DNA from: Candidatus Krumholzibacteriia bacterium
Lineage (GTDB): Bacteria; Krumholzibacteriota; Krumholzibacteriia; Krumholzibacteriales; Krumholzibacteriaceae
Assembly: GCA_963836185.1 (NCBI GenBank)
Contig: CAWIIQ010000001.1
Location: forward strand, 1,600,001 to 1,664,000
DNA: 64,000 nucleotides
Reading direction: 5' to 3'
The notes under the pieces are model-generated. The model was not told where the DNA came from. It made no database searches and was given only the letters and a program-made list of their open reading frames with translations. The translations under genes and the position numbers were made by a program. Shown one piece after another: positions 1 through 64,000 of the stretch. Within the stretch, counting starts at the first letter, position 1; each line of letters starts with the position of its first letter.

Positions 1-1
1 C

Positions 2-235
2 AAAGATGAAGGAATAGATGTGGTCATAGACCACTACAAGATCATGGAGCTCTTTCTGGGAATCTCTCCCGGCGCCATGGAAGAGTCCTGTACCAGGGTG
101 GCGCTTGGCTCGATGTATCCTACATGCGGGTGGTACGCCTTCAGGCGAGCTCTGCGCGCTACCGAAGGGCTTGCAGGGGATATCTCCGATCCCGATTCGT
201 CCGGGTTCTCACAAACCCTCCATGAGACCGAATAA
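2..235 (+). CDS. 3' end of an unidentified protein (runs in from window edge)
   Basis: Open frame from base 2 (KDEGIDVVIDHYK...) to TAA at 235; no recognisable motif. Confidence 0.4.
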   Translation, partial: KDEGIDVVIDHYKIMELFLGISPGAMEESCTRVALGSMYPTCGWYAFRRALRATEGLAGDISDPDSSGFSQTLHETE

Positions 236-250
236 TATCCCCGGCAACAG

Positions 251-568
251 CTAACGGATAAAGAACATCACCGCGACGGCTCCCATTCCGAGCAGCGCGA
301 GCACCGACACCGATATGATCCCCGCCATCATTATCGTACGGATGAGCATCAGTCTTTTGGCTTCCTTGTAGGCTTCCATCTTGTCCTCCCATGTAAGTGG
401 AACAGGCGCGTCGCCGGGCAGCTTCATACCTGCCGTCTCTTTCGCCATCTCAGCCAGTTCGGGGTCCGTGTCGAGGTATTCCCTTACCAGCTTCTTCGTG
501 TCATCGCTCGCCTCTTCCTCGATGTAGAGCGGAAGCAGGTCGATTATCACATTCCTCGTAACCTCCAT
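251..568 (-). CDS. Membrane-anchored anti-sigma factor, zf-HC2-like N-terminus lacking Cys/His ligands
   Basis: 'IIDLLPLYIEEEASDDTKKLVREYL' resembles zf-HC2 anti-sigma N-termini; C-terminal hydrophobic helix; directly downstream of an ECF sigma gene; GGAGG RBS. Confidence 0.75.
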   Translation of the reverse strand: MEVTRNVIIDLLPLYIEEEASDDTKKLVREYLDTDPELAEMAKETAGMKLPGDAPVPLTWEDKMEAYKEAKRLMLIRTIMMAGIISVSVLALLGMGAVAVMFFIR

Positions 569-569
569 A

Positions 570-1052
570 TCAGGAAACCTCCTTTTTCATCCTGTCAGCG
601 AGCAGCCTTTTTCGTACTCTGTGGACCTTTACCTTCGCAGATGCGAGAGAGAGCCCTAGAATCCGGGCAATATCGGTGTATGGCAGTTCATGTTTTACAC
701 GGAGCACGAACGCGGTGCGGTCGCACTCGTGCATAGTAAGCAGGATCTGTTCGATCCTGCTCAGCTCATGTCTCGATTCTGTCACCCTGTCTGGGCCGGG
801 AGAGGGATCGGAGTGAATGTCATCCAGGTCAGCCATGCGGCTCTCTTTCCGCAACTGCATAAGGTACAGGTTTCTCGCTATCGATATGAGGTAGGCTTTG
901 AGTGTCTCAGTCCTGATATCTTCCCTGCGCGTCCAGGCTCGTATGATGGTCTCGGATGTGAGATCTTCCGCCTTCGCCCTGTCCCGGGAGATCCAGAGAG
1001 CGAATCGGTAGACGTCCTGAGAGTATGAATCGTACAGTTCCTGAAAATCCAT
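570..1052 (-). CDS. ECF-type RNA polymerase sigma factor
   Basis: Region 2 (AEDLTSETIIRAW...LISIARN) and region 4 (YTDIARILGLSLASAKVKVHR); start set at MDFQELY, 1058 also possible. Confidence 0.9.
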   Translation of the reverse strand: MDFQELYDSYSQDVYRFALWISRDRAKAEDLTSETIIRAWTRREDIRTETLKAYLISIARNLYLMQLRKESRMADLDDIHSDPSPGPDRVTESRHELSRIEQILLTMHECDRTAFVLRVKHELPYTDIARILGLSLASAKVKVHRVRKRLLADRMKKEVS

Positions 1053-1070
1053 CGTCATCCCTTCTCTGAG

Positions 1071-1102
1071 AATACTATGCATGAGAGGGGCAAAAGTTAC
1101 AA
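1071..1102 (-). promoter_or_regulatory. Candidate ECF-sigma autoregulatory promoter
   Basis: Minus strand TGTAACTTTT...CATAGTA just upstream of the sigma start; AAC in the -35 box is typical of ECF promoters. Confidence 0.4.
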
Positions 1103-1211
1103 TCAGGCGTGCATGAGGATTGTAAGGTGGATGGAATAAATGGGAGTGACGGGGGCCTCTGGCCCTGCCCCCGTGCATTTCAGGGGCGGGAGGCGGGAAC
1201 GGACTTTTAAT

Positions 1212-1239
1212 TTGAATTTGCCCGAAGGCGTGCTATAAT
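1212..1239 (+). promoter_or_regulatory. Sigma70-type promoter
   Basis: TTGAAT-16bp-TATAAT with extended -10 TG (TGCTATAAT). Confidence 0.6.
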
Positions 1240-1378
1240 CCCGCTGACGATTCTCAAGCGGAATATCAGAAAAAAATGATCAAAAACGAAACCCATCCGG
1301 GCGTAAGGGTTGCACCTGTCATTGCGTACAGGTGTGCCTACTCCATTTCACCACTATTCACATGAAGGAGGCAGAGCC

Positions 1379-3790
1379 ATGCGTATGAAGAGTAAGATCC
1401 TGATAGCCATCGTCTCATTGATAATGTTTCTGGGGACTCCCTCTCTTAAGGCTTTATGGATCGAGGATGGTATCGTAGTATGTACTGCAAGCGGTGTCCA
1501 GTATTTTCCCCGGATCATATCGGATGACCATGATGGTGCGATTATCGTATGGGAGGACGCCCGTGATATGTACCAGATGGTCTATGCACAGAAGGTGGAT
1601 TCCCATGGAAACGTTCAGTGGGTATCCGATGGTTTGTCCCTCACCACCGGGATAGAGGGGGACCACCAGTCCCCTGCGATGGCATCGGATGGTGCCGGCG
1701 GCGTGATCGTCACCTGGCACGATACTCGGAATTCATCTGAAGACATCTTTGTACAGAGAATCGATGCGGCAGGCAACGTTATGTGGGGACCTGGTGGGAC
1801 AGCAATCTGTACTGCCGCCGGAATGCAGTACAGTCCCGCTATCACGGCAGATGGCTCAGGTGGTGCGATTATTGTATGGGAGGACCTTCGGACCGGCGGT
1901 ATCAGAGACATCTACGCGCAGAAGATCGACGCGATGGGTGCCGTTCAGTGGACAGTTGACGGTGTGGCAATATGTACCGCTGCATTTAACCAGTATGATC
2001 CGAAAACCGTTTCAGACGGATCGGGCGGTGCGATCATCACGTGGCAGGATAACCGTAATTCTGAACATGACATCTATGCCCAGAAAATAACCGCGAGTGG
2101 CAATATCTCCTGGACGGCTGACGGCGTGCCGGTTTGCATTGTCTCTGGTGGACAGGATTACCCTGATCTTATTTCAGATGGTGGGGGTGGAGCGGTCATT
2201 GCCTGGTGGGATGAACGTGGGGGGCAGCATGATATCTACGCGCAACGTATACTCCATACTGGATCTGCCAGGTGGACCACTGGTGGTGTTCCCGTATGCG
2301 AGGCTGCCGGGAGCCAGGCGCTCCCCAGATTAGTCCCGGATGGCTCAGGCGGTGCAATCATCTCCTGGCATGATTTACGCGGTGCAACCGTTGATATCTA
2401 TGCCCAGAGGATTGACACATGGGGCAATGTCCTGTGGACGGTTGACGGCGTAGCCGTCTGCACGGCAGTTGGAACACAGGCCTATCCGGAAATCGCGCGG
2501 AACGGTACCGGGGGTGCGATCATCACATGGCAGGACGAACGTAGTTCGAACAGGAACATCTATGCACAATGTATAGATGCCGATGGAGACGTCCAGTGGG
2601 CGACTGACGGGGTGGCGCTCTGCATGGCCGGCTTGAACCAGTCCTATCCGATGATCGCTTATGACGGTTCGGGTGGTGCGATCGTCACATGGGAGGACAA
2701 TGGAAATGTCAACATCTATGCGCAGAGGATCGAGCGCAATGGCTACTGGGGCTACCCGGGTCCATATATACTGGCCGCACGGGATATCCCCGGCGATCAG
2801 GGAGGATTCGTAAACCTCTCCTGGGAGGCGAGCCGCCTTGATCCATGGCCTGAACAGGGCATCTCCAGCTATACCGTCTGGCGAGCTATCGGGGCGACAG
2901 GGATGGCTCCCATGATAGATGATGATACAGTCATCCTGACAGACATGTCTGATCTCAGCCATGGGATGGATGGGACTGTATTGCGTATGGAACAGACACC
3001 GACCGGCAATTTCTACTGGAAACTCATCTCGACGATCGATGTCTATTACCTTGAGTCATATTCGGAGATCGTCCCTACGCTTTTCGATTCGACCGCAACC
3101 AGCGATGAGCACCACTATTTCCAGGTGATCGCACATACAAGCGACCCTCTGGTATTCTGGATATCACCGCCGGACAGTGGATACTCGGTCGACAATCTCG
3201 CGCCGGCGGCTCCGCTGAGCTTCGCCGGAGAGCAGCTGTTTGTGCCTGAGGGACTGCAGCTGACCTGGGACCCAAACAACGAAACGGATCTCGCAGGCTA
3301 CAACATCTACCGTGGGACGAGTGAATCGTTTGAGCCCGGACCGGGCAGCTTTTTGACCTCGACGCCCGACACCTTCTCTCTCGACGATGGGTGGGACTGG
3401 TCAACGGGTTACTGGTACAAGGTCGCTGCCGTAGATGTCCACGGCAATGAGGGCGATTTCGCGGCGCTGGGTCCGGACATGCTCACTGGCGATGATCCAA
3501 AGCCGCTGCCCGACGCGTCATTCCTCGCGCAGAACTTTCCCAATCCCTTCAATCCACAGACTATGATCCGCTTCGGATTGAAGGAGGCATCACATGTGTC
3601 GCTGAGGATCTACGATCCGGCAGGGCGACTTGTCCGGGTGCTTGTTGACGGGCAGAGAGATACAGGGCAGTACGAGGAGCGATGGGGCGGGCTTGATGAT
3701 GCAGGGAGGAGTGTAGCAAGTGGCATCTTTTTCTACCGCCTTGTCGCCGGCAATTTCGTGCAGACCAGGAAGATGGTTTTTCTACGATAA
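1379..3790 (+). CDS. Secreted beta-propeller repeat protein with Fn3-like and C-terminal FlgD-Ig/T9SS type A-like sorting domain
   Basis: AAGGAGG RBS; signal peptide; 8 repeats of ~54 aa (SDGxGGAIIxWxDxR...DIYAQRID.xG..W..G..C); C-terminal 'LAQNFPNPFNP...SGIFFYRL...TRKMVFLR'. Confidence 0.85.
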   Translation: MRMKSKILIAIVSLIMFLGTPSLKALWIEDGIVVCTASGVQYFPRIISDDHDGAIIVWEDARDMYQMVYAQKVDSHGNVQWVSDGLSLTTGIEGDHQSPAMASDGAGGVIVTWHDTRNSSEDIFVQRIDAAGNVMWGPGGTAICTAAGMQYSPAITADGSGGAIIVWEDLRTGGIRDIYAQKIDAMGAVQWTVDGVAICTAAFNQYDPKTVSDGSGGAIITWQDNRNSEHDIYAQKITASGNISWTADGVPVCIVSGGQDYPDLISDGGGGAVIAWWDERGGQHDIYAQRILHTGSARWTTGGVPVCEAAGSQALPRLVPDGSGGAIISWHDLRGATVDIYAQRIDTWGNVLWTVDGVAVCTAVGTQAYPEIARNGTGGAIITWQDERSSNRNIYAQCIDADGDVQWATDGVALCMAGLNQSYPMIAYDGSGGAIVTWEDNGNVNIYAQRIERNGYWGYPGPYILAARDIPGDQGGFVNLSWEASRLDPWPEQGISSYTVWRAIGATGMAPMIDDDTVILTDMSDLSHGMDGTVLRMEQTPTGNFYWKLISTIDVYYLESYSEIVPTLFDSTATSDEHHYFQVIAHTSDPLVFWISPPDSGYSVDNLAPAAPLSFAGEQLFVPEGLQLTWDPNNETDLAGYNIYRGTSESFEPGPGSFLTSTPDTFSLDDGWDWSTGYWYKVAAVDVHGNEGDFAALGPDMLTGDDPKPLPDASFLAQNFPNPFNPQTMIRFGLKEASHVSLRIYDPAGRLVRVLVDGQRDTGQYEERWGGLDDAGRSVASGIFFYRLVAGNFVQTRKMVFLR

Positions 3791-3876
3791 CGAGTATCGT
3801 CAAGACAAACACGCCCTGGCGACGCAATTCAACCCAATCGAGCGTCGGGGGGACACCATTTGATTGGCTGATCGGG

Positions 3877-3902
3877 TGGACTTCCCCCGGTTCACTAGAC
3901 AC
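3877..3902 (+). mobile_element. Possible orphan IS3-family terminal inverted repeat
   Basis: TGGACTTCCCCCGGTTCACTAGACAC resembles IS3-family ends (TG...CCCCGG...GGACA pattern); no partner repeat or transposase seen. Confidence 0.3.
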
Positions 3903-3985
3903 TCTATTACGATGCCTAGGAGAATACGTCCAAGGGTTACAAGAAGGAGACGCAAGGCTGATCCGCCTAACTCATTGGAAGTAAA

Positions 3986-4040
3986 TGGTGCCGGAGCCGG
4001 GAATCGAACCCGGATGAGGTTGCCCCCAGGGGATTTTGAG
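3986..4040 (-). repeat. tRNA-Leu 3'-half fragment, att copy 1 (52/55 identical to the gene)
   Basis: Matches 8860-8914 from CCA to the anticodon loop; 3 substitutions, all in the variable-arm region. Confidence 0.95.
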
Positions 4041-4220
4041 ACGGGAAACCGAGTATTTGGAAATCGTTGATTTTCAACTACATATATCCGACAACAGAAT
4101 CTGAGAACGATTTGAATATGTTCGTTTTTGTACGAATATGTTTGATGTTATCAGGCACAATTTAGGCACAATTCTCATGCTACAATCATTTTGACACCCG
4201 CACCTGCCTTGGCTAGAATC
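4041..4220 (+). repeat. Conserved att-arm/promoter module, copy 1
   Basis: Colinear with 6701-6878 (about 129/180 by manual alignment, one 2-nt gap); contains AGGCACAATTT-AGGCACAATT at 4153-4173. Confidence 0.9.
4191..4219 (+). promoter_or_regulatory. Sigma70 promoter within arm module 1
   Basis: TTGACA(4191-4196)-17bp-TAGAAT(4214-4219); ATG at 4229 with no SD, so likely near-leaderless. Confidence 0.8.
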
Positions 4221-4228
4221 ATCTCACC

Positions 4229-6614
4229 ATGCTAGGGGAAACAATATCTCATTATAGAATCTTAGATAAGCTCGGACAGGGCGGGATGGGTATGGTCTAT
4301 CGTGCAGTTGACACGAAGCTGGACCGCAAGGTGGCAATAAAGTTCCTGCCCGTTCATCTAAGCTCTGATCCCGATGCGACAAAGAGGTTCATACACGAGG
4401 CTAAGGCCGCCTCGGCGATCGATCACTCAAACATCGGGACGATCTATGAAATAGATGAGACCGAGGATGGAGTCACTTTCATCGTAATGGCTCTCTACGA
4501 CGGAGAGACACTTCGCGAGAGGATTGACAGAGGAGAGCTCAGTGTAGAGGAATCGATCGATATAGCATCCCAGATCGCCTCTGGCCTTTCAAAAGCACAC
4601 CAGAAGGACATCGTCCACAGGGACATAAAGCCATCTAACATAATCATCACGAGCGATGGGGAAGTGAAGATAATCGACTTCGGACTGGCCAAGCTTGCCG
4701 GCCGGACGAGACTGACCAAGGAGGCGAGTACGCTCGGAACAGCCGCCTACATGTCGCCCGAGCAGGCAAGGGGGGAAGAAGTAGATCACCGATCTGATAT
4801 TTTCTCTCTCGGAGTAATGTTCTACGAGATGCTTTCCGGTGAGCCTCCTTTCAAGGGTGAACACGAGGCGGCGCTTCTCTATTGTATAGTCCATGAGGAA
4901 ATAAAGCCGATCTGTGAGATTCGACACCAGCTGCCAGACACTCTGGCAGAGATAGTGTGTAGGTGTCTCGCGAAGGAGCCATCGGACCGCTTCGGGCATA
5001 CATCAGAGCTTGCCGCGCGCCTGAAGGAATTTTCCATGCAATCTTCCGGCGGCTCGTACAGGAAGCCGAGCGGGAATAGCATGATCAGGAAACTTCTGGT
5101 AATTCTCATCATCGCTGCATGCCTGATCGCTATCAGTGTGTTTGTCGTAAAAAGGTTGACAAGAGATCATATCGAAATAGAACAAAAACTGACCGCTGTG
5201 GACAACGAACTGGCCCGGCGCTGGAGCCATTCAATAGCAGTGCTCCCCTTCAGGGATTTTAGTTCCGGACAAGACCAGGCACATGTCTGCCTGGGTATAA
5301 CTGATGCTGTAAACGGTATCCTGTCGGAAATTCACGAGCTCAAGGTCATTTCGACCACATCTGTGATGAAGTTCAAGGAAACAGAGACTGATATAAAGGA
5401 TATAGGGGCCGATCTAGGAGTTGGAAATATTCTGGAAGGAACTGTTCAAAAGGAAGGAAACAGGATACGAGTCAGGGCGCAGCTCATAGAGACGGAGACC
5501 GGTTTTCACCTGTGGGCTGACACGTACGATGAGCGTTACGAAAACGTGTTTGAGGTGCAGGACAAGATTTCGCATGCGATAGCGCAGGCATTGAAACTCG
5601 AGCTGGTCCAGGGCTCGAAAAGATCCGCTGAGACCCTGCGAAGCAACATCGAAGCGTACGAGTACTACACGAGGGGGATATATCTCGTTAAGAGCAAATA
5701 CGTGATCACATTCGAAGAAGCTGACTTCCAGGCCGGGATCGATGCTGCATCGGACTATAGAGATCGATCCAAATTACGCAATGGCGTATTTTGGATTAGT
5801 CTGGGCCTTTGAGCACCATTTCCAGGTGACTGACAGCAAGAGCGACGCCGATAGTGTGAAATATTATGCCGAGAGAGCATATGCTCTGGATCCTGAGTCG
5901 GCGACAATGAACGCGATGAAGGGATATGTTCTCTACGTACACGAAAATGAACGCGATAAAGCCTTTAAGTATTTGCAGAAGGCTCTCGAGATCAATCCCA
6001 ATATCGGCGATGTGAACTTCCTGGCAGGTACATGTCTTCTCTACCACGGGCTGTACGAGCAAGCCTTGAGATTTCTACAGAGGTCTTCATCACTGGACCC
6101 TTATTACTTCTGGACACCATACAAGATCGCTATCTGCTACATGAACATGGACGATTTCGAAAATGCCGCACATTACTTCGAGGAATATTTTGAGCTGGCA
6201 CCAGTGGCACTCATGTTTCCGGGCAGATATATTTCTCTCATGGTACAGATGAACAATCTCGAAAGGGTCGAGGAACTCATCAGCGAAATGCAAAAAACAC
6301 ATCCGAACTATGGCGGGTTACCTTACTGCAAGGCCCTGCTCTTCGCTGCACGTGGAGAGAAGAAAGAAGCGCTGGCCCTTTATAGAAATTCCGCGATACT
6401 GGCGATGCTCGATATGAAGGATGAAGCAATAGCGGCTCTGAATAGAGAGATCCGTGGAACGAGAAGAAATCCCTTCATATTCTACAGGGATCTGCTCACT
6501 AATCCTTTTTACAACAACCTAAGGGATGATGATCACTTCAAAGAGATGCTGGCAGGAGAACAGGACTTGTACGACGAGACTGTTGCAAAGTACAGCTACT
6601 TCAATGACCTGTGA
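4229..6614 (+). CDS. Hanks-type Ser/Thr protein kinase-TM-TolB_N-like-TPR protein, split by a frameshift near 5740
   Basis: LGQGGMG, VAIK, HRDIKPSN, DFG, YMSPE; TM helix; 'SIAVLPF...ILEGTVQ...WADTYD'; TPRs continue in ORF 5742-6614. Confidence 0.9.
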
Positions 6615-6645
6615 CAATACTTCGATGGAATATGTCGGGTAATAA

Positions 6646-6700
6646 TGGTGCCGGAGCCGGGAATCGAACCCGGATGGAGTTGCCCCCGGGGGATTTTGAG
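6646..6700 (-). repeat. tRNA-Leu 3'-half fragment, att copy 2 (55/55 identical)
   Basis: Exact match to 8860-8914, ending at anticodon loop CTCAAAA. Confidence 0.95.
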
Positions 6701-6878
6701 ACGGTACATAGAGTATTCGTAATTTATTGATTTTCAACTATATATCCGGCAACAGATTCTGAAGGCGTTTTGGATATATTCGTCTTTGTTTGGATATATT
6801 TGATATTCGTAGGCACAATTTAGGCACAATTCACATCTTCACGTTGATTTGACACCCAGGCACTGCACATGTAGTATC
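6701..6878 (+). repeat. Conserved att-arm/promoter module, copy 2
   Basis: Perfect IHF consensus TAATTTATTGATT (6720-6732); TTTGGATATATT twice (6769, 6789); AGGCACAATT twice (6811-6831). Confidence 0.9.
6849..6877 (+). promoter_or_regulatory. Sigma70 promoter within arm module 2
   Basis: TTGACA(6849-6854)-17bp-TAGTAT(6872-6877), same register as in module 1. Confidence 0.8.
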
Positions 6879-6937
6879 AGTACATCTTCCTAGGAAAAAC
6901 TACAAAAGCTGAATACCAGGGGCACAGGGGGAACACA

Positions 6938-7813
6938 ATGGGCAAGAGAATATTGCTATTGATCGCATCGGTCTTCATCGCAGGTGCTTCAGCGCACCAG
7001 GTCGTGAAAGCGGGATCGGAGCCACCAGCAAAAGGTGCTGCTGATATAGCCTCGCCCGGGCACTCCCAGGATATCAACAAGATCGTGGCCTTTGGAGACA
7101 GTTTTACAGATAACGGTCATGTTGATGGCCACGGCTTTAACAGAGATACAAATGGGAAAGTCTGGGTCGAATATTTATCGGATATGCTGAATTGTGATAA
7201 TTTGGACAACAGGGCTTGGGGTGGTGCTAGAACTGATTCAGGTCATTTTGCTGGACTGGATTGGTCGGGTTTCAATTGGCAGGTTGAAAACTATTCGATG
7301 ACATCTGAACCAGCAAAAACTCTTTATACAATCAGGATCGGAATAAACGACTACTGGGATGCAAAAGATGATCCCGCTCGCTCGGTATCAAATATTTAGA
7401 AAGGAATTCAAAGGCTAATTGAAAAAGGAGCAAAGAGGCTTGTCGTTTTTAACAACTTTGATCTGACATCAGCGCCAGGATATGGTCCGGAAACTGAGTA
7501 TCATGATCTAATACCGCAAGTTCGGGTATTGATATCTGAGTTCAACGATGAAATATCTGAAATGTTATTGAATGAAGAAACCGGATTAATTGTGAAATCC
7601 CCTGATGTAGAGATCACATTCATCGATATTTTTACTTTTATGAATGAATTGATCAAGAGTGAAAAATATTCGAATACTGATACCCCCTGGAAGGACTCGT
7701 ACAAATTTCCTCACCCTGATGAATTCTTATGGTATGACGAATGGCATCCAATGACCAGCTGCCACTTGGAAATTGCAAAATTTGTCCACAAGAAACTGGA
7801 ATTGAGAAAATAA
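6938..7813 (+). pseudogene. Secreted SGNH/GDSL hydrolase interrupted by an in-frame TAG (7397-7399)
   Basis: Block I 'VAFGDSFTD', block III 'GIND', block V 'WYDEWHP'; ORFs 6938-7399 and 7529-7813 share a frame and read through as NI*KGIQRLIEKGAKR. Confidence 0.8.
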
Positions 7814-7867
7814 GGCGTTTACAATACAAAGGGTTCAACGTTTTGTTAACAGAAGGAGGAGTTAAAA

Positions 7868-8824
7868 ATGAAGAATACCTTTAATCGCAGAACGTTCTTA
7901 AAATTGGGTGCTCTCTCTTCCGCTTCTTTTATCGCATCCAGAAATTTATTTGGAATGAATCATCCTTTTACGTTGATATCTGAAAATGAAGGAGAATCAT
8001 GCCGTTTTAAGATTGGTGATCTTGAATGCTATTGTATAAACGACGGTGGCTTTGATTATGGTTATGACCACTTTTTTAAAAATGTCCCTGAAGAACAAGT
8101 TGAAAAAGTCTTAAGTGAACATAACTTACCTACTGGACCTATTTATACACCCTATACACATCTTATTGTTAAAAATGGAGAACAACTGATTCTTGTTGAT
8201 ATGGGAGCCGGGAATGTGTTGCCAAATAATGGCAAACTACCCATTACCATGAAATCTATCGGAATTGAACCATCTGAGATAGATACCATCATCATTACAC
8301 ACGCACATCCTGATCATATTGGTGGTACGCTTGATGATAAGGGAGAGCCTGTTTATGCCAATGCTCGTTACTATATGTGGAAAGGCGAGTGGGATTTCTG
8401 GTTTTCTGATAAGGCCTTTGACAAAACCTATGAATTCTTTGTGAATACAGCACGTGAACAACTCAGTCCCATCAAAGACAGGATGAATTTTCTAGAAGAA
8501 GAATCCGAGATCTTTCCCGGAGTTAACATAATCGAAGCTTCCGGACATACTCCCGGTCATATAGTCGTGTCATTTTCCTCAAAAGATGAACACCTATATT
8601 ACATCGGGGACACAGTATTATATCCTTTGCATCTGGAATATCCTGATTGGTTACCCATATATGACATTTTGCCCGATAAGGCCGAGGCCAGTAAAAGGAA
8701 GATTTTCGATCTTGTTGCGAGGGAGAACGCCTGGGTAATAGGGCAGCATTTTGTTCCGTTTCCAAGTCTCGGGCACGTAGTAAAAAAGGGAGATGGATGG
8801 CTGTTTCAGCCGATAAAGAAATAA
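7868..8824 (+). CDS. Tat-exported MBL-fold metallohydrolase (AHL-lactonase/methyl-parathion-hydrolase-like)
   Basis: Tat motif NRRTFLK; THAHPDH, GHTPGH, GD, QH; AGGAGG RBS. Confidence 0.9.
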   Translation: MKNTFNRRTFLKLGALSSASFIASRNLFGMNHPFTLISENEGESCRFKIGDLECYCINDGGFDYGYDHFFKNVPEEQVEKVLSEHNLPTGPIYTPYTHLIVKNGEQLILVDMGAGNVLPNNGKLPITMKSIGIEPSEIDTIIITHAHPDHIGGTLDDKGEPVYANARYYMWKGEWDFWFSDKAFDKTYEFFVNTAREQLSPIKDRMNFLEEESEIFPGVNIIEASGHTPGHIVVSFSSKDEHLYYIGDTVLYPLHLEYPDWLPIYDILPDKAEASKRKIFDLVARENAWVIGQHFVPFPSLGHVVKKGDGWLFQPIKK

Positions 8825-8859
8825 CGGCAGGAGGATCTGCCTGACCCGTTGATACCAAA

Positions 8860-8946
8860 TGGTGCCGGAGCCGGGAATCGAACCCGGATGGAGTTGCCCC
8901 CGGGGGATTTTGAGTCCCCTGCGTCTACCAGTTTCACCACTCCGGC
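8860..8946 (-). tRNA. tRNA-Leu(CAA)
   Basis: GCCGGAG acceptor stem, GGGGA-CTCAAAA-TCCCC anticodon arm, long variable arm, GTTCGATT, encoded CCA. Confidence 0.97.
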
Positions 8947-8954
8947 ACAGCGGA

Positions 8955-8983
8955 AAGGTATTTTCATTATACAGCAGTGTCAA
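8955..8983 (-). promoter_or_regulatory. Promoter of tRNA-Leu
   Basis: Minus strand TTGACA-17bp-TACCTT, 8 nt upstream of the tRNA. Confidence 0.6.
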
Positions 8984-9073
8984 GTGATTTGGGGGGGATA
9001 TGGAGGAGCAGCTGGCGATCTCCGGGCATTTTTACTTGACGCAGGCCGCTTTTTTGATAATATATCGCGGGTT

Positions 9074-9146
9074 GGGGTTGTAGCTCAGCTGGGAGAGCAC
9101 TTGTCTGGCAGACAAGAGGTCACGGGTTCGATCCCCGTCAACTCCA
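9074..9146 (+). tRNA. tRNA-Ala(GGC)
   Basis: GGGGTTG/CAACTCC stem with G3:U70; CTTGT-CTGGCAG-ACAAG anticodon arm; CCA not encoded. Confidence 0.96.
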
Positions 9147-9197
9147 CTTTTTTTATATCCGGACCTACCCAGGGGCCCGGGCGCCAAGACCGAAAGG

Positions 9198-10592
9198 ATG
9201 CTGAACGCCATGGAAGGCAGCGAGGACCTCAAGGCTCTATGCATCTTCGAGGACGACAGATTCCCCAACTTCTTTCCACTTACACTCAATAAACCTGTTT
9301 TTGATCTGCTCATAGGTACGCAGACATTGATCGAGCGTATCAGGGGAGACGTGAAACACGAGGCTGTCGGTATCATATGCAGGCCGTATCTTGCCGATAC
9401 GATCAGGGAGAGATGGAAGGGAGCAGAGGGTGAGCCCGCTGCCGTGGTCAATGAGCCGACGGGCGCTGGAACATTCTTCGTCAATGGAAGGCTCCTCGCG
9501 TACGCGGATGACTTGGCGCAGCTTGCCGACGGGCTTGATATGAACGAGGTCCTCAGCAAGAACGGCATGCCGGTTGCGGCAAAGCTCGATGCGGAGAAGA
9601 CCGTTTCCTTCGGAGAGTACCTCCTTTCGGCACTCTCGGACGAGAAGGTAGAGAAGGTACTTAACGGCATCAAGAATGCCTCCGGCGAAAACGGCCTCGA
9701 AGAGGTCGGGTCCGGATACGATGAGGACCTGGCGGCCTGGGCCGAAAAGAACGGTGTCAAGGTAAAGGATACGAATGTCAAACTGCTCTCCTTCTACTGG
9801 CAGATCATCGTGGAGAACGGTCCCTGTATTGAGGACGATTTCTCGAAGAACCCTCTCAGGGGGGCCGCACCGGAATCTGCTCTCTACCGCGGGGTCGATC
9901 TGATAAATGAGGAAGATATACTGATAGGCGAGAGTGTCGAGGTAAGGTCCGGTACCGTCCTGGACGCCTCCTCGGGGCCTATCATAATCGCTGACGGAGC
10001 TGTGATAGAACCGAACGCGATAATATACGGGCCGTGCTATATAGGAAAGCTCACTATCATCAGGGGCGGGGCAAAGGTAGGAAAAGGCACTTCGATAGGC
10101 GAGCAATGCAGGATAGGCGGTGAGGTGGGAGAATCGGTCATTGCCGGCTACACGAACAAACAGCACGAGGGATTCCTCGGCCACTCGTATATAGGATCAT
10201 GGGTCAACATCGGAGCGGGCACAGCAAACAGCGATCTGAAGAATAACTACGGCAAGATAAAGGCATGGTGCGCAGGCGCGGTAAGGAATACCGGGCGGCG
10301 CTTTTTCGGGCTTGTCTGCGGGGATCATTCCAAGATCGCGATCAACACGAGGATCAACACCGGTTCGGTCATCGGGTTCAACGCGAACGTATTCTATACC
10401 GGCTACCCGCCTAAGTTCGTTCCGAGTTTCACCTGGAAGATGGAACCGGAGTTCGAGGTCCACGGACTTGACAAGGCGCTCGAGACCGCCGGCATAATGA
10501 TGGACAGGAGGGACGTCGAGCTTACCGAGGCGGGCTCAGAGCTCTTCCGTGTCCTCTTCAGGTTCACAAAGCTCGCGGGACATAACCTCTAG
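9198..10592 (+). CDS. GlmU-related putative sugar nucleotidyltransferase/hexapeptide acetyltransferase
   Basis: 'NFFPLTLNKPVFDLLIG' N-terminus; left-handed beta-helix 'NKQHEGFLGHSYIGSWVNIGAGT'. Confidence 0.8.
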   Translation: MLNAMEGSEDLKALCIFEDDRFPNFFPLTLNKPVFDLLIGTQTLIERIRGDVKHEAVGIICRPYLADTIRERWKGAEGEPAAVVNEPTGAGTFFVNGRLLAYADDLAQLADGLDMNEVLSKNGMPVAAKLDAEKTVSFGEYLLSALSDEKVEKVLNGIKNASGENGLEEVGSGYDEDLAAWAEKNGVKVKDTNVKLLSFYWQIIVENGPCIEDDFSKNPLRGAAPESALYRGVDLINEEDILIGESVEVRSGTVLDASSGPIIIADGAVIEPNAIIYGPCYIGKLTIIRGGAKVGKGTSIGEQCRIGGEVGESVIAGYTNKQHEGFLGHSYIGSWVNIGAGTANSDLKNNYGKIKAWCAGAVRNTGRRFFGLVCGDHSKIAINTRINTGSVIGFNANVFYTGYPPKFVPSFTWKMEPEFEVHGLDKALETAGIMMDRRDVELTEAGSELFRVLFRFTKLAGHNL

Positions 10593-10623
10593 ACGCCGCG
10601 ACCGCGGCAGGACGGCATTATAG

Positions 10624-11433
10624 ATGAAATTCGACGAGACGATCATAATCGGAGAGAAACTGAACAGCACGAACACGAAGATCCGAAAGATCTTCGAGAA
10701 CCGCGATCTCGAGCTTCTTCTGTCGACTGCCGGGGAACAGATCGAAGCGGGAGCCTCTTGGATCGATATTAACGCGGCGATGCTGATGGACAGGGAACTG
10801 GAGACTATTCTCTGGGCCGGAAAGGCGATACTCGAAAAGTTCGACAGGGGGATCTCGGCCGACAGCCCCGACACTGCCGTCCTCGAGAAATGCGCCGCCG
10901 AATTCGGACAGCGGTGCATCGTCAACTCTCTTAACGCCGATGAGGAGCTCCTCAAGAAGATGCTGCCGGTCCTCGCACAGGCGGGAGCGGGAGTCATCAT
11001 AATGCTCAAGACTGAGGACGGGATACCTCCGCGGGCCGATGAACGTCTCGGGCTTGCCAGGGAAGCGGTCATCATCGCTACCGAGAGCGGGATGGAGCCG
11101 GGCAGGATATATTTCGACCCCGTATTTCAACCGGTGGCGACAGGGAGCGAGGGGCTTGCGACCGCGCTTGCCACACTTCGCGCACTCACATCCGAGCTGC
11201 CCGGGTATCACAGGATAGGAGGCCTTTCGAACGTCTCATACGGCCTGCCGAAGAGGAAAGTAGTCAACAGCGCGTTTCTCTCGATGGCTGTATCTCACGG
11301 GCTGGACTCCGTAATATGCGACCCTACCGACGGTAAGCTCGTCGATCTGCTGAAGGCTTCAGAGGCCCTTGCCGGGATCGATCCCGGCTGCCTGAGGTTC
11401 CTCAAACATTACCGGGCGGGCAGGAAAGACTGA
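10624..11433 (+). CDS. Pterin-binding methyltetrahydrofolate:corrinoid methyltransferase (AcsE/MetH-domain-like)
   Basis: 'IIGEKLN', 'IDIN', 'IYFDP', 'GLSNVSYGLP'. Confidence 0.85.
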   Translation: MKFDETIIIGEKLNSTNTKIRKIFENRDLELLLSTAGEQIEAGASWIDINAAMLMDRELETILWAGKAILEKFDRGISADSPDTAVLEKCAAEFGQRCIVNSLNADEELLKKMLPVLAQAGAGVIIMLKTEDGIPPRADERLGLAREAVIIATESGMEPGRIYFDPVFQPVATGSEGLATALATLRALTSELPGYHRIGGLSNVSYGLPKRKVVNSAFLSMAVSHGLDSVICDPTDGKLVDLLKASEALAGIDPGCLRFLKHYRAGRKD

Positions 11434-11955
11434 ACGACCCCGTCGTCCTTCATATCGCCTTGTCATTCCCTCATTTTGCTCTGCCGAACCGCAATAACGG
11501 ATAAGCGGGGGTTTATGGCCGCTATCAGAGTGTCTCTCTATCATGGTGTCATTACAGCAGATAAGACATACCACGCGACATCAGTCTGCGTGGCATGACT
11601 CTTGATTATGCAGGTAACTGCACGCGGAAAGTTCCCTGCGTTCTCGTGGTTTGTCCCTGACGTGTTTCTCATCCTCACGTGTTGAAGAAATCGTCGGACA
11701 GGGGTACACGTTCGATGCGGGGAACTTTATTTATTGTAGCACAGACGCCGCATCCGATTCAACCTTCATCCCGATCTCATCTGATATCTCCCCGCGAAGT
11801 GGAAAAAAAATGTCTCGTTCGGACAATTTTCTTTTTGACAACGATTTGCCCGTGTGATATCTATGAGGCGAAGCAAGTTTATCAAGTGGGAAGAGATAAA
11901 AAAGCCGGAGGGAGGCTTTTTTAAGGTCCACTTTTAGCGAACGGGGTGAACGGCT

Positions 11956-12231
11956 ATGACGAAGGCAGATCTCGTCGAGGAAATCGCCAGGGATACGGGC
12001 CTGAGCAAGAAAGACACGAGCGTAATCGTCAATCTGATCATCGACAACATCTGTAAGGCTTTGGCCGAAGGTGACAAGGTGGAATTACGCGGGTTCGGCA
12101 GCTTCAAGGTGAAGAGCCGCAATCCCAGGAAGGCGAGGAATCCCAGGACGGGAGATTCGGTCGATGTGCCAGCTAAGCTGGTGCCCTATTTCAAGGCGTC
12201 AAACGAGCTGAAGACAAAGGTTAACGTCTGA
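11956..12231 (+). CDS. hup: HU/IHF family nucleoid-associated protein
   Basis: MTKADL...VELRGFGSF...ARNPRTG...VPYFKAS. Confidence 0.92.
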   Translation: MTKADLVEEIARDTGLSKKDTSVIVNLIIDNICKALAEGDKVELRGFGSFKVKSRNPRKARNPRTGDSVDVPAKLVPYFKASNELKTKVNV

Positions 12232-12351
12232 TCAGACCGTACAGTCCTGAGAAATCGCCAGAATCCGTTTGCAAACAGCGGACGGATTCTTTATATATTG
12301 CTTTCTCGATAATGTAGGACACCGTAGCGGCGTTGAAGAACAGGAATTAAT

Positions 12352-12447
12352 ATGCCGAGTGGAAAGAAGCGGAAAAGAAAAAAGATAGCGACCCACAAGA
12401 GGAAAAAACGGTTGCGCAAGGACCGTCACAAGAAGAAGAAACGCTAG
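12352..12447 (+). CDS. Small basic AURKAIP1/COX24 (bS22/mS38-like) ribosomal peptide, 31 aa
   Basis: MPSGKKRKRKKIATHKRKKRLRKDRHKKKKR; AGGA RBS; below the ORF-track cutoff. Confidence 0.85.
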   Translation: MPSGKKRKRKKIATHKRKKRLRKDRHKKKKR

Positions 12448-12549
12448 AAAGTCTCCGCACCGGCCGGCATCCGTGATGATTCCGGCCAATGGACAGGCAT
12501 CGCACTCATGTCAGTGTCCCCGGTTCTGCCGGGAAGAACAGGAGTTGCA

Positions 12550-12915
12550 ATGACTTCTCTCTCTGACAGACGTAAATCGCCGAGAGTCGCGGCTGAACTG
12601 CCTATCGCTGTCGAGGGCGGTCCATCCGAGTCTGTCGGCAAGACTCTCAATATCAGTGAGAATGGCGTTTATTTCGAGGTCCCTCACATAATCGAGCCTC
12701 TGACAAAGGTTCGCATGGAACTCTTCATCCCTACAAACGATGATCCTGACGACAAGGGTATCCGTGTGGGATTCGATGGTGTGGTAGTCAGGGTGGAGCC
12801 TGAAGAAGCAGCCGGGCACGTCGGTCCCTTCAGGGTCGCAGTCTTCTTTACGCACGTTCCTGATGAATCGCTGAAAGTACTGCTAGCGTTCATCGAGCGG
12901 AATGCGTCAGTATGA
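12550..12915 (+). CDS. PilZ-domain c-di-GMP receptor
   Basis: RxxxR (RRKSPR) and NISxxG motifs; AGGAG RBS. Confidence 0.85.
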   Translation: MTSLSDRRKSPRVAAELPIAVEGGPSESVGKTLNISENGVYFEVPHIIEPLTKVRMELFIPTNDDPDDKGIRVGFDGVVVRVEPEEAAGHVGPFRVAVFFTHVPDESLKVLLAFIERNASV

Positions 12916-13057
12916 CAGCAGGGACATTCTCGTTCTGATATCCCAAACAATATCATCATATTGAGATTATTTCTGTCATGACAGCATAGCGGTAATGCTT
13001 GCGCTGGAACCGGGCTTATGCTAATAATACCGGCGAAAACTTCTCAGGAGGTGCCCA

Positions 13058-15113
13058 TTGGCGGGAAAAGGTTCTGTACTCATCATAGATGATGAACAGT
13101 CCGTTCTCGAGATCCTTGAGCAGTATCTCATAGAAAGGGGATACGAGGTCGGAGTCGCCGGCGACGGAGCCTGTGCCGAGGCCCTTCTGGGGGATCGCTC
13201 ATTCGATGTCGCTCTTGTAGACCTCAAACTCCCCGACTGCAGCGGTCTCGACCTGATATCACGATACCAGAACGATCATCCCTGCATGAAGTGTGTCATC
13301 ATGACAGGCTTCGCCTCGGTCGATTCAACTATCGACGCGATCAGGCTCAACGTCTTCGACTACATCCAGAAACCGTTCGATCTTGTCAAGATCGGGGAGG
13401 TCGTGGACGCTGCGTACGCCAATATCTCCATAGACAGCCAGGATAATGTCCGAAAAGAGCTTGAAGAGAGCAGAAACGACCTGAAGAAACGCGTCGTCAA
13501 GGCGAACGAGGACCTGGGACAGGCAAAGGATTCGCTTAACAGGCACGTTACCCGCCTCAAGATGCTCTTCCAGATGGGAAGGGACATCAGCTCCAACGAG
13601 AACTGGAACGACGCTCTGGACCGCTTCCTGATGGCCCTGTGCAAGTACATGGAGGCTGACGGGTCGGCTCTTCTGCTGTTCAGCTTCGGTGGAAAGGTCC
13701 TGCAGGTCAGGACCTCTTATAACATGGAGATGAAATATCTCCAGACCGCCGTGAACCTGCTTGTCGAGGCCCAGAAGAACGACAGGCTGCAGCCGGAGAT
13801 ATTCAGTCTCGACAGCTTCAAGGACGGCATACCGGTAACATGCCTGGCAGCCAGGAAAAACTGGAGCAACTCCGCTATACCGCTGCTCTTCAAAGGGCAG
13901 ATGGCTGGGATTTCTCGTACTGAGAAAGAAATACTCGTCGAGGCGTGAATATATCGGTGACTACCACTTCCTCACTACTATCCAGACGATCCTCACGGAG
14001 GAAGTCGCCAACGCGGTCAATATAAGCAGGTTAAGGACGCTGAAGGATTTCAACGAGACGATCCTCGAGAATATCAATAACGGAGTGCTCAAGACAGACA
14101 GGTCCGGCGAGATAGTATTTGTCAACAGCCGGGCGAGGGAGATACTCGGAGATTCGGCCGACAGAAAGCTTAGATTCGATGAGATCTTCCGGAATCCATA
14201 CGGAAGCGACAGTCTTTTCGAGCATCTTCTCTTCGCGACGGACAGGAACCATTCCCTCGAAGGTGTCCTGTCAATACCTTCCGGCGATACTATCCCCGTC
14301 AGGCTCAATTCGACCCTGGTCGAGAGCGATGAGTACAACGGCAAGTCTCTCGTCGTCGTATTCGAGGACCTCACATCCCAGAAGGCTATGGAGGAGGAAC
14401 TCAGAAGGGCCGACAGGCTGCGTTCGCTCGGGGAGCTCTCGGCGGGGGTCGCCCATGAGATCCGCAATCCGTTGACTGGAATAGCTACCACTGCCCAGGT
14501 ACTCAGGGAAAAACTCAACGGGGATACCGACAAGATCAGGTATATAAACGTGATCCTCGAAGAGATCAGGAGGCTGGACGGGATAATCACGAGCCTTCTC
14601 CAGTTCGCCAGGCCGCTTACGCCGAGACCGGCCGAGCTCTCCATAAGCGGAGTGATCGATGAAGCGGTAATGCTCGTATCGGACCAGGCCAGAGAGGCCG
14701 GCGTAGATATCATGGTCGAGAAATCACTGGAAGACGACGGCTGTTTCCTCGACAGGGACCAGATAAAACAGGTAGTTCTCAATCTCGTCATGAACGCGAT
14801 AGAAGCCTGCGACGAGGGAGGCGGAGTCAACGTCCGGCTGGGTATGGCGGAGGACCCGTCGAGCATAGTCATGCTGTTCGAGGACGATGGATGCGGCATC
14901 TCCGGAGACGCATCCGACAAGATCTACAACCCGTTCTTTACGACCAGATCAGAGGGTACGGGGCTCGGGTTGTCGATAACGCGCAAGATAGTCGAGAATC
15001 ACGGCGGGAGTATATCCCACGAGGGCAGGATTAGCAGAGGTACCACATTCCGTGTCAGGCTGCCGAGGAAGATGGCGTCCGCGATTGCGGGAGAGGTAGG
15101 GGTTACAACCTGA
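13058..15113 (+). CDS. Hybrid receiver-GAF-PAS-histidine kinase, frameshift near 13893
   Basis: Receiver N-terminus; removing one base gives LFKGRWLGFLVL... continuous with the 14085 frame; AHEIRNPL H-box, N/G/F boxes. Confidence 0.85.
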
Positions 15114-15123
15114 AAGGGCGGAT

Positions 15124-16497
15124 ATGCCGGGAAGAGTTCTTGTAGTAGACGATGAGAAGGCGATCAGGTGGTCGCTGGGAGAGGCGCTTCGAAACGACGG
15201 GTATGACGTTGCGGATGCCGAGGACGGGAAGACGGGGATCAAGACGTTCAAGGACGATCCTGCCGACATCGTCATCCTCGACCTGAAGCTTCCGGACAAG
15301 AGCGGAATAGATATCCTCAAGACATTGAAAAAAGAGGATCCCGAACTGCCCGTGATCATGATGACAGCGTACGGCGAGGTCGAGACTGCCGTCGACGCTC
15401 TCAAGGGCGGCGCCTACGATTTTATGCTCAAACCGTTTCAACTCGAAAAGATGAAGCTCGCCATCAGGCACGCGCTTGAAAACAGGCAGCTCAAGACCGA
15501 GCTAGACGGTATGAAGAAAAAGGTCAGCGAGAATTACAATATCAAGAGCTTCATCGGCAAGAGCGAGGTGATGCAGGAGGTCTTCGAGACGATCAGGAAG
15601 ATCGGCGAGAGCAGGGCCAGCACGATCCTCATACAGGGAGAAAGCGGGACGGGAAAAGAGCTTGTCGCAAGGGCGATCCACGACGCGAGCGAAGGCGGAA
15701 GGACGAGGCCGTTCCTGGAGATAAACTGCGCCGCTCTGCCCGAGTCACTTCTCGAGAGCGAGCTTTTCGGTCACGAGAAGGGAGCATTCACCGACGCCAA
15801 GATGAGAAAGAAGGGGCTTTTCGAGCTCGCCGAGGGGGGGACGATCTTCCTCGATGAGATCGGCGAGATGGGAATCACACTTCAGAGCAGGCTGTTGCGA
15901 GTTCTGGAAAACAAGACATTCCGGCGAGTCGGCGGGGTAAAGGACCTGAGGGTCAATACGAGGATAATCTCTGCGACAAACCGTGACCTGAAGGTCTCCA
16001 TAAAGGAGGGCATATTCAGAAACGACCTTTATTACAGGCTTAAGGTCATTCCGATAAACCTTCCCGCGCTGCGTGAAAGAAAGGAAGACATCCCTCTTCT
16101 GACGAACCACTTCATTTCGATGTTCAACAAGGAATTCAAGAAGAACATCAAAAAAGCGGGCAAGGAAGTGATGGCTATCCTCCAGGGATACTCCTGGCCC
16201 GGCAATGTGCGAGAACTCAAGAACGTTATCGAGCGGGCGATACTGCTCGACGCCGAAGAGGAACTTTTACCCGAATACATCCCCGCCGAGATAACTGGGG
16301 AGTGCCTGGACAGCGGTGATGGAACAGGCGCTGACGATTTTGCCTCCCTGGGTCCGATCAGCATCCGGGATATGGAGAAGAAGCTGATAATCAAGACCCT
16401 CGATGAGACCGGCGGGAACAAATCCCAGGCGGCGAGGATACTCGGCATCAGCCGTCAGACTCTCAGGGAGAAGACTAAGCTGTACGAGGTGGAGTGA
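15124..16497 (+). CDS. NtrC-family sigma54 response regulator
   Basis: Receiver, [22 protein letters not shown], Fis-type HTH. Confidence 0.95.
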
Positions 16498-17990
16498 TCG
16501 TCATGAATCCCGAGATATGGGCGATAGTCGAAACGGACCAGGTAGGAGAGATCCTCGAGGAACTCGCTTCCGAGGAAAGTCTGCATCTTCGAAGGCTCGT
16601 ATCTGTTTCCGAGGCGCTTGGACTCGATGAGCCGCCTGGAGGAATAATCCTCGTTATTGACTCCACTTCCGGCCAATCCAGTCACCGTACACTGATAAAG
16701 CGTTTTACCAGGACGTTCATAAAGTTTGACGCCATTGTGTTCGGCCCTTCCGAAGAGAAAGGGTCCGAAGGTACCGACAGGCAGGCAGGCGTTGACCTCT
16801 ACGTTCCCGAACCTGTCGACCGCGAGGATTTCTTTGTAAGGGCGATCAACCTGATATCTCTGCGCAGGCTGAAAAGCGCGGCCGGTATAGTGGGACGGTC
16901 CGAGCCTCTTAACGAGATGCTCGAGATGGCGATGCAGGTAGCGCCTACAGAAGTCTCCGTGCTGATAGAGGGAGAAAGCGGGTCCGGCAAGGAACTGACG
17001 GCAAAGGTCCTTCATATGATGAGCAAGCGCAGCTCGAAGCCCTTCGAGGCTGTGAACGTCGGCGCCCTGGCTGAAGGGGTCCTCGAGAGTGAACTCTTCG
17101 GGCACGAGAAGGGAGCCTTTACAGGAGCCGTTGCCCGGAGGCGGGGACTCTTCGAACGTGCCGATACGGGGACTCTTCTTCTCGATGAGGTCGGCGAGAT
17201 GTCGCTCGGGATGCAGGTCAAGCTCCTGAGAGTACTCGAAACAGGTGAATTCATCAGGGTGGGCGGAGTCGAGAGGCTACACGCCGACGTCAGGCTGCTC
17301 GCGGCGACGAACAGGGAACTGGAGAGCGCCGTAGAACAGGGAATCTTCAGGAAGGACCTGTACTACAGGCTCAAGGTCGTCCAGATAAGGATACCGCCCC
17401 TGAGGGCGAGGCAGGAAGATATCCCCTTTCTCGTCCGGCATTTCCTGCGCACGTCCGCAAAACGGCATGGAAAGACGATCAAGGGGATAGACAGTAAAGG
17501 CATGGAGCTGCTCGTCCGATATCCATGGCCGGGCAATGTGCGTGAACTCTCCAACATGATCGACAATCTCGTCGTGTTGAGCAGGGCTTCCCAGATAGAG
17601 ACCGAGGAGATAGAAAAACGGATCCAGGACAGGGCTGCCGGAGAAAGCCAGGCTTTCCCGGGCCTGCCGGTACATGTCAACAAGACACGCGATGAGGTGG
17701 AGAGGGAGCTGATAATAAACTCCCTTCTTTCCCTGCATAACGATGTCAGGGAGATCCTGCATATGCTCAGGGACAAACAGGAGCAGGGCTCGGCCCCTGG
17801 AAGATGGGGGTCCTGGGTCGAGGTCGAGGAAGCCGGTGACGAACTGCATCCCGACCTGAACAGCATCGAAAAGGAAGCTATAAGGGAGGCCCTGTCCAGA
17901 AACGGCGGGAACAGGAGAAGAACCGCCAGGCAGCTCGGAATGTCTGAAAGGACGCTCTACAGGAGGCTCAAGGAGTTCGGGCTGGGTTGA
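16494..17990 (+). CDS. Sigma54-dependent activator with degenerate receiver-like N-terminus
   Basis: [23 protein letters not shown]-terminal HTH. Confidence 0.92.
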
Positions 17991-18130
17991 CAGGGAATGC
18001 CGGAGGAGTTGTTTTAATATTTGTTTCGGATTATGATGTTTGTTATAATTAATACGTTACAAGTGCCGGCCGTTCGCTGCTATAGATTTGGAGTTCTGAA
18101 TATATACCCCCTGGGAAATCGGAGAGTTGC

Positions 18131-19180
18131 ATGCGGATCCGTCATTTCGTGTTGTGCCTGATGCTGATACCGGGCCTCACTGTCGACGCGGCTGCTGAAA
18201 AATATGCCGGTGAGTTCATGGCCCTGGGCGGCGGCGCGAGGGCGATGGCTATGGGAGGCGCTTTCATCGCGGTCGCTAACGACGCTACCACGACATACTG
18301 GAACCCTGCAGGAATAGCCGATTTCTCCTCTTTTCTGACGACCCCGGGAAGCATGGAGATATCTCTGATGCATTCCGAGCGATTCGGAGAACTGATCGAC
18401 TACAACTACTTCTCCACCGTATTTCCCCTGAAAAACGGGAAGTCGGGCTGGGGAGTATCTCTAATACATATGGGCATCGATAATATCCGGATCGTTCCAC
18501 TGAACGAAGGGATGATAGACAACTCTGACGGCGATGACAGGTTCGAGCCCTGGAACGGTGAGAGCCTCAATTTCGACTACAGGAACTACCCCGAGGAAAG
18601 CGTCAACGACCTGGCGGTCTTCCTGTCCTACGGGCAGATGATGAGCTGGGGCGATGTCGGAGCTACTCTGAAGTTCATCAGGAACGACCAGGTGACGGGA
18701 GTCTCGAGTTTTGGCCTCGGCCTCGACCTCGGCTACGTCAGACGTGGCATCTGGCGCGACCTCGCTGTCGGTCTCAAGCTCCAGGATATCACAGGCACAT
18801 TTATAAGCTGGAGCACGGGGAAGCGCGAGTTCATCTATCCGGCGATCAAGGCCGGCCTGTCTTGGCCTGTGAGCATTAACAGCATGAACAGTGTTCTTGT
18901 CCTTGCAGCGGATGGTGATTTCAGATTTGAGAACAGAAAGTGGGTCTCCCAGTACTGGATCGGCAGCGCCAGCGCTGACTTCCATTTCGGCGCAGAACTG
19001 CTCATCCGTGACCTCGTAGCCCTGAGGGGCGGCAACGACATGGGCCGCTGGACAGCGGGCGCGGGATTCCTCCTTCAGGACTTCACCTCGTGGAAATTCA
19101 ATCTCGGCATAGATTACGCTTTTCTCATGCATGATGTTCTCGATACGACCCATCGTGTCTCACTACTCGTCTCATTCTGA
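18131..19180 (+). CDS. PorV/UPF0164-family outer-membrane beta-barrel
   Basis: 'GARAMAMGGAFIAVANDATTTYWNPAG', C-terminal 'THRVSLLVSF'. Confidence 0.85.
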   Translation: MRIRHFVLCLMLIPGLTVDAAAEKYAGEFMALGGGARAMAMGGAFIAVANDATTTYWNPAGIADFSSFLTTPGSMEISLMHSERFGELIDYNYFSTVFPLKNGKSGWGVSLIHMGIDNIRIVPLNEGMIDNSDGDDRFEPWNGESLNFDYRNYPEESVNDLAVFLSYGQMMSWGDVGATLKFIRNDQVTGVSSFGLGLDLGYVRRGIWRDLAVGLKLQDITGTFISWSTGKREFIYPAIKAGLSWPVSINSMNSVLVLAADGDFRFENRKWVSQYWIGSASADFHFGAELLIRDLVALRGGNDMGRWTAGAGFLLQDFTSWKFNLGIDYAFLMHDVLDTTHRVSLLVSF

Positions 19181-19218
19181 CAGGGCCGTTTACGGGAGCC
19201 CGGGGGTGTTGCAGCCGG

Positions 19219-20388
19219 TTGAAGATCCTCACAATGATACTGGCTGGCGGAACCAGTGAGGGACTCTCGGTTCTTACACGGCACAGGGCCAGGACGGCAG
19301 TCCCTTTCGGGGGTCGTTACAGAGTCATCGATTTCTGTCTGAGCAATTGTGTCCATTCAGGACTGACCGATATAAACATCCTCGCGCAGTACAACCCGAA
19401 ATCACTGATAGAGCATATAAGGATGGGCAAACCATGGGACCTCGACAGGAAGCATGGCGGCGTGACTATCCTGCACCCTTCATACCGGGGAGAAGCAGCT
19501 CACTGGTATCTTGGCACAGCCGACGCTCTTTACCAGAATCGGGATATCATAAGAAACTCAGGATGTGAGCTCGTGCTCGTCCTATCGGGCGATCAGGTTT
19601 ATACCGCCGATTACGGTGAGATCGTCGCATATCATCTCTCCCACAACGGCCCCGTCACTATAGCCTGCAAGAAGGTCTCGCCGAAAGACGTCTCGAGATT
19701 CGGCATGGTCAGGTGCAGCAGAAACGGGATAGTCAGGCAGTTCAGGGAGAAACCGAAGCGTGCACTGGCGAGCGACAGGGCATCGCTCGGGATGTACCTG
19801 TTCGACGCGCGTCTTCTCTCGAAGATTCTGAAAGGGAGCAGGACCGATATCGTGTTCGACATGCTTCTTCCCATGATAGAGGATGGAAATGTATACGCCT
19901 TTCCATTCGAATCTTACTGGGAGGATATCGGGTCGCTACCCGCGTATTACGGGGCGTCGATGAGGCTTCTCAGGGGATCGTCGCTGATATCACAGAAGGG
20001 ATGGCCCATATATACCCGGGGCGAGGATCTTCCGCCCGCACGCTTCTGCCAGGGTTCCGAGGTCTCCGGTTCGATAACGGCCTGCGGCTGCAGGATAGAG
20101 GGCAGGGTCAACAACAGCATCCTCTTTCCCGGCGCCGTTGTTGAAAAAGGAGCGGAAGTCAGCAACAGCATAATATTCTCCCGGACGAGGGTCCGAGAGG
20201 GCGCGATGGTAGAGAGGACGATACTCGACAAGGATGTGACTGTAGGGACCGGCGCCATCGTCGGGAAAGTCTCATCCAGGTCAGGCGATATAACCGTTAT
20301 CGGAAAGGGAGCTTCGATCAGGAACGGCATCGCCGTAAAACAGGGCAGGATCGTCGAGCCGGGTGAAAGGGTGAGGGACGAGGAATGA
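19219..20388 (+). CDS. glgD: GlgD-like ADP-glucose pyrophosphorylase subunit
   Basis: AGPase fold with a degenerate Gly loop (AGGTSEGL) and ARTAV replacing AKPAV; tandem with glgC. Confidence 0.7.
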   Translation: MKILTMILAGGTSEGLSVLTRHRARTAVPFGGRYRVIDFCLSNCVHSGLTDINILAQYNPKSLIEHIRMGKPWDLDRKHGGVTILHPSYRGEAAHWYLGTADALYQNRDIIRNSGCELVLVLSGDQVYTADYGEIVAYHLSHNGPVTIACKKVSPKDVSRFGMVRCSRNGIVRQFREKPKRALASDRASLGMYLFDARLLSKILKGSRTDIVFDMLLPMIEDGNVYAFPFESYWEDIGSLPAYYGASMRLLRGSSLISQKGWPIYTRGEDLPPARFCQGSEVSGSITACGCRIEGRVNNSILFPGAVVEKGAEVSNSIIFSRTRVREGAMVERTILDKDVTVGTGAIVGKVSSRSGDITVIGKGASIRNGIAVKQGRIVEPGERVRDEE

Positions 20389-21647
20389 TCAAGCAGATGT
20401 CGGCATTCATACTGGCCGGTGGAGTCGGGAAACGTCTCAGCCTGCTGACTTCAAACAGGGCGAAACCTGCCGTTCCCTTCGCCGGAAAATACAGGATAAT
20501 TGATTTTACGATAACTAACTGCGTAAGGTCGGGGATCGGCGAGGTATACGTCCTTGCACAGTATATATCCCGCTCGCTTGAACGCCACCTGGGAATAGGG
20601 AAGCCCTGGGATCTTGACCGTGCGACAGGAGGACTTCACATACTGCATCCGCATCTTGGTTTCAGGGCTGCGGACTGGTACAAGGGAACTGCTGACGCTC
20701 TCTACCAGAACATGTCGATACTGGAATCTCTTGATTCAGAGCATGTGCTGATCCTGTCAGGCGACCATGTATATAACATGGACTATGGAGAATTTCTCAA
20801 GTATCACATAGCTTCCGGCAGGCCGGCAACTGTAGCGGTGACAGATGTTCCAGCGAGCATGACCAGGCATTTCGGTATCGCCACTGCCGACTCAAAGGGA
20901 AAGATCCTCCGCTTCGATGAAAAGCCTCTGAAAACGAGAAGCAGGCTCGCCTCGATGGGGATATATATCTTCGATCGCCGTTTCCTGATGAGCACGATGG
21001 AGAGGATCAAGAAATCGCACGACGATCTCGATTTCGGCAAGCATGTCATACCGGACCTCGTCGCGAGGGGGAAGATAACCGCCTACAGATATCAAGGCTT
21101 CTGGCTCGATATAGGGACCATGAAGTCTTACTACATGGCATCGCTCTCTCTGCTTTCAAAGCAGCCCCGTCTGAAACTGTCGGGTGAAGGTTACGGCGTT
21201 ATGACCGCCCCTAACGACCATCCGCCGATGAGGATGATGAAGGGGGCCAGAATCGAGAGATCGATGATCTGCAGTGGCTCAGTGATCTCCGGAACAGTCC
21301 TTTCATCAGTCCTGTCTCCCGGGGTGATCGTAGAGAAAGGCGCCGTCGTCGAGGGATCGGTCATCCTGCAGGATTGTGTAATAGGGAAGGGCTCCCGGCT
21401 GAAGAATGTCATCCTAGACAAGGAAGTCCGTGTAGGAAGCGATGCCGTGATCGGCGCCGGTGATGCCAGGACCGCCAATGATATCCAGCCGGAGTATCTC
21501 GATTTCGGGGTGACACTCGCGGGCAAGGGGACCAGGATTCCTTCAGGTATCAGTATCGGGACAAACTGCCTTCTGGCTGGCCGTATTCCGCGAATAGATA
21601 TCCCTGATGGAAAGAGCTCGCTCTCCTCGGGGGATAAGTCAGTCTGA
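20385..21647 (+). CDS. glgC: Glucose-1-phosphate adenylyltransferase
   Basis: LAGGVGKRL...RAKPAVPFAGKYRIIDF, WYKGTADA, LSGDHVY, ASMGIYIF. Confidence 0.9.
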   Translation: MIKQMSAFILAGGVGKRLSLLTSNRAKPAVPFAGKYRIIDFTITNCVRSGIGEVYVLAQYISRSLERHLGIGKPWDLDRATGGLHILHPHLGFRAADWYKGTADALYQNMSILESLDSEHVLILSGDHVYNMDYGEFLKYHIASGRPATVAVTDVPASMTRHFGIATADSKGKILRFDEKPLKTRSRLASMGIYIFDRRFLMSTMERIKKSHDDLDFGKHVIPDLVARGKITAYRYQGFWLDIGTMKSYYMASLSLLSKQPRLKLSGEGYGVMTAPNDHPPMRMMKGARIERSMICSGSVISGTVLSSVLSPGVIVEKGAVVEGSVILQDCVIGKGSRLKNVILDKEVRVGSDAVIGAGDARTANDIQPEYLDFGVTLAGKGTRIPSGISIGTNCLLAGRIPRIDIPDGKSSLSSGDKSV

Positions 21648-23444
21648 TTCGACCCAGATCATCAGCCTGTCACCGGGGAAGACGAGATCCTTCTTCACAC
21701 TGTTGTTCCAGGCCAGTATATCCGATACCCTGGTCCGGTACCTTCTGCTGATCGAACTTAGCGTCTCGCCTTTTCTGACAGTGTGGTAGACCTTTTTCTT
21801 ACCTTCCATGCTGCCGGAATCGGCCGTATTGACATTCGATCCGGTAGGAAGGTATATCACGAGACTCTGCCCCGGGTGGATGGTAGAACTGTTGCGCAGG
21901 TTGTTCCATCTTCTCACCTTGCTCAGACCCACATGATACCGTTCGGCTATCTCGCTCAGAGTGTCCCCGTCCCTGACCCTGTAGACGACCTTTGTCTGAT
22001 TCTTCGGCGGTGTGTATTTCTTGATCGTGATCTTCGAAGGAAGATTCGGCGACTCCTTGTATTTCGGTTTGCTCGTCACAGAGGCTACCTGCCCTGAGTC
22101 CTTGACAGGAATCAGGAGAATCTTGCCTTCCCTGATCTTGTGCGCGTTCTGGATGTTGTTTATCTTCTTCAGCTCAGACTGTGATATCTCGTATTTCGAC
22201 GCTATCCTCGAAAGGGTCTCGCCCTTTCGGACCTTGTGCCTGTGCCATGAAACACGCTCTTCAGGGGGGATGCCGGACAGAACCGCCAGCACCGCGTCCC
22301 CTTTTCCTTCGGGGACCTTGATGTCTATCTCCGCATCGGGGGGAGTGGCCCATCTTTTCAGCGTTGGATTGAGTTTCTTTATCCTCGTGACCGTGCAGTC
22401 GGCCCCTCTGGATATATGTTTCAGATCGGTGGAGCGGTCGATCGTAACCATGTCGAAAGTCACGGGCTCGACATGCCCGATCTTGAACCCGTAAGCAGCC
22501 GGGTCCCGGCCTATTGTCAGGGCGGCCATGAATTTCGGCACGAACCACTTCGTCTGACTGGGCAGGCGCAGCTGCCAGTAGTCGTCGGTCTTCTGCCTGG
22601 ATATGGCGCCAGCTACCCTGTACTCGCCGGCATTATATCCAGCCAAGGCAAGATCCCAACGTCCGAACAGGCCATGCAGATATTTCAGGTAGTTGGCCGC
22701 CGCGTACGTAGCGGCTACAATGTCTTTACGTTCATCGATCCACCAGTTGATCCGCAGTCCGAAGAGCCGCCCGGTTCCGGCCATGAACTGCCAGGGACCG
22801 GTCGCCTTGACGCTCGATCTCGCGTTGAGATTCAGGCCGCTCTCTATCACGGCGAGAAAGAGGAGGTCGCGGGGAAGTTCCTGCTCTACGAGGATGGGCT
22901 CGATTATGTCACGGTACATCTCGACCCGTTCGAGCCACCGGTGAAAGTTTCTCCTGCCTTTTCCCTGGAAATATTGAAGCCAGTGCTCAGTTCGCCAGTT
23001 CAGGACTACTTCTATCTCTTCCTCGACGACATGGTTCTGGCCTATCGAGTCGATGACGGAAGTCATCAGGTCGCGCCATTCGGTTTCCGCCTCTTCATTC
23101 TCGATGTGACTGGTCAGGATGATCGCGCGGTGCTCGAGTGTGTCTAGATGATCGCAGACGAATATGTCCGGTCCGGTTGATCTGAAATCGTTGATATCTC
23201 CCAGCAGGGATTCGCTCAGGGAGAGGGAGTAGTCGAGGTCACCAAGGCTGTAGAATGCCTCGGCTTCATCGAGTTTCCTGCTCAGCAGCATGAGCTGGGG
23301 ATACAGGAAGTAGACCTCTTCCTCGGATACCGATGCCTCGTAATCGGCTTGACCGGACGATTTTCCACTTTTACCGGCAGGAAAGCAGGCAGTAAGGGAA
23401 ATCGCCGCCAGCAGGGTCAGCAGCAGCATCAGAACGCGTCTCAT
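21639..23444 (-). CDS. mltD: Membrane-bound lytic murein transglycosylase D-like lipoprotein with LysM repeats
   Basis: Lipobox LTAC; AVIESG...GPWQFM...YNAGE; three LysM domains. Confidence 0.9.
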   Translation of the reverse strand: MRRVLMLLLTLLAAISLTACFPAGKSGKSSGQADYEASVSEEEVYFLYPQLMLLSRKLDEAEAFYSLGDLDYSLSLSESLLGDINDFRSTGPDIFVCDHLDTLEHRAIILTSHIENEEAETEWRDLMTSVIDSIGQNHVVEEEIEVVLNWRTEHWLQYFQGKGRRNFHRWLERVEMYRDIIEPILVEQELPRDLLFLAVIESGLNLNARSSVKATGPWQFMAGTGRLFGLRINWWIDERKDIVAATYAAANYLKYLHGLFGRWDLALAGYNAGEYRVAGAISRQKTDDYWQLRLPSQTKWFVPKFMAALTIGRDPAAYGFKIGHVEPVTFDMVTIDRSTDLKHISRGADCTVTRIKKLNPTLKRWATPPDAEIDIKVPEGKGDAVLAVLSGIPPEERVSWHRHKVRKGETLSRIASKYEISQSELKKINNIQNAHKIREGKILLIPVKDSGQVASVTSKPKYKESPNLPSKITIKKYTPPKNQTKVVYRVRDGDTLSEIAERYHVGLSKVRRWNNLRNSSTIHPGQSLVIYLPTGSNVNTADSGSMEGKKKVYHTVRKGETLSSISRRYRTRVSDILAWNNSVKKDLVFPGDRLMIWVESD

Positions 23445-23654
23445 CCAGTCTAACCTCCAAGTCTGGCGTAATATATCCAAATCCACGGCTACATTCAAGT
23501 CGAGAAGCTGCCGTGGATATCCTGACTGTTATACGGACATATGCAGGATTGGTGCCCCAGGTTCTGTCCTAACCCCTTTAAATCGAGGGCGTATTCGTGT
23601 ATAATTACTTATGGAATAGACCGTAACAACGACCCTGCTTAAGCGAGACGTACT

Positions 23655-24948
23655 ATGCATCACGGGTTCGAGAAAGACTACAGTTTTCTCCTGTCGAGAC
23701 TTATCCCCAGACAGCTTCTGTCCGCGAAGAGGATAGAGGGGATCAGGAATGCCCTCTCATCCGGAATACGTTCCGAACTCATGAGTGAGGCGTGGCTCGC
23801 GATGGAGGAACTCGTCGCGCTCAGGATCTACGATCGCGGGCTTCCCGAGAGCAGGGGGGGCGAGGTGCATGTCCAGTTTACCGAGCGAGCGGGCCCGTCA
23901 AGGATCACCCTCGAGATGCCCTCGGCGGAATACAGCGCCGTATCCGGAACTGAAAGGCGCCAGGGAGGGGTAGTCCCTTCCGTCCTTGCCGGGATCATAT
24001 CGGCTCTGTCTCTCGATGATTCACCAGTCAATATCATCAGACCGGCTCGAGAATCTTCTCGATCTCGCAGGTACGATCGAGCCAGGGGCTTCCGCCTTCC
24101 TGATGCTCTTCAGCGAATTCGAGGCTCCTAATATCAGAATATCCGGACGGATCGGGGAGACTTCACTTGCCGACGCGGAAACGGGCGGATTCTACAGTCC
24201 TTCACTAAGCTCGGACGCTCCGGTGATCATTCTCGGAAAGGGGCGTATGAGCGGCGGCATCTTCAAGGTAGATGGAAGGACCGATACGCTCATGCTCTTT
24301 CCGCTCAGGAGCGAAGGACTCGTATATGGTCTGCTAGAGGTCCATTCGGTCACCGGGGGAAGGCAGGCGGACGAAAAGATGATGAACTATCATCTCATCG
24401 CGAAAGGGATCATCAGGGTACTGGACAACAACAGGCAACTGGAGCGAATGGTCTCTATCGACAGGCTCACAGGAGTCAACAACAGGAACAACTACGAGAT
24501 CCAGCTTCCTCTCGAGATGGAAAGAGCGACACGTAACAGGAAATGTCTCGCTTTCCTTATAATGGATATTGACGATTTCAAGTTCTTCAATGACAAGTAC
24601 GGCCACGATACCGGCGACAAGGTTCTGAAACTCGTCGCTGAAACTGTCAGGAAGCACCTGAGGAAGATCGATCAACTGTTCAGATTCGGCGGTGAGGAAT
24701 TCATCGCGCTGCTTCCTGGAGCAGGACGTGAAGCGGCGGAAAGGACCGCCGAGAGGATCCGTGAAGTAGTGGCGGGAACAAAACTGACGACCGATGATGG
24801 AAGTTCTCTCGGAATAACGATCAGCACGGGCGGATGTATATTCCCGGCAGACGCCGGGGACGAGGAAGAACTTTTCCGTAAGGCTGATCAGGCGATGTAC
24901 AGAGCAAAGAGGGAGGGCAAGAACAGGGTCTCGTTCTTCGGCGGATAA
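23655..24948 (+). CDS. Diguanylate cyclase (GAF-like + GGDEF), frameshift near 24039
   Basis: DIDDFKFFND.YGH..GD, RFGGEEF; N-terminal ORF joins as VNIIDRLENLL after removing one base. Confidence 0.85.
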
Positions 24949-24974
24949 ACCGGACGTGTGCGGCAGGGAGGTGG

Positions 24975-26615
24975 ATGGTGTTTGTGTGGTGGGCCGTATT
25001 TTTCTTTGCCGGAGCTTTCGTTCCCTCAGGCTGTCCGGGAATCGGTGCGGCGCTTGGAACTGCTTCGATCATCGCTGTTCTTCCATGTAGAGCCGGCACC
25101 GAATTCAGGTGGCGGTTTTTTCTTACATGTGCTTCCGGTCTTTTCGTACTCGCGACAGCATCTCTTTCACCGGTAGACATCGACATTCTCTCAGGCAGGT
25201 CGAGACCCTCTCTCGCCCGGGCCGGAAGTTTTCCCGCCGCCGTTCGTGTCGTACGAGACGGAATTATCGGTCTCACCGAAGACCGGCGATTGACCGGCGA
25301 GACAGGGAGTCTTCTCAGAGCTCTCCTCGTAGCGGAGAGGAAAGCGCTTTCGCCGGGTATACGCCGGGACTTCCGAAAGACCGGCACAGCCCACTATCTC
25401 GCGTTGAGCGGTCTTCACCTCGGGCTGATAGCAGTGCCTCTCTTCGGGATACTCACTCTCTGCGGAGCGAGGGGCGTATTCCGGGATGTGTCAGCTCTTT
25501 TCGCGCTCTCGTTCTACGCGGCGGTCGCTGGACAGCCAGGATCTCTTCTCAGGGCCCTGTCGATGATGACGTTTATCCGGACCTCAAGGCTCGCGGGCAT
25601 AAAAACCGGTCCGGGACGATGCGTAATAGCCGGGGCGTTCCTCGTATGTATCCTCGACCCGGCGTCATTGAACGACACCGGGTTTCTTCTCTCGTTCAAC
25701 GCAGCGGCCGGGGTGGCCCTGCTTGGAGTGCCGGCGTGCACTTCCATACAACAGTACCTGCCGCGAAGAAGGCTGAGAAGGGTGATCACTCTTCCATTGC
25801 TGACACTCGTGATGTCGTTCTGCGTCCAGCTCTCGATGCTGCCCCTCATAGTGAGGATATTCGGATTCGCGCCTCTTTCAGGCCCGATCATGAGCGTCCT
25901 GCTTTCACTGCCGGTAACATTACTGCTGTATGGCGGCTTCCTCTATGTCATCGCAGGGCATCTTTGGGCATCGGCAGCCGCTCCGCCACTCAATATGCTT
26001 TCCACTCTGACTGCCGGCATCGTATCCAGAGGAGCGGGGCTCTCGAGAGCCGGGCTGATCATCACAGATTTTGACATCCGGATCTATATACCCGGGCTTG
26101 CAGCCGCTGCCTGCTCTCTGAAGATGGAGGCCCGCGGCAAGTGGCTGCTCATAGCAGGGACTCTGATGACGCTCCTGTCATTCGCGCCGATCCTTTCCGG
26201 AGATGTGAATATTCCGGTGAACATCCCGGAGAGAGGCGCCCGGGTGATCGGGGGCGACGACGGGATACTGGTCCTCGATGAATGCCCAGCGGCAAGGTCC
26301 GCACCATACCTGTCGAGGGACCTGCGCAAATCCGGGGTCAGGAGGCTTGAGTCTTTGGTCATACTTGGCGCGGGAGAGTTCGATGTAGAAGGCCTCTTGT
26401 GCCTGACAGCCGACTTCAGGCCGGAGACAGTGTTTCTCAGTCCGTGGCTGAACGGTGAAAGTACCGGGAACGTAGAATGCACATTTGTCAGGACTGATAC
26501 GGTTCTGGGGGGAGCTGGAGCGCGGCTTTCAGTCAATGCGCCAGCTGTCCTTCCGCGGAGAGGGGCCCGGGCGACAGGAAAGGAATCATCACTGACCATA
26601 TCACCGCTTGACTGA
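24975..26615 (+). CDS. comEC: ComEC/Rec2 family competence membrane protein
   Basis: 'GTAHYLALSGLH', 'GFLLSF', multiple TM helices. Confidence 0.85.
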   Translation: MVFVWWAVFFFAGAFVPSGCPGIGAALGTASIIAVLPCRAGTEFRWRFFLTCASGLFVLATASLSPVDIDILSGRSRPSLARAGSFPAAVRVVRDGIIGLTEDRRLTGETGSLLRALLVAERKALSPGIRRDFRKTGTAHYLALSGLHLGLIAVPLFGILTLCGARGVFRDVSALFALSFYAAVAGQPGSLLRALSMMTFIRTSRLAGIKTGPGRCVIAGAFLVCILDPASLNDTGFLLSFNAAAGVALLGVPACTSIQQYLPRRRLRRVITLPLLTLVMSFCVQLSMLPLIVRIFGFAPLSGPIMSVLLSLPVTLLLYGGFLYVIAGHLWASAAAPPLNMLSTLTAGIVSRGAGLSRAGLIITDFDIRIYIPGLAAAACSLKMEARGKWLLIAGTLMTLLSFAPILSGDVNIPVNIPERGARVIGGDDGILVLDECPAARSAPYLSRDLRKSGVRRLESLVILGAGEFDVEGLLCLTADFRPETVFLSPWLNGESTGNVECTFVRTDTVLGGAGARLSVNAPAVLPRRGARATGKESSLTISPLD

Positions 26616-26754
26616 GAGAGTGATGACGGATAATATCCAGCATCATCGGATTCGACGCAGGAGACGGCGGCGGACTTCCGGACGGGCGCCACTGAAGGCG
26701 GCCAATATCCAGCATAAGAGGACTCTGTGTTCCAGCCCTCTCGTTCAGGGAGTG

Positions 26755-27385
26755 ATGATGGAAGAGAATATCAAGATCGCGGTATTAGCCTCCGGCCGGG
26801 GAAGCAATTTCAGGGCACTGGCGAAGGCATGTCTCGATGAGGATTATCCGGCTGAGATAGCTCTGCTTATATCCGACGATCCGGATGCGGGAGCGCTGGT
26901 ATTCGCCCGGGAAAACGGCATCGAATACGCTGTGGTCGACTGCGGCCCGAAGAGAGGTTCGATGTCTCCAGATTCCAGCGAGGAGATGCATCGTCTCTGC
27001 GCTGAGCGCGGTGTCGGGCTCGTCTGCCTTGCTGGATTCATGCGCATAGTCAAGGGCAGGCTGCTTGATGAATATGGTGGCAGGATGCTGAACATCCATC
27101 CGGCCCTGCTTCCGAGCTTCAAGGGGCTGCATGGACAGAAACAGGCCCTCGACTACGGCGTACAGTATTCTGGATGCACGGTGCATTTCGTCGACGCTGG
27201 AATAGACACGGGCCCGATAATAATGCAGAAGGTCGGTCCCCGTACTGCCTGACGACAGCGAGGATTCCCTGAGCGAGAGGATACTCGCTCAGGAACACGC
27301 GGCATATCCGGAAGCGGTCCGGCTCTACGCCGAGGGAAGGCTACGGATCGAGGGAAGGAGAGTTCTGATAAGTGATGACAAGTGA
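26755..27385 (+). CDS. purN: Phosphoribosylglycinamide formyltransferase, frameshift near 27235
   Basis: ASGRGSN, LAGFMRI, NIHPALLP, HFVD.GIDTGPII; continues VPVLPDD...QEH..YP in the shifted frame. Confidence 0.92.
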
Positions 27386-28271
27386 TAACAGCAGACTGCC
27401 GGGAGTCGTTCCCGATTACAGCGGCAAGGTAAGGGATATATACGACCTGGGGGAGATGCTGCTCATCGTCGCATCCGACCGCCTGTCCGCTTTCGATTCG
27501 GTCATTCCCACTCCGATCCCGGGCAAGGGGATCGTCCTCAACACGATCTCGGCTGCCTGGTTCGACAAGTTCGATACCATGCCGAATCACATGATATCTG
27601 TGGAGGTCGATGATTTCCCGGAACCTTTCAACGGATTTCCGGAACAGCTCGCCGGAAGATCGATGCTCGTGAAAAAGGCTGACAGGCTCGATATAGAATG
27701 CATTGTCCGGGGCTATATATCAGGCTCAGGATGGAAGGAATACCAGAATTCCGGCGCTGTTTGCGGCATCAAGCTGCCCGCAGGGTTGAAGAACTCGGAC
27801 AAGCTCGAAAAGCCGATATTCACTCCTTCGACGAAGGCGGATTCGGGACACGATGAGAATATCTCGATCGAAGAGGCTGGAAAGATCGTCGGTGATACGA
27901 TCGTGAAAGAACTTGAGAAGATAAGCCTGGAGCTCTATACGAGAGCGAGTGAATTCGCTCTCTCCAAAGGTATCATCATCGCTGATACCAAATTCGAATT
28001 CGGTATGACCGAGGGCCAGATCATAGTTATCGACGAGGTCCTGACCCCTGATTCATCGCGATTCTGGCTTGTCGATGAATATAAACCGGGGCAGCAGCAG
28101 AAGAGTCTGGACAAACAGTATGTCAGGGATTTCCTGGACGAAAGCGGATGGGATCACGAACCGCCGGCACCTGAACTTCCTGCGGATATAGTCGAGAAGA
28201 CAAGAGAGCGCTATGCGCTCGCGGCAGAGATGCTGTTTCCCGATCTGAACATCAAGAGGTATATGAGATGA
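27372..28271 (+). CDS. purC: SAICAR synthetase
   Basis: GKVRDIY, SDRLSAFD, ADTKFEFG, DEVLTPDSSRFW. Confidence 0.96.
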   Translation: MMTSDNSRLPGVVPDYSGKVRDIYDLGEMLLIVASDRLSAFDSVIPTPIPGKGIVLNTISAAWFDKFDTMPNHMISVEVDDFPEPFNGFPEQLAGRSMLVKKADRLDIECIVRGYISGSGWKEYQNSGAVCGIKLPAGLKNSDKLEKPIFTPSTKADSGHDENISIEEAGKIVGDTIVKELEKISLELYTRASEFALSKGIIIADTKFEFGMTEGQIIVIDEVLTPDSSRFWLVDEYKPGQQQKSLDKQYVRDFLDESGWDHEPPAPELPADIVEKTRERYALAAEMLFPDLNIKRYMR

Positions 28272-29830
28272 ACCGGAAGGTCGAGAGAGCTCTTATAAGC
28301 GTCACTGACAAGACTGGTGTGGTCGATTTTGCACGCGGACTGACCGACAGGGGCGTAGAGATAGTAGCGTCCGGCGGGACCGCCCGGGCGATAAGGGAAG
28401 CCGGCATACAAGTCACGGGTATCAGTGATCTGACAGGATTCCCGGAGTGTATGGACGGCCGGGTCAAGACACTCCATCCCAAGGTGCATGGAGGTATTCT
28501 GGCCGACCGCAGCAAGAAGAAACACCTCGACCAGGCCGCGGAACTCGGAATCGGGCTGATCGACCTGGTGGCTGTGAATCTCTACAGATTCAGGGAAGCG
28601 GCATCCGATCCCGCCCTCTCGGAACTCGAGATTGTCGAGCAGATCGATATCGGCGGCCCGACTCTGATCAGGTCGGCCGCGAAGAACCATGATTCTGTGT
28701 CTATAGTGACCGACCCCTCGGACTACGGGGCCATACTCGAGGAGATGGACTCGAACGAGGGCTGCGTTACGGACGGGACCAGAAAGAGGCTTTCCTCGAA
28801 AGCTTTTCATCATACAGCCTCATACGATGCGGCCATATCAGCCTGGTTCGACAGTATCGAGGAGCCGGGGGAGATGCCTGAAGAGAGGATCAGTGTCTAC
28901 AGGAGGTCGCGCTCGCTCAGGTACGGCGAGAATCCGCACCAGAAGGCCGCCCTTTACGTAGAGGAGTCCCCTGTCGGGTCGTTTCAGGATTTCGTGCAGC
29001 ACCAGGGGAAGGAACTCTCTTTCAATAACATCCAGGATATGTGGGCCGCCTATCTTCTCGCGCGGGACCTCGGCGCCGGCGCCTGCGCTATACTGAAGCA
29101 TATGAATCCATGTGGAGCCGCAGTCTGCGATACTGTCGGGGAAAGTTTTATCAGGGCTCGGAAGACCGATCCGCTGTCGGCTTTCGGGAGCGTTATCTCG
29201 ATAAACGGGATAGTCGACGAAGAACTTGCCGTCGCCGCAAAGGAAGGTTTCGTCGAGGTGATCCTCGCGAGAGGATTCACGGACAGCGCCCTCGATGCCC
29301 TGAAGAAGAAAAAGAACCTGAGGCTGATCACGCTTCCCGAAGAAGAGTGGGAGAGGGAGATCTCCGGCCACGTCTCGAGGGAGGCCGGGCCTATGCTTCT
29401 CGTACAGGAAAGGGACACGGGATTTCCCGAGATCGAGAAACTCGAGATCGTCACGTCGAGGAAGCCTTCAGCAGATGAAGAGAAGGCGATGCGCCTCTCA
29501 TGGAAGGTCGTCAAGCATATGAAGTCGAACGGGATCGTCATCTGCGACGCCCTCGGAACGGTAGGAGTCGGCGCCGGGCAGATGAGCAGGGTCGATTCAT
29601 GCAGGATCGCCGTAGAGAAGGCCCGGATAGAGAATATGACGATCGAAGGAGCGTCAGCGGGCTCGGATGCCTTTTTCCCTTTCCCTGACGGTGTAGAGAC
29701 ACTGGTCGAGGCCGGGGTCAGATGCATCATTCAGCCCGGGGGATCGATGAGGGACGAGGAAGTCATCGCTACCGCCGAGAAACTCGGTATAACGATGGCG
29801 ATAACAGGCAGAAGGCATTTCAGGCACTAG
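28268..29830 (+). CDS. purH: Bifunctional AICAR transformylase/IMP cyclohydrolase
   Basis: GRVKTLHP, IDIGGP, LRYGENPHQ, SDAFFPF, RHFRH. Confidence 0.97.
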   Translation: MNRKVERALISVTDKTGVVDFARGLTDRGVEIVASGGTARAIREAGIQVTGISDLTGFPECMDGRVKTLHPKVHGGILADRSKKKHLDQAAELGIGLIDLVAVNLYRFREAASDPALSELEIVEQIDIGGPTLIRSAAKNHDSVSIVTDPSDYGAILEEMDSNEGCVTDGTRKRLSSKAFHHTASYDAAISAWFDSIEEPGEMPEERISVYRRSRSLRYGENPHQKAALYVEESPVGSFQDFVQHQGKELSFNNIQDMWAAYLLARDLGAGACAILKHMNPCGAAVCDTVGESFIRARKTDPLSAFGSVISINGIVDEELAVAAKEGFVEVILARGFTDSALDALKKKKNLRLITLPEEEWEREISGHVSREAGPMLLVQERDTGFPEIEKLEIVTSRKPSADEEKAMRLSWKVVKHMKSNGIVICDALGTVGVGAGQMSRVDSCRIAVEKARIENMTIEGASAGSDAFFPFPDGVETLVEAGVRCIIQPGGSMRDEEVIATAEKLGITMAITGRRHFRH

Positions 29831-29845
29831 GAGGAGTATCCGCGT

Positions 29846-31398
29846 ATGATGAGGGAGTGGGAAGGCGAATCCATTGTGATCCTTGATTTCGGGTCCCAGT
29901 ATACGCAGCTGATTGCGAGAAGGATCAGGGGCGAGGAAGTGTTCTCGGTCATCCTGCCGCATTCAGCCGGAATCGAAGAGATCATGGCTGAGAAACCGAA
30001 AGGACTCGTCCTTTCAGGCGGTCCCGCGGATCTTACGGAGGAGAACGCGCCCAGGCTCAAAGCGGATATATTCTCCCTCGGAATCCCCGTACTTGGTATA
30101 TGTTACGGCATGCAGTTAATATCCCAGATGAAGGGTGCGGAGCTGGAGAAATCGGGCCAGCGGGAGTTCGGGCACACGAGGATCGAGGCTGATACCGATA
30201 CGACGATCTTCAGTGGGACCCCTCCGGAGCAGAAGGTCTGGATGAGCCACGGGGTGCGCCTCAAATCGATGCCTGCCGGATTCGAGACAATCGCTTCCTC
30301 GGTCGGATGCCCGATAGCGGCGATGAGCAATGACAGAGGAGAGGATATACGGGCTTCAGTTCCACCCTGAGGTCTTCCATACGGAAAACGGCCTGGAGAT
30401 ACTGCAGAATTTCCTTTTCGAGATCTGCGGATGCGAGAGGGTATGGAGTTCAAGGTCGTTCGTCGACCTCGAAGTATCCCGTATCAGGAAAAGGGTAGGC
30501 GAATGAGCGCGTCCTCTGCGCAGTCAGCGGAGGGGTGGACAGTTCAGTCATGGCCGCGCTGGTCGACAGGGCGATCGGAAAACAGCTCGTACCCGTATTC
30601 GTGGACAACGGGCTCCTCAGGGAGAACGAAGCGGAAGAGGTCCAGGAGATACTTGCCGGGTGCCTTACGACTGACCTCGTTTTTGTCGATGCCGCGGATG
30701 AATTCCTGACAAAACTCGAAGGGGTGACCGATCCCGAGAAGAAGCGAAAGATAATCGGCGGTACATTTATAGACGTATTCGAGAGAGAAAGCGAAAGACT
30801 CGGACCATTCGCCTTCCTCGCCCAGGGAACGCTGTATCCGGATGTCATCGAGAGCAGGTCTACTGTTGGCCCGTCCGATATGATCAAGTCCCACCACAAT
30901 GTCGGAGGCCTTCCCGACGAGATGAGCTTCGAGCTTATCGAGCCGCTCTCTCTACTTTTCAAGGATGAGGTGAGGGAGGTGGGAAGATTCCTCGACCTTC
31001 CATCCGAACAGATAGAGCGTCACCCGTTCCCCGGGCCGGGGCTGGCGGTCAGGGTCCCAGGCGCTATCACGCGGGAAGATCTCGCTCTCCTTCGCAGCGT
31101 CGACAGGATATTCATCGACGGCCTGAAACGCGATGGACTGTACAATGAGGTCTGGCAGGCATTCGCGGTACTCCTTCCTGTCAGAAGTGTCGGCGTCATG
31201 GGAGACGAGCGAACATACCAGAAAGCCGCGGCTCTGAGAGCGGTGACCAGCACAGACGGGATGACGGCTGACTGGGCCAGGCTCCCGTATGAATTCCTCC
31301 AGGACATATCGAACGAGATCATCAACAGGGTCGATGGAGTAAACAGGGTCGTTTACGACATCAGCTCCAAGCCACCCAGCACTATCGAATGGGAATGA
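29846..31398 (+). CDS. guaA: GMP synthase, two frameshifts (~30335, ~30502)
   Basis: [20 protein letters not shown] (shifted frame), [32 protein letters not shown]. Confidence 0.95.
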
Positions 31399-31446
31399 TC
31401 CGGAGACGCAGACAGAGACATCACTCTTTCCGTTCCTGCTGATACT

Positions 31447-33474
31447 ATGATCAATAGAACAGGATCTCTTCTTCTATTCTTATCGGCACTGTTAATCAGC
31501 TCGCCCGATGTCCGCGCCGAGTTATCCCTTTCGGGCGCCGTGAGAGCGCTCCGCGCGGACAGCTTTTCAACCGCGCTGAGATTATCGGAGGCAGAAGAGA
31601 GTAATCCCTGGCTCGAGGTCTACAGGATGCAGGTAAAGGCAGAGGCCTCGCTCGGCCTTGCCGACAGCAGTGGAGCCGCCTCGTGGGCGCTCAGAGCGCT
31701 TGGCATTATTTCAGCCGGCGGTGCTGCCGGACATCCGGAGGAGGAAAGACTGGCCGACCTGGCCGTGACGTGCGTCGGCCCGGAACCTGTCCTTTCTTTC
31801 CTGACCGGGGAGAACTCAACTCGCCTGGCTCCCGGGACACTGCTTCGTACAGGGCTTTATCATCTCATAACCCGGAATATGGATGAAGCCGCGAAATATA
31901 TCACCTTTGCAGCTGACCGAAGGCCGGACGAAGACGATATATACCTGCTCAGGGAACTGTACGAGGAAGGGATCTCTGACCTTCCGGGAATATCACCTGA
32001 GACTGTCGCTTCTCTTGCATCGTCCGCCATATCAGCCGGGGACGACAGGATGTCGAAGGACCTGATCGATCTGTTGAGGTCGAAAGGGCACTATGCGTGG
32101 TTGGCCGATATCCTCGATGGAGATCTGCTCGCTTCTTCCGGCAGAAATACGAAGGCCCTGGCACGCTACAGGTCTGTCTTCCGTTCAGAGATCTACCCGA
32201 TAGAGGGAAAGAAAAAAGCTCTTCAGCGACTCGCCGGCCTCCAGTACAGGATGAAGAAGTACTCTGATGCTTCATCGAGTTACAGGACGTACGGCCTCTA
32301 CTATCCCGATGATCCTCTTGCCGAGATTTCGACCGACAGATCGGCGAGACTGGAAGCAGCTTCAGGACACTGGGACACAGCTGTAGAAACCTGGCGCAGG
32401 ATCGCAGATGCCGGTCCGGTTACGCTGACGGGCCGCGAGGCAATCCTTGCCATGGCCGTGGTCCTCGAGAGGACCGGCAGAAAGGACGAGGCGTTCGATC
32501 TCCTTGACGCCAATCTTGACGGCGCTGGGGGGAGGCTCCGTGCTGCCTACCTGTACTGGATGATCAGGACATGCGGGGACCAGGAGCTGCGCTCCGAACA
32601 TTCATTGATCCTTTCAGGAGAATCCGCGAATTCTTTCTATGCAATAGCGATAGCGGAGGGGGCAGACTTCCTCGACGCGGATAGCGAGAGAGGCCCGGCC
32701 CCGTCAATAGAAGCGCTGGAGACCGCCACGAGAAGATCTCCGTTTCCGGGCACAGGCGGACTGGCCGGGCACCCTTCACTCGGAGCGTTCAGATATTTCG
32801 CCGGCGAAAAGATGAAGATAGATGCAGCGGCGTGTGCCAGGGCATATCTCGCATACCTTGAAAAAGCGGAGAGGAACGAGTCGATAGGGACCCTCTACAG
32901 CGAGGCGCTGGAGGCGGGCCTGGAGGGCTTCTGCCTCGAGATCGCAGTCGGCCATCCCAGCCTTTTTACCGGGAGGGAGGATTACATCGAATACCTCTAT
33001 CCCTTTGCCTTCGGATCAGAGATCGACAGGTACTGCGAAGAAAGAGCGCTTCCACCCGAACTTGTGCTGGCAGTGATAAGAGAGGAGAGCAGGTTCGACG
33101 ACACGATCGAGTCACACGCGGGAGCCTGGGGCCTGATGCAGATAATGCCCTCAACAGGTGAATGGATCGGAGGAAAAGTCGGCAGGAAAGATATCGGCAT
33201 TTCCGATCTTCATGATCCCGGCTTCAACATCGAAGCGGGATGCTGGTACCTCCGTTTCCTCCTGGACCGGGCAGATGAATCGATCGTCGCCGCACTTGCC
33301 TCGTACAACGCCGGTCACGGACGGATGCGGTCGTGGAAAAAGAGATACCATCCCGACAAGGATCCACTGGCAGCCATAGAGATGATAGGCCCCTCAGAGA
33401 CAAGACAGTACGTGCGCCGCGTGCTCGACTCGATGACCGCCTACAGCCGGGAGCTCTCAAGCGGGAAAAGATGA
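31447..33474 (+). CDS. Soluble lytic transglycosylase (Slt-type) with TPR region
   Basis: AVIREESRF, AWGLMQIMPST, ASYNAG, ETRQYV. Confidence 0.9.
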   Translation: MINRTGSLLLFLSALLISSPDVRAELSLSGAVRALRADSFSTALRLSEAEESNPWLEVYRMQVKAEASLGLADSSGAASWALRALGIISAGGAAGHPEEERLADLAVTCVGPEPVLSFLTGENSTRLAPGTLLRTGLYHLITRNMDEAAKYITFAADRRPDEDDIYLLRELYEEGISDLPGISPETVASLASSAISAGDDRMSKDLIDLLRSKGHYAWLADILDGDLLASSGRNTKALARYRSVFRSEIYPIEGKKKALQRLAGLQYRMKKYSDASSSYRTYGLYYPDDPLAEISTDRSARLEAASGHWDTAVETWRRIADAGPVTLTGREAILAMAVVLERTGRKDEAFDLLDANLDGAGGRLRAAYLYWMIRTCGDQELRSEHSLILSGESANSFYAIAIAEGADFLDADSERGPAPSIEALETATRRSPFPGTGGLAGHPSLGAFRYFAGEKMKIDAAACARAYLAYLEKAERNESIGTLYSEALEAGLEGFCLEIAVGHPSLFTGREDYIEYLYPFAFGSEIDRYCEERALPPELVLAVIREESRFDDTIESHAGAWGLMQIMPSTGEWIGGKVGRKDIGISDLHDPGFNIEAGCWYLRFLLDRADESIVAALASYNAGHGRMRSWKKRYHPDKDPLAAIEMIGPSETRQYVRRVLDSMTAYSRELSSGKR

Positions 33475-33670
33475 GGATTCTGCGCAACCCTTGCAGAATG
33501 CACGCGTTATAGCCTCATGTGACAATATTCCGATCGATCCGGCATTAATCTTTTCAACGGATCCAGGCAATGATACTCCCCGCCATGAGCTGATCGATAC
33601 ATGCTTCTGTAATACCTTGAATACATTACTGATACAAGCTTATCGCTGCACTGTCTCATAATGTCTCATT

Positions 33671-33686
33671 TGGCCTGCGAATTGCT
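33671..33686 (+). promoter_or_regulatory. Sigma54 (-24/-12) promoter
   Basis: TGGC-CTGCGAA-TTGCT, canonical spacing, 65 bp upstream of the TPR gene. Confidence 0.65.
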
Positions 33687-33751
33687 ATTCCTTCCGCGAG
33701 GGGTGTCCTGAAGACACAATAAACGCCGAAAGGTAAGGAAGGTCGTATAAT

Positions 33752-34693
33752 ATGTTCGTCGAAAGGTTCCTCAGGTTTATCCCGAAAAAGAATCTCAAGA
33801 AGGCGATCGAGTTCTTCAATAAGGGGGACTACAGGAAGGCCTGCAAGGAATTTGAAGTCTATATCGACCATTCCGGTGACCTGGAATCGGGCAAAGACCA
33901 GGAACTCATCCGTATGTATATGGTCGAATCGTACCTCGAATACTCAAAGAAGCTGGAAAACGACGGCGAGACAACGCTGGCCATCGAGCAGCTGGAAAAA
34001 GCTATAGAGCTTCAGCCGAAATACGCAGACGTACATTACGGCCTGGCAAAGCTCTACGAAAAGAGCGGCCAGAGGGTCAATTCGCGGGAAAGCCTCAAGA
34101 GGGCCCTGTCGATCAACCCCAACTATTTCAAGGCTCGCGTAATGCTGGCCAGAAGCTACTGGCTCGACGGCAAATACGACCGCGGCTCCGAAGAACTGGT
34201 ATCCAGCCTGGCGGCATCGCCAGCTTTCTTTATCGAGCAGGTCCAGGAACTTACAGGGATGATGAACAATGATCCCGGCAATGAAGATATCAAGGATCTC
34301 TTCAGAAGACTTCTAGAGGAGAGGCCCTCCTCTTCGCAGGTCAGCAAGCAGCTGGCTCTGGAATCGATACAGAACGGTGATTATGATTTTGCACTTGCCG
34401 AGTTGAAGAAAGCGCTCTCGCTGCATCCGAATTATCCGGATCTCCACAACATGCTGGGAATCGCTTACGCGAATTCAGGAATGACCGACGACGCCATCAT
34501 GGAATTCGAGACAGCACTCAAGGTCAACCCGGACTACCTGAAAGCGAGGCTCAACCTCGCTCTCTCGCTCTATGAAAAGGGAGCCCGGGAAGAGTCCAGA
34601 AAGAACCTCGATATGGTACTCAGGCTCGACCCGGAAAATGAACTGGCGAAAAATCTCATGAATGAACTTTCACCGGTTGGGAGCGAGAGGTAA
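33752..34693 (+). CDS. TPR repeat protein
   Basis: Multiple TPRs (KAIELQPKYADVH, KALSLHPNYPDLH). Confidence 0.88.
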   Translation: MFVERFLRFIPKKNLKKAIEFFNKGDYRKACKEFEVYIDHSGDLESGKDQELIRMYMVESYLEYSKKLENDGETTLAIEQLEKAIELQPKYADVHYGLAKLYEKSGQRVNSRESLKRALSINPNYFKARVMLARSYWLDGKYDRGSEELVSSLAASPAFFIEQVQELTGMMNNDPGNEDIKDLFRRLLEERPSSSQVSKQLALESIQNGDYDFALAELKKALSLHPNYPDLHNMLGIAYANSGMTDDAIMEFETALKVNPDYLKARLNLALSLYEKGAREESRKNLDMVLRLDPENELAKNLMNELSPVGSER

Positions 34694-35392
34694 ATGGCCG
34701 TGAATAACACAAAAAGCGAATATTATTCCATACTGGAAGTCTGGCCCAAGTCTACCGCAGAGGAAATAAAGAAGAACTATTTCCGTCTCGCGAAGCTCTA
34801 CCATCCGGACGTCGCCGGTGACAAACCAGAGAACAGGGAGCGCTTCAAGCTGATAAATGAGGCTTTCAGCGTCCTCAGCGACCCGGAAAAACGAAGGGAA
34901 TATGACGAATTCACACGAGCCAAGGGTGCCACGAGGGAAGGGAAGGAGATGCGGGAGCAGGACGGCAGGAGTGCGTCAATGGCTTTCAGGCAGGCCCGCG
35001 ACTCGATGAGGGCGGGAAGGTACGACAAGGCTATAATGCTGCTGAGAACGGCAATACGTTTCGATGACTCGGATCCGGCGTATCACAGCTGGTACGGTTT
35101 CTGCCTCGCGATGACAAACTCTGATCTCCACGAGGCGAGGGATGCCTGCAGAAAAGCGATCGAGATCGAGTTCTACAGCGCTGATTTCCACGCGAATCTG
35201 GGATTCGTATACTTCAAGGCCGGTCTGAAGAATCAGTCTGTAAAGCATTTCAACGAGGCTTTGAAGTGGGATTCCGAACATAATCTGGCGAAAAAGGTCA
35301 TGGCTCAGCTTGACGGGGGAAATACCGTCTACGGCGGAGCGGGCCCGATCGACAAGATGATAGCGGGATTCAAGAAGATATTTGCCGGTTGA
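34694..35392 (+). CDS. J-domain + TPR protein
   Basis: YYSILEV...YHPD...AFSVLSDPEKRREYD, then TPRs. Confidence 0.9.
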   Translation: MAVNNTKSEYYSILEVWPKSTAEEIKKNYFRLAKLYHPDVAGDKPENRERFKLINEAFSVLSDPEKRREYDEFTRAKGATREGKEMREQDGRSASMAFRQARDSMRAGRYDKAIMLLRTAIRFDDSDPAYHSWYGFCLAMTNSDLHEARDACRKAIEIEFYSADFHANLGFVYFKAGLKNQSVKHFNEALKWDSEHNLAKKVMAQLDGGNTVYGGAGPIDKMIAGFKKIFAG

Positions 35393-35470
35393 TACAAAGC
35401 GAAATAAAAATCCGATTAATTGTTGATTTTTCAGGCGTCTCTGGCTAACCTCTCCCCCGAGGTGATTGCC

Positions 35471-37403
35471 ATGAGAAGGACCTGCTTTGTATGTTACGGC
35501 GCCGACGGCAAGAAAAACTCGCTCACCTATCATGAGATCTCACGAAAAATCGAGGGAGATGAATTCTTTCTCTTTCTTTCGCCGACCAGGCCGGAAGACG
35601 AAGCGCCGCTGAAAGAACTGTACAGGCGCATCGTTTCATCATCAAGACTGGGGCACCCGGCCAGGTTCTTCAAGGAACTGGCCGAATCGGTGGAGATGTC
35701 CGGTGAATACGGCCCGGACGATTCCTGGCTGGAGGAATCGATCGTCCTCCTTGTATGGAGAAAGAATGAAGAAGCCTTCATATTCAGAAACAAGAGGATA
35801 GAGCCTGTTCATTTCGACCCGGGAACAGGCAGGGAAGGTACCGATAGAGTCTCTCGAGAACAGGGTGGAGATCGGGCTTCAGAAGGACGGAAGTCAGGCC
35901 GACCTGTTCGACAAGAGATACGGGGATCATTTCATCCTTGAACAGTTTATTATGTCGACCGGTGGAAATACGCTCCTTTTCGCGCCCTCGAGGGATTTCG
36001 TGCGGAGAAACAGGGAAGCGCTGCTCGACAGCGTTCTCTTTCCTTCCTTCGATGTGCCTGCGAGCGGGGAGCTGGAGGTGGATACGGACAGGTCGCTGGC
36101 AGCCATGCACTGGGGAAAGGTCGAGGCTGCCGGTGAAGTTCCGGAACGGAAGAAACGGGGTGTGGAGATCATGAAAGCATCAGTACCGATGGCAGCAGGC
36201 GCAGTTGCGCTGATCATTGCGATCCTGCTTATATTCAAGCCTTTCGGAGGTAACAGTGACGAATCCGGAAACGGGGAGGATGTACTTCTTGCGCCTGCGG
36301 GAAACACGGATACCGGAGATATGGAGAATGGAGAAAACGAAGCGGCCGTGGAGGAAGTGACCGCCGCGGTCGACGCGGGCGAGCCTACGATACCCCCGAC
36401 CGGCAATACTAACCCGCCGGCTGCAAGAGTGGCCCTCTCGGAGGGGTGGAAGAAGAAATTCGGCGCTGCCGTGACATCTTCCCCCGTCATATGCGGGGAA
36501 AACGTCATGTTCGGGTGCAGGGACGGGAATCTCTACGCATTCTCTCTCGACGGCAGCATAAAATGGAAATACGCCGCCTCGACCGGAGTCGGCGCTACTC
36601 CCGCCTGCTCGGGCGGCCGTGTCGTCGGGGCCGATTACGAAGGGAACGTCTTCTGCCTGTCAGCGGCGGACGGCAAGATGATTTGGAATTATCGCAGCGG
36701 CACCAAGATCGTCAGCAGCCCGGTCATCAGGGACAAGACGGTCATAGTCTCCACGATGGACGGCAGGATCATCTCGCTCGACATGGAGACCGGCGACAGG
36801 AGATGGAGCCAGAAGATAGGCGATCAGGTCTGGGCGACGCCCGCTGTCGGCAGGGACTATATCGTGGCGGCCAGCACGGACGGCTCGCTGGTCAGGCTGA
36901 CTCTTGATGGAAAAGTAGTATGGAGGGTCGAACCGGGCGGAGAACTTCATTCGTCGCCGCTCGCAATAGAGCAGAAGGACCTCGTGATAGTCGGCACAGG
37001 TGACCGTTACCTCATCGGATATTCCCTTTCAGCCGGGATGCTCATGTGGAGGTACGGAGCCGGCAGCGAGGTAAGGAGCGCCCCCGTCACCTCCGGCGGC
37101 ACTATCGTAGCTGGAACGGAGGACGGACTGATCGTCGCCATCGATATGGACGGGCAGCTTTTATGGAAGAAGGACCTGGGGGGAGCTATCAGGTCAAAGC
37201 CCTTGATAATGGGTGAACTGATCGCCGTAACATCATACAATTCCAAACTATCCCTACTGTCGTTGTCAGACGGGTCGATAACCGCGGAGTACAGGGCCGA
37301 CGCGCCGATATATTCCTCTCCGGCCTATTACGACGGCAGGATCTTTTTCGGCTCGAACGGGGGATTCCTGCACGCTCCGGCGGTCTCGACCTCCGGAGGA
37401 TGA
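35471..37403 (+). CDS. Membrane protein with periplasmic PQQ-like (BamB-type) beta-propeller, frameshift near 35841
   Basis: TM helix then repeats 'SSPV...G..DG.LYA...DG..KW'; upstream ORF 35471-35941 joins with one base removed. Confidence 0.75.
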
Positions 37404-37514
37404 TCCCGGGAGCTGGAACAAGGGCATCATTACGCCTCCGCCGCCTCGTCAAGGGTCTGCCTTGATTGACCGGAGGCGTTATATTATCTTGCTGTACGAC
37501 TGGAGGTCCTTTTC

Positions 37515-40500
37515 TTGTTCAAGGGATTGATACATAAGTTCGTCGGAGACAGGAAATCGAGGCTGATGAAGCGCCTCGCTCCCCGTATAGACGAGGTGAA
37601 AGAGCTGGCCGAAAGCTTTTCGGGGCTTTCAGACGATGATTTCCCCGTCAAGACCGCGGAGTTCATCGAGAGGCTTCGCGGCGGCGAGACAGTAGACGAT
37701 ATAATGCCCGAAGCCTTCGGGCTGGTATTCGAGGCCTGCAGGAGGCATGTGGGTCGTTCGTGGAACGTGGTCGGCCACGAGATCACCTGGGAGATGGTAC
37801 CGTTCGACGTGCAGATAGCCGGCGCGATAGCCCTGCATGAAGGTTCGATCTCAGAGATGGCCACGGGAGAGGGCAAGACCCTCGTGGCTGTCATGCCTCT
37901 CTACCTCAACGCCCTCGACAAGAGGGGCGCCCACCTGATCACAGTCAACGATTATCTCGCCAGGCGAGACGCAGAGTGGATGGGGAAGATCTACGAATTT
38001 CTCGGGCTGACCGTGGGATTCCTCCAGAACGAGATGGGGCCTGAGGAACGAAAACGGGTGTATGAGAGCGACATCACTTACGGGACGAACAACGAGTTCG
38101 GATTCGATTACCTCAGGGACAACATGAAGCTCAACAGCGAGTACCAGGTCCAGAGGATCCATCATTTTGCCATCGTCGATGAGGTCGATTCGGTCCTTGT
38201 GGACGAGGCCAGAACACCTCTTATCATATCGGGGCCTGTACAGGGCTCCTCAAGAGATGAAAACTTCTCATTTCTCCGAACCCGTATCGAGGGACTTGTC
38301 CGCAAGCAGAAGAGGATGATAAACGACCTGATGAGCGAGGTCGAGAGATCTGCCTCTGCAGACCTCGATGAGGAATCCGGAGAGGATGATCATGACCTCG
38401 GCGTAAAGCTTCTTCTCGCCCAGCGGGGCGACCCGAAGAACAAAAAGTTCACGAAGATCCGCAAGATGCCCGGGTATGAAAGGATGATGCTCAGCGCCGA
38501 AGCCGGGTTCATGAGGGACAAGACGATGCACGAGCTGGACGAGGAACTGTTCTTCGTCGTCGACGAGAAAGGGAATACGGTCGACCTTACAGAGAAGGGG
38601 CGGAACAATCTGTCCAAGGAAGACAGGGAGCTTTTCGTACTGCCCGATCTCAGCATCCAGGTCGAAGAGATAGATTCGGATGAGAGCCTCGAGCCGGCCG
38701 ACAAGATAAGAAAGAAGGATGCCGCTTACAGGCGATACGCTGAGAAAAGCGAGGTCATCCACAATTTCTCCCAGTTGATGAAGGCCTATTCTCTTTTCGA
38801 GAAGGACGTCGATTACGTCGTCCAGGATGGAAAGGTGATGATCGTCGATGAGTTTACCGGCCGCCTGATGCCGGGAAGACGCTTCAGCGACGGCCTTCAC
38901 CAGGCCCTCGAGGCGAAGGAGAATGTACGTATCGAAGGCGAGACGCAGACCTTCGCCACGATCACGCTTCAGAACTACTTCAGGATGTACGACAAACTCG
39001 CCGGTATGACAGGTACCGCCGAGACAGAGGAAGAAGAGTTCCACAAGATCTACTGATCTCGTGGTAAATGTCATCCCTACAAACAGGCCGGTCCGGCGTA
39101 TCGACTACGACGACATAATCTTCCGTACCAAACGTGAGAAATATGCCGCGATCATACAGGAGACAAAGAGGCTTCACGAGGCGGGCCTTCCCGTACTCGT
39201 CGGTACGGTCACCGTCGATGTGTCCGAGACGCTCAGCCGGATGCTGAAACGCGAAGGTATCCCTCACAACGTGCTCAACGCCAAACAACACCAGAGCGAG
39301 GCGGAGATCGTGGCAGCTGCAGGGAAGAAGGGAGCCGTCACGATAGCCACCAACATGGCGGGCAGGGGCACGGATATCAAGCTGGACAAGGGGATAGTCC
39401 AGTGCGAAAGATGCTGCATACTGTGCGAGACACCCGATGGTTGCGCCGAATGCCCCAATGAGGAGAAGAAGACGGACTGCGTAGAGGACGTCCCGTGCGG
39501 ACTCCAGATAATCGGGACCGAGAGGCACGAGAGCAGGAGGATAGACAGGCAGCTTCGCGGAAGATCGGGCAGGCAGGGAGATCCCGGGGCTTCGAGATTC
39601 TTCATCTCGCTCGAGGACGACCTGATGCGGCTCTTCGGATCCGAAAGGATCTCCGGAGTGATGGACAGGCTGGGAGCCGAGGAAGGCGAGGTGATAACTC
39701 ACCCCTTCATAACCAGAGCGATCGAAAAATCCCAGAAGAAGGTAGAGCTGTATAACTTCGGGATCAGGAAGAGACTGCTCGAATATGACGACGTCATGAA
39801 CAAGCAGCGCGAGGTGATCTACGGCAGGCGTAACAGCATCCTCGACACCGACGACCTGGACGGCATGGTCCACGGCCTTATAGATAATGTCATCGACCAG
39901 GTGACATTCGGATATATGCCGGAAGACTCGCTTCCTGAGCAGTGGGATATAGGAGGCGCTGCCGGCGAGCTCGAAACGATATTCCTTTTCAAGTTCGATA
40001 CGGCCGGCCTGTCAGAAAAAGACCGTAAGGAAGAGCAGGCGATAATCAGCCATTTTCGTTCCGAGGCCAGGAAAGCCTTCGAGATCAGAAAATCGATGAT
40101 CCCCGGGGATATAATGCTCCAGCTCGAGAAGATGATCATGCTGCAGAGCATCGATGAGAAATGGATGGACCACCTCAGGGAACTCGACAGCCTCCGCGAA
40201 GGGATCCATTTCAGGTCCTACGCTCAGAAGGACCCGCTCGTCGAGTATAAACAGGAAGCTTTCCAGATGTTCTCCGACATGGTGGATGATATAGACAGGA
40301 CCGTCCTCTGGGGCCTCTTCCACGCAAGGGTCGATTCCCCGGAAAAGGCCGAGCGGAAGCAGCCACGCCGTGAAGTGGCCATGCACCGGACTGTCGACGC
40401 CTATGCGGCCGCGCCTCAGAGTCAGCCGGATGCATCTCCCCGGGCTTCAGCCCCCGGAGGGGGCATCCGATCGGGGCCCAGAGCCGCCGCAGCGCCGCTG

Positions 40501-40590
40501 CAGCGTGAAGAGCCCAAGGTCGGAAGAAACGACCCGTGTCCCTGCGGAAGCGGTAAAAAATATAAAAAGTGTTGCGGCCAGGGTGCCTGA
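37515..40590 (+). CDS. secA: Preprotein translocase ATPase SecA, frameshift at 39054
   Basis: [43 protein letters not shown]-terminal [14 protein letters not shown]. Confidence 0.97.
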
Positions 40591-40639
40591 GAGACATTAT
40601 ACATGCTTTCCGACATGAGATAGAGAAAGGACTGCACCT

Positions 40640-41086
40640 GTGACCGGCGGAAACAACGATGAGCGCATCAGGGAGATCATCTCCTGGATAATAGACAATG
40701 AGCCGGACGATCTCTACGATCCCGGGATACTCTATACCCGTCTCGAGGCTATGGGGTACTCGCAGGAGGAGATAGGAAAGGCTATGCTTCTGCTCGACGC
40801 CGATTCGATACGAGGAGGCATACTTGCGGATGACGGATTCACCGGTGGCACACGAATCCTGTCTGCCATTGAAAGAAGCATGCTCAGCCTGGAAGCGCAG
40901 GGCTGGCTCCTCTGGCTGCGCAGCGCCGGCTGGATATCGGAGACTCACCTGAGCCTGATCATAGAGAGCGCCGGACTGGAATACGGGTCTCCCGCCTCGC
41001 TCGAGGAAGTAATGGAGATCGCTTTCCGCTATGTGCCTTCGATACCGGACGGATCGGACGATTACGGATACGGGGAAATCAACTGA
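40640..41086 (+). CDS. smg: DUF494/Smg family protein
   Basis: 'GYSQEEIGKA', 'RILSAIERSMLSLEAQGWL'; typical position upstream of topA. Confidence 0.75.
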   Translation: MTGGNNDERIREIISWIIDNEPDDLYDPGILYTRLEAMGYSQEEIGKAMLLLDADSIRGGILADDGFTGGTRILSAIERSMLSLEAQGWLLWLRSAGWISETHLSLIIESAGLEYGSPASLEEVMEIAFRYVPSIPDGSDDYGYGEIN

Positions 41087-41098
41087 GGAAGCATTACA

Positions 41099-43295
41099 TT
41101 GGATAAGGTACTTGTCATAGTCGAGTCGCCCGCCAAAGCGAGGACGATCAAAAAGTATCTCGGCAAGGGATACGACGTAAAAGCTTCCGTAGGACATATT
41201 CGTGACCTGCCGAAACGCGAGCTCGGCATCGATGTGGAGAAGAATTTCACTCCGAAGTATGTAAGTATGCGCGCGAAGAGCAAGGTGCTTAAGGAGCTCA
41301 GGGCGAAGGCCTCTGCTAGCTCGAATATCCTTCTCGCGACCGATATGGACCGTGAGGGCGAGGCGATAGCCTGGCATCTCGAGGAACTGCTCAAGAAGAC
41401 CAAGACTCCGATACAGAGGATCATATTCAACGAGATAACGAAAAACGCCATCAGGGAAGCTGTAGATAATCCCAGGGATATAGACCTGGACAAGGTGAAC
41501 GCGCAGCAGGCACGAAGGATCCTCGACCGACTGGTCGGGTATCTCGTCAGTCCGGTCCTCTGGAAGATATTCTACCGGGGTCTCTCGGCTGGACGGGTGC
41601 AGACAGTCGGCCTTCGCCTGATATGCGAGCGTGAAAACGAGATCAGGGCCTTTGTCCCCGTCGAGTACTGGACGATAGAAAGTATCCTCTGCTGTGGAGA
41701 AGACAGGGAATTCGAGGCGAAGCTGCTCAAGATCGAAGGCGAGAAGCCGGAGATCGGATCGGAATCCGAGGCTCAGAGGATCGTCGGGGAGATAAAAGCC
41801 TCTGAGATAATGATCAACGCTGTCAGGGAAAAGAAGAAGAAACGAAACCCCCAGCCGCCCTTTATCACAAGCACTCTTCAGAGAGAAGCGGCTGGCAGGC
41901 TTGGCTTTACCGCAAAGAAGACGATGGCTGTCGCCCAGCAGCTGTACGAGGGTATCGTTCTCGGCGAAGAGGGTTCCGTAGGGCTGATCAGTTACATGAG
42001 GACGGATTCTACACGAGTCAGCAAGGAAGCCTACGCCCAGGGAAAGACATGGATCGAAGAGAACCTCGGAAAGGACCATGTCGGCGGAGGGCGCAGTTAC
42101 GCCAAGGGCAAGAAGGCTCAGGACGCGCACGAGGCGGTCAGGCCGACTGACTCCTATAAAAAGCCGGACGATCTCGCGGCTTTCCTGACGAAGGACCAGA
42201 TGGCCCTCTATACGCTTATATGGAGGAGGTTCCTCGCCTCTCTGGCTTCACCCGCGGTCTACGACGTGCTCGAGGTAGATATAGCGGCGGGAGAGAAGTA
42301 TCTCCTTCGGGCCGGTGGAAGAAGGCTTGTGCATCCCGGATTCCTCGCGCTCTATCCGGACAAGCAGGCGGAGGATGATAAATGGATGCCCGATGTCGAA
42401 GAGGGCGAGATGGTCGAGATCAGGAATATTGACGCGTCCCAGCATTTCACCGAGCCGCCGCCGAGATTCAGCGAAGCTTCGCTTATCAAGGAACTGGAGG
42501 ACAAGGGAATCGGGCGCCCGAGCACATATGCCAGTATCATCAGTATCATACAGGACCGCGGATACGTGGAGAAAGAGGGTAAGGCTCTTCATCCGACCGA
42601 ACTGGGCGAGAAGGTATGGGAATCTCTGTCTCAGCTGTTCAACGATATCTTCGAGGTCGATTTTACAGCGCGCATGGAAACCGAGCTCGACAAGGTCGAA
42701 GGAGCTGAAGGAAGAATGGCAGGACGTCGTCAGATTCTTCTACGAACCTCTCAATGCCGATCTCGAGAAATTCGCTGGTCGTGGTGATGAACTGAAGAGT
42801 CTTGTCCAGGAGGAAACGGACGAGGACTGCCCTAAATGCGGCAAAAAACTCATCAAGAAATGGAGCAGGAACGGCCCGTTCCTCGCTTGCCCGGGATTCC
42901 CCGAGTGCCGTCATTCGAAATCACTCGAGGAGGAGGAAGCGCTCGAGAAGAAATGCCCCGAATGCGGCGGGGACCTTCGATACAAATCGGGAAGATTCGG
43001 AAGATTCATCGCCTGCGATAACTATCCTGACTGCAAGTACACGGAGGCGGTCTCTCTGGGGATCTCATGTCCGGAGGAAGACTGCGACGGCAATATATCT
43101 GAGAGAAAGACCCGCAGAGGAAAGGTCTTCTACGGCTGCACGAAGTATCCAAAGTGCAAGTTCGCAAGCTGGGACAAGCCAGTAGAGAAAGAGTGTCCTT
43201 CCTGCGGCCATTCGTGGATGGTCGAGAAGAGCACGAAGGCGAAAGGAAGCTTTCTTCGCTGTCCCTCATGCAAGCACGAGGTCGAACCCGAATGA
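41099..43295 (+). CDS. topA: DNA topoisomerase I, frameshift near 42700
   Basis: VESPAKA, ATDMDREGE, SAGRVQ, ISYMRTDS, GIGRPSTY; zinc ribbons in the shifted frame. Confidence 0.96.
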
Positions 43296-44600
43296 AACGG
43301 GTGACGGTCATCGGAGGCGGCCTGGCCGGCTGCGAGGCCGCTCTCCAGTTAGCATCCCTTGAGATCCCTGTCAGACTTGTCGAGATGAGGCCGGGGACAG
43401 GCACGCCCGCTCACAGGACTTCTCTGCTCGCAGAGATGGTGTGCAGCAACTCTTTGAAATCGGTCGATCCCGTGACGGCCTCGGGGCTTCTCAAGGAGGA
43501 GCTGAAGGGCCTTCGGTGCATACTCCTCGAAACAGCCGCGAAGTGCGCTGTTCCGGCAGGATATGCGCTGGCAGTCGACAGGGAGTTATTCGCATCGGAA
43601 GTTACCGGCCTCGTCGAGGACTCTCCGCTGATCGATCTGGAACGGGGTGAAGAAGCAGTTCTGCCGGATGAGGGCTGCGTCATAGTCGCGACCGGTCCGC
43701 TCACATCTGATAATCTATCCTCATCGATAGAAGAGCATTTCGAAGGCGGGAAACTCTATTTCTACGATGCGATAGCGATATCTGTGGAGGCCGAATCGAT
43801 CGATGAATCACGTATCTTCCGGGGATCCCGTTACGGAAAGGGAGGGGACGACTATCTCAATGTCCCGCTTACTGAGCCGGAGTATTCAGACCTCGTGAGA
43901 TTTCTTCTCGATGCGCCCAAGACGGAGAAGCGTGGTTTCGAATCAGGACAGTGTTTCGATGCCTGCCTGCCGATAGAAGTGATCGCCTTCCGGGGAACGG
44001 AATCGCTGAGGTACGGGCCTCTTAAACCGAGAGGGCTCGCAGACCCATGCCAGCGGAAGGGAACCTCACGCTGTGCTGCAGCTTCGACAGGAGAAAAAAG
44101 ACGGTTCTCTTCTCGGCCTGGTCGGATTCCAGACCCGCCTGACGCGTCCTGCCCAGAAACAGCTCCTCGAATTTCTCCCGGGCCTGGAAAATGCGAGGAT
44201 AGCGAGGTGGGGAGCGATCCACAGGAACACATATCTGGACTCTCCCCGTCTGCTAGATGAGCGGCAGATGTCCTCCAGGCAGGAGGGGCTCTTCTTCGCC
44301 GGACAACTCGCCGGAGTGGAAGGGTATATGGAATCGATCGCACACGGCCTTCTGACCGCTCTCAACGCTGCTGCCTATCTCGAGGAAAGGCGATTGCCGC
44401 TTCTTCCCGCGGACACGATGACCGGTGCCCTGCAGCGCCATCTGTCATCGACGGAAGGATCATTTCAACCGATGAACGCCAACATGGGACTCCTGCCTCC
44501 GGCTGCGGGCAGCAAGCGTGAGCGAAAGGCGAGAAAAGCGGAAAGAGCCATTGCGTCACTCAACTCGTATCTTGCTGAAAATACGCTTTTTAGAACGTAG
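43292..44600 (+). CDS. trmFO: tRNA (U54) methyltransferase TrmFO, frameshift near 44048
   Basis: IGGGLAGCEAA, EMVCSNS, FYDA, VGFQTRL, HRNTY, AGQLAGVEGY, FQPMNAN. Confidence 0.93.
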
Positions 44601-44658
44601 CCATTTTTCATATCGCCTTCTTGATGATATGCCTCCCGCTGTGCTAGTATCGTCCCCT

Positions 44659-45591
44659 ATGACAGAGAAGACGCTCAAAAGATACATTCTCCATCTGGGG
44701 ATAGAGAAGGGAGTCTCGGAGTCGACTCTCCGCGCGTACGAGGGTGATATCCTCCAGTTCTTCGAGTACCTGAGGGATGCCGGCGGCAACGCGGATCCCG
44801 TGTCTACCGCACCGGCACATGTGCGGAGCTGGCTCGGGTCTCTCTCGAGAAACGGGTATACGGCGCGCAGTATCTCTCGAAAGATAGCCTCGCTCAGAAG
44901 TTTCTTCTCCTGGCTTGCGAGAACGGGAGAGATCGAACGGGATCCGACTCTTGGGATCTCGACCCCTAAAAAGACACGGGACCTCCCCGTTTTCGTCGGC
45001 AGAGAAGCTGTCGGCAGGATGATGGAACTGCCTCCGAAGGATTCGAGGAAGGGTATCAGGGATAGAGCGGTCCTCGAGCTCCTCTACGGCACCGGCATGA
45101 GGCTGGCGGAACTTGTCGGCAGCACCGTTTCGATGTGTGATTTTGCGAGGGGCACGATAAAGGTCCTTGGCAAGAGGGACAAGGAGAGGATCCTGCCTCT
45201 GAGTGGAGAGGCTTCCGCGAGTCTCGAGGTGTGGATGAAAGAGATATTCGGGATGCCGGATGAGGCTTTTAAAGACAGGATCCATTACACCGCCTTCTTC
45301 GCGGGACGTCCAGATACTCCCGTCTTTCCCGGCCGGGACGGAAGAAGTATCAGCAGGCGCACAGTGCAGCGAATCGTAAAGAAATATCTGGAACAGGTCG
45401 CCGCTCTTACCAGGATGAGCCCGCATGTGATCAGGCATACTTTCGCTACCCACCTTCTCGATGGAGGAGCGGATCTGAGAGCCGTCCAGGAACTTCTCGG
45501 GCATGTCAACCTGACGACGACACAGATCTATACACATGTGACGATGGAAAAACTAAGGCAGATATTCGACAGGTCACACCCGAGAGCCTGA
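44659..45591 (+). CDS. xerC: Tyrosine recombinase XerC
   Basis: [21 protein letters not shown]...TQIYTH; trmFO-xerC-hslVU synteny. Confidence 0.9.
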
Positions 45592-45670
45592 GCTTCGGCT
45601 CGCAGGAAAAGTTTGTTTGCCGCGGCCAGGAGCTTATATTTGTCATCTGGAACCAGATATGGAGGATGTG

Positions 45671-46213
45671 ATGTTCAGGGGAACGACGATACTTGGAGTG
45701 AGGAACGAAAAGGGCGCAGCTCTCGGCGGTGACGGGCAGGTGACTTTCGGCGATACAGTAGTCAAGCATGGCGCGAAAAAGATAAGAAGCCTCAGGGATG
45801 GTGAGGTGCTGGCGGGATTCGCTGGAAGCACGGCTGACGCCATGACGCTCTTTTCAAAGTTCGAAGGCAAGCTGGATGAACATGCCGGCAACATCGTCAA
45901 AAGCGCGGTCGAGCTCGCGAAGGAGTGGCGAAGCGACAAGGTGCTTCGTCATCTGGAAGCGCTGCTGGCCGTTGTGAGCAGGGAACATTGCCTGATAATA
46001 TCCGGCAAGGGTGACGTTGTCGAGCCGGATGACGGGATAGTCTCGATAGGCTCGGGCGGACCGTACGCTCTGGCCGCCGCCAGGGCATTTATCGACGGCG
46101 GCAGAGAGGACGCGGCTGATATCGTCCAGGGCTCGCTGGAGATCGCTTCAAGGATATGTATATATACGAATGACAGCATAACGGTCGAATCGATCGGACC
46201 AAGAGGGAAATAA
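45671..46213 (+). CDS. hslV: ATP-dependent protease subunit HslV
   Basis: [24 protein letters not shown]. Confidence 0.96.
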
Positions 46214-47550
46214 TGTATGAATTGACACCAAAGCAGATCGTTGTCGAACTCGACAAATACATCATCGGGCAGGACGAGGCCAAGCGCTCCGTTGCCATCG
46301 CCTTGAGAAACCGGTGGAGGAGAAAGAATGTCGAAGGCCCGATAAAAGACGAGATACTGCCGAATAATATAATCATGATAGGTCCTACGGGTGTCGGCAA
46401 GACCGAGATCGCGAGAAGGCTGGCCAGGCTCGCTCAGGCTCCTTTCGTAAAGGTCGAAGCTACAAAATTCACCGAGGTCGGATACGTCGGGCGCGACGTT
46501 GAATCGATGATAAGGGACCTTGTCGAGATCGGCATCAACATGGAGAAGGATAAGGTCTACGAGGAAGTAGCGGAGATGGCGGTCCGGCTCGCATCCGACA
46601 GGCTTCTCGACCTCCTTCTGCCTCCCGTGCCCCAGGAAGGCACCGACGGGCCGGAGATAGAGGAAAGAAGAAAGCGCACGAGGGAGAAACTGAAAAAGAA
46701 ACTCGATGAGGGAGCGCTTGACGCGAGGGAAGTGACGGTCGAGACACTCGAGAGGCCATCGAACTGGATAGAGATAATTTCCGGTTCCGGACTCGAGGAG
46801 ATGGGAGTAAAGTTTCCGGACAATCTCGGGAATATGATGCCGAAGAAAACGAAAGGGAGGCGGGTCTCGGTCGAAGAGGCGCGTAAGATCCTCGAATCGG
46901 AGGAGAAGGAGAAGCTTGTCGATCAGGACAAGGTGACTTCACGAGCGCTCAGGGCCGTCGAAGAGACTGGAATAGTCTTCATCGACGAAATAGACAAGAT
47001 CGCAACAACAGGACAGAAACATGGACCGGACGTTTCGAGGGAAGGTGTCCAGAGAGATATACTCCCGATCATCGAAGGATCGACCGTCAATACGAAATAC
47101 GGAGTCGTCAAAACGGATCATATCCTCTTTATCGCTGCGGGAGCCTTCCACATGTCGAAGCCTTCCGATCTAGTACCTGAGCTTCAGGGGAGATTTCCCA
47201 TAAGGGTGGAACTCAACTCGCTTACTGCCGATGATTTCGAGAGGATACTTCTCGAACCGGAAAACGCGCTGCTCAAGCAGTATAAAGCTATCATAGAGAC
47301 CGAGGGCTGCAAGGTCAACTTTACGAAGGGATCAGTGAAAGAGATCGCCCGTGTCGCCTTCCTCGTCAACAGAAAGATGGAAAACATCGGCGCTCGCAGG
47401 CTTCACACTGTACTGACGACCCTTCTCGATGAGATACTGTTCGATCTCCCGGACCCTGAGATCGACAAGTTCACGGTCAATGAGAAGACCGTCAGGGATA
47501 AACTCGAAAAGATCATTGAGGACGAAGATCTCGCCAGATACATACTTTAG
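46213..47550 (+). CDS. hslU: ATP-dependent protease ATPase HslU
   Basis: [31 protein letters not shown]. Confidence 0.97.
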
Positions 47551-47562
47551 GAAGGAGTCTAC

Positions 47563-48483
47563 ATGAAACTCGGGAAGAAGGATTTTCTACGCATCACGGA
47601 CTTCACCAGGGAAGAGCTCCAGGGTATCATCGATCTTGCTATAAGTCAGAAACCGCTCGCCCGGAATTTTACTCTCGAGCATTCACATCCGGGACGCGTT
47701 CTCGGATGCATCTTCCACAAACCGAGCCTGCGGACAAGAATAAGTTTTGAGATAGCTATCAGGCAGATCGGCGGGTCAAGCCTCTACATCACTGACAGGG
47801 AAATAGGAATCGGCAGCCGCGAAGCGCCGAAAGATGTAGGCGAGGTTCTTTCGAGGTATGTAGATGGTATCATGATACGCACGTTCGATCAGAATATGGT
47901 CGAAGAGCTCGCGTCGAATGCTTCCGTTCCGGTCATCAACGGCCTGACTGACCTCCTGCATCCCTGCCAGATCATGGGAGACCTTCAGACGATAATCGAG
48001 CACCGTGGCCCGATCGAAGGTAAAAAGGTCGTCTTTATCGGTGACGGGAACAATGTAGCGAGAAGCTGGCTTAACGCAGCGGCGCGATTCCCGTTCAAAT
48101 TCGTCCTGACTTCTCCATCCGGATATGAGATCGCGGATTCATACATCGAGGAAGTCCGTGGTCTCGGCAATCCTGATTACGAATGGATCGAGGATCCAAG
48201 GGAAGCCGTTCAGGAAGCTGACGTCGTCTATTCCGACGTCTGGGCCAGCATGGGGCAGGAGTCCGAAAAGGCGGAGAGGCTCAAGATATTCAAGTCTTAC
48301 CAGGTCAACGAGGAATTGATGGCTCTGGCCCAGGAGAACGCGGTATTCATGCACTGTCTCCCGGCACACCGGGGAGAAGAAGTGACGGACGCGGTTATTG
48401 ACGGGAAGAACTCTATCGTATTCGATGAGGCGGAGAACCGTCTGCATATACAGCGGGCGATCATCGCGCTTCTTCTCAAGTAA
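47563..48483 (+). CDS. argF: Ornithine carbamoyltransferase
   Basis: SLRT, HPCQ, DVWASMG, MHCLPAHRG. Confidence 0.92.
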   Translation: MKLGKKDFLRITDFTREELQGIIDLAISQKPLARNFTLEHSHPGRVLGCIFHKPSLRTRISFEIAIRQIGGSSLYITDREIGIGSREAPKDVGEVLSRYVDGIMIRTFDQNMVEELASNASVPVINGLTDLLHPCQIMGDLQTIIEHRGPIEGKKVVFIGDGNNVARSWLNAAARFPFKFVLTSPSGYEIADSYIEEVRGLGNPDYEWIEDPREAVQEADVVYSDVWASMGQESEKAERLKIFKSYQVNEELMALAQENAVFMHCLPAHRGEEVTDAVIDGKNSIVFDEAENRLHIQRAIIALLLK

Positions 48484-48498
48484 CACAGGAGTATCAGA

Positions 48499-49569
48499 TT
48501 GAGAAGGACCCTGTTGCTTTTGACCTCGCTGGTCTTTCTGTCCTGCGCGGTCATGGAAGCTCCATCGGGAGGACCGAAAGATGAGGCGCCTCCCGAGGTC
48601 ACCGGCATCCAGCCGGTTCCGGGCAGCGCCGGAGTCGACAGGGATTCCTCGATCAAGATCGCCTTTTCCGAGAAAGTCGATGGAGACAGTTTTAAAAAAC
48701 TCGTTCAGATCTATCCGCCCCTCGAGTTCGACAAGATGCGGACAAAAGACGAAGTCTTCGAGATAATATTCCGCGAGGAACTTCCGGAGACGACTATCTG
48801 TGTCCTGATACGTAAGGGCTATGCCGATCAGCACAAGGTAAAAGGAGAGCGCGGGATAAATTTCTGCTTTTCCACAGCCGATTCGCTGGACAGCGGAAAG
48901 ATATCGGGGCGCGTACTCTTCAAGATGTCTCCGGATTCGACAGGCCTGGCGAAACTCGTATCCATTTCAGATGTCGATTCGACCGGCGACCTGTCCAGGG
49001 CGCCCGAGGCAAGGATAGCCTTTTGCGGCAGCGATGGGTCTTTCACCTTCGAAGCGCTTCCGACCAACGGCACGATGTTCCGTCTATGGGCCTTTACAGA
49101 CGGGAACGAAGATACGAGATTTTCACCCGGAGACGAATTCTTCACTGCGCTTGAAGATACATTCACTCTCACCTCCGGGATGCCCTCGATCGCCGGATTG
49201 GAGATCAACATAATCGATCCGGAAGAACCCGGGAAGATAGAGGGGACGATCACCGATCTCACCGGATCCGGAATACCCCCGACAGCCAGATTCGAACCTC
49301 TTTATGAAGACGGCACACCTCTCATCGTCAGCGCCGATACGACAGGCAGTTACACAGTCGCCGGCATACCGCCGGGTGATTATATCTTTACCGCCTTTAT
49401 AGACGCTTTCGCGGACAGCCTTCCCGGCAGTTATACGGATCCTGCTGATTCCACGAGCACACTTCCTGAACCGTTCGCCGTATATCCTGATACGGTGATC
49501 GTTCCGCCCGGCGATACTCTGACACTCGAGCCCCTATTCATACAGAAGGGCACCGGAAAAGATGAGTAA
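48499..49569 (+). CDS. Ig-like (Big_5) domain lipoprotein
   Basis: Lipobox FLSC, 'PSGGPKD..PP', 'I.FSE'. Confidence 0.75.
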   Translation: MRRTLLLLTSLVFLSCAVMEAPSGGPKDEAPPEVTGIQPVPGSAGVDRDSSIKIAFSEKVDGDSFKKLVQIYPPLEFDKMRTKDEVFEIIFREELPETTICVLIRKGYADQHKVKGERGINFCFSTADSLDSGKISGRVLFKMSPDSTGLAKLVSISDVDSTGDLSRAPEARIAFCGSDGSFTFEALPTNGTMFRLWAFTDGNEDTRFSPGDEFFTALEDTFTLTSGMPSIAGLEINIIDPEEPGKIEGTITDLTGSGIPPTARFEPLYEDGTPLIVSADTTGSYTVAGIPPGDYIFTAFIDAFADSLPGSYTDPADSTSTLPEPFAVYPDTVIVPPGDTLTLEPLFIQKGTGKDE

Positions 49570-50377
49570 GTTCGAGTTTACCAAGATGCACGGCGCTGGA
49601 AACGACTTCATCATGATCGATGACATGAAGTCGATCTTCGATGAAAGCCCCGGGCTTATCGCCGCCCTCTGTGAATTCCACCGCGGCATAGGAGCGGACG
49701 GCATCATCCTCCTGAGGCCATCCGAAGAGACCGACTTTGCCATGAAATATTTCAACAGCGATGGAAGCGAAGCGGAAATGTGCGGCAACGGCGCCAGGTG
49801 CACGGCTGTGTTCGCGCTCGACAGAGGTATAGCGGGAAAGAAGATGAGATTCTCTACCGGGGCCGGCCCGGTATCAGCCGAGGTGGCAGGAGACCGGGTC
49901 AGGATCGGGCTCGAGCCGGTGCGCGGCCTCCGTCTGGGGCTTGTGCTGCCTGACGGCACTACGGCGGGTTTTGCTGTAAGCGGGGTCCCTCACGCGGCGA
50001 TCATCGTCGAAGACGCCAGATCGTGGGAGCGGGAGAGCTTCGTGAATATGGCACGGAGTGTCAGGTTCGATCCGCTTTTCGAGCCGACAGGGACGAATGT
50101 AAACATCGTCACGGTCGAATCAGGCAGCAAGCTGGTCTACAGGACGTACGAAAGAGGGGTGGAAGACGAGACTCTCGCCTGCGGCACGGGAGCGGTCGCC
50201 ATATCGGTGATAGCTGCTCACATGGGGCTCGTATCTTCCCCCGTGACCTGCGAGACTTCAGGCGGCGATATCCTGGAGACTTCATTCGAACTCAACGATG
50301 ACGGGGCCTATCAATGCACCCTCACTGGACCCGCGAAGGTCTCTTTCAGGGGTGAGGCGGACACGGCTTTGTATTAG
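49562..50377 (+). CDS. dapF: Diaminopimelate epimerase
   Basis: KMHGAGNDF, MCGNGARC, ERGVEDETLACGTG. Confidence 0.96.
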   Translation: MSKFEFTKMHGAGNDFIMIDDMKSIFDESPGLIAALCEFHRGIGADGIILLRPSEETDFAMKYFNSDGSEAEMCGNGARCTAVFALDRGIAGKKMRFSTGAGPVSAEVAGDRVRIGLEPVRGLRLGLVLPDGTTAGFAVSGVPHAAIIVEDARSWERESFVNMARSVRFDPLFEPTGTNVNIVTVESGSKLVYRTYERGVEDETLACGTGAVAISVIAAHMGLVSSPVTCETSGGDILETSFELNDDGAYQCTLTGPAKVSFRGEADTALY

Positions 50378-50441
50378 CCCTTGATATCCTTCCTTTCCAA
50401 CTGCAAATTATACTTGTAAGGGCAAGGAGGGAATATCGAAG

Positions 50442-53243
50442 GTGAAACGGTATCTTCCTATCATAACAACTGCGGCATTGATCCTGTTCACCACGGGATC
50501 GACTGCCCAGTATCCGTTCGGTAAGAACAAGATCACATACTATCCCAAGGACTGGAAGGTCATCCAGACGGACCATTACGATCTCTTCTATTATGAAGAG
50601 GAGATCGAGATCGCTGAATTCGTGGTGGCGATGGCTGAGGATATCTACTCTGAATTCTCAGCCTTTTTTGATCTTGAATTTGAACGGCGTGTACCTGTGA
50701 TCCTCTACGGGACTCATCACGATTTCAAGGAAACCAATATAATCCCCTACATAGTCTCTGAAGGTACCGGAGGTTTCACGGAGTTTATCAAGGGCAGGGT
50801 GGCCCTTCCGTTTATGGGTTCGTACGCCGATATGAAAGGTGTATTCAGGCACGAGATGGTCCACGCCTTCATGCTCGAGAAACTCCGCGTCACGATGAGC
50901 GGCCGGAGAAAATTCAACTATTCCCATCCGCCACTGTGGTTCACCGAAGGGCTTGCTGAATTCCTCGCACACGGCGGCCCGGATACCGAGGCGGACATGT
51001 TCATGAGGGATGCCGTTACAGACAACTTGATACAGCCGCTGCAGGATCTCTGGAAGATAGAGGGCACATACCTGATGTACAAGGAGGGGGAAAGCGCTCT
51101 TCATTATATCGCGACCGAGTACGGTGACGAGTCGATCAGGTTGATCCTTGAAAACTGGTGGAAGGGTGACCGTTTCGACTATGTCCTCGAAAAAACAATC
51201 GGCGTGACAGTAGAGGAACTTAATGACGACTGGATGGAATACCTGAAGAGGAAGTTCTATCCCGCAGTCCTGAAGCAGCGGAGAGCAGATGAGATCGCGG
51301 ACGGCATGTACAGGAGGAAGAAGTGGTCCTTCGAGAATCATCCCGTATGCGTAAAAGGTAAAGACGGGAAGGACAGGATATTCTGTCTCGGGTTCGGACT
51401 GGGATCCGTTGACCTGTTTGAGCTCAAAATAAACGGAAAGAGGGAGTGGCAAAGAAGCACAATCATCAGAGGCGGCCGGAACAACGCGTTCGAGTCGATA
51501 CCTCTCTTCAGAAGCAGGGTATCGGCCAAGGGCGACACACTGGCATTCGTCTCAAAGTCGGGCGCCAGTGACGTGATCTATCTTCTCGATACATCGAAAA
51601 AAAGAATCCTCAGACGGATCAGGCATGACGAGACGAAAATGATTAACTCTCCCGCTCTCTCCGGTGACGGAAGAAGAGTCGCCTTTTCTGGAATAGACGA
51701 CCAGGGAAGGACTGATATCTTTATTTACGACCTCGATACAAGTGTGTTCAAAAGGGTGACGGAAGATTACTACCAGGATGATCATCCCGACTGGCACCCA
51801 CACAAGGACCTTATCGTCTTTACATCGGACAGGTGCGGAGGGGAGCCTGGAAGTTCGACCGGACTCTATTCCATCGATCCGGGCTCGATGCAGATGATAC
51901 AACTCACCAGCGGGCAATGGAGAGACACCGACCCGCGTCACCTGCCGAGCGGAGACCTGCTCTTCTCTTCTGACAGGGCCGGAACGTATGATATCTACAT
52001 AATGTGGAAGAACGGCCGTGTTTCAAGGCAGACGAATGTTCTGGGAGGCGCCTTCGCGCCCTCGCCCTGCAGCGACGGGGAATCGTTTGTAACTGCCGTT
52101 TACAGCGGCAGCACCTATCATGCGTACAGGGTCCGGATCGACCGGGAGGCTCCCGGCATCCCCCTTGAGCACGAGGTATGCAGGGGATTCGACTGGGAAC
52201 CGGATCTTCCGGATTCCGGGCTCGCCTACACTCAGAATCCCTACCGTCCGAAATTCAGCCTCGATCTCATCGCAGCGGCTTTCGCTGTCGACCCGGATTT
52301 CGGATACATGGGGAACGGCGCTCAGCTTTTTCTTACCGATATGCTCGGCGACCATCAGATCTCCATACTTTTCGGAACGTCATCGAACGACTTCTCCAAT
52401 TTCTTCGATAACATCAATCTCGCTGTGACCTATTACAACCAGACCAAACGGTTGAATTACGGGTTCGGAGCTTTTCACCTGGCCAGCTATATAGGCTCCA
52501 GTTACGACATATTGAGATTCGAGAGGAGGTATGGCGTAGTGGGGGGGGTGAGCTACCCATTTTCGAGGTTCATGCGTATAGATTTTCAGACGATATTCAA
52601 AAAGATGTCTAGAGATGACGATATCACGGCGCTGGGAGTGTACCAGGGCGAAACGAAGATGATCACCAATTTCATCTCGCTCACGAGAGACAATATCATC
52701 TGGGGTATCGGAGGGCCGGTCACTGGACACAGAGCGAACCTCGCTCTCGGCAAGTCATGGGATCTCGATGGAAGCAGATACGAACTGACGACGGCTATCT
52801 TCGACATCAGATACTATCTCAATATCGGCTCACGTGTGGTACTGGCCCAGCGTTTCGTGACACGCAACTCGTGGGGGAGCGACGTACAGCTCTTTTACCT
52901 CGGCGGCTCCTGGGATCTGAGGGGGTATAATTACCGGGAATTCGCCGGGAAGAGGATGATGCTCTATAATGCCGAGTTGAGATTCCCTCTTCTTGACAGG
53001 CTGCTGCTGAACTTTCCGGTGGGACATATCGATTTCCCGATGTTCAGGGGAGCGCTGTTCCTTGACGCCGGCACGGTAAGCGGGTTCATCTATGACCCAG
53101 GTTGGATCGGAAGCATCGGAGTCGGAGTGGAGATGAATCTGGGCTATCTGCCGGTTATGAGGATCAACTTCAGCCGGTTGACCGATTTCGATCGCATAGG
53201 AAATGATACGAAAGTAGACTTCTTTCTCGGCTATAACTTCTGA
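50442..53243 (+). CDS. Gluzincin peptidase-like + PD40/TolB propeller + Omp85-type beta-barrel fusion
   Basis: HEMVH...WFTEGLAE; PD40 repeats (FTSDR, FSSDR); 'LRGY', 'NAELRFP', terminal YNF. Confidence 0.85.
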   Translation: MKRYLPIITTAALILFTTGSTAQYPFGKNKITYYPKDWKVIQTDHYDLFYYEEEIEIAEFVVAMAEDIYSEFSAFFDLEFERRVPVILYGTHHDFKETNIIPYIVSEGTGGFTEFIKGRVALPFMGSYADMKGVFRHEMVHAFMLEKLRVTMSGRRKFNYSHPPLWFTEGLAEFLAHGGPDTEADMFMRDAVTDNLIQPLQDLWKIEGTYLMYKEGESALHYIATEYGDESIRLILENWWKGDRFDYVLEKTIGVTVEELNDDWMEYLKRKFYPAVLKQRRADEIADGMYRRKKWSFENHPVCVKGKDGKDRIFCLGFGLGSVDLFELKINGKREWQRSTIIRGGRNNAFESIPLFRSRVSAKGDTLAFVSKSGASDVIYLLDTSKKRILRRIRHDETKMINSPALSGDGRRVAFSGIDDQGRTDIFIYDLDTSVFKRVTEDYYQDDHPDWHPHKDLIVFTSDRCGGEPGSSTGLYSIDPGSMQMIQLTSGQWRDTDPRHLPSGDLLFSSDRAGTYDIYIMWKNGRVSRQTNVLGGAFAPSPCSDGESFVTAVYSGSTYHAYRVRIDREAPGIPLEHEVCRGFDWEPDLPDSGLAYTQNPYRPKFSLDLIAAAFAVDPDFGYMGNGAQLFLTDMLGDHQISILFGTSSNDFSNFFDNINLAVTYYNQTKRLNYGFGAFHLASYIGSSYDILRFERRYGVVGGVSYPFSRFMRIDFQTIFKKMSRDDDITALGVYQGETKMITNFISLTRDNIIWGIGGPVTGHRANLALGKSWDLDGSRYELTTAIFDIRYYLNIGSRVVLAQRFVTRNSWGSDVQLFYLGGSWDLRGYNYREFAGKRMMLYNAELRFPLLDRLLLNFPVGHIDFPMFRGALFLDAGTVSGFIYDPGWIGSIGVGVEMNLGYLPVMRINFSRLTDFDRIGNDTKVDFFLGYNF

Positions 53244-55075
53244 TCATCGAATACTTCAAGTGCGAGCCTGTACCGGTTGAACGGCGCGCTTACCTGGACT
53301 CCGTTTACGATCGGCCTGATCCTCCGCAGTATATCCGAGGCTATCTCGACTCCGGCCTTCATCGACTCTTCTCCGCCGCCCGATGCTTCCATCCTCTTCA
53401 TCACACTGTCCGGCACCGATACGCCCGGCAGCTCGTTATTCATGAACTCGGCGTTTTTCAGGCTGGTAAGGGGCCAGATCCCGGCTATTACGGGGATTCG
53501 AAGAGATCTTGACTCGATATATTCCACAAACCTCTCAAGGAGGCCGGGATCGAACACGGGCTGGGTAATCGCGAATTCCGCCCCGGCATCGACTTTCCAG
53601 TAGAACCTGTTCATCTCCTCTTCAAAATCGACAGCGCCTGGATTGACCCCGACGCCAATAAGGAAGGAGGTCGGCTCATCAAGGCTGCGGTCCCCGATGT
53701 CGGCGCCCCTGTTGAGGTGATGGATGACGTTTGTAAGCCCTATCGAATCTATGTCGAACACAGCCGTCGCATCGGGATAATCGCCTGTCTTGATCGGATC
53801 ACCTGTTATCACGAGTATGTTTCTTAATCCGAGCGCGTGCGCTCCGAGTATATCCGACTGCATTCCGAGAATATTCCTGTCCCGGCAGCAATAATGGAGG
53901 ACCGTCTCTATCCCGGCGTCACGTTCGATAAGAACGGCCAGCGCCAGCGGGCTCATCCTGGACGAAGCCCGGGGGCTGTCCGGGATATTTATAGCGTCTA
54001 TCCCCGCCTCAGAGAGGAGTGCGGCCGCGTCAAGGACCTTTCTCGGATTTCCGCCGCGGGGAGGGACCATCTCGACGAGGCGCACGAATTCCCCATCTGC
54101 GATCTTCCGGGCGAGGGATGATTTTTCGGCCAGTGGAACTGCCCTGGAGATATCACTGTGTACCTTGTCAGTCTGTTGAGCATGCGCGGCGACTTTCATC
54201 GGCCTGACCGTCTTGAGGATATCGGAAATCGCCCTTATATGGGCGGGTGTCGTTCCGCAGCATCCCCCGATGATCCGGGCGCCGGCCTTTACGAATCGGC
54301 GGGCATATTCCGCCATATATTCAGGCGACGTCATGTAGATATTCCTGCCGTCGACACTCTGGGGGATTCCCGCGTTCGGCTGGGCCGATATCCATTTTTC
54401 GACATTGCCTGAGATCTTTTCTACAGCTTCCAGCATCACCCTGGGACCGACAGAGCAGTTTACTCCAAGAGCGTCGACATCCCACTTATCGAGACGTGAA
54501 GCGAATTCGGTCGGCTCGGTCCCGTAAAGGCCCAGGCCGTCATGCTGAAGTGTCATCTGGGCCACCACGGGGAGATCGCTTACCGACCGTATTCCGTTTA
54601 TCGCCCGGTGGATCTCGTTTAGATCGGCAAATGTCTCGAGGACGAATATGTCGATGCCGCCCTTGAGGAGTACAGCCGCCTGTTCAGCGAACGCGGCCTC
54701 AGCTTCTTCATTCGAAGTCGCCCCCCATGGCTCTATACGTATCCCGAGGGGGCCCATAGCGCCAGCCACGACGGCCCCGTTACCCGATGCGCGCCTCGCT
54801 ATCCGCGCGCCGGCCAGGTTGATCTCCTCGAGCTTTTCTTCGAGGCCGTACAGCGACAGCTTGAACCTGTTTGCTCCGAAGGTATTCGTCTCTATTACAC
54901 CAGCGCCTGCGTCGATATACTCCCTGTGGATCTCCTCTACAAGTCCGGGGTTGCTGAGATTTGTCTCGTCAAAGCATCTGTTTATGAATACGCCCCTGTC
55001 GTAGAGCATCGTGCCCATAGCTCCGTCAAACAGTACTACTCCCTCAGCAAGCATATCGAGAAACCTGGAACTCAT
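53231..55075 (-). CDS. yitJ: Bifunctional homocysteine S-methyltransferase/methylenetetrahydrofolate reductase
   Basis: DGAMGT, GVNC, GGCCGTTP; MTHFR half 'HYCCRDRN', 'ITQPVFD'. Confidence 0.93.
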   Translation of the reverse strand: MSSRFLDMLAEGVVLFDGAMGTMLYDRGVFINRCFDETNLSNPGLVEEIHREYIDAGAGVIETNTFGANRFKLSLYGLEEKLEEINLAGARIARRASGNGAVVAGAMGPLGIRIEPWGATSNEEAEAAFAEQAAVLLKGGIDIFVLETFADLNEIHRAINGIRSVSDLPVVAQMTLQHDGLGLYGTEPTEFASRLDKWDVDALGVNCSVGPRVMLEAVEKISGNVEKWISAQPNAGIPQSVDGRNIYMTSPEYMAEYARRFVKAGARIIGGCCGTTPAHIRAISDILKTVRPMKVAAHAQQTDKVHSDISRAVPLAEKSSLARKIADGEFVRLVEMVPPRGGNPRKVLDAAALLSEAGIDAINIPDSPRASSRMSPLALAVLIERDAGIETVLHYCCRDRNILGMQSDILGAHALGLRNILVITGDPIKTGDYPDATAVFDIDSIGLTNVIHHLNRGADIGDRSLDEPTSFLIGVGVNPGAVDFEEEMNRFYWKVDAGAEFAITQPVFDPGLLERFVEYIESRSLRIPVIAGIWPLTSLKNAEFMNNELPGVSVPDSVMKRMEASGGGEESMKAGVEIASDILRRIRPIVNGVQVSAPFNRYRLALEVFDDQKL

Positions 55076-55202
55076 CTTTAACAGCCTTTCACGTTTGCCA
55101 GTTCAACCTTGCATAGCCGCAACCGAACGTAGTATATACTCATTGCATGCAGAATCAATCGATTATAATCAGCCCTGAAGCCGGAGAGAAGAAAGAGGGA
55201 AA

Positions 55203-56909
55203 ATGCGCTGGTCCGATAGCCTGATACCGACACTAAAGGAAAATCCCAGGGAAGCGGAGATACCGAGCCACATGCTTATGCTGAGGGCCGGATTGATCAA
55301 GAAGCTCACATCCGGAGTCTACACATTCCTGCCCGTCGGACTCAGGGTTCTCAAGAAGATCGAACAGATAATACGCGAGGAAATGGACGAGGCTGGATGC
55401 CAGGAGCTGCTCATGCCGATACTCCACCCTGAGGAGATCTATGGCGAGAGCGGCAGACTGAAGAGTTTCGGCCCGGAACTTTTCAAGCTGAAGGACAGCA
55501 GGGAGAGAGTGTTCGCCCTCGGGCCGACGCACGAGGAAGTGATCACTATCATCGCCCGCGACGAGATGCGGAGTTACCGTGACCTGCCGCAGACACTGTA
55601 CCAGATACTCACCAAGTTCAGAGATGAGATCAGGCCGAGATATGGCGTGATGCGCGCCCGCGAATTCATCATGAAAGATGCCTACTCCTTCCACGCGGAC
55701 GACGAATGTCTCGACAGGACTTACAGGAGGATAGAGGCTGTCTACCGCAGGATCATAGAGAGGTGCGGCCTCGAATTCGCAATCGTGGAAGCAGAATCAG
55801 GATACATAGGCGGAAACGAATCCCACGAGTTCATGGTCCTCGCCGAAAACGGAGAGGACATGCTGCTCTCATGCGTGTGCGGCTATGCAGTAAACCTCGA
55901 GAAGGCCGCGGCGCGGGTAGCTGAGGGAAGCAGGGGAGAATCGCTGGACAAATACGAGGAGATCGATACTCCCGGGACCACTACCATAGAAGAGGTATCC
56001 CGGTTTCTCGAGGTCCCCGAGGAGGGGATCGTCAAGACACTCCTCTACAGAACGGGAGAGAAGAACGTCGCCGTACTGGTTCCAGGCGACAGGGAAGTCA
56101 ACGATATAAAACTCGCCCGCGTATTCGACGACCCTGAGATCCGCTTCCTCGAACCGGGAGAGATCGAGATCGTCACCGGCGGCCCTGTCGGATTCTCGGG
56201 CCCCGTCGGGCTCCCCGGGGATGTCGAGATCGTAGCGGATACCCTTATAGGGGACTTCGCCGGGATGGTAGTAGGAGCGAACAGAGCGGATACTCATCTC
56301 AAGGGTGTCGCCGCAGGCAGGGATTTCGAGATATCGAGATTCGACGACCTCGTCTACGCGCGCCAGGACGATCTCTGCCCGAGGTGCGGCAAGGGTCTTT
56401 CCTCAAGCCGTGGAATAGAAGTGGGGCATATCTTCAAACTAGGCACCAAGTACTCATCGGCGATGAACGCCACTTTCCAGGACGACAAGGGTGAGAGCCA
56501 CCCCTTTATCATGGGGTGCTACGGATTCGGTGTCAGCAGGATGGTCGCTGCCGCGATCGAACAGAACTTCGACAAGGACGGGATCGTATGGCCGATGTCG
56601 ATCGCGCCATTCCAGGTATTGCTGCTCCCGTTGAACACGAGCGATGAAGCAGTCATGGACGCCGCTCATGCCCTTGAGGAGAAACTGGCCGGAGCGGGCC
56701 TGGAAGTCCTGATGGATGACAGGGACCTCGGTCCGGGGGTAAAGTTCAAGGATGCGGACCTTACCGGCGTACCATTGAGGGTCACTATAGGCAGAAAGAT
56801 AAAGGACGGGATAGTCGAACTGTTTCACAGAAAAACAGGACAGGTCGATGACCTGACAGTCGACGACGCCGCCCTGAAAGTAATAGAAATAGCGGGGATC
56901 AGAGACTAG
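55203..56909 (+). CDS. proS: Proline--tRNA ligase
   Basis: LGPTHEE, KFRDEIRPR, REFIMKDAYSF, GIEVGHIFKLG, MGCYG. Confidence 0.97.
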   Translation: MRWSDSLIPTLKENPREAEIPSHMLMLRAGLIKKLTSGVYTFLPVGLRVLKKIEQIIREEMDEAGCQELLMPILHPEEIYGESGRLKSFGPELFKLKDSRERVFALGPTHEEVITIIARDEMRSYRDLPQTLYQILTKFRDEIRPRYGVMRAREFIMKDAYSFHADDECLDRTYRRIEAVYRRIIERCGLEFAIVEAESGYIGGNESHEFMVLAENGEDMLLSCVCGYAVNLEKAAARVAEGSRGESLDKYEEIDTPGTTTIEEVSRFLEVPEEGIVKTLLYRTGEKNVAVLVPGDREVNDIKLARVFDDPEIRFLEPGEIEIVTGGPVGFSGPVGLPGDVEIVADTLIGDFAGMVVGANRADTHLKGVAAGRDFEISRFDDLVYARQDDLCPRCGKGLSSSRGIEVGHIFKLGTKYSSAMNATFQDDKGESHPFIMGCYGFGVSRMVAAAIEQNFDKDGIVWPMSIAPFQVLLLPLNTSDEAVMDAAHALEEKLAGAGLEVLMDDRDLGPGVKFKDADLTGVPLRVTIGRKIKDGIVELFHRKTGQVDDLTVDDAALKVIEIAGIRD

Positions 56910-57151
56910 AGAGTCTGTCTGGAAAGCCTGGACTTGATACGCGCGGCGGTCCTGTGATGGATGATTCCCATCTTGGCTGACTTGTCGACCCTGGAAGCGA
57001 GGGCGGGAAAGCTCTCTTTCGCCACTGCGCTGTCATCGATGGCCTTGAAACCCTTGATCGCCTTACGGAGAAGACTCCTGTGCTTTTTGTTCATCAGGCG
57101 CCTCTTCTCGTTCTGGCGCATTCTTTTCCATGCGGACTTGTGATTCGGCAT
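56906..57151 (-). CDS. rpsT: 30S ribosomal protein S20
   Basis: MPNHKSAWKR...IIHHRTAARIKSRL. Confidence 0.95.
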   Translation of the reverse strand: MPNHKSAWKRMRQNEKRRLMNKKHRSLLRKAIKGFKAIDDSAVAKESFPALASRVDKSAKMGIIHHRTAARIKSRLSRQTL

Positions 57152-57200
57152 CCGGTATTCACCTCCAAGTGATGCGCTAACATAACGGAAGGCCCCTTCT

Positions 57201-59012
57201 TTGTCAAGTAGTCAGAGGAACAAAATACGCAAAAAGATAGAGCGGATGCCTGACTCTCCCGGGGTCTATTTCTTCAAGAACCTGAGGGGCCGGGTTATAT
57301 ATGTCGGGAAAGCGAGAAAACTCGTCAGCAGGGCACGCAGCTATATGCAGGACCCTGCCCGGCTGGATCCCAAGACCAGGGCGCTGATGGAGACAGCTGA
57401 CTCGGTCGATTATATCGCTACCGGAAACGAGATCGAGGCCCTCGTCCTCGAAGCCAGCATGATACGCGAGTACCGGCCGAAATACAATATCAGGCTGAAA
57501 GACGATAAACGTTATCCATATCTGAAGATAACGGCGAACGAGGAATTTCCGAGGCTACTGATCGTGCGAAGGGTCCTCGATGACGGCGGGGAGTACTTCG
57601 GCCCCTATACAGACGCCGGGGCAGTCAGGCGGACACTCAATGCCATAAAGACGATATTCCCCCTTCGTGACTGCAAGGGGCCATTCAGGAAAAGGAAGCG
57701 TGAGTGTCTCAACTTCCAGATAGGTAGGTGCCTCGGTCCCTGCACGGGAAGAACGGGGCAGACGGAGTATGCTGGCGTCGTAAGGCAGCTGCGGATGTTT
57801 CTCCGGGGTCACAACGAGGCGCTGCTGGAAGAGCTGCGAGCTTCGATGCAGGCACTTTCCGCGGTAAAACGGTACGAGGGAGCCTCTGTGATCAGGGACC
57901 AGATCGCCTCGATAGTGAAGATAAGCGAGAGACAGCATGCGGTAGACCCGGGCGGATCGGACGAGGATGCCGTTGCGATCGCCAGGGAAGGTGGAAATGC
58001 CTGCGGTGTCGTCATGAGGGTGCGTGAAGGGAGAATCATCAGCTCCGAAGCCTTTATGATGCCTGTGGTTCCAACAGATGATATTGCCGAATCTTACGAA
58101 GAATTCTTCAAGTTGTACTATAATAGCTCACTTGATATACCCCCCGGTATCCTGATCCAGTATCAGCTGCCGGATGGAGACCTTATAGCCAGATGGTTGA
58201 AAATGAGGACCGGGAGGAGCGTATCCATATCTGTTCCGAAGCGCGGTCACCGCACAAGGCTGGTCGGCCTGGCCGAGAAGAATGCCGCATCCAGGCTCAT
58301 CACACTTCGAGGAAGGAAAGCTTCGGCTAACAGGGAGCTGGGGGAGCTGAAAAAGGCTCTTGGCCTTGCCTCGACACCGTCCCGTATCGAGGCTTTCGAT
58401 ATATCGAATGTGCAGGGTACTGGAGCCGTGGGTTCGATGGTGACATTCGTTGATGGCAAACCCCTTAAATCGGGGTACCGGCACTTCAGGATAAGGAGTG
58501 TCGAGGGGCAGGATGATTTCGCGATGATGAAGGAGGTACTGGGCCGAAGGCTTGAACGGATGAAGGACGGCAAGACGAGGCGCCCCGACCTGATACTCGT
58601 AGACGGCGGTATGGGACAGGTCTCTTCCGCGATAGAGGCGATGGAAGCGAGCCGTGTCTCGCCGATACCTGTCATCGGCCTCGCCAAAAAGAACGAGGAG
58701 ATATTTGTTCCGGGGCGGAAGGATCCCGTCGTCCTCTCGAGAAGAAATCCCGGCCTCAAGCTTCTTCAGAAGGCTCGTGATGAGGCTCACAGGTTCGCCG
58801 TAGAGTACCACCGGAAGCTGCGGAGCAGAGGGCTCGTCGAATCGGAGATCGACGCGATACCCGGAGTCGGCGAATACAGGAAGATGCAGCTGCTGGTCCG
58901 TTTCGGAAGCCTGGCCGGGCTGAGAAAGGCCACGGAAGAAGAAATCGCCACAGTGCCGGGTATAGGCCGGGCTGTTGCGGGAAAGATCTATGAGCACATC
59001 CACGGAAACTAA
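57201..59012 (+). CDS. uvrC: Excinuclease ABC subunit C
   Basis: GVY...YVGKA GIY-YIG, FDISN, DGG.GQ, RDEAHRFA, HhH. Confidence 0.96.
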   Translation: MSSSQRNKIRKKIERMPDSPGVYFFKNLRGRVIYVGKARKLVSRARSYMQDPARLDPKTRALMETADSVDYIATGNEIEALVLEASMIREYRPKYNIRLKDDKRYPYLKITANEEFPRLLIVRRVLDDGGEYFGPYTDAGAVRRTLNAIKTIFPLRDCKGPFRKRKRECLNFQIGRCLGPCTGRTGQTEYAGVVRQLRMFLRGHNEALLEELRASMQALSAVKRYEGASVIRDQIASIVKISERQHAVDPGGSDEDAVAIAREGGNACGVVMRVREGRIISSEAFMMPVVPTDDIAESYEEFFKLYYNSSLDIPPGILIQYQLPDGDLIARWLKMRTGRSVSISVPKRGHRTRLVGLAEKNAASRLITLRGRKASANRELGELKKALGLASTPSRIEAFDISNVQGTGAVGSMVTFVDGKPLKSGYRHFRIRSVEGQDDFAMMKEVLGRRLERMKDGKTRRPDLILVDGGMGQVSSAIEAMEASRVSPIPVIGLAKKNEEIFVPGRKDPVVLSRRNPGLKLLQKARDEAHRFAVEYHRKLRSRGLVESEIDAIPGVGEYRKMQLLVRFGSLAGLRKATEEEIATVPGIGRAVAGKIYEHIHGN

Positions 59013-59907
59013 CGGCCAGGGGCTGTTCGCGATGCTGGGAGAGGCATACATCGATCACCTCGCCGTAGAAAAGGGCCTCAGCCCCCTTACGATAGATGCC
59101 TACAGAAGCGACCTGCGGGAATATTTCAAATGGCTCAAGGCTGCTGGCATCGAATCGCCGGAAAAGATAGATCTAGATTCGAGCCTTCGTTTCACCGCCG
59201 GTCTCGAGAAGGAAAAGAGCCGTTCCTCGAGATCGCGGCTCCTCAGCGCCGTAAAGGGATTCCACAGATACCTCTATCGCGAAGGCGAACTGCCTGACCT
59301 CGATATTACGTCCATATCATCTCCCCGGATAAGGAGGCACGTCCCCTTTGTCCTCTCTCAGGAAGAGACCGCGGCGCTTCTCGGCCAGCCTGACGAGTCA
59401 GGTGCGGGCCTTCGGGACAGGGCCATGCTGGAGATAGCGTACTCGACAGGGATGAGAGTCTCTGAGGTCTGCGGGCTGCGCTTCGAATCTCTCGACCTCG
59501 AATCGAGGCTTGTGCGCATAAGGGGCAAGGGGGGCAGGGAGAGGATAGTGCCTGTAGGGTCGCATGCCATGAGGTCACTCGAGAGATATACATCTGAATC
59601 AAGGCCCGGGTTCCTCTCTGATCCCACGGTGCCCTTTGTATTTCTCAACTATAGAGGCGGGCCTCTGTCGAGAGTCAGCTTCTGGAAGCTCCTGAAGAAA
59701 TATGCCGCTATGGCCGGTCTTCCTGCCGATGTAACGCCCCATACCCTCCGTCATTCCTTCGCGACCCACCTGATAGAGGGAGGCGCCGACCTCAGGGCCG
59801 TGCAGGAACTGCTCGGTCATTCGAGCATAGCAACGACCCAGATCTATACGAGTCTCGATGTCGATTATCTCCTCGAGGTCCACCGGACATTTCACCCCAG
59901 GGGGTGA
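58990..59907 (+). CDS. xerD: Tyrosine recombinase XerD
   Basis: YSTGMRVSE, GKGGRER, TPHTLRHSFATH, TQIYT, FHPR. Confidence 0.92.
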   Translation: MSTSTETNGQGLFAMLGEAYIDHLAVEKGLSPLTIDAYRSDLREYFKWLKAAGIESPEKIDLDSSLRFTAGLEKEKSRSSRSRLLSAVKGFHRYLYREGELPDLDITSISSPRIRRHVPFVLSQEETAALLGQPDESGAGLRDRAMLEIAYSTGMRVSEVCGLRFESLDLESRLVRIRGKGGRERIVPVGSHAMRSLERYTSESRPGFLSDPTVPFVFLNYRGGPLSRVSFWKLLKKYAAMAGLPADVTPHTLRHSFATHLIEGGADLRAVQELLGHSSIATTQIYTSLDVDYLLEVHRTFHPRG

Positions 59908-60014
59908 TATCTTGTTGACACAAGCCCGTGTATCACTTAGCATTCCGTTTGGTTTGCATCATCCGGAGAAGCCTCCGGATCAGACAGGGGCGACCGACTG
60001 GAAACGGACCATCC

Positions 60015-60770
60015 ATGAGCTATCACGTACGCTTGACACATTTTGAAGGCCCCCTCGATCTGCTTATGCATCTTATCCGCAGGGACAAGATAGATGTGCA
60101 GGACATACCGATATCCCATATAACGAAAGAATATCTATCCTACATCGAGATAATGCAGGAACTGCGGCTCGAGGTGGCCGGAGAGTTCTTCGTCATGGCC
60201 GCCACCCTCATGAGAATAAAGGCCCAGATGCTCCTTCCGCGGAGGCAGGAAGAGGAGGAAGAAGAGGATCCGAGGGAAGAGCTTGTCAGAAACCTCCTCG
60301 AGTACAGAAAATTCAAGGAAGCGGCCAGCCACTTCGCTGAAAAGGAAGATGACAGAAGGAAGGTCTTTACCAGACCCGCGGCCAGACAGCCTGAAGGAGG
60401 GCAGGAACCTTCGCTCATGGAAGTCTCCATCTTCGACCTGGTTGATGCATTCAAAAAGGTCATGGATGACCTGAAGAAGCAGATAAGTTACAGGGTCGAG
60501 AAAGAATCCCATACTGTCGAAGAGAAGATCGACCATATACGCGGCAAGGTGGACACCAGCTCGGAAGTCCTGTTCACAGAACTTTTTTCCGGCGAGACCG
60601 ACAGGCTGGAGATCATCGTGACATTTCTTGCCATCCTCGAGATGGTAAAACTCGGTGAACTCTCAGCCAGGCAGATGAAGGCTGGAGGTGACGTCTGGCT
60701 CTACAGGCCGGGCGGCGCGCCGAATGAAGGACCGAAGGAGATACCCGATGGAGTCAGGGAAAAAGGTTGA
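60015..60770 (+). CDS. scpA: Segregation and condensation protein A
   Basis: FEGPLDLL, AATLMRIK, FLAILEM. Confidence 0.95.
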   Translation: MSYHVRLTHFEGPLDLLMHLIRRDKIDVQDIPISHITKEYLSYIEIMQELRLEVAGEFFVMAATLMRIKAQMLLPRRQEEEEEEDPREELVRNLLEYRKFKEAASHFAEKEDDRRKVFTRPAARQPEGGQEPSLMEVSIFDLVDAFKKVMDDLKKQISYRVEKESHTVEEKIDHIRGKVDTSSEVLFTELFSGETDRLEIIVTFLAILEMVKLGELSARQMKAGGDVWLYRPGGAPNEGPKEIPDGVREKG

Positions 60771-61380
60771 GCCCGGCAGGCTTGCCTCGGAAATAGAAGC
60801 GGTCCTCTTTGCATCCGATGCCCCGATAAGCATCAGCAGGCTTTCCGCTATAACCGGTGAGACCTCCGTAAAAACGATAAAGGAAACTGTGGCGGAACTC
60901 GAGGAGTTCTACCGATCATGCGACAGGAGCTTCGGGATCGTCGAGGTCGCGGGCGGGTTCCAGATAGCTACTCTGCCGGAATACGCTTCGACAGTATCAC
61001 TTCTCTTTAAGAGCAGGCGAAAGGCGAGGCTCTCGCAGGCCGCGCTCGAGACCCTGGCGATCATAGCGTACAGGCAGCCGATCAGCAGGATGGGAGTCGA
61101 AGCCATAAGGGGCGTGAATTGTGACGGGGTCCTCTCGACTTTGGTCGACAGGGAACTGATCGTTATCAGCGGCCGCGGAGAAGGACTGGGAAGGCCCTTC
61201 CTTTTTTCGACCACATCAAGGTTCCTCGAGTACCTGGGCCTTAAGGACATCAGGGATATTCCTGAGATGGAAGAACTCGAGAAAAGCCTGGAATCTATAG
61301 ATCTAATACCACCGCCGGAGTCACAGGAAGAAGCCGGGGATCAAGCCGAAGAAGAAGACCACGGGACTGATGAGTCCTAG
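60748..61380 (+). CDS. scpB: Segregation and condensation protein B
   Basis: LETLAIIAYRQP, IRGV, GRP..F.TT..FL. Confidence 0.95.
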   Translation: MESGKKVEPGRLASEIEAVLFASDAPISISRLSAITGETSVKTIKETVAELEEFYRSCDRSFGIVEVAGGFQIATLPEYASTVSLLFKSRRKARLSQAALETLAIIAYRQPISRMGVEAIRGVNCDGVLSTLVDRELIVISGRGEGLGRPFLFSTTSRFLEYLGLKDIRDIPEMEELEKSLESIDLIPPPESQEEAGDQAEEEDHGTDES

Positions 61381-62107
61381 AATGAGGATCAACCGTTTCC
61401 TCGCCTCCGCGGGGATCGGATCTCGAAGAAAATGCGAGAATGTGATCAGGGAGGGGAGAGTTCAGATAAACGGCGAGGCTATCTCTGAACTTGCCAGGTT
61501 CATCGATACTGAGACAGACAGTGTGACCGTTGACGGCAAAACTGTCGAAGCGCTCAGAGACAGGATGATCCTGGTGATCGACAAGCCTTCCGGGGTCCTC
61601 AGCACTGTAAGCGACGATCGTGGAAGAAAGACCGTTATCGATCTGGCCCGGGAGACGGGATACGGAGACAGGCTCTTTCCGGTCGGACGGCTGGACATGG
61701 ACACCACCGGCCTGCTTCTTTTGACGAACGATGGCGATCTTGCATACAGGCTGACACATCCCCGGTACAAGATAGAGAAGAGATACCTCGTAACCGTTGA
61801 GGGCTTTATCGACGATGGGAGTGTGGGATCGATCGGATCCGGAGTCGACCTGGAAGATTATGTGACGATGCCATGTGAAGTTCGCGTGATCGAGCGATCG
61901 AGAGATACATCACAACTCGAAATACGGCTTAAAGAGGGTAAGAAAAGACAGATCAGGAGGATGTTAGCGGAATCTGGACACAAGGTTTTAAAACTGAGGA
62001 GAGTCGCTCTCGGTGACCTGGAGTTCGACGATCTTGAGGCGGGTGACATCCGCCCGCTTACCGCTGAAGAGGAATCAAGGCTGAAGGAATTAACAGGACT
62101 GTTGTGA
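61370..62107 (+). CDS. rluB: Pseudouridine synthase (RluB/RsuA family)
   Basis: S4 domain, PVGRLDMDTTGLLLLTNDG. Confidence 0.9.
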   Translation: MSPRMRINRFLASAGIGSRRKCENVIREGRVQINGEAISELARFIDTETDSVTVDGKTVEALRDRMILVIDKPSGVLSTVSDDRGRKTVIDLARETGYGDRLFPVGRLDMDTTGLLLLTNDGDLAYRLTHPRYKIEKRYLVTVEGFIDDGSVGSIGSGVDLEDYVTMPCEVRVIERSRDTSQLEIRLKEGKKRQIRRMLAESGHKVLKLRRVALGDLEFDDLEAGDIRPLTAEEESRLKELTGLL

Positions 62108-62120
62108 AGGAGAGTACCGG

Positions 62121-63230
62121 ATGGATTTCAAGAAACTGATGCAGCCTCATCTCAAGAATGTCAAGCCTTACGTGCCTGGCAAGCCGATCGAGGAACTGCG
62201 CAGGGAACGTAATATCGAAGGTGAGATCATCAAGCTCGCCTCGAACGAGAATCCGTATCAGCCTCTCGAAGAGATAAAGCGGATGATCATCGAGGAACTC
62301 GACAACATCAACAGATATCCCAACTCCGGCAGCCATTATCTTTCTCTCGAGCTCTCTGAAAAACACGGCCTCGGTCAGGACCAGATATTCGTCGGTAATG
62401 GCTCTAACGAGATCATCGATCTTCTCGTACGAGCCTTCGTGCGGCTCGATGAGGATGTCTTGTATCCCTTCCCCAGTTTCATCGCCTATCCTCTGATCAT
62501 CCATCAGATGGGAGTGGGGGAGGTAAAGGTACCGCTCGTAGATTATACGCTCGACCTTGACGCTATGAAGAACGCTGTTACAAGCAAGACAAAGATGGTG
62601 TTCATCTGCAATCCCAACAATCCGACAGGAACGTACGTGCCGGAAAATGATGTGATCAATTTCCTGAAAGGGATCAGAAAAGATATAATCGTCGTCTTCG
62701 ACGAAGCGTATTTCGAGTACGTAACCGCGGACGACTATCCCGATTCCAGAAAGCTCCTCGACAGATTCAGGAACATTGTCATACTGAGGACTTTCTCCAA
62801 GGCCCACTCACTGTCCGGGGTCAGGATCGGGTACGCGATGGCTGACCCGGAAGTCGTGACGATCCTTCACATGGTAAGGCAGCCGTTCAACGTCAACAGA
62901 CTCGCGCAGGCAGCCGCGAGAGCCGCACTCAGACACTCCGGGATTCTCGCGGACAGGATCGCTGAGAACAATTCAGAAAGAACAAGGGTGGCCATGGAAA
63001 TGCGGGCGCTCGGATTCTCCGTGCCCGACTCCCAGACGAACTTTCTGCTTGCCGTACCTGAAGGGCCTGACAGCGATATCGTAGACAGATTGATGGACCT
63101 CGGGATAATTGTCAGGAGCGGAGCTCCCTGGGGGCTGGGAGCAGAATCGTTCCGTGTGTCGATCGGGACCCCGGCCGAGAACGACAGGTTCCTGGAAGGT
63201 CTCCGGCAGGTCCTCAAGCAGGAACGATAG
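62121..63230 (+). CDS. hisC: Histidinol-phosphate aminotransferase
   Basis: KLASNEN, NPNNPTG, DEAY, RTFSKA. Confidence 0.93.
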   Translation: MDFKKLMQPHLKNVKPYVPGKPIEELRRERNIEGEIIKLASNENPYQPLEEIKRMIIEELDNINRYPNSGSHYLSLELSEKHGLGQDQIFVGNGSNEIIDLLVRAFVRLDEDVLYPFPSFIAYPLIIHQMGVGEVKVPLVDYTLDLDAMKNAVTSKTKMVFICNPNNPTGTYVPENDVINFLKGIRKDIIVVFDEAYFEYVTADDYPDSRKLLDRFRNIVILRTFSKAHSLSGVRIGYAMADPEVVTILHMVRQPFNVNRLAQAAARAALRHSGILADRIAENNSERTRVAMEMRALGFSVPDSQTNFLLAVPEGPDSDIVDRLMDLGIIVRSGAPWGLGAESFRVSIGTPAENDRFLEGLRQVLKQER

Positions 63231-63234
63231 ATCC

Positions 63235-64000
63235 ATGGATTTCCTGCGTGATATGATCGTGACAGTAGACGGCCCTGCCGGTTCCGGCAAGAGTACTACT
63301 GCGCAGGCCCTGTCCAGAAGGCTCGATCTGGCCTATCTCGATACGGGTGCGATGTACCGGGCCGTGACATGGAAGGTGCTGCAGTCCGGCATCGACCCTG
63401 AAGACGGGGCAGCGGTCACCGGTATCGCCGAGAATATTTCTCTCGAAATCGAAATCAGGGAAGACGGTCCCGTTCTCATAGTCGACGGTATCCCCGCCGG
63501 CAGCGAGATCCGGGGGCCAGAGGTATCCGAAGCGGTCTCTCCCGTCAGCGCCCATCCGGGAGTCCGGCGGGAGATGGTCCGCTTCCAGAGGAAGATCGGG
63601 AACAGAGGAGGCATAGTAGCCGAGGGACGCGATACCGGCAGCACTGTCTTTCCTTTCGCTCACGTCAAGATCTATCTCATTGCGGACATGGAAGCCAGGA
63701 TCGAACGCCGTGTCAGTCAGCTCCGCCAGATGGGTATCACCCAGACCGGTGATGAGATCCGCGGCAACCTCGTCAGAAGGGATGAGATCGACTCGGGTCG
63801 CGAACACAGCCCCCTTGTCCGGCCGGTCGGAGCCTTCACCGTCGATACCTCAGGCATTACGATCGAGGAGCAGGTGTCGATCATTGAAGAGATCGTCCGG
63901 AAAGAGGCTGCTCGGCTTGGGGACCTGTACGTGCCGAAGGGCAAGAGGAATCCCGTCAGCAGCGGTCACAGCTTCCTTTTTACCCTCGGCAGGAATATGA
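63235..64000 (+). CDS. cmk: Cytidylate kinase, frame open past window end (not in ORF track)
   Basis: DGPAGSGKST, YLDTGAMYRA, AEGRDTG.TVFP, RD..D..R..SPL. Confidence 0.93.
   Translation, partial: MDFLRDMIVTVDGPAGSGKSTTAQALSRRLDLAYLDTGAMYRAVTWKVLQSGIDPEDGAAVTGIAENISLEIEIREDGPVLIVDGIPAGSEIRGPEVSEAVSPVSAHPGVRREMVRFQRKIGNRGGIVAEGRDTGSTVFPFAHVKIYLIADMEARIERRVSQLRQMGITQTGDEIRGNLVRRDEIDSGREHSPLVRPVGAFTVDTSGITIEEQVSIIEEIVRKEAARLGDLYVPKGKRNPVSSGHSFLFTLGRNM

Follow-up and report, generated by a model that had tools for sequence, protein, structure and literature searches.

The window analysed here, a 64,000-nucleotide stretch of a Candidatus Krumholzibacteriia genome, carries an intact tRNA-Leu(CAA) gene and two displaced copies of its 55-bp 3' half, which match it at 55/55 and 52/55 positions (E values of 1e-22 for 6646-6700 and 3e-18 for 3986-4040) and share its orientation, as fragments displaced at tRNA islands do (Table 1). 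Identity ends at 8914, 6700 and 4040, in each case the first base of the 7-nt anticodon loop. The copies delimit two units, A (2660 bp) and B (2214 bp), each having a tRNA 3' half and an inner arm as its boundaries. No recombinase or mobilization genes were found in either unit by Pfam/NCBIfam searches of the cargo or by tblastn with two integrases of the family described below. An earlier sequence-only reading of this DNA, which had reported the recurring half tRNA, its end at the anticodon loop, and recombinase-less units of 2.2 and 2.7 kb with co-oriented, unlike cargoes, was confirmed on all these points.

Table 1. Features at the tRNA-Leu(CAA) locus (window coordinates)
Feature	Position	Strand	Basis or remark
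Beta-propeller protein gene, T9SS-type tail	1379..3790	+	Domain search
Near-core P' (tRNA-side) arm relic, putative third, older unit farther from tRNA	3943..3985	.	0/1000 shuffles as high
tRNA-Leu 3' half, 52/55	3986..4040	-	Sequence match
Module A, predicted inner (P) att arm + promoter	4041..4219	+	Alignment, motif search
Module A IHF-like site	4060-4072		
Module A tandem repeat	4154-4170		
Module A kinase promoter TTGACA-17-TAGAAT	4191-4219		9 nt before ATG
Ser/Thr kinase - transmembrane - TPR gene, unit A cargo	4229..6614	+	Pfam/NCBIfam
Spacer, 31 bp, P' arm sequence undetectable	6615..6645	.	948/1000 shuffles score as high
tRNA-Leu 3' half, 55/55, A/B unit junction	6646..6700	-	Sequence match
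Module B, predicted inner (P) att arm + promoter	6701..6877	+	Alignment, motif search
Module B IHF-like site	6720-6732		
Module B tandem repeat	6812-6828		
Module B promoter TTGACA-17-TAGTAT	6849-6877		
GDSL hydrolase gene, unit B	6938..7813	+	Pfam; frame read-through
MBL-fold metallo-hydrolase gene, unit B cargo	7868..8824	+	Pfam Lactamase_B
Near-core P' arm remnant of unit B	8825..8859	.	Local score 25, 4/1000 shuffles as high
Intact tRNA-Leu(CAA)	8860..8946	-	ARAGORN
Anticodon loop CTCAAAA (7 nt), predicted 7-bp overlap	8908-8914		Inside tRNA-Leu(CAA); identity ends at 8914

Arms, cargo and assembly of the array

The attachment sites of units A and B retain their cores and inner arms; the tRNA-side arm is partial in B and absent in A. 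Alignment with full arms shows that the remnant in B lacks the distal GGYACA repeat pair present in relatives. The sequence-only reading had drawn attention to stop codons 31-35 bp from the next tRNA copy; the distances (31 and 35 bp) are correct, but they reflect deletion of the tRNA-side arm. Loss of this arm should disable both units, which are probably immobile now through such trimming. A further arm relic at 3943-3985, missed by that reading, resembles the arm of genome G005, and the variable-arm allele of the adjoining 52/55 tRNA copy resembles those of same-genus genomes (G002, G003 and G005). The beta-propeller gene is probably the cargo of this third unit; it is unmatched at the equivalent locus in G003, G021 and G007, and an outer boundary of the unit was sought and not found. 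We infer that B is the newest insertion, followed by A and then by the unit that left the relic.

The kinase gene of unit A reads as split by a frameshift near 5740, which may be an assembly error; 2 of 17 neighbouring distinct conserved genes are likewise split. The GDSL gene has an in-frame TAG at 7397-7399 in the assembly and a sense codon there in contigs of read runs X1 and X5. The sequence-only reading had noted neither interruption. The MBL-fold hydrolase is lactonase-like, with scores that fall below the family cut-offs (NCBIfam AidB/YtnP, sub-threshold), and its gene has a GC content of 39.6%. The cargo DNA of unit B finds no match in the 51 other genomes of the order, and what is probably the remnant of a kinase start lies just after module B (12/21 identity; 104/5000 shuffles as high).

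That the repeats are an assembly artefact is hardly credible and already largely refuted. The assembly does carry indel errors, as in the split neighbouring genes, and the A-B junction is bridged by no contig among those listed. Against this, the copies are diverged and flanked by unique DNA, relatives have the same architecture, in contigs of runs X1 and X4 the hydrolase gene continues into the tRNA 3' half, and one X1 contig connects module B to the GDSL gene. This check covered the contigs of 4 of 20 runs. Run X4 covers unit B and has nothing over 5025-6594, which, coming from contigs only, is silent on the absence of unit A; one weak X4 contig (depth 3.8, 28 letters on its short side) connects ~6942 to 7771. 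Circle junctions and empty sites, which the earlier reading had proposed to look for, appear in none of the contigs of these 4 runs.

The module and a family of tyrosine integrases

Both tRNA copies had been described as followed by the same ~180-bp module. A module does follow each copy, but the two are not identical, agreeing at 79% over 150 bp and at 78% globally. The module is a composite of a predicted ~130-bp att arm (tandem GGCACA repeat, IHF-like site) and the cargo kinase's own promoter. This type of promoter is also found upstream of 3 of 9 kinases elsewhere in the same genome; it belongs to the kinase and is not an att-linked, Pc-like promoter; its ownership had escaped the sequence-only reading, which had counted the promoter as part of a cassette. 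In the six contigs of this genome (E<1) the module occurs only at the two window places, and relatives supplied the further copies that had been anticipated, nine modules in all. The conserved tandem repeat and an IHF-like match, both putative sites, are present in 7 of the 9, the latter called with the IHF consensus. Conservation is 99% per column in the arm repeat versus 76% in the remainder of the nine modules, a figure partly ascertained by the search pattern. Roles for arm, IHF site and core are proposed from position and conservation, and the proposed att-arm nature of the module is supported by a match of its repeat to that in the gene ends of an integrase family.

The cognate integrase likely belongs to this family of ~360-aa tyrosine integrases. 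The 3' end of the integrase gene encodes the tRNA-side tandem arm repeat at all 30 best loci, 10 of which lie at a Leu(CAA) core, 7 of those 10 with the GGCACA pair; the G503 gene contains the exact P' repeat in frame, and the arm motif occurs in 106/120 homolog tails. A search of solved structures with a family integrase returned two weak Xer-like matches only. Family members were chosen as probes because XerC, XerD and IntI are too distant: these found no integrase at relatives' loci, a result that does not exclude island integrases. The search for an autonomous element with the same arm, suggested by the sequence-only reading, succeeded in part. Genome G184 holds a complete 10.4-kb autonomous element that shares this att layout and has primase-polymerase and helicase genes, but the integrase lies at the tRNA end (also in G027 and G503) and not behind the module. 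No relaxase or conjugation family was matched among the 7 ORFs of this element, the one complete example of the parent type. In phage contigs the arm repeat flanks att sites on either side; none of the viral contigs has the full tRNA-plus-arm pattern or the G027 integrase. These shared arms support a derivation of the units from the integrase-bearing family.

The sequence-only reading had taken the array for an integron-like platform, in which minimal units of arm, promoter and cargo individually excise and integrate with an integrase acting in trans. The small, uniform size of the units (2.2-3.1 kb), their co-oriented and varied cargo, the conserved arm repeat and the stacking of units in tandem, seen in at least 5 genomes or contigs, are all consistent with such a working system. 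We nevertheless consider it improbable: the distal P' repeats, present with each of the intact integrases examined, are missing from both window units, the promoter is that of the kinase, there is neither attC nor a fixed platform integrase, and no circles (in the contigs of 4 runs) or sign of order reshuffling were seen. The cognate integrase is missing from the window genome, which is 92.5% complete; its integrase-type genes are XerC, XerD and two IntI-like genes only, none inside the array and the nearest IntI-like gene >460 kb off. Among 208 Krumholzibacteriota genomes the family occurs in 6, with other arms or targets, and tRNA-Leu(CAA) itself yielded no helper with a GGYACA-type arm.

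Relatives and the history of the array

Cargo differs among relatives, as had been predicted, but not at random, as a Ser/Thr kinase lies behind 8 of the 9 modules. Contigs of most relatives break at tRNA-Leu(CAA). Relatives have tandem arrays in which different kinase genes are stacked, with collapsed junctions in G017, G025 and G028, an intact two-armed junction in G017 and both outer arms retained in a G025 composite. Modules A and B match one another (78%) no better than they match modules from other places (63-78%), so they did not come from a local duplication. The displaced fragments, the diverged modules and the unlike tRNA alleles that the window array and L095 each contain bear out the earlier proposal of serial integration at the anticodon loop. 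It is very improbable that a single ancient integration was followed only by recombination of homologous stretches, namely the tRNA copies and the N-terminal halves of the kinases, through unequal crossover and cargo swapping. The module and kinase N-terminus do form a long common homology block, the kinase domains are ~68% identical with unlike C-terminal halves, and the kinases linked to modules cluster with two kinases of the window genome that lie outside the array; but modules of the same array agree at 74-78% and are not near-identical, the arm repeats and IHF-like site are kept conserved, and tRNA alleles differ inside arrays.

A stronger contender, though still unlikely, is that ordinary autonomous islands, each equipped with an integrase gene of its own on the tRNA side, lost that gene in place and never moved without it. 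The autonomous relatives have exactly this layout, partial integrase remnants lie at tRNA-Leu(CAA) in G030 and one Desulfobacterium genome, and the missing arms and collapsed junctions reveal a strong local deletion bias. In addition, most P' relics share the position of an in-frame stop codon, which hints at divergence while coding, i.e., at repeated independent losses; codon-position counts on these relics gave 8/7/10 extra states overall and 7/7/8 after the repeat, the synonymous excess being biased by the search pattern. However, none of the 7 complete units contains integrase sequence in family-integrase searches, and none of 8 full P' arms in Krumholzibacteriota is preceded by it or retains so much as the 15 codons that lead up to the repeat. 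Genomes G005 and G025, of different genera, share 69/72 bases (96%) just inside the integrase-less P' arm, and in two G017 units the kinase ends are unlike each other, yet the P' arms that follow ~20 bp later are nearly the same. The integrase-free arms and the end common to two genera favour a non-autonomous lineage. In G006, a tRNA variable arm and P' arm resembling other genera, beside a genus-typical T-arm, only suggest transfer between genera.

We hold with moderate confidence that the array arose by CIME-type accretion followed by decay, in which integrase-less islands were inserted serially by borrowed integrases, stacked, and later trimmed to immobility. Counting against this are the failure to find a helper with a GGYACA-type arm at this tRNA in Krumholzibacteriota, the absence of circle junctions and empty sites from the contigs of 4 runs, and the shared stop position in the P' relics. 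An ancestral family element would have acquired a Ser/Thr kinase, promoter included, on the inward side of the inner arm; later loss of the integrase as far as the arm repeat would have left a two-armed non-autonomous unit. Such units could spread as CIMEs, a helper integrating alongside at the tRNA and the composite excising and transferring; the helper may leave afterwards, and an integrase supplied in trans would yield an equal product. Every arrival would replace the tRNA 3' half and displace older units outward. Cargo may be exchanged, as perhaps in unit B, where the probable kinase-start relic precedes low-GC hydrolase genes, and deletions would strip arms and make junctions collapse, so that the genes become fixed. 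A hot spot would result in which kinases and other accessory genes accumulate. More tentatively, the two-armed units might form a single mini-element family that lost its integrase once and borrows integrases across Krumholzibacteriota genera, a MITE-like shuttle expanding and diversifying Ser/Thr kinase-TPR receptor genes at tRNA-Leu(CAA). Ser/Thr kinases are expanded in this lineage, and movement of two-armed units by borrowed integrases would explain how it multiplies signalling kinases at one site.

Comparison with known systems

Like integron gene cassettes, the window units are small, hold one or two genes in a common orientation, lie in a row and bring no recombinase of their own. Unlike cassettes, they have no attC hairpin, attI or adjacent intI, and appear to use double-stranded arm-type sites; no attC-like inverted repeat of at least 20 bp at the unit ends is among the matches listed, the ends being tRNA halves. 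Nor are they promoterless, each having its own promoter-like site, common to non-array kinases.

Among reports on Krumholzibacteri genomic islands, judged by title and abstract start within open-access main texts, none concerned this arrangement. Island finders that require an integrase miss att-bounded, integrase-less units, whose share of the accessory genome is poorly counted outside streptococci. The site-A tyrosine-integrase islands of Islander, in excerpts of PMC4383910, likewise show a regenerated tRNA with a displaced 3' fragment, an anticodon-centred crossover and tandem arrays, but only units with their own integrase are counted, and the window units would be filtered out. The locus also offers a testable system, with an integrase family bearing the arm repeat in its own 3' end and natural two-armed and arm-less substrates.

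The ssrA islands of Dehalococcoides, as excerpted from PMC3146451, likewise follow a structural RNA gene in tandem; 15 of them lack an integration module, and they pile up one gene family (rdhA paralogs there, kinases here). They differ in their tmRNA target, 20-bp repeat and serine recombinase module, as opposed to the tRNA anticodon loop, 55-bp repeat, tyrosine-integrase arms and smaller units seen here. The closest parallel is with CIMEs, described in parts of PMC5704250 and PMC7563491 as att-bounded, recombinase-less units of 1.2-13 kb with tandem accretion in streptococci. Here too, cargo-bearing units of this kind are stacked at one target gene and are most decayed farthest from it. Unlike CIMEs, however, with their ICE or IME parents, the one complete parent-type element here has primase-polymerase and helicase genes and no relaxase match, no unit was seen in tandem with an integrase-bearing helper, the window units have lost tRNA-side arm repeats, and one kinase family dominates the cargo. 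With these differences, the arrangement fits a further example of a known island-building route, that of CIMEs and tandem accretion.

The stacked units and their modules

In this 3.5-Mb genome (completeness 92.5%), the 3' 55 bp of tRNA-Leu(CAA) recur twice. As the sequence-only reading had described, both copies lose identity to the tRNA at base 1 of the 7-nt anticodon loop, and each is followed by a module. This module consists of two parts, an inner (P) att arm and a kinase promoter. The modules had been taken as the same ~180-bp sequence; they are related but not identical (79% over 150 bp), and a search of the whole genome found no third copy.

Features of the locus and of the loci compared with it (window coordinates unless a locus is named)
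Feature	Position	Strand	Remark
tRNA-Leu(CAA)	8860-8946	minus	
First tRNA 3' copy	6646-6700		55/55 bases identical
Second tRNA 3' copy	3986-4040		52/55 bases identical
Unit A			2660 bp; cargo kinase-TPR
Unit B			2214 bp; cargo GDSL + MBL-fold hydrolase
P' near-core block	8825-8859		
P' near-core relic	3943-3985		
GDSL N-terminal part	6938-7080		143 bp; 54.5% GC
Stop in GDSL gene	7397		
Frameshift in unit A kinase	near 5740		
Variable region	236-8859		
Stretch also on a run X1 contig	3873-3905		33 bp
ECF sigma factor and small partner gene	251-1052	minus	
Integrase-less AbiEi/AbiEii unit	L093, 2293-5018		2.6 kb; oriented coordinates
IntI-like gene and kinase	G000:C1:1091779-1098981		
Integrase with arm-repeat tail	L182:1501-2595		

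Three of the order's 51 other genomes carry the module; a sequence-model search of the class detected it in 3 of 150 genomes, and four further copies lie on three metagenome contigs. Its first ~130 bp contain, in seven of nine modules, a candidate IHF site 19 bp from the core (the tRNA crossover region). They also hold the tandem repeat GGCACA-N5-GGCACA, at a distance of 112 bp from the core. Per column this repeat is 99% conserved, against 76% for the rest of the nine modules, a figure inflated by the fact that three of them were found by a repeat-containing pattern; its position and conservation point to a putative arm-type binding site. The last ~50 bp hold a promoter-like site, TTGACA-17-TAGAAT, 9 nt 5' of the kinase ATG. 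Since this promoter also precedes three of nine other, arm-less kinase genes examined in the host genome at equal spacing, it belongs to the kinase gene, and the first proposal of a promoter linked to the att arm is not supported.

A kinase start lies directly behind eight of the nine modules. The exception is unit B, where a 12/21-base match (104/5000 shuffles as high) is a probable relic of a kinase start. Pairwise identity among the modules is 58-78%, and that of A and B (78%) is no higher than that of B with the module of metagenome locus L095 (78%) or genome G025 (77%), so the two did not arise by recent duplication in place. Unit B has a GC content of 39.6%, compared with 56.5% for the contig. 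The N-terminal part of its GDSL gene is richer in GC than the remainder (39.6%), which suggests a host-type leader joined to a foreign gene. The stop in this gene is a sense codon in contigs of sequencing runs X1 and X5. The kinase frameshift of unit A may be an assembly error, as splits also affect 2 of the 17 distinct conserved genes nearby. Contigs from two studies (runs X1 and X4; 8 differences each) join the hydrolase to the tRNA 3' half, and the join of module B to GDSL is present in one X1 contig. Circle junctions and empty sites were absent from the contigs of 4 of 20 listed runs, in which rare forms are dropped.

Reduction of the tRNA-side arm

Relatives possess a second conserved arm (P') 3' of the tRNA, comprising GGYACA-N6-GGYACA ~80 bp out and then a near-core block. 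This pattern gave nine matches in 6 of 52 genomes, eight of them at the tRNA-Leu(CAA) locus, and its reversed control gave none. In the window the arm is reduced to the near-core block beside the tRNA (4/1000 shuffles as high). Another near-core relic, beside the second tRNA copy (0/1000), marks a third, older unit, and left of the first copy no remnant was detected (948/1000). The short distances from stop codon to tRNA are therefore deletion products. In G021 and G007 the gene ending at window position 235 lies at most one gene from the tRNA, and the gene content of G003 differs at this place, so the intervening region is variable. All 30 intact-type integrase loci examined have P' repeats; units A and B have none, and so are probably fixed and no longer mobile.

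The stretch shared in a different context with a run X1 contig presumably resembles an IS3-family terminal repeat, and in G019 an IS-like gene start directly precedes the P' arm. Homologs of the ECF sigma factor and its partner flank the hot spot in G015, G017, G023, and G025, with no match in G003, G007, or G021.

The integrase family and integrase-less units

The only integrase-type genes of the host genome are XerC, XerD, and two IntI-like genes. G027, a member of the family, encodes a tyrosine integrase of 348 aa that is directed towards tRNA-Leu(CAA) and whose gene ends in a tandem repeat. When this protein was searched against 401 genomes from the class to which a Desulfobacterium genome belongs, a tandem repeat closed the gene in 30 of the best 30 loci (motif variants picked after inspection); ten of these lie at a Leu(CAA) core, seven with a GGCACA pair. 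In G503 the integrase repeat matches the P' repeat of Krumholzibacteriota at every base and reads GTNPGT in frame, and such a repeat-encoded tail occurs in 106 of 120 homologs. The C-terminal motif G-T-x-x-G-T (or V-T-x-x-V-T) is the translated arm repeat (L182 and homologs). In an alignment of 65 proteins both Thr hardly vary, probably through DNA-level constraint, and the motif could allow arm sequences to be predicted from protein alone.

An autonomous element with the same att layout exists, though not in the host genome: G184 carries a complete 10.4-kb element. It runs from a tRNA fragment of 55 bp through an inner arm with a GGCAC pair, genes for a primase-polymerase and a helicase, and the integrase to tRNA-Leu(CAA). 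On phage contigs the module's repeat flanks att sites on both sides, with integrases adjoining. The inner-arm pattern also occurs without an adjoining integrase, at 19 loci from metagenomes, of which 14 are distinct, and in two Desulfobacterota genomes, as would follow from an integrase located at the opposite end. Autonomous elements at L200-L201, L202, L207, L212, and L213 have an inverted arm-like repeat pair ~0.5-0.7 kb before the integrase start.

Related units with other cargo do occur at tRNA-Leu in relatives, as tandem arrays: in G017 two contigs together hold four or more kinases, with one junction that is intact and two-armed and another that has collapsed, G025 and G028 have one fused-arm junction each, and L095 has one kinase between two modules. 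The L093 unit at tRNA-Leu(CAA) shares the inner arm repeat, and G161 has three such attR arms on separate contigs with toxin-antitoxin-like and ATPase cargo. In G014, G015, and G023 (L017, L023, L040) a 15-17 bp tRNA 3'-end duplication followed by a shared ~20-bp sequence is a different scar type. The tRNA-Leu of G006 (L020) combines a genus-typical 5' half and T-arm with a variable arm and a P' arm that resemble their counterparts in genera g11, g12, and g14. In G000 a frameshifted kinase 5.4 kb downstream of an IntI-like gene shares the promoter of the array kinases, and this family may also travel in an integron-like array there.

Movement without an own integrase is favoured by several findings. 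No integrase was found in any of seven units whose two ends share a contig (units A and B of the window and those of G017, G025, G028, L095, and L093), and the 15 codons preceding the repeat in the integrase are kept in none of eight full P' arms, which adjoin kinases, unnamed genes, and one putatively Mrr-like gene end. Just inside an integrase-less P' arm, G005 and G025, of different genera, have 69 of 72 bases in common, and tRNA alleles are mixed within arrays. Against it stand the distribution of the family (in the phylum, 6 of 208 genomes have such integrases, and their arm motifs or targets differ; the host has none), partial integrase remnants in G030 and a Desulfobacterium genome, and, more tentatively, an in-frame stop at one shared position in most P' relics. 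The sequence shared by G005 and G025, 72 bp inside the P' arm (L011, L060), presumably starts like an attC end, which would suggest cassette-derived cargo.

Probable accretion history and comparison with known islands

The displaced tRNA pieces, the arms, the differing cargo, and the link between integrase and repeat are observed; capture, transfer, order of arrival, and loss of mobility we infer, the history being most likely accretion of the type of cis-mobilizable elements (CIMEs). An element of this integrase family would have taken up a kinase on the inner side of one arm, the inner one, and lost the integrase. Two-armed derivatives may have been carried by helpers, integrase-bearing elements integrating at the same tRNA, acting in cis or supplying integrase in trans; the evidence here fits both. 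Each arrival would replace the tRNA 3' half and displace older units, and later deletions would strip the arms.

The locus, first envisaged as an integron-like platform, is not an integron and works like a CIME stack. By definition CIMEs have lost integration and transfer genes, while their att sites persist and successive units pile up by accretion (PMC5704250), the classical ones spanning 1.2-13 kb in the position farthest from the target (PMC7563491). The locus may be a CIME in the strict sense, which would need ICE or IME parents and sound att arms; the attL arms of the window are damaged. Dehalococcoides has 15 ssrA islands without a module, carrying rdhA paralogs (PMC3146451). Anticodon-centred crossover is the commonest tRNA site class, and Islander leaves out units without integrase (PMC4383910); passages of bioRxiv 10.64898/2026.01.13.699239 and PMC5812530 hold nothing specific to this arrangement. 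Our literature search found no paper on this locus. The window array is real and well defined, a variant of already known island-building; particular to it are an identified integrase family, in which the arm repeat forms the end of the coding sequence, and the recurrent kinase cargo.
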